This document shows positions 1-64,000 of a stretch of 64,000 bases of DNA, piece after piece. The stretch is from Eledone cirrhosa. Lineage: Eukaryota. The DNA is taken from positions 111,104,001-111,168,000 of the forward strand of contig OZ024743.1 in assembly GCA_964016885.1 (NCBI GenBank), written 5' to 3'. The notes below the pieces were generated by a model. It was not told the origin of the DNA. It worked only from the letters and a program-made list of their open reading frames with translations, and did not search any database. Every line of letters starts with the position of its first letter. Within the stretch, counting starts at the first letter, position 1. A program made the translations under genes and the position numbers.

Positions 1-12975: not shown

Positions 12976-13783
12976 GAATAAAATAATAAAACGTAATTAG
13001 ACTCTAATTACGTTTTAGGATCTCTACTGTAAGTGCAATTATGAGAGATTTAGATACAAATTAGCTGTGTGCCTGAAAAATGAACAACAATAAAACGGAG
13101 ATTAATTTATGGTTTGACAGATAAATGCTTGTAGTAGATATTTCGCCTGTTGTATTATCCTAGTGAGATTGATGGAGGGAGTGTATAGAGATTTATAGTT
13201 CTATGGTAGCTGGTATTAAGTGAAATTGTGGATTCAGTATGTTAAGGTTTAGGTGGTTTAGTCCAGATTTTGGGATTGCTGGTTCGAATCATGGAGGGTG
13301 AAGTTTCGTAACATCAAAATACAAAATAGCGCATAATTAAAACAACAACATCAATAATAAAACATGCATGGTAAATAGATAGAGAACGTGGCGAATAAAA
13401 TCTAGGATAGGATACATTGAAATGATAATAATAATAAGAAGAAAATAAGAGTTACAAAGGAGTATAAAAGTAATAAAATAATGTACTTAGAATTAAGTTC
13501 GTATATAAGTGTTCATGGGTGCTAATATAAGATATGTAGATAAAATTGTGTGGTCCGAAAGAATGAACAACAGTAAAGACGAGATTAATTCATGGACTGT
13601 CAAGATAATTGATAACTATTTGTAGTAGACAATGTGCCTGCTGTACTATCTTGATTGTATTGATGGAGGGAGGTTGGAAGAGGTTTACAGAAATGTATGG
13701 TTCTCAAGTAGCTGTGTGAGAGTGAGGATTTCATACGTTAAAGTCTAAGTGGTTTTATTTTGGGAATTCCCAGTTCGAATCAC

Positions 13784-14170
13784 GGTGGTTTAAATTTCGT
13801 GAATTCAGTAGCAATCTTATGTCTGCAGAAAATGGATGTTTATATTTTGCTGTTAAGCAGCATCCTATCGTACCTTAAGATATGTAGCATTTCCAAATTA
13901 CAGAGCTCGCAGTGGGACATACCGTTGCAATAGGCTTTTGCTGCCGCTAATTTTGACCAGCTAATTTTGTATTCAAGGTTTTTGTCATTAAGCTGCCAGA
14001 TTTTATTGGCAAGCGTTGTAGAATTCGCCAGTGCACGGTTCCTCATGGAGTGTCTGTGGACATACCACTTTTTTTAAAATTCCTCCTCTGTGGATCCTAT
14101 GTTGTGCCAAGGGGAATTGCCTGAATTTACAGTACACAGGTACACCAAGCTAGAATCCAGGCATCTATTC
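13784..14170 (-). pseudogene. PLE GIY-YIG endonuclease remnant
   Basis: CLDSSLVYLC...NIGST...HRHSMRNRALANSTTLANKIW...CELCNLE, with frameshifts. Homologous to 38787-39452. Confidence 0.85.
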
Positions 14171-15018
14171 CGTTTTACTTTTGTTCATTTTTCAGACCCA
14201 CAACTCATTGTATCTAAATCTCTCATAATTGCACTTACAGTAGATATCTTGCGATTCATAAATTATTATTTGGTTGAAAGAAATTAACTCATATATTGCA
14301 TAGTTTTTGAGAGATTATACCAATACAATAAATGAAATTGCTATTTATATTTTAACACCTATATGATTAAAGAAAATCACATACACACATATTTTTTGTC
14401 AGATAATTAAGAAAAGGACAGGATAATTTTGGAAATTTCCAGCTGTGAGTTGGAATTGAATAGGTTAAATATATCGCGTAGAGACATAAGTAATTACTGC
14501 TACAATTTTTATCAAGTATTTGTCGAAAATAGGAATTGTATTGAAAGTAGAATATTTAATGGATAGTTCAATTACCTCCCAACGCTTAGGGAAAGTATAT
14601 TATCAAAACATATTTGTAACCTAGAAAAGCACATGTAGTTGATGATTAACTTCTCATTTTCGTACGTTTTAACGTGTGTTTATCTTAGAACTTATATATA
14701 TATATCGCACTAAAGATTGGGCTAAAGAGGACACGTGGTAGAAAACATATATTTGCAGAAAATTCATGTTAATTTGTATACTGTCGAAATAATTACACCG
14801 AATTCAAGGGTCCTGATGTATTTAGTGAAATATTTTATCACATGAATATATTTCTCTTTCGGTTTGCATGTTTTATATGTATATATTTTATGGGAAGACC
14901 ATAATATACTTCTTTAAATGTAATTATTCATGCACGGAAGTCACCTAGACAGTAGCCCACATAAGTATATATCGACTTACGCACCTCCACACACACAAAC
15001 GTGCACATACAAAAACAG

Positions 15019-15071
<53 letters not shown>

Positions 15072-15224
15072 TATATAACACTCATTCACGGTAGTATATA
15101 CTGACATACATGGACGCACCACAAATACCCCTCACACACATATATATATATATATATATGTATATTCATATTTACTTATATATATATATTTACTTATATA
15201 TATATATATGTGTGTGTGTTTTCA

Positions 15225-15266
<42 letters not shown>

Positions 15267-15392
15267 ATATATATATATGGGTGTATGAATGTGTGCGTAT
15301 GTGTATGTGTGGTGTGTTTTTGGTGCATGTATGTATGTCAGTATATTGTACCATGTGTTAGACATATATCTGTATACATATATATTCATATA

Positions 15393-15429
<37 letters not shown>

Positions 15430-15530
15430 GCGTATCCGTCCTGAATCGAGACAAGGCTCTTCATTGTCATCATACCAATATCTGCTCATAAAACAGCAAA
15501 TATTTCTCCAACTTTGAATTTTGAAGGCAA

Positions 15531-15720
15531 ATAATTGTTTCTACTTTTAGGCACAAGGCCAGCAATTACACAGTACATTACTGGTACTTTATTTTATCGA
15601 CCCTGTAAGGATGAAAGGCAAAGTCAAACTCGGTGGGATTTGAACTCAGATCGTAAAGCGACGTAAGTATGCTGGAAAGCATCGCGTCCGACCCTCTACC
15701 CATACTGCCAATCCACCGCC
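15531..15720 (-). mobile_element. SINE, full length, 15-bp TSD
   Basis: Reverse complement of the 9971 family. TTGAAGGCAAATAAT occurs at 15521 and 15725. Confidence 0.9.
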
Positions 15721-16093
15721 TATATTGAAGGCAAATAATGAATTCCTAATATTATTTATATATGTTTTACAGTGAAAAGCTCATCAGCTGTCTGAAACTC
15801 ATGTTTCATATTTTATAATCTCTTTGTTGGTTTTCTTGAAGAAACAAAAACAAATTGTTGTGGAGTTCTGAAGGACAGTGTCAACTTTAATTCATTTTTT
15901 CCTTCGATATAGATATGTGGAAAGGAAATATATATTTTTCATATATCCGCAATGAAAATATGGATGCCCTTAAGTATTTTCCTTCGTTATACATTTTATT
16001 CTTAAATTTAATAATTTTTCAGCATGTTCTGCACTGTGCAAGTCGAAAGAATTGGATATACATTAATAATGATAATGATAATACTTTTTTTTT

Positions 16094-16290
16094 ATTTAGG
16101 CACAAGGCAAACAGTTTCAGAGGAGGGAAAGTCGATTAAATCGATCCCCAGTGCATTACTGGTGTTTTATTGTATCGACCCCTTAAGGATGAAAGTCAAA
16201 GCCAATATCGACCGGAGTTGAACTCGGAGGGCCATAATTCTATGCTGCAAATCATGGTGTCTGACGTTCTACTGATACTGCCAATCCCCC
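16094..16290 (-). mobile_element. SINE (diverged)
   Basis: TATCGACCCCTTAAGGATGAAAGTCAAAG core and GATACTGCCAATCC head. Confidence 0.75.
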
Positions 16291-17265
16291 AACCTAGGCT
16301 ATAATAATAAACAGAATGATAACAATAATAATAATACTGATGATAACAATAAAAGTAATGATGCACACGTATATAAATAAATGAATCAAAACAGCGTCTA
16401 ATTTCTTTCAAATTGCAGCTATCTGACAAAACAATTGTAACAACATTTGCCTTCATAAGACAATTGGGTATCTAAACATGGACAACAACGGCAACTAAAG
16501 AGTTATTTCTCATGCACACAATATTCTATATACAGAGACACAATCACCAACTAACACACGTATGCACACACCATAACATACAAATGCGAATACGCCACAC
16601 GCCCGCACATACAATGACGATAATACAGTGAACGTGACTAAATAGTACACACAATGAAATACAAGGAGAAAAGTAAAATTCAGAAACGCGAAACTTATTT
16701 AAGAACACTAGAATTTCGCTTACAGATTTTAGCAAAGCTCTATGTAATTTTTCAATGACATAAATAAATATTATGTGACCACGTAAATCTAATTACTACT
16801 CCATTAATGTTATCAAACTGAAACCGTGTACGTACAACTTACTAACTACGCGATCGAACCCCCACCCGAGAGGCCAACGTTTCTTGACTCCACTTTGCTG
16901 AAACCTTACAGTTACTGATGAAAATTGTTGTAGGATTTCCGAGACAGTGTTCGGATTGCGAGGACAATGAATGCCGAGAAAATTGCAGCCGACAATAGAA
17001 TAATGCATTTAAGTGGTGTGTGTTTGTGTGTGTGCATGTGTGTGTGTAGAATGGTATGTCATAAGGAGAGAGCATGATACTATGCGAAAGTTAATGGAGG
17101 TAAGATTTACACGCGCAAGCATGTACATCCTACACTTAATTTTACATTCGTGTAGAACTGTGTGTAAGTAATTACCCATTTATCAAGAACACTCCCTCTT
17201 TGTCTCTCTCTCTCTTTATCTCACAACAGACACACATGAATATACACGCATATGCATACACAAAA

Positions 17266-17320
<55 letters not shown>

Positions 17321-17661
17321 CATGTATATATATATATATATATATGTGTGTGTGCGTGCGCGCGCGTTATATATATATATATGAACTAAACACATAGACA
17401 GATAAGCATTTCTATGACGGGGAAAATAATATCAATTTTCTTGTGACATGCGTACGCGTAGTCAATACAATTAATATATACAGGAACATATTCCATGAAC
17501 GTATCCCGTGATGTATTCTCATATACATAAACATACCTACACGTATGTAATCATCCTGAATAACATGTCTTATTTCTACTGTGAATCAGAAATACGCACA
17601 TACTCTTGAAATCAGAATTTGTAATGGCGCTAATTATATTTTATTTAATATATAGGAATTC

Positions 17662-17806
<145 letters not shown>

Positions 17807-19435
17807 AGCATGGGGGAAAATTTATGTATATATGAATAATATAATGGTGTGATATGTTAGATTTGCGTTAAGGTCATGATGCATGAACGCTTGGGAGCAT
17901 GCAATATGCCTTTATTTGCAGAGTCGAGCTCCATAATCTATAGAGGAAACATCATTTTAGTCAATCCTGCTTCATAGTTTCCATTCTTCCTTGAGCTAAT
18001 GTTTTTCTATTTCCACTGTAAATCATATTTATTTCGTTATCGATCACATAACGACAAATCGTTTCCCATCTATAATATTAAACATTCATTAATGGACCTA
18101 AATAACCATAATATAGACATAGATTATAATGTGATTATGAATTAGATAAAAGCATTTGTATTAAGTTTACTGGTTATGTTCATAATCGAATGGAATACAA
18201 CAAATATCACACAAACCGATCAGTGAATTTGTGGTTAACAATGACTTGAAATGTTACTCCAGATACATCCTTATAAAGAAATATATATTGAATAATTTAC
18301 CAGGAATGGACAGCCCTTACACATAAATAGAGAAGGTAAGAGCAGGAATGTATTTCTACTTATGTTGTTTCTATTATGTTCAGCGTCGTCTAAACAAAAT
18401 TACTAACTTATTAGGAATTACTTTAAGTATTTTTCATATTGGACGAATTTAGTATTTCATATATAGGTTTCTATCTCAAATTCAGAATCACAGAAGTATA
18501 CATTATTTTTATTTAGAGCGTGTTATTATGGCATACAAAGTATTTTAAATATTACAATGTTGATATATAACAGTATATTTTTCTACCAATCCTATAGCAG
18601 ATCTGAAGGCTATTCATGACTATTTGTTAGCGAACATTTCGACGTTTCAGTGGAAAAACATTTACCACCATGCATTCCAAACATTATAAAAAAATAAATA
18701 CGATATGTTTATTTGAGATATAGGTTAAAAATTTATAGTTCCGTAAACTAAGTTATTTGTGTAAACCATCACAATTCTATGATATATTGGTTAATTAAGT
18801 AACCCCCTCTCGAGACATGTAACTTTCTAGAAAGATAATCTATGTAGACACGTACTTAAAATATAAGATAAATATAAGATAAATTAAAGCCGGCTACTTA
18901 TGATTCTACACCAACACTTACCACTGACCCACTTCCTGGTCCAGTTTAAATTTTCAGTATTATAAGCAACTATATAATTTCGGACAAAGAATAAAGAAAC
19001 AATATCATGTAAACAACAGAGTATAAGTGAAATGGATATCAGAATGAAAATTACTTACGTTGATGAGAACTCATTTTATACTTGCTTCAATTATTCTCAA
19101 CCGTCTTTTCAAATTATATTGTGTTAATTGAAATAAATAAGTAGTAGAAATAGTAATAATATTTCAAAGGTATTTTGATCTTTACAACCCCAAGAAAATA
19201 AAAGCAAATATCAACAAGTGTCCAGGGGTGTTTCTAGTGTAAATATATTTGAATTGTTTGATGTTTTGTTTAAAATTTTGATTTTCATACATCAGTTTTC
19301 TTATCACAGATATATTTATTTGAAGTTCTTTCTACATTTCATCCTTTAGAAATGCATTGTGATTTCTGCTTTGTTTTAAATGACTGCTAGCAATATTCAA
19401 CCAATTTGTATACACACACGTACACACAGAAACAA

Positions 19436-19532
<97 letters not shown>

Positions 19533-19962
19533 TATATATATATATGTGTGTGTGTGTGCAGAAATAGATGGTGAGAGAGAGAGAGACGGAGGAAAGAGAG
19601 AGCGGGAGAACAATAACAATTACTAAAAGAAACAATAACTACCGTCAAGACAAATGATAGACTAGTATTAAACTTACTTATGTTGTATTGTTCAGTGACA
19701 TCAAGTGATGAAAATAAAAATAGAATAGTCACTAATGTTATCTTTTATCGATTTTGACACCAGCTTTGCATTTTAAAACAGAATACCATTTCTATTTAAG
19801 GTATTTCAGGTATTTCAGGTAATTAAAATTGTGTGATACGTAAACTTCTTGATTCGATTCTGTGCAAATAAAAATTACCAATAGAGTAATAGACATAGGG
19901 GACAACATGCAGAAAACTATGTTATTTGGAATTATGTAATGATTCATTAAACACACACACAG

Positions 19963-20050
<88 letters not shown>

Positions 20051-20051
<1 letters not shown>

Positions 20052-20117
20052 GAAGATCCCGTTAAGGGTGAAAGCAACGATTCTTTGCTTAAACTTGAAT
20101 CTGTTATTTTAATAAAT
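20051..20117 (+). mobile_element. Family E terminal fragment in (TA)n
   Basis: Reverse complement of ~62403-62469 and ~26917-26978. Confidence 0.75.
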
Positions 20118-20130
20118 ATATATATATATT

Positions 20131-20408
<278 letters not shown>

Positions 20409-20473
20409 CATATATTTTTTTTTTTTTAAATTAAGCCGTTAGGTTACAGAGAAAGAAAAAGAAGGAGAGAGAG

Positions 20474-20544
<71 letters not shown>

Positions 20545-21459
20545 AAACAACAGAGAGAAAAAGATATATAGAGAGAGAGGAGACAGAGAGAAGGGGAGAG
20601 AACGAACACTCTATGTCATATCTTGGTGAGTTAACTTAACAATTGAGATGAAATGAATAAATAAAATTAGAGATGTTAATAATTATGAATGGAATTTACA
20701 TGTATAATATGAGAAATTAATCATTGTTTAAGTAGGATTAGTTAATCATTTAAAAATTGAGATCAATATATTAAAAATTGGGATCTATACATTAAGAAAT
20801 CCATATATTGCTAGATAACTACATATCATATAACATGTATACACACGCAAAAATACTTATAAATATATATACACACTTATAAAATAGATAACATATCTAA
20901 CTACGTATATAATATATACACACAAAACATAAAGGATTCTTTAATTTAATTTAAGATATAGGAATCTTAAAAATGTTATAATTGTTAAGATATTAAAGGA
21001 AATTGTATGTTATACACACTTTATGTTATTAAACAAAATTGTTTATATAAGTTTTATAAGATTACCTGTTATGTATTTATGGCTGTTATTATATGTCTAT
21101 CTGTCAGGAATCATTGGGATAATCACTATACATAAGAGCAATCATATTGTATGGATATACACGCACATGCATATACTCAATTCTCACATAAACATATATA
21201 CACATGTATGTGTACCCTCAGCCAATAGGTAGATACGCATCACGCATACATCTACAATTAGACAGACATACACTCATAAAAACCCATAGAACATATGTAC
21301 ATGTATGTCAATACACGCATATACATATATACTCACACATAGAGAGAAGTATATATCAATACAGTACATAGTATAATTGAGTACATAAAATACAAAAGGA
21401 TTATATTAAAATTTGGAAATATAATTATAAGCAATATAACTTTAAAAGCAATACAATTT

Positions 21460-23380
21460 TAAAATATTATAGAATATTTTAAGTTATAATTTCAAAATAA
21501 TAGTATGTTTAATAGATTTAGTATAGAAATTTATCCTACGTATATTTAACTCAACATTTTGAAAGGATAAACTTTCGAAAATAGGAGAAGCTATCAGAAC
21601 AATAAGAAAACAATAAAAAAATAAAAAAAATAAAAATTAAAAATAAGAAATAGGAAATAGGAAATATTTTCTCCTTTCAAGAGCTCTCAATATATTTCTC
21701 TAGAATAGTTTATTATATTTATATTTATTTATATTTAGGAAGAAAAGTTATTTTTACTTGAGTGTATAATCAGTCAAAAAAGATGAAGGAATCTAATGAT
21801 TTATCGACAGGTTTCATATATTAATAAAATTAATTAATTAATTGTATACTACATTTTAAATTTATATTTATATTAAACGTTGAGTTTAATCTATGTCTGC
21901 AGCAACTGAATAAATTATTCCTTGAGTTCAGGGAATTTTTGGTCTTTAATATAAAGAATATTTCCTCTCTACAAAGATCGCAATTTTCTGAAGAGGAGTT
22001 AAAAGGAGTAGCTTATGAAATAATATTCCAAATCATGAATATTCAACGTTCCCTAGTTTTAGGTCCCATAATAGGCTAGATAGAGAAGTTGAAGGTTTTT
22101 TTGTTTGGATCTCTAAAATAATTTTTATGATTATTGAAGCGGGATTTAAACTCTGTGGAAGTAGATCCCACATAATTAAATGAATTTAAATTAGTTTTTA
22201 CATGACAATTATATACTACATTTTTAGCTAAGCAATTGTTATTTAACGGACAGTTAGATTTATTTCTAGAGTTACATTTATCAGATTGAATATTGCTTGT
22301 GTTATTCTTGGTATTTTGTTTAGGTTTAAATTTCTATTATTAATTCTATTAATATTTTGCGCTAAATTTTTGGTGGAAGAATAAGTTAATTTTATAGTAT
22401 GTCAATTATAAGTTGAGTAATATCTATGTGTTCTAGGGAAGCATTTGTCAAGAGCTTTAAACAATAGTTTAGCAATAGGGGTTTTAATATTTAATGAGAA
22501 AGGAGAAGCGAACCATAATATGTTCTTAGTTCTATTTCTTTTTCGGCTTTCGGAATTAATATAAGGTTTTCTATTATAGTTGTTAAAATTGTTACCATAG
22601 TTAAAATTGTTACGATTATGGTTAGTTTTCGATGTATTTAATTTTATTTCTATACCCAGCTCTACCTAACGCTTCGTTGTAATAATGTGCTTTTTTATCA
22701 AATATATTCTTATTAGCTGAAATTCTCGAAATTCGTTCTTGTACACAGTTCACTATAGTATTTTTAACGCATCTGGGGTGATTAGATTTAAAATTGACGT
22801 AATTTAAGTTCTCATTTAGTTTGTGAAAAGGATAATGAAGACATGTGTTAAGATTTAGTGTTACATCTAGAAAATTTACTATTTTATGGTTATTCTCTAT
22901 TTCTACTTTTAGATTAAGGTAATGAAAAAATTGTATAATTTGTTTTCTTTTTCTATTTAGTTCACAGTTATTATTTTCTATAAAATATTATAGAATATTT
23001 TAAGTTATAACTTCAAAATAATAGTATGTTTAATGGATTTAGTATATAAATTTATCTTACGTATATTTAACTCAACATTTTGAAAGGATAAACTTTCGAA
23101 AATAGGAGAAGCTATCAGAACAATAAGAAAACAATAAAAAAATAAAAAAAATAAAAATTAAAAATAAGAAATAGGAAATATTTTCTCCTTTCAAGAGCTC
23201 TCAATATATTTCTCTAGAATAGTTTATTATATTTATATTTATTTATATTTAGGAAGAAAAGTTATTTTTACTTGAGTGTATAATCAGTCAAAAAAGATGA
23301 AGGAATCTAATGATTTATCGACAGGTTTCATATATTAATAAAATTAATTAATTAATTGTATACTACATTTTAAATTTATA
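21460..23380 (-). mobile_element. Hydra-clade-like PLE remnant (RT C-terminus/thumb + GIY-YIG) between ~400-bp direct repeats
   Basis: Minus-strand translation gives VNFLDVTLNL, YVNFKSNHP, IIWFASPFS and CPLNNNCLAKNVVYNC...YVGST.TEFKSRFNNH. Direct repeats at 21460-21866 and 22981-23380. Confidence 0.85.
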
Positions 23381-23487
23381 AACCTCCAGTTAATATCGTA
23401 TGTTTACTCCAAATACTTGTTGAGTGCTTTATATCAGTTATATAAATATTTGCTTGTTGTATCCCAACAATTTAAATAGAACTTTTG

Positions 23488-23554
<67 letters not shown>

Positions 23555-23556
<2 letters not shown>

Positions 23557-26500
23557 TTGAGTGGTGTTGACAGCTCTACACACCTCCTCGTGGAACTCTT
23601 CCGCACTCACATCACTGTTCACCTCGGTTGGAATATAGGCTGAGATGACTGTCAGGCTTGGGTTTCCATTGAATGTCACCCTAAACACTCGCGGGGAGAC
23701 AGGAATTATTTCCCTCACCAATAGACTTGTTTTTGTGCTGAAAACAAAACCCACTCCTCCCACTGCAGAATTGGCCATGTTCCTCACTGCCGATGTCGTG
23801 ATCAGCTGACTCCTCTTCGCAATCATCACACTCATCACAGGCTCATCGTGTAGGATCCTGTGTTCTTGGATCGCAATATCTGTATACCACTCTCCTCGAA
23901 CAAATGTCCCAGCTCCTCTCTCTTCTCCAGCGTCCGAATAGTCCTCATATTCAAAGTGCCTATTTTGATGGTTCTTAAGCGGGATAAAACTGCATTATTT
24001 ATATTTGTCTCAGAGACAGCTGATCCATCATCCACTGGCCCTCTCTGTGGCTCTAAGCCAGCAGAGTCATAACGACCAAACTGCTCCTTGACAGTGTAAT
24101 TAGGGGCTCTTACCCTAGTGCTGTTAGATCGACTCTCCATATTTCTTTTCAATAGCTGACAATACCTTACCGACGCCACTCGAATAAGGTAGTTATTTAA
24201 GCCATAAATGGAGCCCTAACAGGTATTACTACTCCGGGCCAGAGCAGCCGTGGGAGTTATGACAACTAAAGGGTCACTCCACATTCCCCATAGCTCCTGA
24301 ACTCCCGAACCGGAGCCTTGCCACTGGATGTAGTTTAATGTCATACCCAAGTGATATTTTGGGGGACATCAATGCACATCTTAGTAAGGAGGGCAGTGAA
24401 GATCCTTGCTGGTACTTCCATAACAACACCAACCTAAATGGAAGACTACTGAGAGATATCCTGCTGGAGGCGAACTTGATAGCGACCAACCTAAGGTTTA
24501 GGAAGAATCCGGGGAAGATGTGGACCTACATCTCATATATGCACCTGTCCAAGGCCCAGATTGATTTCTTTCTGGTGAGGTAAAGGTGGCGGAAGAGTGT
24601 TCTGAACACAGAACCATACAACTATTTCAGTACACTGGGTAGTACGGCTGGCTTGTTATGAGTGAGGTCCGGGTGAGCTTAAGAAAGAGAAAGGCTCAGC
24701 CCCGGAGAGCAATCTATGACGGGGGAGCTTCCAAGGAAGATGATAAGCTATATGAGAGGTTCACAGTGGAAAGTGATGAAGAGGTTCAGTGCTTTGTGTG
24801 GAGAGACAGAGGAGAGAGAGGTTAGATGGACTGCGGAAAGTGTGACGAGGAGGTACGGGCACTTCACCGATGCAGTGGCGGAAGCAAGTGAAACCCTGGT
24901 GCCGAGGAAAAAGAACAAAAGGAAGCACGTCAGCTCTGCAAACCCAAAAGTGTTTGCAGCCAGAGAACACCTGACAGCTGCCAAGGACCAATTATATGGT
25001 GATACTGCGGAGGAGAGGATGGAGACTGTGGAGGTGATGAGGGAAGAACTCTGTACCGCTTACACTGAGGCCAGAGAGGAGGCACTGATAGAGAAGATCA
25101 GAAGTGTGGAGAGAGCGGGTGACAGATTTGGATGTAAGGAGAGCTGCATGATCATCAACGAGATCACAGAGAGGAAGAGAAGGTGTTCGAGTCAGATCCA
25201 GAGAACGGGGCCCGAGGATAGGAAGAGGAAATGGCTAGACTATTTTAGGACCCTACTAGGAGAGCCACCCGCCACAGCCCAGAGCACTGGGGATATCAGG
25301 CAGCTGTTTGAGGAACTGGATATTGAGACAGAGCGCTTCACCAGAGCGGAGCTTCAGAGAGCCAAGAAGTGGATCAAGGAAAGCAAGGCTCATGGAGAAG
25401 ATGGAGTGGCATCAGAGGTGATGAAGAGGTGTGATTTTGATGATATCATCCTGGGGTTCTGTAACCGGGCACTGTAGAAAGGAGTTGCCCCGAATCGGTG
25501 GAGGATCAGTAACATCGTCCCAGTGCCAAAGAAGGGAGATCCCTCAAACACCAACAACTACAGGAGAATCTCACTGACGTCACTTGTGGCAAAGACACTC
25601 AACAGGATGATTCTTAACAGGATCCAGCCTGAGATGGTGAAGAAGCTCAGGGACAACCAGAACAGCTTCGGAGAGGGAAGATCAATTACCAGTCACATCC
25701 TGATGCTGAGGAGGATATTAGAGGGAGCTAGAGCAAAGTCTCTTCCTGCGGTCATGGTTTTCATTGACTTTAGGAACGCCTTTGATTCTGTGGACCGTCA
25801 CTACCTGCTGAAGATCTTACAGGCTTATGGAATCCCCAAGAAGTTAGTGGACCTGATAGCACTGCTCTACACCAACACCAAAGCCCAAGTCATTACACCT
25901 GATGGGATGACAGAGTTCTTTGAGATACTGGCTGGAGTGGTCCAGGGAGATACCTTGGCTCCATACCTTTTTATAATAGTAGTGGACTATTGCATGCGAC
26001 TTGTACTGGAGAAACACCAGGACTCTGGCTTTACTGTAGCACCGGCTTAGAGCAGGAGAGTTAAGGCGAAAAAGATATCAGATGCTGAATTTGCCGACGG
26101 CATAGTTTTGGTGACAAATACAGTGAAGGAAGCAGAGGATTTGATGCGGGAGGTTCAGACTGTGTCGATGAGTGTGGAGCTGAGAATGAATGAGACTAAA
26201 ACAAAATATCTGGTAGAGAATGTTTTATAAGCCAGAGGGGATCACTAATGTAGGCGGGAAATCGCTAGAATTGGTTGAGGGCTTCCTGTATTTGGGAGCA
26301 AAGATTGGGAATACGGAAGATGATGTGGTTGAGAGGAAGAGCAAAGCCTGGGCGGCGTGCCACAGCTTGAGATCGGTGTGGAAGTCGGACCCTCGTAAAG
26401 ACCTGAAAATCCGCCTCTTCATTAATGTAGTGGAGTCTGTGCTGCTGTACGGTTCTGAGACTTGGACACTGACCAAGAAACTCACTCAGATGGTGGATGG

Positions 26501-26847
26501 GTTCTAGACGAGAATGTTGAGGATTGCTCTGAATATTAATCAGTATCCACTGAGGATGAAAAACTCGGAGCTCTATGGGATCCTCCCAAAAGTCAGCTCA
26601 AAAGTGACACAGAGGAGACTGAGGTTAGCTGGACATTATCACCGACATCCAGAGTTGACATTGCACTCAGTGCTCCTGTGGGAGCCCCTACATGGACACA
26701 CTGGAAGAGGAAGACCAAGGTTAACGTATGTTGATGCCCTAAGGACAGACACTGGTTTGCTGGAGACCCAGGATATGGCAGCGATAATGAGGGACAGAGA
26801 CCGCTGGAGAGATCTCGTCCATGGATCGCGGGAATTTTACCCGCTCT

Positions 26848-26850
<3 letters not shown>
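23555..26850 (+). mobile_element. RTE-clade LINE, inactivated, with inverted 5' segment (23555-~24349 on minus)
   Basis: Minus part has APE motifs IGTLNMRT and GGVGF. Plus part has ILGDINAH, QIDF, PKKGD, FIDFRNAFDS, GVVQGDTLAPYLF, FADG (mutated YADD) and RRLRLAGH...GRGRP. Several in-frame stops. Flanked by (TA)n. Confidence 0.9.
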
Positions 26851-26916
<66 letters not shown>

Positions 26917-26921
<5 letters not shown>

Positions 26922-27015
26922 TAAAATAACAGATTAAAGTTTAAGCAAAGAATCGATGCTTTCACCCTTAACGGGATCCTCTTTGGATTTTAGTCTTCAA
27001 ATTTATTATTATTAC
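26917..27015. mobile_element. Family E twin-primed mini-insertion
   Basis: 26917-26978 matches ~62404-62465 in the same orientation. 26978-27015 is the reverse complement of ~62316-62352. (TA)n on both sides. Confidence 0.8.
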
Positions 27016-27027
27016 TATATATATATA

Positions 27028-27131
<104 letters not shown>

Positions 27132-28460
27132 AAAGTTTAGTGAAAATATCCAAGGTACTCTTAGATCGTGTGCAGGGGCGGATATTTGTAATTTGGTAAG
27201 TCTTGTTTTCCTGGATACCTTAAGCACTAAATTCCCGGATTTTCATATCGGCTTCTACAATGATGAATATCTGACATTTTCAAGCTATATAAATGGTCAC
27301 GACCTAGATATTTTTAGGAATGTGTTAATCACTATTTAATCGGAACATAGACATCCGCCTAGACGTATATTCACATATAAAAAACCCATCTATGTGTCTA
27401 GCCAAAATATTAGTTACATATACAATAACTCATGCCATTCCTCTATAGTCTTTAAATATTTTTGTAAAAATCCGAGTAATGCGCACTGGATCAACTATAC
27501 AAAACGGTATTATACGAACCCGTGGTTTCACCATTGAATCACCATCACAACAATGAATCCTGGAAATACATCTGTATGCCAGAGATTCTGTTTAAAAACC
27601 ACTTCCTTAACCTTGTAATGATATTCAGATTACCCAATAAAATATACAGCACTAATTGGGTGAATAAAATATGGTAGCTCCATCAAAAGCAATATACTGG
27701 AAAAAACTCGACCATATATTATGACATGGTGAGAAATGGTGGATATTGAATAATCTCTACAACTATCCGGACATAATTTTTGTCCTAACATTCCTAAACA
27801 TCTTTTAAAGAAATGACCTGCCTCGTAATTATTGTTTGTTTATTTCCGCCAAACAATTATTTCTTAATTTATTGATTAATTTCTAGTCCCTTCCAAACAA
27901 TTAAATAATTAGCGTTCGTTTACATTTTGCCGTCAAATTTACTTATCTAGACAAATCAGTTCATTAACTCGTTTAGAACTATCCGCATTTAATTTATTTT
28001 CTGTATTTCCTTTCTGTGTAAACATATTCTGGTTCATTTTCATCTACACACGTTGAACAATTCGGTCCGGGGGACCAACTCTCGTGTATATGTATGAATG
28101 TATATTGTACACGAACGGTGTTCAAGGGATGTAAGTTTATGTTCCTTCCCCGGTTCTTCAGTCCAGTGCTTTCCGTCTCTACAATTTTGTTCTTTTACTT
28201 ATTTCAAACAATCTGGATGTCCATATCTTCACATTTCAAATTATTTAAGCCATCCTTGAAACATGCAATTTTAAGATATATATATATTTCTAAACCTCTC
28301 TAATGCGTAAGATACCCCTTGCCCCCCCCCCCCCCCCCCCCATGGCTGACTGAATATGAACCTCTGTTTTGTTTTACACACATCTCTTCCGTTTCTCCTT
28401 TTTATCAGTTTATATTTCTATTTTAAGTCTTATTTCTATTTTAAATTTTATTTCTATTTC

Positions 28461-28500
28461 TATCCGCCGATGAAGGACTGATGTCCGAAAACTTAAGATA
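28461..28500 (+). ncRNA. Minimal hammerhead-like remnant
   Basis: CCGATGA-A-GGAC(TGAT)GTCC-GAAA...TA-AGATA. Stem I is imperfect. Confidence 0.45.
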
Positions 28501-28799
28501 TTTTGTTATTTCAAGTGGTAAAATAATAACTCTTCAATGTAATCAATAGAGTCACAATTAATGGAGAAATACATCGTGCTGTAAAAGCAGATGGCGGCCA
28601 ACTTCATTCACTTTCAAGATGCATTTGACTGCGTGCAACTGGACTCGTTGTGGAACATTGCGCGCTTGTATGGTATTTCCCAGTGTGTCTTCACCATCTT
28701 CAACGGCCTGTAAGCCAACATGAGCTGTTGCGTGAGAACCGAATCCTATACAACCGAATTCTTCGGCATTATCTCAGGAATCAGTCAATCTTGCATTTT

Positions 28800-29341
28800 C
28801 TCTCCTGTTGTTCCTGCTGTCAGCATCCTGAGTAACAGTGATGACATCGAACTGAACATCAACTGCAAGATTAGAAAGGCAACCGCAGCCTTCAGCCCGT
28901 ACATCAAGCTGTGCTTGTACACTAGCACTGTACATCCCACGGCCTTCTATTCCATGAAACGTAGAAATGCAGCGCCAAGAAGGATAGGCGTCTAAATACT
29001 TTCAATCAAAGGTGCCTGTTTAAGTTCTAAAGGTCACCTGGCGAGATCGGATTAGGAACGAAGAGATACCGCGGAGAGCAGGGACGCGCGCAGTTCAGGA
29101 GATCGTCACAGAGCGTTGCTTACGTATTCCAGAACATTGCCCGTCCAAAACTGGGATGATATTGGAATATCTCCGAAGGCCAGCGGAAATAAGGCCAAAC
29201 AAAGATGACCTTGCGGCAGACATTCGAAAGCGACCTGCAAACCGTCAACATCACCTGGCATGAATGTCAAGGAGCTGCGAACGGCTGACAGAGTTGGAGT
29301 CGTTTTGTTGACATCTGATCCCGACGGAACAAGCCGAGCTA
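28800..29341 (+). mobile_element. Decayed RTE-like LINE 3' fragment
   Basis: Fragmented translation: DIELNINCKIRKATAAF, IKLCLYTS, QRCL, WRDRIRNEEI.RRAG, DLQTVNITWHEC. Confidence 0.7.
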
Positions 29342-29380
29342 AAAACTAAGAAATAAAAAAACATTATTAATGACCATCAT

Positions 29381-29571
29381 GGCGGTGAATTGGCAGTACA
29401 GTTAGAGGGTTGGACGCCATGCGTTGCAGCATAGAGTTACGCCCCTTTACATTCTGAGTTCAAATCTCACCGAGGTAAATTTGCCTTTCAACATTACGCG
29501 GTCGACAAAATGAAGCACCAGTAATGCACTGGGATAATTGCTGTCCATGTGCCAAAAGAAGAAACAATTAT
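29381..29571 (+). mobile_element. SINE
   Basis: Aligns end to end with 9971-10160. Confidence 0.85.
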
Positions 29572-29908
29572 AAATGATCATCATTAATACAATATTACAA
29601 GGAGTAAGGACCAACTTTGACATCATCGCCCTTTACACCTAACATGTTTTTTTTTGTCGTGGAGGAGCAAATGGTATAATAGATCAGACAACCAAGACAT
29701 TACTCATGTTAGTTAAAATATTGTCACCTATTATATCATGTATTCAATCTGTAATCAGGAACTAAATTTCACCCATTCTGCTGTGGTGATTTAAATTTGT
29801 ACATGAGATGTATGGAAAGATCATATATATCATTCCTGAAAATATGTGAAATTTAGTTAATGTTAGAGATAGTTATTCTTATAATCAGTAGTAGTAGTAG
29901 TAGTAGTT

Positions 29909-29945
<37 letters not shown>

Positions 29946-31096
29946 CAGTGTTATTGTGTGTATGCTGAAATGGTAGGGAGTCAGTAGATATATTTTATAA
30001 AGCCTTGGCAGAACGTAACTGTAGAATAACTTGAGAAACTTATTAAATTGAGGTTGGATTCGACACTTCTGTGATTTACATGATATCCTAATGCATGTCT
30101 GTGAGAGTATGTGTGTATGTGCGTGTGTAGGTGTGTTTATGGGGGGGGGGGGTACCAGTAATGCACTCTAATGGATTAAATTGTCTACACTTTTCTTATA
30201 TTGTAAAAAGATGTCCTCATGCCTAGGCAACAATAAATCAATATGCAAGCTTGCTATTGTAGCCCAAGTCGATTCTTCTTCATTTATCCAGTTCACAATA
30301 GTTTACTTCTGGTGGGAATTCAATTATATTAACAGCATATATTTATTATATTGTCATTTCCGTGGCCCTATATTTCACATAGGTCACTAGACAAACATTT
30401 CCAACGCTTTCTCAAACATTTTACGCGTCGCGTACAGGAAAAAATACATATAAAATATATTTAATATGAAAAAAAAGATGTGTAAGGTTTCTGAGAAACC
30501 ATTGTTTCTTGGCCGTTTCGTTTTGTAAGAATATTTTCTGCTTATAACAATAAAATATCTGAATATCTATTTTCGCGACGTATTCGATGTATATTTACTA
30601 TGGTGCATCTGAGATAATGTTACGAAAGACACAAAAGAATTATGAGAAAAAAGCATCATGTTATCGAAGAATCAATGAATCGATGTATATTTTAATAAAC
30701 ATTTTTAGTTTCTATGTGTTTATCCACCACGAATACTTGTTATTTTTTCTGATTATTTTTATTAATGATTCTCCAACATATAAATCAAGCAATGTCCGAT
30801 AAAAAGAAATTATGTAATAAATCCTACTGGCTGGAAGTAATTGTGATTGAATTGTAGTATGTATATTATATTTTAAAAATACATGAATACAATATTGGTT
30901 TAGTTTACAAGTTAAAAACTCCTGGTGACCTTAAAATACGAACATATTGGTCGGAAATCGCACATTATTAATTTTAATGTATGGTGACATTTCCATTAGG
31001 CTCAGATTCTACAAAAAATTCGATACTGTATATAACTTGTCACAATCTATTTAAAATCAGCAGTAATCAATATTAAATTAGTGATATGATATATAA

Positions 31097-31285
31097 TAAT
31101 TGTTTCTACTTTGGCACAAGGCCAGCAATCATCCAGTGTATTACTGGTACTTTATTTTATCGACCCCATAAAAATGAAAGGCAAAGTTAACTTCGGCGGG
31201 ATTTGAACTCAGAATAGCAAGCGCCGTAACTCTATGCGTCAAAGCATGGCGCCCAACCCGCTACCGATACGGCCAATCCACTGCC
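31097..31285 (-). mobile_element. SINE
   Basis: Reverse complement of the 9971 family. Confidence 0.85.
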
Positions 31286-31569
31286 CAATCCACCGATATG
31301 ATATTTAATAATATTCTTAGAATAGACAAAGAAATTTGTTTCATTTCCAGATTGATATTTGTTGACATCTCACAATTTTCATAAAAAATATTATGATGAT
31401 GTCAACAACAAAAAATGTTTCAGTGTTCTCTTTATGTAGGTTATGACTGGGGCATATTTAATCGTACAGCATATAATTCATGTTCAAATTTATAATATTT
31501 ATCATTGCTATTTAGGCGTTTAAAGACTAATGGTGCAGACTACCTATATTAGTGTAATATTCTAATATT

Positions 31570-31758
31570 ATAATTGTTTCTACTTTCCGCAGAAGGACAG
31601 CAATGAGCCAGTACATTACTGCTAATTTATTTTTTCGACCCTGTAATGATGAAAGGCAAAGTTAATTTCGCTGGGATTTGATTTCAGTCTGTAAAGGGAC
31701 ATAACTATGTGCTTCAAAGCATGGCGTACGACCCTCTACCGATACTGCCAATCCACCA
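31570..31758 (-). mobile_element. SINE
   Basis: Reverse complement of the 9971 family. Confidence 0.85.
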
Positions 31759-32253
31759 TAATAAAGTTCATGATCATTCTTATTAGTTGTTAAACCTAAT
31801 TAATAAATATTACTAAGAATGAAAATCGGAATAACCACTCTAATTATACAAAACATAGCTTTTGCATTTTGAATCATGATTTCAATTACAGTTGTTTCAC
31901 ATTCAAATCACATTCAAATGCCTAGATGGATACATTTTCTATAGTGTCCGGCGAATTAGCGATGTTGTACAGAACGCCTTGCGCAATTCGTTCCGACCTT
32001 GTGTATTCTGGTTTCAAATCAAATCAATAAAAAATCTGCAGTCCAGTAATGGGGTCAATTCTTCCTCTATAACACTTTCTTACTTAGACCTTATCTTGCT
32101 CGTGTTGTCTCTTTCTTTCTCTAATTGTTTCTCCTCATTTGAAAGACCTCGGTACGGTTCAAAACGTCTGTCAATACGGTGCCCTTACGACATCATCATG
32201 ATTTGCAGGTTCATATATACATATATATATATATGTATATATATATATAAAAT

Positions 32254-32429
32254 AAAGAGATTGTAGTAAGATACTAGGTGGACCATGATGTACCCGAGTA
32301 CTCGATACTTTGGGTAGTAGAGTGGGTAATATGAATAGATTCAGGGCCCCGACGGCTCAGCTCCGGCCGTATCGACATCTAGTTGTTGAAACGGCCGGAT
32401 CTCAGCCGTTGGGGCCCTGAATCATTTCA
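32254..32429. mobile_element. Diverged family B fold-back mini-element
   Basis: GGGTAGTAGAGTGGGTAAT and CCCCGACGGCT are shared with 2784-3120. Inverted arm at ~32385-32429. (TA)n on both sides. Confidence 0.75.
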
Positions 32430-34067
32430 TATATATATTTATTCTTCGGGCCCTAAAACCAGGCAATATCTAAATAATCTCTTGTACCCTACGACAATAA
32501 GATCATAACATAAACATTGAGTTTTATAACCTGAACATTGACATGTTCTATAGATTTGCTTAGCAGATGCTAGTCACTACATTAGGTGACTAAACATTTT
32601 CCTTACCTGGAAATAAAGAAGAATATATCGTCATTTGTATACGTTACACTATTAATTGCACCAACACAATGTTTTTATTAATCATTAAATACACCATTTA
32701 TATTGTTCATTGATATTACGTTATGCTTGCAACGTTCCATATTCTTGTGACTAAAGTTTAGATGAATGAAAAAAAAACAATAATTGCATTGTTTACATTC
32801 CTTGGTATCGATTTGCTTGCATAGACAAGACTTGTGGCAGTAAAGTGAAATACTTGTGACGTCGATTTGAATTGTTTCACTTAAAGCGTCAACATTAATA
32901 CATGATTATATTTTCCACAGTATATCAGGATAAATCTTACTGGAGAATGGTAATTGTTTACGTGTATTCACATCGGTATTATGGTATGGATGAATTATTA
33001 GCTTAAACTGATGTCGGAAGGACGCCGTCTTGATATAAGCCGTGTCTTCAGCATTTTGAACCCTGTGGATACCATCAACTTTCGAAAACTAAACACACCC
33101 CATTTCCTCCATGAAGGGCATTGGTAGATGAGAAAGATATATAGGAAGAATAGAAGCCAGTAGTGAATTAGAGCTACTAATATCGACGTCTAAATGATTA
33201 AGAGCAAAATAGACTTCTCCTGAATTTGATTTCAAATGGAGAGATGGACCGGGATAAATGTTGGAAAGACATCTGTAGAACACTATAAGAACTCTTTCAA
33301 TTTGCCAGCTCTCCCCACATAAGTACTTAACTGTTGATATTATTGATAAATATACGCTTGCTTGTCAACATTTTAAAATAGGTTCTTTTAATATATTAGA
33401 TGATTTTTCTCAGTGAAAGAGAAACATTTAAAGAACGAATGAGAATCCCTCCTAACGCAATTGCTATACCTAAAATTAATATATTGACTTTCTACAGATG
33501 CTACCATTCGTTTACACAACAGAAAATGAATAAATAAATAAATAAATTGATTAATATAATTCAAACTTCAACATTAAATTAGACATCAGAAAATTATCTA
33601 TAAATGGGAACAGCCAATTTACATATATCTGTTAGCAAATCTAGGCATGAATAACCACACACACGCACCCCCCACCCCCCACGCACGCGCGCGCGCGCAC
33701 ACACACACACACAAACACACGAGAAGATAAACAAATCAATGTTTCAAAAGCATGGCGTTTTAGAACCAATTTCTAATGATTCAGACTGAGATTGATTCAC
33801 CAAAAGTATTTTCTTTTTTATACTCTCATATATTTTCTAAATTTCTATTTCTATTTTTATTTTAAATATAACTTAGACGAAGATAGCCTGCACCCTACCC
33901 CTCGATTGATACCTTCTTATCATTTGTATCATATTCATAATTGTATTTTTATGAATTTGTTACGTCCTCATTCTTTTATACATCATATTATCTGCAATTC
34001 TATCTGAGATGCTGACAAAATAAAACTACATACACATACACAAAGACACACACAAAACACACACACA

Positions 34068-34104
<37 letters not shown>

Positions 34105-34322
34105 TCTTACTATAGAACTTCAAAATGCCACCTGTGTTGTATTTTGAATAGAAAAAAAAATAAATTAAACACTAACCCCACCCTCACCACCGATATCACA
34201 AAAAAATATATACATAAGAAGGATATACCCATATATTAAACTTGCCATCAAATTATAAGAAGATGCTTCGTTAGTATTAGAAATGATGGATATAACCAAT
34301 CGAAACCGATAATATTTTGCAG

Positions 34323-34388
34323 GCAAAACGAACTGGCATGAGACCCAGTCGTAGACTTCGGGCAAGATGGTTGAATAGTGTCCATAAT
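34323..34388 (+). CDS. Possible isolated 66-nt host coding exon (AKRTGMRPSRRLRARWLNSVHN)
   Basis: TTTTGCAG acceptor, GTAAGC donor, open only in phase 0, locally GC-richer. No homology recognised. Confidence 0.25.
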
Positions 34389-34512
34389 GTAAGCTCGACT
34401 CGTCACACTTGATGCAACAGAATCACTTGGAAACGGTTGTTTCTCACAGGACATACTAGAAGAAGTGTTGGATGATTCTATTCCTACTACACTCTCAGAA
34501 ATAAGTGGGAGA

Positions 34513-34573
<61 letters not shown>

Positions 34574-35215
34574 TATATATATACATATATACACATAACT
34601 GAATTTACTTGCACGTATATAGGGTTGCGGTTGACCCCATTTCTCCAATTTACATCGTCAAACTGAGATTTGACCAATATAACATTTGTTGTTTTGTAAA
34701 CTAACTTACGGTGTGTGTACTCACGTCGGTGTGTGTACTCACTCACACTACCTGTGACCGACTGTAATTCTAAAGATTTGATGTTGATATTAGACCCGTG
34801 CAGCGTCTTTTACAGCCATTGAGAGATAGAGACTTAATAGTTTTATGACCCTAACTGAGGACGATAGCAGTCGGCGCGTTTTGGCTGATTAATCTTCATA
34901 TGGGGGACACAATTCTAGTGAGTGAACATCGTTAAATTTTCTCCCACATATCAAGGATTTGTAGACAATTCATTTTCACCTGACGAGATCAGAGTTAATC
35001 GATCATGGCCGCACGATCGATCTATCTCTTATTGAAACATGTGTCGTGATTAAAATAATTGGAAATTGATACCATGCCTTCGGATCTTTATTTTGATACA
35101 AATACTCTGTTTTACATCATGTAGAGGTTCCCATAAATGGGATTGGAGATATACAAATGCGTGGAGAACTTAATATTGCTAACAAAAGTTTATTGGACAC
35201 AACCAATAATACACC

Positions 35216-35282
<67 letters not shown>

Positions 35283-35346
35283 TATGGTGTGGTGTGGTGT
35301 GGTGTGGTGTGGTGTGGTATGGTGTGGTGTGGTGTGGTGTGTGTGG

Positions 35347-37278
35347 TTATACGCCCCATGATCAAGATGTCCCCAGATGTATGTGCCAGTACAGAGGACC
35401 ACATCATCAGAATCAATGAGTGCAACAAAACAAAAACCTATCTAACTGCATAATAGGCAATATGGACGTGGTATCACTATACCCATCCATTAACATTGAT
35501 TTTGCTGTGGAAAAATGCTGGGTGATGATCAGTGAGAGTGAGGTGGAGTTCTGCGACGTCGACACAGATGAACTGGGCCTCCTACTTAGACTTACCTATG
35601 ACGCCAAGTACCTAGACAGCCATGACCTTAACCGTTTGTGCCCCATTAGACCCATAAGAGGTAGATACCCCACTATAACCTCAACTGCCAAAAGGATCCC
35701 CCAAAACAATGATCAGGTAAGAAAAATGGTCGCACATGCAATAGGGGGCTAGTATTAAAACCACTCTAAAGGGCTACATATTCAAATTCAACGAAACGAT
35801 CTACACCCAAAATGAGGGACCAGCCATTGGCGTCAGCATAGCTGGTGACGTTGCCAACCTTTTTATGTTCTCGTGGCAAAGGAGACTCAAATATCTCCTT
35901 GATGAAAGCTTCATAGACCTCATCATGTACTCTCGTTACGTAGAATGTAGCACAATGGAAAGCATCCAGAAGATAGCTAACTCCATACACCAGAGTATAA
36001 CTGTAACTATCGACTACCCTTCTAAACACGCTAGCATTAGACCATCTGTATTAGACACGGAATTCTGGATTAACACTATAGACGAGAGGGCCTAAATTCT
36101 CAACTCACACTACGCTAAACACATGTCCTCCAAATACCTGATACTCAAACTCAGCAATGTCCTGTAGTGCTAAGTTTAAATTCTGATCGCAGACATTGTA
36201 CGAGTGATGAAGAACGTATCCCTCATGTGCAATCCAACAGAAATGGAAAGACACATCCAACAGTTCATCAACCGCATGCAGTTCTCTGGTTTCAACCAAG
36301 AGACACAATCAGAGTATACAAAGGAGACACGGAGAAGTATAAGACCCTCATAGAACTGGACATGAAAGGAATTTGCCCATTATACAGGAACAATTCAGGG
36401 GATAGCTTAGATAGGACTAAACATCAGATAGCGAAAGCCACCTCATGGTACGACAACCAGAGATACCAGAATATCATGTTCGTGGACGCTACTCCTGGAG
36501 GAAAATTAGCTAACCAGTGTCGAAATGCCCTGAGAAAGACCCACTTAAAGATTAAAGTGGTAGAAAAGCCAGGAACTACCATAAAATCCCTGATCAGCAA
36601 AACCCCCTTTTAAGAAAATGTGTTTTATGTAAAGTAAACCCTCAGATAAACTGTAAAACAAGAAACGTAGTCAATAGCATAAGTTGTACAGAGGGTACTT
36701 TCAGAAACATGACAACAAGATACATAGGCGAGACAGCTCGAAGTATAGGAGAAGAGATAGGCTAACACTCGGGGGGAATTAAAAGGACGAATAAACGGTT
36801 CAGTAGTATACGAATATGTCAGACAACAACATGATGGTATCATAGACAATATAAAAATTAAAACAATATCTAAACATAGAAATGACCCAGCAGATAGGCA
36901 AATCAGAGAGGCAAGCTTAATAGAGTTTAGAAGGCCAAAGCTAAACAGAAAAAATGAATGAAATAACAACTCCCAAATAAACAATACTGACTTAAGAGAA
37001 ATATAAATAAATAAATAAATAAATAAATATATACACAAGCATATAAATAAACACTAGTAAACTAAGATATAATACAATAACCAAAACACAGTCACCCAAA
37101 CGCGAAAACACACCATACACTATACACACACGCAAACGCATGCACAGAGAAGAAGACAAAAATAAATAAATGAATAAACAGATAAAATAAAAATGGCGTA
37201 GATATATAATACAACAGGAGGAACATAATAGTACCACTGATGATGTTGCAGATGTGCAACAAAATAAATTGGTGAGAC
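35347..37278 (+). mobile_element. Decayed Naiad-like PLE (RT + GIY-YIG) with degenerate hammerhead at 37233-37273
   Basis: IIGNMDVVSLYPSI, IGVSIAGDVANLF, DYPSKH...VLD, VVEKPG...PF, CVLC...C..RNVV.SISC...YIGETARS. Downstream ACCA-CTGATGA-T-GTTGCA(GATG)TGCAAC-AAAA...TGGT. Clade assignment is from remembered motifs. Confidence 0.8.
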
Positions 37279-37429
37279 TATATATATATATGTGTTTATA
37301 TCTATATTATATCTGCATTTTTGACCGTTGGTCATTCAATGATAAACATTGAGGACCAAATGAATTAACTGTGAAGATATAACAGATACAGAAGCGAAAA
37401 CCAACCAAACTGTGAGTGTGTTCTGTTAT

Positions 37430-37535
37430 TATTTCTGGCAATATTATTACAACAATATGACCCTCCCCAAGTATAACAATATTTGTATCGACACACGATT
37501 TCATATCAAAAACCTCGCAAAACAAAATCATTGCC

Positions 37536-37538
<3 letters not shown>
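37430..37538 (+). mobile_element. Family A tail (diverged)
   Basis: MTLPKYNNICIDTRFHIKNLAKQ ending in (TA)n. Confidence 0.65.
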
Positions 37539-37596
<58 letters not shown>

Positions 37597-37822
37597 GGGG
37601 TAACAAGTAATAGTTATATCCAGTCACCTTAGGTGTAGTCCAGTTATGGTATTCCGGGTAGTGGATGATATCAACGCTAGGCTTGGTTTGACTCAACAAG
37701 GCGTATTCATAGTGATGCTGCGAGTATGCTGTAATTCCTATGTTGTAAACACTTGGAGTAATAATAAATCAGGAAAGAAGATTGACATGGTTTGCAATAC
37801 AAAAAAAGGTTTTTAATCTCAT

Positions 37823-37930
37823 TGCTGACAATTGTTTCTCTGAACTGGTAGGTCTAGAGATGGCTATTCGCTTGTTTTCACGTTACTCGATCGCCAATAC
37901 AAAATTATAACCAGTCAGTTCTTCGGAGCA
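37823..37930 (-). ncRNA. Type I hammerhead ribozyme with 81-nt stem II domain
   Basis: TGCT-CCGAAGA-ACTGACTGG...CCAGTTCAGA-GAAAC-AATT-GTC-AGCA, followed by ATTAAA. Confidence 0.75.
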
Positions 37931-38786
37931 TGCGAGAATGAAGAGAATATACAGGCATAAATGGAATATACAGGCTACTATATGAAGTAGTAATGGCATT
38001 CAGTTAGAACAATTACAACAATTACAACAATGCTAGTAATAAATAATTTGAGGAGACCCTGACATTACATTAGGTGGGGGGTATAGTGTATCTAAGATTT
38101 CGGCGTGTAAAACTAGCTGACATGAAGCAGAAGTATAAGTTTGGCATGTCGTAGGGTGTATTGTATTTTAAAGATAAGCCGGTGTTTATCACCAATATAG
38201 GTCAGGTGGCCGTAATGTTCAGTATTTATCTGACCGACGAAGTATTTATCATTGAGTAGAATTTGTGTGGTCTACATTAGATGAGAATACAGTCTTTCTT
38301 TTCATCTTCAATAACATACATGTATGGGACAACGCTGTCAAAGCTAAATAGTGGGCGAGTTAATACAGAGGTTAAGGAGGTAATACATATATATATATAC
38401 ATATATATATACATATATATATATATATACATACATACACACACACATATATATACACACGCATGTGTACATAGACACATACATACACATCAATATACAC
38501 CCGTACAAATACATACATATATGCAAAGAGATAAACATGCTGACTGAAATTATTGCAAAAGGAAGGTAAAGTTACATTGTAGTAGTGATTTGAGAAATTC
38601 TTGGATTTAGGATCAAGTGATGGCAGCAGCTGAGAAGGAATAAGTTTATGGGTTGATGAGGTACTTGCAGACATTTGTGTGGTAAAGACTTGTGAAGGCT
38701 AGATTGTACTTAATGAGTATATTTCTGTGGTGATTTATGCAGGGTAGTGGGTATCCTAGTTTAAAGTTATGTTGTGTTGGTTCGAT

Positions 38787-39452
38787 TCACGGAGGTTTGA
38801 ATCTTATGAATTTAGTGGCAATTCTATGTCTGCAGAAGATAGATCTTTCTAACTTATTGTTAAGTAGCCTTTTAACATTTTTGAGGATATACATTAGTTC
38901 TAGATCACATAGCCCGCAGTGGGACATACCTGTACTATAGGTTTTAGCAGTCGACAACTTCGACCAGTTAATGCTGTATTTAGTGCTGCTGTCCTTCAGA
39001 TCCCATATTTTTTTGGCGAGGGTTGTGGAACCCATAAGTGCACGGTTTTTCATTGAGTGCCTGTGCACATACCATCTTTTTTTAAAAGAACCCGCGGTGG
39101 ATCCTATGTAATTCCAGGTGCAGTTATCCGAGTTGACCGTGCACATGTATACTAGGCTCGAATCGAGACATCTGTTCGCCAATGGGCACCTATCTGGTAG
39201 ATGACAATTACAGTGTGAGGCGCTATTTTGTGCAGCTTCTACACTCCTGTTTAGTACTCTGTTATAAGTGGGTTGTGATATATGCCCATTGGGGTTTTGC
39301 TGTTGCGCGTCTGTATGCCCTTGCGGTTGTGATGTTGTGATGTGTTTATGCTTATAATTTGGTGCTACGTTATGCATAGGTGCGGTTGATTTACTAGAGA
39401 TATTTCTGTGGTTGATCCTGCGTATGTGTGATTCCATATTTGCTGCTTCCAA
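38787..39452 (-). pseudogene. PLE linker + GIY-YIG endonuclease (uninterrupted C-terminal ORF fragment)
   Basis: CNCHLPDRCPL, LVYMC...YIGSTAGSFKKRW..H, CGLCDLE, LNNKLE...CRH. Confidence 0.92.
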
Positions 39453-39732
39453 GTATGAAAGTGTTATGGTAAATCTATTGAGTATTTTGTGATATCTATG
39501 TGAGATAGGGAAGTGTTTATCTATAAGATTAAAGAATGTCGAGGGCAGTCTATTTTTTATAGAGGAGCATGTCAGCTAGTTTTACACGCTAGTTATTTTA
39601 CACGCTAGTTTTTTTACACGCTAGTTTTAATGTCAGCTAGTTTTAAACTATTTTTCACTGTGAACAATTTGTCAGCATTTTCTTTTCCGTTTACCAATAT
39701 ATCTTGACTTGTGTGTTACACCTCCATTCTTT

Positions 39733-39802
<70 letters not shown>

Positions 39803-41075
39803 CTTTTCTGCTGTAAGGAATAAGAAAATCACTGTTCAGCGGAAGGCTTGATGCAGATTATGTAGAGTAAACTGTTTGTATAAGTTTGTATGTATTAGGG
39901 GAAATCAATTTGAAATCTAGGACGGCATTCCACATGTGAGATAATTATTTTCGCCCATCCGATCGATCATTTCTCGTCTCACCAGGGTATGCAAACTATT
40001 GACTAGTACAATATGATATTTCTTTCTTTGCCCGTTTACAATATAGTATATTTTGAAGATAAAATTACACTGTTGTTAACAGTGAAATGCAGCGATACAT
40101 TCAACGCTGTTTTTCTTTCTTTCGTTTAAGAAATAAAATCCTGCTATAGAATATTATTCACTTCCCTGAAAGATCTTGAAATATATAATTGTTTAGAATC
40201 AGTTCAGTAGCATCAAGTTTCAGTTAAAGCAACTTCTTTATCAGAAACTACCACATGAACAAACTAGTGATTTACCTAGTTAACTGACCAATACACATTA
40301 ACCTAGAATCATTAACATTTCCGATCAAATTGCAGTCAACGGATGAGACAACTCTGGAACGTAAGAGAAATTATTATCATATTACTGATGGGTGTTACAC
40401 AAAATCTCGATTGAATTTCCACTTCAGCTTTCAATTTGTGCCAATTTTGATGTAATGCAAACACAGAAAGGATGAAAAAGTAACAAATAATGAAACACAA
40501 TAAAAGAAAAAAAGCAAGTGGTACTTGTATTTTCAGCAACACACCATACATTTAAAATTTTAATGATTTTTCTCTCCTGTTGAGAAAGATGGATTTTAAT
40601 TTTATGCCTTAAGCAGCAAGCAATAATGATTTTAATATTTTACAGAGAGCTGAATTGCTTTATTTATTTATACTTTTTTTAGAAGGAGATTAATGTTAAT
40701 TCTTAAGCCGATTATCGTGTAAATGAACAAAAAAAAGGAAAGTGTTAATAGGGAACGACTATTAGATGAAGGAAAAAATAACACACATACACACATATAT
40801 CTACAGATAGAGAGAAGGAGAGAGATGGGTGACACACCCACACACAGACACACGTGGGCAAATAAATGGGATATATATATATATATATATGTTTATACAT
40901 ACACACACACACACACAAACATATATATAAATATATATATATTTGTATATATATACATATATATATGCGTGTATGTCTGTGTTTGTACATGTACGTGGGT
41001 GCGTGCAGTGGTATATATGTATATTTGTGAATAAAAATGTATATGTATATGCATATATATATATATATATATATA

Positions 41076-41442
41076 GGTGCCAATCGTATATGTAATATAG
41101 AATATGCTTCAATCAATCCCGGTTGGAGCAGTATAAATGAAGTAATTCCGTCGGAAAAGTTCAGGAAAAAAGAGTGCTCTATGTAGGTAACAGAGTTTAA
41201 TAGTTATGTAATAAACAACATAAGGCAATTATTTCAGTTACCAGTGGTTTCTTAAAAGCAAAAAAATTTTGCTTTCAATCATCAGAATGAAAGAAACCTG
41301 CCGTATTTATTGACGTTGGATTTTAAAATCCAACGTCAATAAATACGCCAGGATTCTTTCATTCTGATGATTGAAAGCAACATTTTTTTGCTTTTAAGAA
41401 ACCACTGGTAAATGAAATAATTGCCTTACGTTGTTTATTACA

Positions 41443-41449
<7 letters not shown>
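41076..41449. mobile_element. Family D element: spacer-less 250-bp palindrome (41200-41449) with two divergent hammerheads
   Basis: Symmetry centre GGATTTT|AAAATCC at 41324/41325. Both ends lie in (TA)n. Confidence 0.85.
41357..41417 (+). ncRNA. Apparently intact type I hammerhead ribozyme (twin at 41232-41292, minus strand)
   Basis: TTTCATT-CTGATGA-TTGAAAGCAA(7 nt)TTGCTTTTAA-GAAACC-ACT-GGTA-AATGAAA. All core nucleotides are present and the cleavage triplet is GUA. Confidence 0.88.
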
Positions 41450-41507
<58 letters not shown>

Positions 41508-41631
41508 TTGATGTTTTCCTTCGAATGAAACAGTTCTAGTCTTCTAGAATCATTTTTTTATATACTCTACTATGTATTGAGTACCTTGGTGTGTTTACCC
41601 GCGATTGAGCACGGGTCTGGCACACACACAT

Positions 41632-41681
<50 letters not shown>

Positions 41682-44600
41682 GTGTGTGTGTGTGTGTGTG
41701 TGTGTGCGTGTGTGTGTGTGTGTGTGTGTTTGGGTGGGCGTGTGTGTCTGGCTGTTTTGTATCTTCGTAAGACAAATCTCTATCTTAAATGCTGTCACCC
41801 GTTAGCAGACATTTCATAAATAATTCCAATTGGGAATGTTCAAAACATCTGCAAGATTTCGTTAATGAAGGTTTTCATGCCTTTCTCCACTATATTTTGA
41901 CATAAAATAATGAATTTATTTCAGCTAGAAATCTATATTACTTCGTGGATGGGGATTGCCAATGGCTTCTTCATGCTACTTTCACCATATATATGCGATC
42001 AATATTGATGCCTTACTGAGGCAGAGGGCCATAAGGGGATTGAAATTGAGAACATTTAATTATTTTCTGAAGTCCGCATTAACAGTCTAATTAATTGAAA
42101 TGGTATTCAATTAGTCAGAAATTTTATTAATGATGTTTACTATTTACTTATGGAATGTTCTTTACAAATAAAATCAGAATCAATATATTTTGCTGTGGTA
42201 GGGTTACGATAGAGGTCATATTGTGAAATGTAGTGCATGTGTCAAAGTTGTGATGGTTTGAAAACTAGTTAAGTATGCATATCCAAAAGAATGAAAGTCT
42301 AAACTCGTGTGAACCAAATATGCCAGCTAGTTGTGTTGGTCATTATAATGCGCATTTACTAAACATTGGTTTATATCATGTTTGGTTGTCATGTTTTAGA
42401 AAGATACCTTTTCACATGCGATATTATTCATGCATATAGCCGGTGACTATTAAACATAACAATGCTGAATCAGCTTTTCGATTTCTTTACCCCAGTAAGC
42501 TAAGCATTGTGCTATGAGATTTTGTACAAAGACAGCCACATTGATGAAATGAAAGAGACTTCCGGTTTCGGGGTAGTCAGACATTGCATTATATATCGAT
42601 ATCTTCAATGAAAAAGTCAGGCATTTCAATAAAATTAAGTCTGCGTTCTTATGGCATTAGATTATATCCATTGTCATATCTGTATGGCATTCGGTGATCT
42701 GAATTCGAATATCTCCAAGATCAAGTTTGCTTCTTAATATTTCGGTGGCGATAAATTATGGAATTCAGAGCGTCGGATTGATTGTTCTGAATCTACATGC
42801 CACCTTATGTCACAATAGAAAACATAAGTGAATTATAGGACAAGGAAAGCTATGATAAAAACTCGCCTGAGATTTACTATGCTCATACGAAGCCCTCTAG
42901 ACTTATGCTGTTGTAGTTCGTAACAACTAAAACAATATTTAAACTGGATTCAATTAAGAATATATATATATCGGCTGACCAAAATTTTCAACAGATATTG
43001 AAGCCTCTGTGGGGTTTCCAATAACGGAAAATGTAACTTCCAAAAATATTTATATTTCTGTTTGTTATATACATTGCGGAGATGACCGACACTGCAAATA
43101 TTTTCTGGACGAATTTAGTTCACTAAATCGTCTCCAGACTGAAGCTTATCTAATTACTACAGGAAATAAAGCTGGTTCTGATTTAATTTTAGTTGATAGT
43201 ATACATGGGTAAACTAAATGTTTGAACACCACTTACCAGAGACAATCTTCTATTTCTGTCCTCGCACCGTCTTTAGCACATGCATTATAGTAATTCGTAA
43301 CTTATGATCTAAACATATGTGTTTCTGTTGTTTCATTTGTTAAAGTATTGCATCAACCTTTCCAAATTGATATATATTTGTATCACGGCACGACTTTGTC
43401 TATGCGTTCGTGGCTATGAAACAAATCTTCTTCTGAAATTAATTCGTTTATTGAATATCACTTCATATCTGACAGGAATGTGCTATCACTGCGTTCGTAA
43501 TATTTCATATTCATTCATGTAAATGAATGAACTTAGACATTGACACAAATTTACAAAAAAAGAGGAACAGTACCTTCATTTGAATTTATTTCGTATTTAT
43601 TTGACTATGCTTGAGACTAAAATAATTGTTAAATGTAATATAATCTAAATGGAATTAGCTGTAATAAATAATATTTCCTGGTTTTACCTTTTGCTGTTAA
43701 ACATTATTTGATTAAGATGTATATTAAATTGAGCGCTCTATAAGTACCTTGACACGTATTTTCTTTTGATTATTTTGACAATATGCATATCTTCTGATGA
43801 AAACCCAACTAGGTTTGCAAATCAATCACAGCTATTAATATTTTAATCAATGGGGGCGGTTAATTTATTTGTCGCATTTGTTGCTACTCTTTAAAGTTAT
43901 AATCCCACCAAAGCCTATTTGGCTTTTCAATCTTATGGGGTCTATAATATAAAGCAACTCTCAACTGTTCGTATATAATCGACTCTACTCCTAATTGCCT
44001 CTTTACTCTGTCAAGTGAATCATTTCAGTTATGTAATGTTGGTTGTTTCTAAATATCTAAACAAGGACGGTCCAGCTATTCAAATATGAATCGTAAAACA
44101 CAAAGAAAATTGTAAGTCGATAAATTGAAAGTATACCACCATCCCGTCTTCCATGGAATATTTTTTAAGAGGTACCAATCGAGAGTATATTTAAGAATAA
44201 TCATCTCCCTTGAAATACTTCTTTAAAAAAAATGTGCATACTAACTTTTACATGATTATAAACATAGATGCCGTTCCCTTTGTTTAAATACTAACCTTTG
44301 AGGTTTGTGTATCCAGAAGTATCCCAAATATCCTCGGTGTGAATGTTCAGTGACACATTGTAATATCGATGTTTTGCACTGAAACTAATCAAGATAAAAC
44401 ATGACATATAACTGGGATACACAAGTTCTTTACTAAAAAATGCATACATTTATTCCTGGATATACAATGAAATTGATTATATTACATATCACGAACAGAA
44501 ATATTACGTATATAATAAGTACAATTTTAGACATGACCTAACATTGTGACATAAAACTATAATTTTTTATTTGTTCTGATGCATACTTTCTATGTGCAAG

Positions 44601-44994
44601 ATATTGATTGATACATGACATATCATAATTTTACATAGCTGTATGTGAGTAAAACATTTTTGGTTTGATTTAAATTTATTTTTATTTGTGTTTTTGTAAG
44701 ACGACAGTCTTCCAATCATGAGAAAACTTGTCAGGCAATATCACAATATTGGATTGTAAGGAAACTTGAATGCCTGATATTATATGTAAGTAATATATCA
44801 AATAACAATTTCTGTTATTTTGAGTTTGATTCCCACGTATTGAGTTGCTGTCAAAGATTCATCTATTACGTGCTGTTTGCTATAGTTCATGTTTTATAGG
44901 AACCACCGATTTAACTGAATAATAAAAGGAGGAAAGTCCGATGAATCGAATGGAACCTAGGAAATATATTGTATTGATTTTAGTGTTGATTGCT

Positions 44995-45672
44995 AATTTA
45001 GGCATAAGGCTAGCAGTAACGAGAAAAGTGCAATGTCGATTAAATCGTCTGCGGCGATTGAATGTTATAATATTTCATCAACCACGAATTCCTGAAAGCC
45101 TTATTTGATCTCGGTGCAGTATGAGCGTAGAAGATAAAGAGCTAGAATATGTATTTTATCCAACGCTCTACTAATTCAACCATTCTGACAGGCTTGTATT
45201 TATTATTATTAAAATAGCTTAGGGCGTTAGATTGACAATGTCGGTAGATCGTGTGACAAAATGTAGTTTGGCAAATATTTACGGTCTTATATGTTCCGAG
45301 TTGAAATCCCACTGAGATTAGCTTTGTCATTTATCATTATGGGGTCGATAAAATAAAACACCACTAATGAAATGTAGTCGATTTAATTGACTCGCCACCC
45401 CAACCCCCAAATGTTGGCTAAATCAGAAACCATTATTTAAAAGCTTAGGTCGGTGGATTGGCTTTATCGACAGAACATCGGACAAAATGCTCTGCGATAT
45501 TTAGTTACGATGTTTCACGTTCCGATTTCAAATATTATTTAGGTTACTTATGCCATTCATCCTTACGGGATCGATAAAATAAAGAACCCCAGAAACGCAC
45601 TGGAGTCAATTTAATCGATTTACCCTCCCCCTTCAAATTGCTAGCCTGGTGTTAAAACTAAAACAACTATTT
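44995..45672. mobile_element. Cluster of three diverged SINEs (~44995-45185 -, ~45221-45435 +, ~45449-45672 +)
   Basis: GGGGTCGATAAAATAAA core and B-box-like GAGTTGAAATCCC. Similar remnants at ~43853, ~48720 and ~53718. Confidence 0.7.
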
Positions 45673-46519
45673 AAAAACCCTGAAGGAATTATACAATATA
45701 ATAGTACTAAAATACAATAAATAACGTGTTGTTTACATTTTTTGATATTGTAATTTGCAATATATATATTAGGAATACAGTAGTTTTGTCTTTAACATTT
45801 GAATGTTGAGACGAAAATCGATTTTTAATTTCAATTTCTTTTGATATGTGCATCAATGAAGAAAGACCACGTTTTCTTTAAATAAAAAGACATGTTGAGA
45901 CATTTACACTAATATATCAATTTCCTCAAAATGTTATCTCAAATTTAATTTGGATACCATCGTAAATTGCAAGATGTGCAACATTCTAGTAAAGGAATAA
46001 ATGTCATGATTCTGAAGACACAAAATCCCTATTTAGAACATCACCGAATGAGAGATTTCAGGCACAGTGATACCGATAGTTAGTCCAATGGTACATGGGG
46101 CAATCCACACACACATATTCCCCCACCCCCCATACAAAATAAAAAAATGCTTATGTAATCGTGTTTGTGTAAATTGATACAAGTTGATATTATATTAACT
46201 TGTTATTATAATATGAAATTATTAACAAAAATAATATTGATGAAAATAATAATAATTATTATTTCATATATATATATACATATATTTATATATATATACA
46301 TATACATATCTATGTATGGGTTTATCGAACATTAATGATAATATTCGATTCGTCATCTGTTTGTTCAGCAAACGGATGACGATCTGTCATTGGCATGGCA
46401 CAGTTGTTTGCGGGCCGTTTGTTTACAAAACGAATCGAGTATTATTATTTATGTTCGATATAACCCATACGTACATATGCATATGTGTGTATGCATATAT
46501 ATATACATATATATATATA

Positions 46520-46615
<96 letters not shown>

Positions 46616-46682
46616 GTGTGTGTGTGTGTACGTTTGCATACATTCATGTATGTATCTGCTGTGCTATTGCGAGAAATAACAT

Positions 46683-46722
<40 letters not shown>

Positions 46723-46834
46723 ACCATTTCTCTGTATTTTGAAATCGTGTGTTAATACAGATCTAATAACTTTGAATTTAAATAGACTAAATGTCACATT
46801 TTGCATACGATCATGAAAGTAGGATTATATATTC

Positions 46835-46933
<99 letters not shown>

Positions 46934-49428
46934 TCGCAACCGAAGTTACAGGCCTGGTATATCATATTCCTCTTCTCTTCACGGCATACACACTCATACA
47001 CACTCACAGAAGCCACTAAAGTAGAACATGTATTTGATTTTTTTCATAGCATGTAAAATATATTTAGATTGTAACTAACTGAAATACATAGTAAATTGTT
47101 ATGCTTCACAAAAACATTGCACATAAATAGATCGAACTTTAGCCTGAGTTTTATTGTAGAGGGATTCTATGTGGAGTGGTGGACAATGAGATAGAGTAAC
47201 ATTGATTCACATATACGAAAGACATTATCAATAAAGGAATGAAAAATAAGTTGGGGAAGATGATGATAATCGTATCTCTGCCTTTGATTATGGCGTTGGT
47301 TGCGAAGCCAGCGTAGGTGATGATGACGTGGAAGATGATAATGTCGGGGATACTGACGTTGATGATGACGATAATATTAGCTTTATAAAGGACACAAAGT
47401 ATGTAAACTTAGAGAGAGAGAAAATGAATGTGAGAGTGTATGTGTCAGAGAGAGAGAGGGGAGGGGGTCACTGTATTTATTTGACTATTACCAGAGATTT
47501 CGCCATTGCGCGCGTTTAAGAAGTGCTTGCATTTGATATGATTCCCGCGAATAGCAACACATATGCGTTGGTGGTGGTGTTGAAGGATAGGAATGCAGTA
47601 TGAGATGGAATGGGCGGATATGTTATTGAATCAATTTCCGCTAAGTCGATTGCTTGAATCAGTCGTAGAAAAATGCCTTATGAAGTTTAAAGTTACAACA
47701 AGATGTAAGAGTGCAACATCTTATTGTTACCATTGACAGCATGTCCGATTTTCTAGTAGGGCGTTGACGGCATTTTTCTGTCAAACTGCTATCTAATTGG
47801 AAAAAAGAATTGACGTTATATTTGGTTAGCTTTTGTATAGAACCTATTGCAATCGGCAAGATATGTTTGCCAATCCAAGATTTTATTATGCCATGAAGAG
47901 AAAGAAAAACAACGACGTTCTTTGACTCTCTGTAGATGGTTAGACTTAACTGGTTCGTTGGCCGGCTGGCCGGCTTGTTGTTCAAGTTAGTTGACCATAA
48001 GTGATTTGCTTGTCACAAAAGTCATCAATTCCTCTCGTATTCTCAGTAGAAACCTACAAAATGTCGTTGAGATATATTGGTATGGATCACCACCGCTTTC
48101 ATTTCACTTCTTTTTAAAATCTGAAATTATTGCAATACTTAAGAAATCTCATAATTGATAAATACGAAAAATAAAGATGTATTTTGTCACGTTTGTTTTT
48201 TTCTCTTTTCTTCATTTCACTGTTACAATCTAGGGTTATTGCAAACAATTCCCATGTCAAATTGACACCGAGGACAACTAAATAAACAGCATTCCTCTAT
48301 CCAATTCTTCTTTTGGTTGCTAATTCAAATTCTGTTAAGACCAGTGAATTGAAATTGTTATTCATTTCTACAAATAAAAATCTTCTTCTGCAGTCTTGTT
48401 GTTGTAACGAGAATGATATGCAAAAAATACATTAATTTAATTTCCAAACTTAACATAGACCATACTGTCAGAAATGTAAATATTTGCTCGTTACTTCAAA
48501 TGTTTCCACTTCAAACTCTACTGTCACGAGGCTTACACTTCACATAACATTAATGAACAGACCATTTTCTCCATTATTTTTATATAGAATAACGAAAACA
48601 TTAAATCTGTGCAACTGAAGACTCTGCTGAAAGTTGACGTACACAGATCAATGATCACGTTGCCGTGTCTTATTTTATGACAAGATCATTATGTGAGGGA
48701 AGGGGAAAATCAGAAATATTAACAGATAATATCTTAGTTACGTTTACTTACGTGCCGATTTCAACTCCCTCTGAGATCTATTGCGTTTGTTGTCCACCCG
48801 TGAGATGAAATAGTGTACTACGCAAGTGATCGGCTCGAATTTATTCGCCTCCATTTACCCCAGAATATGTGGGATTTTGCTAAAATTAGAAATCACTGTT
48901 GCTATTGCAAATTTATTAGAGCAGTGTTCATAATTAAACCCAAATACGGTGTTATATACGAATATTGTTAAGATGTTATTCAGTCACATCAAAGTATAAA
49001 AGATGGTAATGATTTCACAATAGGCAATCTATTCCATTAAACATATATTTCTAAAACAAAATTCTTTCCTTGAAGTTCATGATTATATAAGCTCTTTTTA
49101 ATGCAGGACGATACCATTCTTCATAAATCTATATATATTATAACAGAGAGGTGTTTGTTTGTTAGTTGCTGTGTTCGCGTATCACACAAAACACAAAAGC
49201 GAAAACTGAAAATCGAAAAAGTAATTACACCAAAGGAATAAGAGTATACCCATGAATGGTTTTTGATACTTATTTTATGAAATCAAAGGAGAGGCAAAAT
49301 ATCCTTGGTATGGCAACCAATCTGACTGCTATTTCTAACAGGTTGTGAGGCAAACATATGGGATTCTCTCTGCAATGTCAGCGATGGTGGTGTTTCTCGG
49401 CCAGCCTTTCCTTGGATTCGAACGCTGG

Positions 49429-49476
<48 letters not shown>

Positions 49477-49482
49477 ATATAT

Positions 49483-51600
49483 AAGATCAAAAGATGGTTA
49501 AATGAGTTCCATGTATTTTATTATGCGCATTTCAAAAACAGATATCATCATGCAATAACATTTGTGTTTTCATCAGATAAAATAGGAGGACATGATATGA
49601 AGGTTAAAAACACTTGTGGATAGTGCAGTTTTAAATCAACATATGAAAAGTAGTTTTAGATTGATGTGTGATATTGGGGAAAAAAACTTTTTGAGGGGGG
49701 GGGGTGATTAAAAAGAGGAGGAGATGAGAGTAAAAAGTGGAGGAGGATGAGTATAATGAGGAAGGATGAGATAGGAGGAGAGATGGCTGATAGAGAGAGA
49801 GATAGCTTTTATAACTGAGAAAAATATATTGTTCTACATAGAGAGGTTGAAAAACCGTTGGAAGATAATGTATAAATTAAAAGAATTTGAAAATTAACGA
49901 AGAGAAAAATAATGTAAAGTTAAGGTTTGTATATTGAAGGATTTAATAATATGCGCGATGAAAAGAAATTGTTAATATGTATTGAGAATAATATTTAAGG
50001 GTTTAATATGTGCGATGGAAAGAAAATGTTAATATGTATTAAGAATGATTTTAAGGGTTTAATAATATGTGCGATAGAAAGAAAATGTTAATATGTATTA
50101 AGAATAATATTTAAGGGTTTAATAATATGTGCGATGGAAAGAAAATGTTGATATGTATTATAAAAAAAAACAGAAGTAATGTAAGTAAGGATATATTGTG
50201 AGATGAGCATGAATAAGTTAGATGAAAGTGAGAAAAAAATAATGAATAGAGGATGAATAATCTAACGTCAAAAAAATGTTTATGTTTACGAAGGATTTTT
50301 TCAAGGTGATATAAAGTAAGAATATAGTGTATTGTGTAATAATTGTTTCTATGTTAGGCACAGTGAGAAAAGGTACAGATTAGGGGTTAGAAATTAAAAG
50401 AAAAAGAAAAGAAAAGGAAAAGGAAGAAAGGGAAATGATGAATAGGAATGATATAGAATATGATAAATAACTTTAAATAAGGTAGAAAGATGGGTATATT
50501 TTTAAAGAAGTATATATATATATATGTGCCTTTGAGAAAATGATTCTGAATTGATAAAGTTTAAGATATTAGCTGTATACTTTATGGAAAGTTCTGAGGA
50601 ATTTATGCAAGCAGATAGAAAACAAGTCAGTGCGTCTATTTGTTATAGAATCTAAATTAGATATAATGGTAAAGTTTTCATTCAGACAGAGATTGCAAGT
50701 CTTGGATAGAGAACTGTTCAAGTATGTAGAAGCAGGGGAAAACTTTTTCCAAGAGATGTTATATTTAATATGTTTGTCTTTCAAGGACCATATGAGTTCT
50801 GAGAGAGCCGTGTTGGTTCTTTTAAGTTTATATTTAAAAGACGAATGATCATTATAAAGACGAGCTTTAAAGGAGGTGGAAGTGGAGCCAAAATAGGTGA
50901 AGGAATTGGTGTCAGTTATAACTTTACATTCGTAAATTAAGTTTGTATCAAGACAATGGTTGTTGATAGGACATTTATTTTTAGCAGGACAATTGCAATT
51001 GCGATTAGAGAGATTATTAACGAGTGACCTAGTGTTATCTATAGAAGGAATTGGATTGGAGAAGTTATTTGCGATAGGAATAATAGTTTCTTGATTTAGA
51101 ATGGGATTAAGAACATTTAGCGAAGCTGTGTTTGACGTTGTATTTGGGTTTGCAGAAATTAGCCTAGGGTTTACAATGACGTCGGGAATACTATTACTAT
51201 TATTATGATATTCAGTGTTGGAAGGAAGATATTTAGTATTTAGTATTTTATTGTTGTTTAGAGATAATGTTGGAAATGTTGGAGGATGTCGAATAGGAAA
51301 ATGTTATAGTGTGTTTGTTAAATATTTTACTATAGATATGTGAGGGAGGGAAGCATTTATTTAAGGCACTAAAGAATAATTTAGGAATATTATTATTAAT
51401 AGAGATGGAGAAAGGAGCATTATACCAGATTATGTTTTTGTATCTAGGTCTTTTATTAAAGTTATTGGAATGATCATGATTAATTATTCTACTGTAAGAT
51501 TTTCTAGAATTTGTTTCTTTATTATATTTGATTTTATCAGGATAGCGCGTTATTATAGTAATTGGCGTTAGCATCGAAGATGTTTTTATTAGAAGAATTA
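49483..51600 (-). mobile_element. Hydra-clade-like PLE, 5'-truncated
   Basis: IIWYNAPFS...KCFP..H..SKIFN...SYS, CNCPAKNKCPINNHCL, YFGSTSTSFKAR, CNLCLNE...CLH. Four ~57-bp tandem repeats in the 3' UTR (49945-50160). Confidence 0.88.
49514..49584 (-). ncRNA. Type I hammerhead ribozyme with extended stem II
   Basis: TATTTTAT-CTGATGA-AAACA...TGTTTTT-GAAAT-GCGC-ATA-ATAAAATA, giving an 8-bp stem I and a palindromic stem III. Confidence 0.78.
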
Positions 51601-51723
51601 GAAGAAGAAGAAGAAGAAGAAGAAGAAGAAGAAGAAGAAGAAGAAGAAGAAGAAGAAGAAGAAGAAGAAGAAGAAGAAGAAGAAGAAGAAGAAGAAGAAG
51701 AAGAAGAAGAAGAAGAAGAAGAA
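51601..51723. repeat. (GAA)n tract at the PLE 5' junction
   Basis: About 41 uninterrupted GAA units following TTAGAAGAATTA. Confidence 0.95.
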
Positions 51724-51860
51724 GGAGATGAGGTAGGTTGCGTCAGTCAGTTTTAATGAGAACAGTTGTTACAGATAGCTATATATAAGTAGGAGAATGT
51801 TTGTCATGTCGGTGTGTATGTGTAATATATATGTATATATATATATATATTATATATATA

Positions 51861-51931
<71 letters not shown>

Positions 51932-52952
51932 GTGTGTGTGTGTGTGTATGTATATGTGTGTGTGTGTGTGCGTGTATGTATATGTGTGTGTGTGTGTGTG
52001 TGTATGTATATGTGTGTGTTGTTTGTGTGTGTGTATGTATGTATATACAATTACTTGTCTGCGAACATGTATAGGCTACATATGCGTGAGTGAGCTTAGC
52101 GTGTGTAAGAATATGTACCTATTTATACATGCAAGTCCGTTCACTCTTGTCTCTGTGTGTGCATGGATTTAATTATTGCGTTTGTTTTTCCTAAAAATGC
52201 AATCTAGAATTGTTTTGTTGTACATATTTATAGCCATATTTTTTTCTTATTTTTGATATTTTAAAATCAGCAAGAGTTACATTCTATGGCATAAGTCGTT
52301 AACCACTGCGTACAGATTTTGCATTGTCAACATAATTTCATTAATCACGATTCTTAATATTGAATCCTACTTTACACGCTAAACTGTCTTCGCTGATTTT
52401 TATAAAACCTGTAAATGCATTATATGAACCGGTTAACTATCACGCATTGCATGTTGTCTTGTTGCATTTGAAACGAATAACGGAATTTAACAAATTGCGT
52501 TTCATGAAAGAATTACTAAAAAAATATATAGCTATTAATTAAAGGATTAATGCAATTACACCAAATGTGTAACACGAAAAAACATAATTAATAAAACTGT
52601 TAAATGTAATCTCACTTTTACTTTTACAATTAATACAACTATTAATAATTATTTCGCAGAAACACCAAGTATTTGGAAATTTTTAAAACCGAATTGAATG
52701 AAACTGAAAATATATTACAGCATAGATTGAGTCTAGAAATTACACATGTTAGTTATTTAGTTCCCTTCCTAAACGTGTTTAATTGTAGTTATATCCTTGT
52801 GTATGAATGTATAAATGACAGTATCTGTTCAACGTGTAAGTAATGTCTTACTTTATCTGCTCCATTATACGCTATTAGTTCAATACATAGATCATTCTTA
52901 ATCCACGTTAACATTATAGTATACAATGAAATTAATTAGATAATTTACACGA

Positions 52953-52991
<39 letters not shown>

Positions 52992-53349
52992 CATTACATT
53001 TATATTCACGTTACAGTTTTAAGTGATATCTTAATGAAAAATTGCAAAAAAAATATTTTTAGAAATACAAAATATGATCTAAGGGAAATAATTCAAGTAC
53101 ATTATATTCAGTATATTACCAACTATCTGAATTGTCTAAATTCATACCATTCTTCCAAATAGGTTCACTATTCTTAATAATGCAAAACACAAAACAATAA
53201 GTATTTGTTGTACTTAGCTGTAGAAATGTCTACACTTTATAAAAGCATTCTGGAGTAATCAATGCTTATTTAACCAAAACATTCTCTAGATTATCACCTT
53301 TATTTTTAACAGGAAACCAATTTTCCTTCTACCCATGAAATTCTAATGT

Positions 53350-53499
53350 TCAATGAATACATTTGTCATTTCCGGTAGTCATCTCCCTTTCTCTTTGAGT
53401 TTCAAATATTTGCCAACTGTCTACATTTTCTTCATAAAAAACCGATTTGAATTCATTCAGAAATCTTTTACTTGCGTCCTTCCAAACATCATTGCTTAC
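53350..53499 (-). CDS. Possible terminal host exon (VSNDVWKDASKRFLNEFKSVFYEENVDSWQIFETQREREMTTGNDKCIH*)
   Basis: ATATTCAG acceptor followed by 49 open codons of protein-like composition. No homology recognised. Confidence 0.25.
   Translation of the reverse strand, partial: VSNDVWKDASKRFLNEFKSVFYEENVDSWQIFETQREREMTTGNDKCIH

Positions 53500-64000: not shown

Follow-up and report, generated by a model that had tools for sequence, protein, structure and literature searches.

A patch of 78 bases fills the 5' truncation point of a minus-strand Penelope-like element (PLE) at positions 39568-39645 of the window, by which we mean the whole 64,000-nt stretch of Eledone cirrhosa contig OZ024743.1 that was analysed. 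The patch is built from repeated pieces of the element itself, which raises the question of how they were copied: by an RT that realigns on RNA, as telomerase does, or by synthesis on DNA while the insertion was being closed. Tandem and inverted PLE structures have been named an open mechanistic problem (PMC8557442). The template of this patch is non-repetitive and allows each switch to be mapped, and a PLE-rich genome is a ready dataset for such mapping. The element that carries the patch has the following parts.

37539..37594, no strand: pure (TA)n tract at the 3' end of the element, likely its target site.
37597..37958, minus strand: 3'-terminal pLTR-like region that shares 72% identity with 12214-12574 in a sister copy.
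About 37819-37930, minus strand: type I hammerhead-like motif inside the pLTR-like region, its core degenerate and its stem II region 81 nt long.
38103..38124, minus strand: 22-nt template segment in the putative 3' UTR, 1.45 kb from the junction.
38383..38520, no strand: degenerate (TA)/(CA) microsatellite that separates the template segment from the ORF.
38787..39569, minus strand: 5'-truncated ORF covering the end of the RT thumb/linker and an endonuclease with CxCx5C, CxxC-x2-E and LN..CxH.

Hydra PLEs insert into (TA)n, and the endonuclease motifs of this clade have been described (PMC8557442). By motifs that match this description, rather than by a tree, the host element probably belongs to the Hydra clade. 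(TA)n lies at the 3' end of both family copies, at 37539-37594 here and at 12192-12213 in the sister copy. A HMMER scan of a representative protein library returned 3964 relatives of the ORF, and a word-indexed set gave no longer protein homologues. The CxCx5C linker reads CNCHLPDRC in the ORF and occurs in 109 of 150 homologues; the CxxC and CxH around the conserved E and N read CGLCDLE and LNNKLERSIFCRH, with 144/150 and 107/150 homologues sharing them. Among the 12 homologues of at least 580 aa, YRDD was found in all, DKT in nine and RW[KR] in six, and the copy at 38787-39569 itself does not carry the RT core. Pfam gave no match on the ORF, GIY-YIG included, and no useful domain on six long homologues. 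A pattern search located the hammerhead-like motif in both family copies; the core carries a single substitution in either case, and a two-sequence fold supports the motif; the sister motif, at about 12434-12545 on the minus strand, also has an 81-nt stem II region. With Rfam, the two motifs matched no family at the gathering score, and a low score gave just microsatellite-driven miRNA matches. Four stretches (12108-12191, 37453-37530, 56122-56232 and 1390-1481) form one repeat family, which lies across the (TA)n from both PLE family copies.

The preliminary description placed the source of the patch in the element's own 3' UTR. This is a reasonable inference, as the template segment lies between the stop codon of the ORF (38787) and the pLTR-like region (37597-37958); the assignment rests on that position, with a microsatellite in between. 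The surrounding region, 37961-38382, has no second copy anywhere in the window and could not be aligned clearly with the sister copy (the score was reached by 3, 124 and 29 of 200 shuffles). The patch divides into five segments.

39568..39589, plus strand: segment 1, an exact inverted copy of template positions 1-22, with an overlap of at most 2 nt (CA) with the element.
39590-39605, plus strand: unit 2, TAGTTATTTTACACGC, 16 nt, template 10-22 plus three extra bases.
39606-39621, plus strand: unit 3, TAGTTTTTTTACACGC, 16 nt, template 10-22 plus three extra bases.
39622-39629, plus strand: segment 4, TAGTTTTA, template 10-17, entered by a GC overlap.
39630-39645, plus strand: segment 5, ATGTCAGCTAGTTTTA, template 2-17, entered with no overlap.

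Segment 1, CATGTCAGCTAGTTTTACACGC, is the exact reverse complement of 38103-38124, and the match ends at 22 nt on either side. This is well beyond chance: inverted matches to the masked element were at most 13 nt long in a control set of 1009 other windows of 100 nt, and 5000 dinucleotide-shuffled versions of the junction gave 15 nt at most. The 14-mer TGTCAGCTAGTTTT matches exactly at 38109(-), 39570(+) and 39631(+) and nowhere else in the window. When the 22-mer is numbered T1-T22 in the element sense, the filler runs T1-22, then two 16-nt versions of T10-22, followed by T10-17 and T2-17, with unit lengths of 13, 16, 16, 8 and 16 nt. The inverted 22-mer and the four partial copies behind it are thus present as first described, apart from one A in the division of the units. 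The GC reported at both ends of the reiterated unit also holds; it flanks the 13-nt template unit and provides a 2-nt overlap.

On its left side the block begins exactly at the end of ORF homology. The codon before the entry point encodes F, Y or W in 57/57 homologues bearing the motif (of 150 hits), and because this aligned residue excludes the observed base as native, the overlap at entry is at most 2 nt (CA). CATG was considered as a 4-nt palindromic primer and rejected on account of the same limit. On its right side the block runs into a short repeat, H, and then into a second (TA)n tract.

39638..39650, no strand: 6-bp hairpin TAGTTT-T-AAACTA across the exit, covering both mismatches to the 61591 copy of H.
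39643..39735, plus strand: right flank H, a short repeat with 57/61 nt identical to 61591-61651.
39736..39799, no strand: pure (TA)n tract that closes the structure on the right.

The filler shares TTA with H at its exit, as judged from one other H copy. The hairpin at this point is suggestive only, possibly of one more fold-back. Both H copies start at the same point, and an extension of 33 nt before the (TA)n is optional, present at 39.7 kb and lacking at 61.6 kb. H has neither an ORF nor a full hammerhead, and the window holds no copies beyond these two (39643-39735 and 61591-61651). H resembles the 3' half of the hammerhead-like motif (14/15 nt). We checked whether the block could be a fixed part of the H family, a refutation foreseen in the preliminary description; the sequence upstream of 61591 is unrelated and contains no such block. 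The block at 39568-39645 is a genuine integration scar, and a well-resolved one.

To assemble the whole filler out of sequence at the locus, at least seven events are needed. GC/GC overlaps are found at three of them, including the entries into units 2 and 3 (39590..39621), the restart from T17 to T2 has zero overlap, and the other non-GC switches overlap by 0-2 nt. Units 2 and 3 each differ by three edits from the 13-nt template unit and by one edit from each other. This likeness suggests copying of the previous copy, or a repeated slip in the T run, rather than faithful reuse of the template. The three GC/GC switches may represent one event followed by duplications.

The preliminary description saw in these switches a telomerase-like alignment region and a footprint of copy-realign-copy cycles. 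Several rounds of copying and realignment on element-derived sequence are supported, and the interpretation of the GC/GC overlap as a telomerase-like RNA cycle is not. One telomerase trait, an alignment region at both unit ends, is present (GC/GC, 2 nt, three switches). A fixed template boundary is absent: local structure at the template was not significant (fold z +0.96 as RNA, +0.65 as DNA), no boundary structure or helix was found beside it (172/200 shuffles fold as well), and in the RNA-templated direction copying stops at two places. Uniform repeats in one register are also lacking, with varied lengths and several registers, and the copy is inverted. The telomerase reading of the GC/GC-bounded filler is therefore weak. 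The orientation bears on the template as well. The first cDNA strand corresponds to the plus strand of the window, where the filler has RNA-sense sequence; being inverted, the filler had a DNA rather than an RNA template if the cDNA end was extended. An RNA template requires that the other strand be extended from the right and that a second RNA take part, because this stretch had already been copied. Neither the polymerase nor the copied strand can be read from a single junction, as the sequence keeps no record of the direction of synthesis.

We favour, at a probability of roughly 55%, iterative DNA-templated snap-back synthesis on the cDNA during 5' end-joining. Reverse transcription of the Hydra-type PLE would have started at the (TA)n, produced about 1.97 kb of cDNA and stopped; here the anatomy is observed, and TPRT is taken from what is known of the family. 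The free cDNA 3' end would then have primed on its own earlier sequence 1.45 kb back, with at most 2 nt of pairing, and 22 nt would have been copied from what was presumably a DNA template. Release and repeated re-priming on the same stretch, or on a fresh copy of it, may have followed via GC/GC, via the T run and once with zero overlap, and one 16-nt unit may duplicate the other. Finally, TTA would have paired with the right-hand DNA end and the break would have been sealed, in an order of steps that we propose from the observed switch points. A non-processive, Pol theta-like end-joining enzyme could have served as the polymerase, or else the element RT acting on DNA.

Several traits of snap-back and SD-MMEJ junctions are present: an inverted copy of sequence from one side, several imperfect copies that overlap one another, and a short microhomology at the last join. 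The source of the filler lies within the part that had already been reverse transcribed, unlike in classic twin priming. In the usual twin-priming geometry, a single RNA does not supply an inverted piece that duplicates first-cDNA sequence. Both of the hardest-to-template bases are A on the plus strand, a weak fit to the A-rule (PMC4912351). The template, 1.45 kb off, is reachable only on single-stranded cDNA, so we speak of a snap-back-type filler rather than a proven Pol theta scar. Other observations count against snap-back synthesis. RNA-templated synthesis of the other strand yields identical letters. The Pol theta fillers cited below copy nearby sequence, whereas the distance here requires a long single-stranded cDNA. 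None of the five segments leaves a single 22-nt interval; three of their ends fall at position 22 and two at 1-2, a pattern not expected from simple random re-priming. The pure (TA)n on both flanks fits a second RT working from the right. Allowing duplication of the previous unit lowers the hand count from seven events to six, a saving of merely about one.

At 14169-14248 the sister copy carries 81 nt of its own 3' region in inverted form, 90% identical and without stutter. An inverted 5' piece is thus found in 2/2 family copies and a stuttered one in 1/2. A homologous origin of the sister inversion found no support in the UTRs of the two copies, which do not align, and the pair accordingly shows no programmed inversion site. 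The sister inversion (14169-14273) may reach about 105 nt, keeping sequence that was later replaced by a hairpin at 12987-13017. This perfect 15-bp hairpin stands beside a palindromic insert and is a fold-back scar at a non-PLE junction. A dispersed repeat of about 200 nt lies at 9947-10169 and at least eight related places, and a palindromic version of it at 12774-12990 has 17-nt direct repeat flanks. In a further Hydra-like PLE (6922-8196), four GCG-bounded units (8186-8279, within 8186-8282) consist of the element end, (TA)n and TT, and are followed by GCGTAC, so that the stutter appears to take in sequence from outside the element. We read them as DNA-level reiteration across a finished junction, if TT-GCG is flank. 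We count these units, the sister inversion and the hairpin in favour of snap-back synthesis.

Four non-microsatellite stutter arrays in the window passed our filter, two at PLE 5' junctions and two elsewhere. One of the latter, 3616-3764, is a nested array of 37-nt and 16-nt units with no PLE junction found nearby. At five of the seven PLE 5' junctions a tandem array of some kind is no more than 25 nt away, compared with 11% of background positions (p 3e-4), a post hoc and partly circular count, as the junctions were set by eye and often at array edges. The arrays concerned are the 39568-39645 block, a 23-nt unit, (GAA)46, (TGTGG)n and (TA)n; the one at the 58.7 kb element is probably the target itself. 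This proximity could point to the RT, and so counts against snap-back synthesis, and it merits a genome-wide look. The (GAA)46 at 51591-51728 and the (GT)n/(TGTGG)n at 35220-35345 directly adjoin the points where two other PLE copies are truncated at the 5' end. The PLE at 58692-60521 has RT and canonical GIY-YIG Pfam matches, and its 5' end joins a 575-nt (TA)n. At 21460-21860 and 22981-23370, the 3' region of a Hydra-like element is copied directly at its 5' junction, the tandem pLTR form. Head-to-head inverted structures occur by (TA)n at 2507-3123, 10443-11314, 32262-32432, 41200-41449, 55187-55859 and 56747-57612, the first of them with a small 9-nt stutter at its centre (3052-3073).

The same filler could also come from a PLE RT that reiterates on an RNA template from the opposite end, which we consider unlikely. 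Such a second RT would extend the minus strand from H, enter the 3' UTR via TAA and slip to GC repeatedly, and the end product would be joined head-to-head to the first cDNA; H would possibly be a fresh 93-nt cDNA of another family at the same (TA)n. The anatomy on the right suits this route. Element, filler and H together have pure (TA)n on either side, and the 33-nt extension of H recalls the optional 30-40 nt PLE tail (PMC8557442), so H may be a second cDNA of the same event. Further head-to-head inserts between (TA)n tracts are present in the window. The purified protein of a Poseidon PLE was able to cut and extend either strand and to begin at internal sites of the RNA in the absence of homology (PMC11167929). 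PLEs frequently carry inverted 5' pieces (PMC8557442, PMC3846280), and a 2-nt alignment region is known from rodent telomerase (PMC4993307). Just 4 of the 91 possible backward jumps of at least 8 nt in the 22-mer have a 2-nt overlap, a point in favour of the preliminary description. However, the need for a second RNA weighs on this route, as do units that are not faithful recopies, restart points that vary (one with zero overlap), the missing boundary helix, the bare structure of H in its two copies, and the unstuttered inversion of the sister copy at a non-alignable site. Hydra RTs are also described as lacking the IFD (PMC8557442), a further point against this route. The IFD is probably linked to repeat-addition processivity. 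That the PLE RT itself makes the stutters, with two RT complexes at both ends of the cut (TA)n, one with RNA of another family and the second reusing internal RNA via the 2-nt overlap before joining, is in our judgement doubtful.

Ordinary replication might instead have enlarged a simpler scar. One inversion-type junction made in three passes (segments 1, 4 and 5) would bring segments 1 and 4 together as a 10-nt direct repeat, GCTAGTTTTA, at a spacing of 13 nt, and replication slippage would then yield units 2 and 3. The +3 length common to both units suits this scheme, and two of the four non-microsatellite stutter arrays (3616-3764 and 19793-19821) lie more than 3 kb from any PLE 5' junction used. 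Yet integration itself would still have to include the no-overlap restart and one or more GC realignments, and a jump from T4 to T7 is odd for replicative polymerases. Segments 1 and 5 match the template at 22/22 and 16/16 positions, which leaves little time for several later events, and we hold this history to be improbable. The confinement of all copied sequence to positions 1-22, with entries at 1 and 2 (0-2 nt overlap) and three exits at 22, would be natural if the template were a free fragment of about 22 nt bounded at both ends, such as an abortive cDNA or an antisense small RNA, with the cDNA end jumping onto its 3' end twice and running off its 5' end three times. In a rotifer, PLEs are reported to give rise to antisense small RNAs (PMC3846280). 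Later units that copy segment 1 explain the confinement equally, and the inverted piece of the sister copy is at least 81 nt, so a bounded fragment seems very improbable. It is scarcely credible that the block belongs as a fixed component to the consensus of some other element, or that it is an artefact of assembly. The full extent of H is uncertain and homopolymer length differences can be sequencing errors, but the sequence upstream of 61591-61651 is unrelated, the 14-mer lacks any further exact copy in the window, and the block starts where ORF homology ends.

The readings differ in their consequences. If the snap-back account is true, snap-back and end-joining fillers extend to PLEs, a modest result. 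If RT stutter were true genome-wide, a relative of telomerase would possess a primitive form of repeat addition, and PLE 5' ends would acquire new tandem repeats from it; an RT that reuses its RNA would bear on the origin of telomerase repeat addition and on the simple-repeat richness of some genomes.

A literature search of partial coverage returned no report of a reiterated inverted filler at a PLE 5' junction, and the accessible parts of PMC13486585, PMC9977147 and 10.64898/2026.07.22.740005 contain nothing on stutters. Related junctions are known from several systems. R2 insertions include a 'snap-back' junction class in which, as proposed here, the cDNA 3' end is extended with reverse-complemented cDNA sequence before it is joined to the target (PMC11331408). 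In contrast, the present case is a natural PLE insertion with a template 1.45 kb off and five overlapping copies instead of one. In Drosophila, end-joining produces complex insertions with multiple overlapping copies through repeated rounds of synthesis (PMC2943611, PMC2895639), and Pol theta alternates between untemplated, snap-back and in-trans modes (PMC4912351). These SD-MMEJ and Pol theta products resemble the filler in that several direct and inverted copies, imperfect and overlapping, are joined with little or no overlap at the switches, bases are added, and a short microhomology closes the join; the templates in the published cases, as far as these sources describe them, are nearby flanks of the break, and the enzyme here is putative.

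PLEs themselves often carry inverted 5' copies (PMC8557442, PMC3846280). Inverted 5'-truncated copies or pLTRs of this kind resemble our junction in their head-to-head inverted sequence at the 5' end and their microsatellite target, and the sister copy at 14169-14248 represents the plain form in the window. The patch differs in that only 22 nt were inverted; these came from within the 3' UTR and not from the end of the pLTR, and they were reiterated. L1 twin priming and templated insertions have also been described, with inverted element sequence at the 5' junction and short overlaps at both joins (PMC11702581). The inverted piece here duplicates first-cDNA sequence, and a single RNA could not provide it in the usual manner. 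Telomerase repeat addition has in common with the patch a short unit with the same flanking bases in several copies, and PLE RTs are relatives of TERT. However, telomerase relies on a boundary element and a fixed register (PMC4993307), whereas the patch has no fixed boundary element, its units vary over several registers, and an RNA template is putative. The filler looks like a known kind of end-joining scar rather than a case of telomerase-like behaviour.
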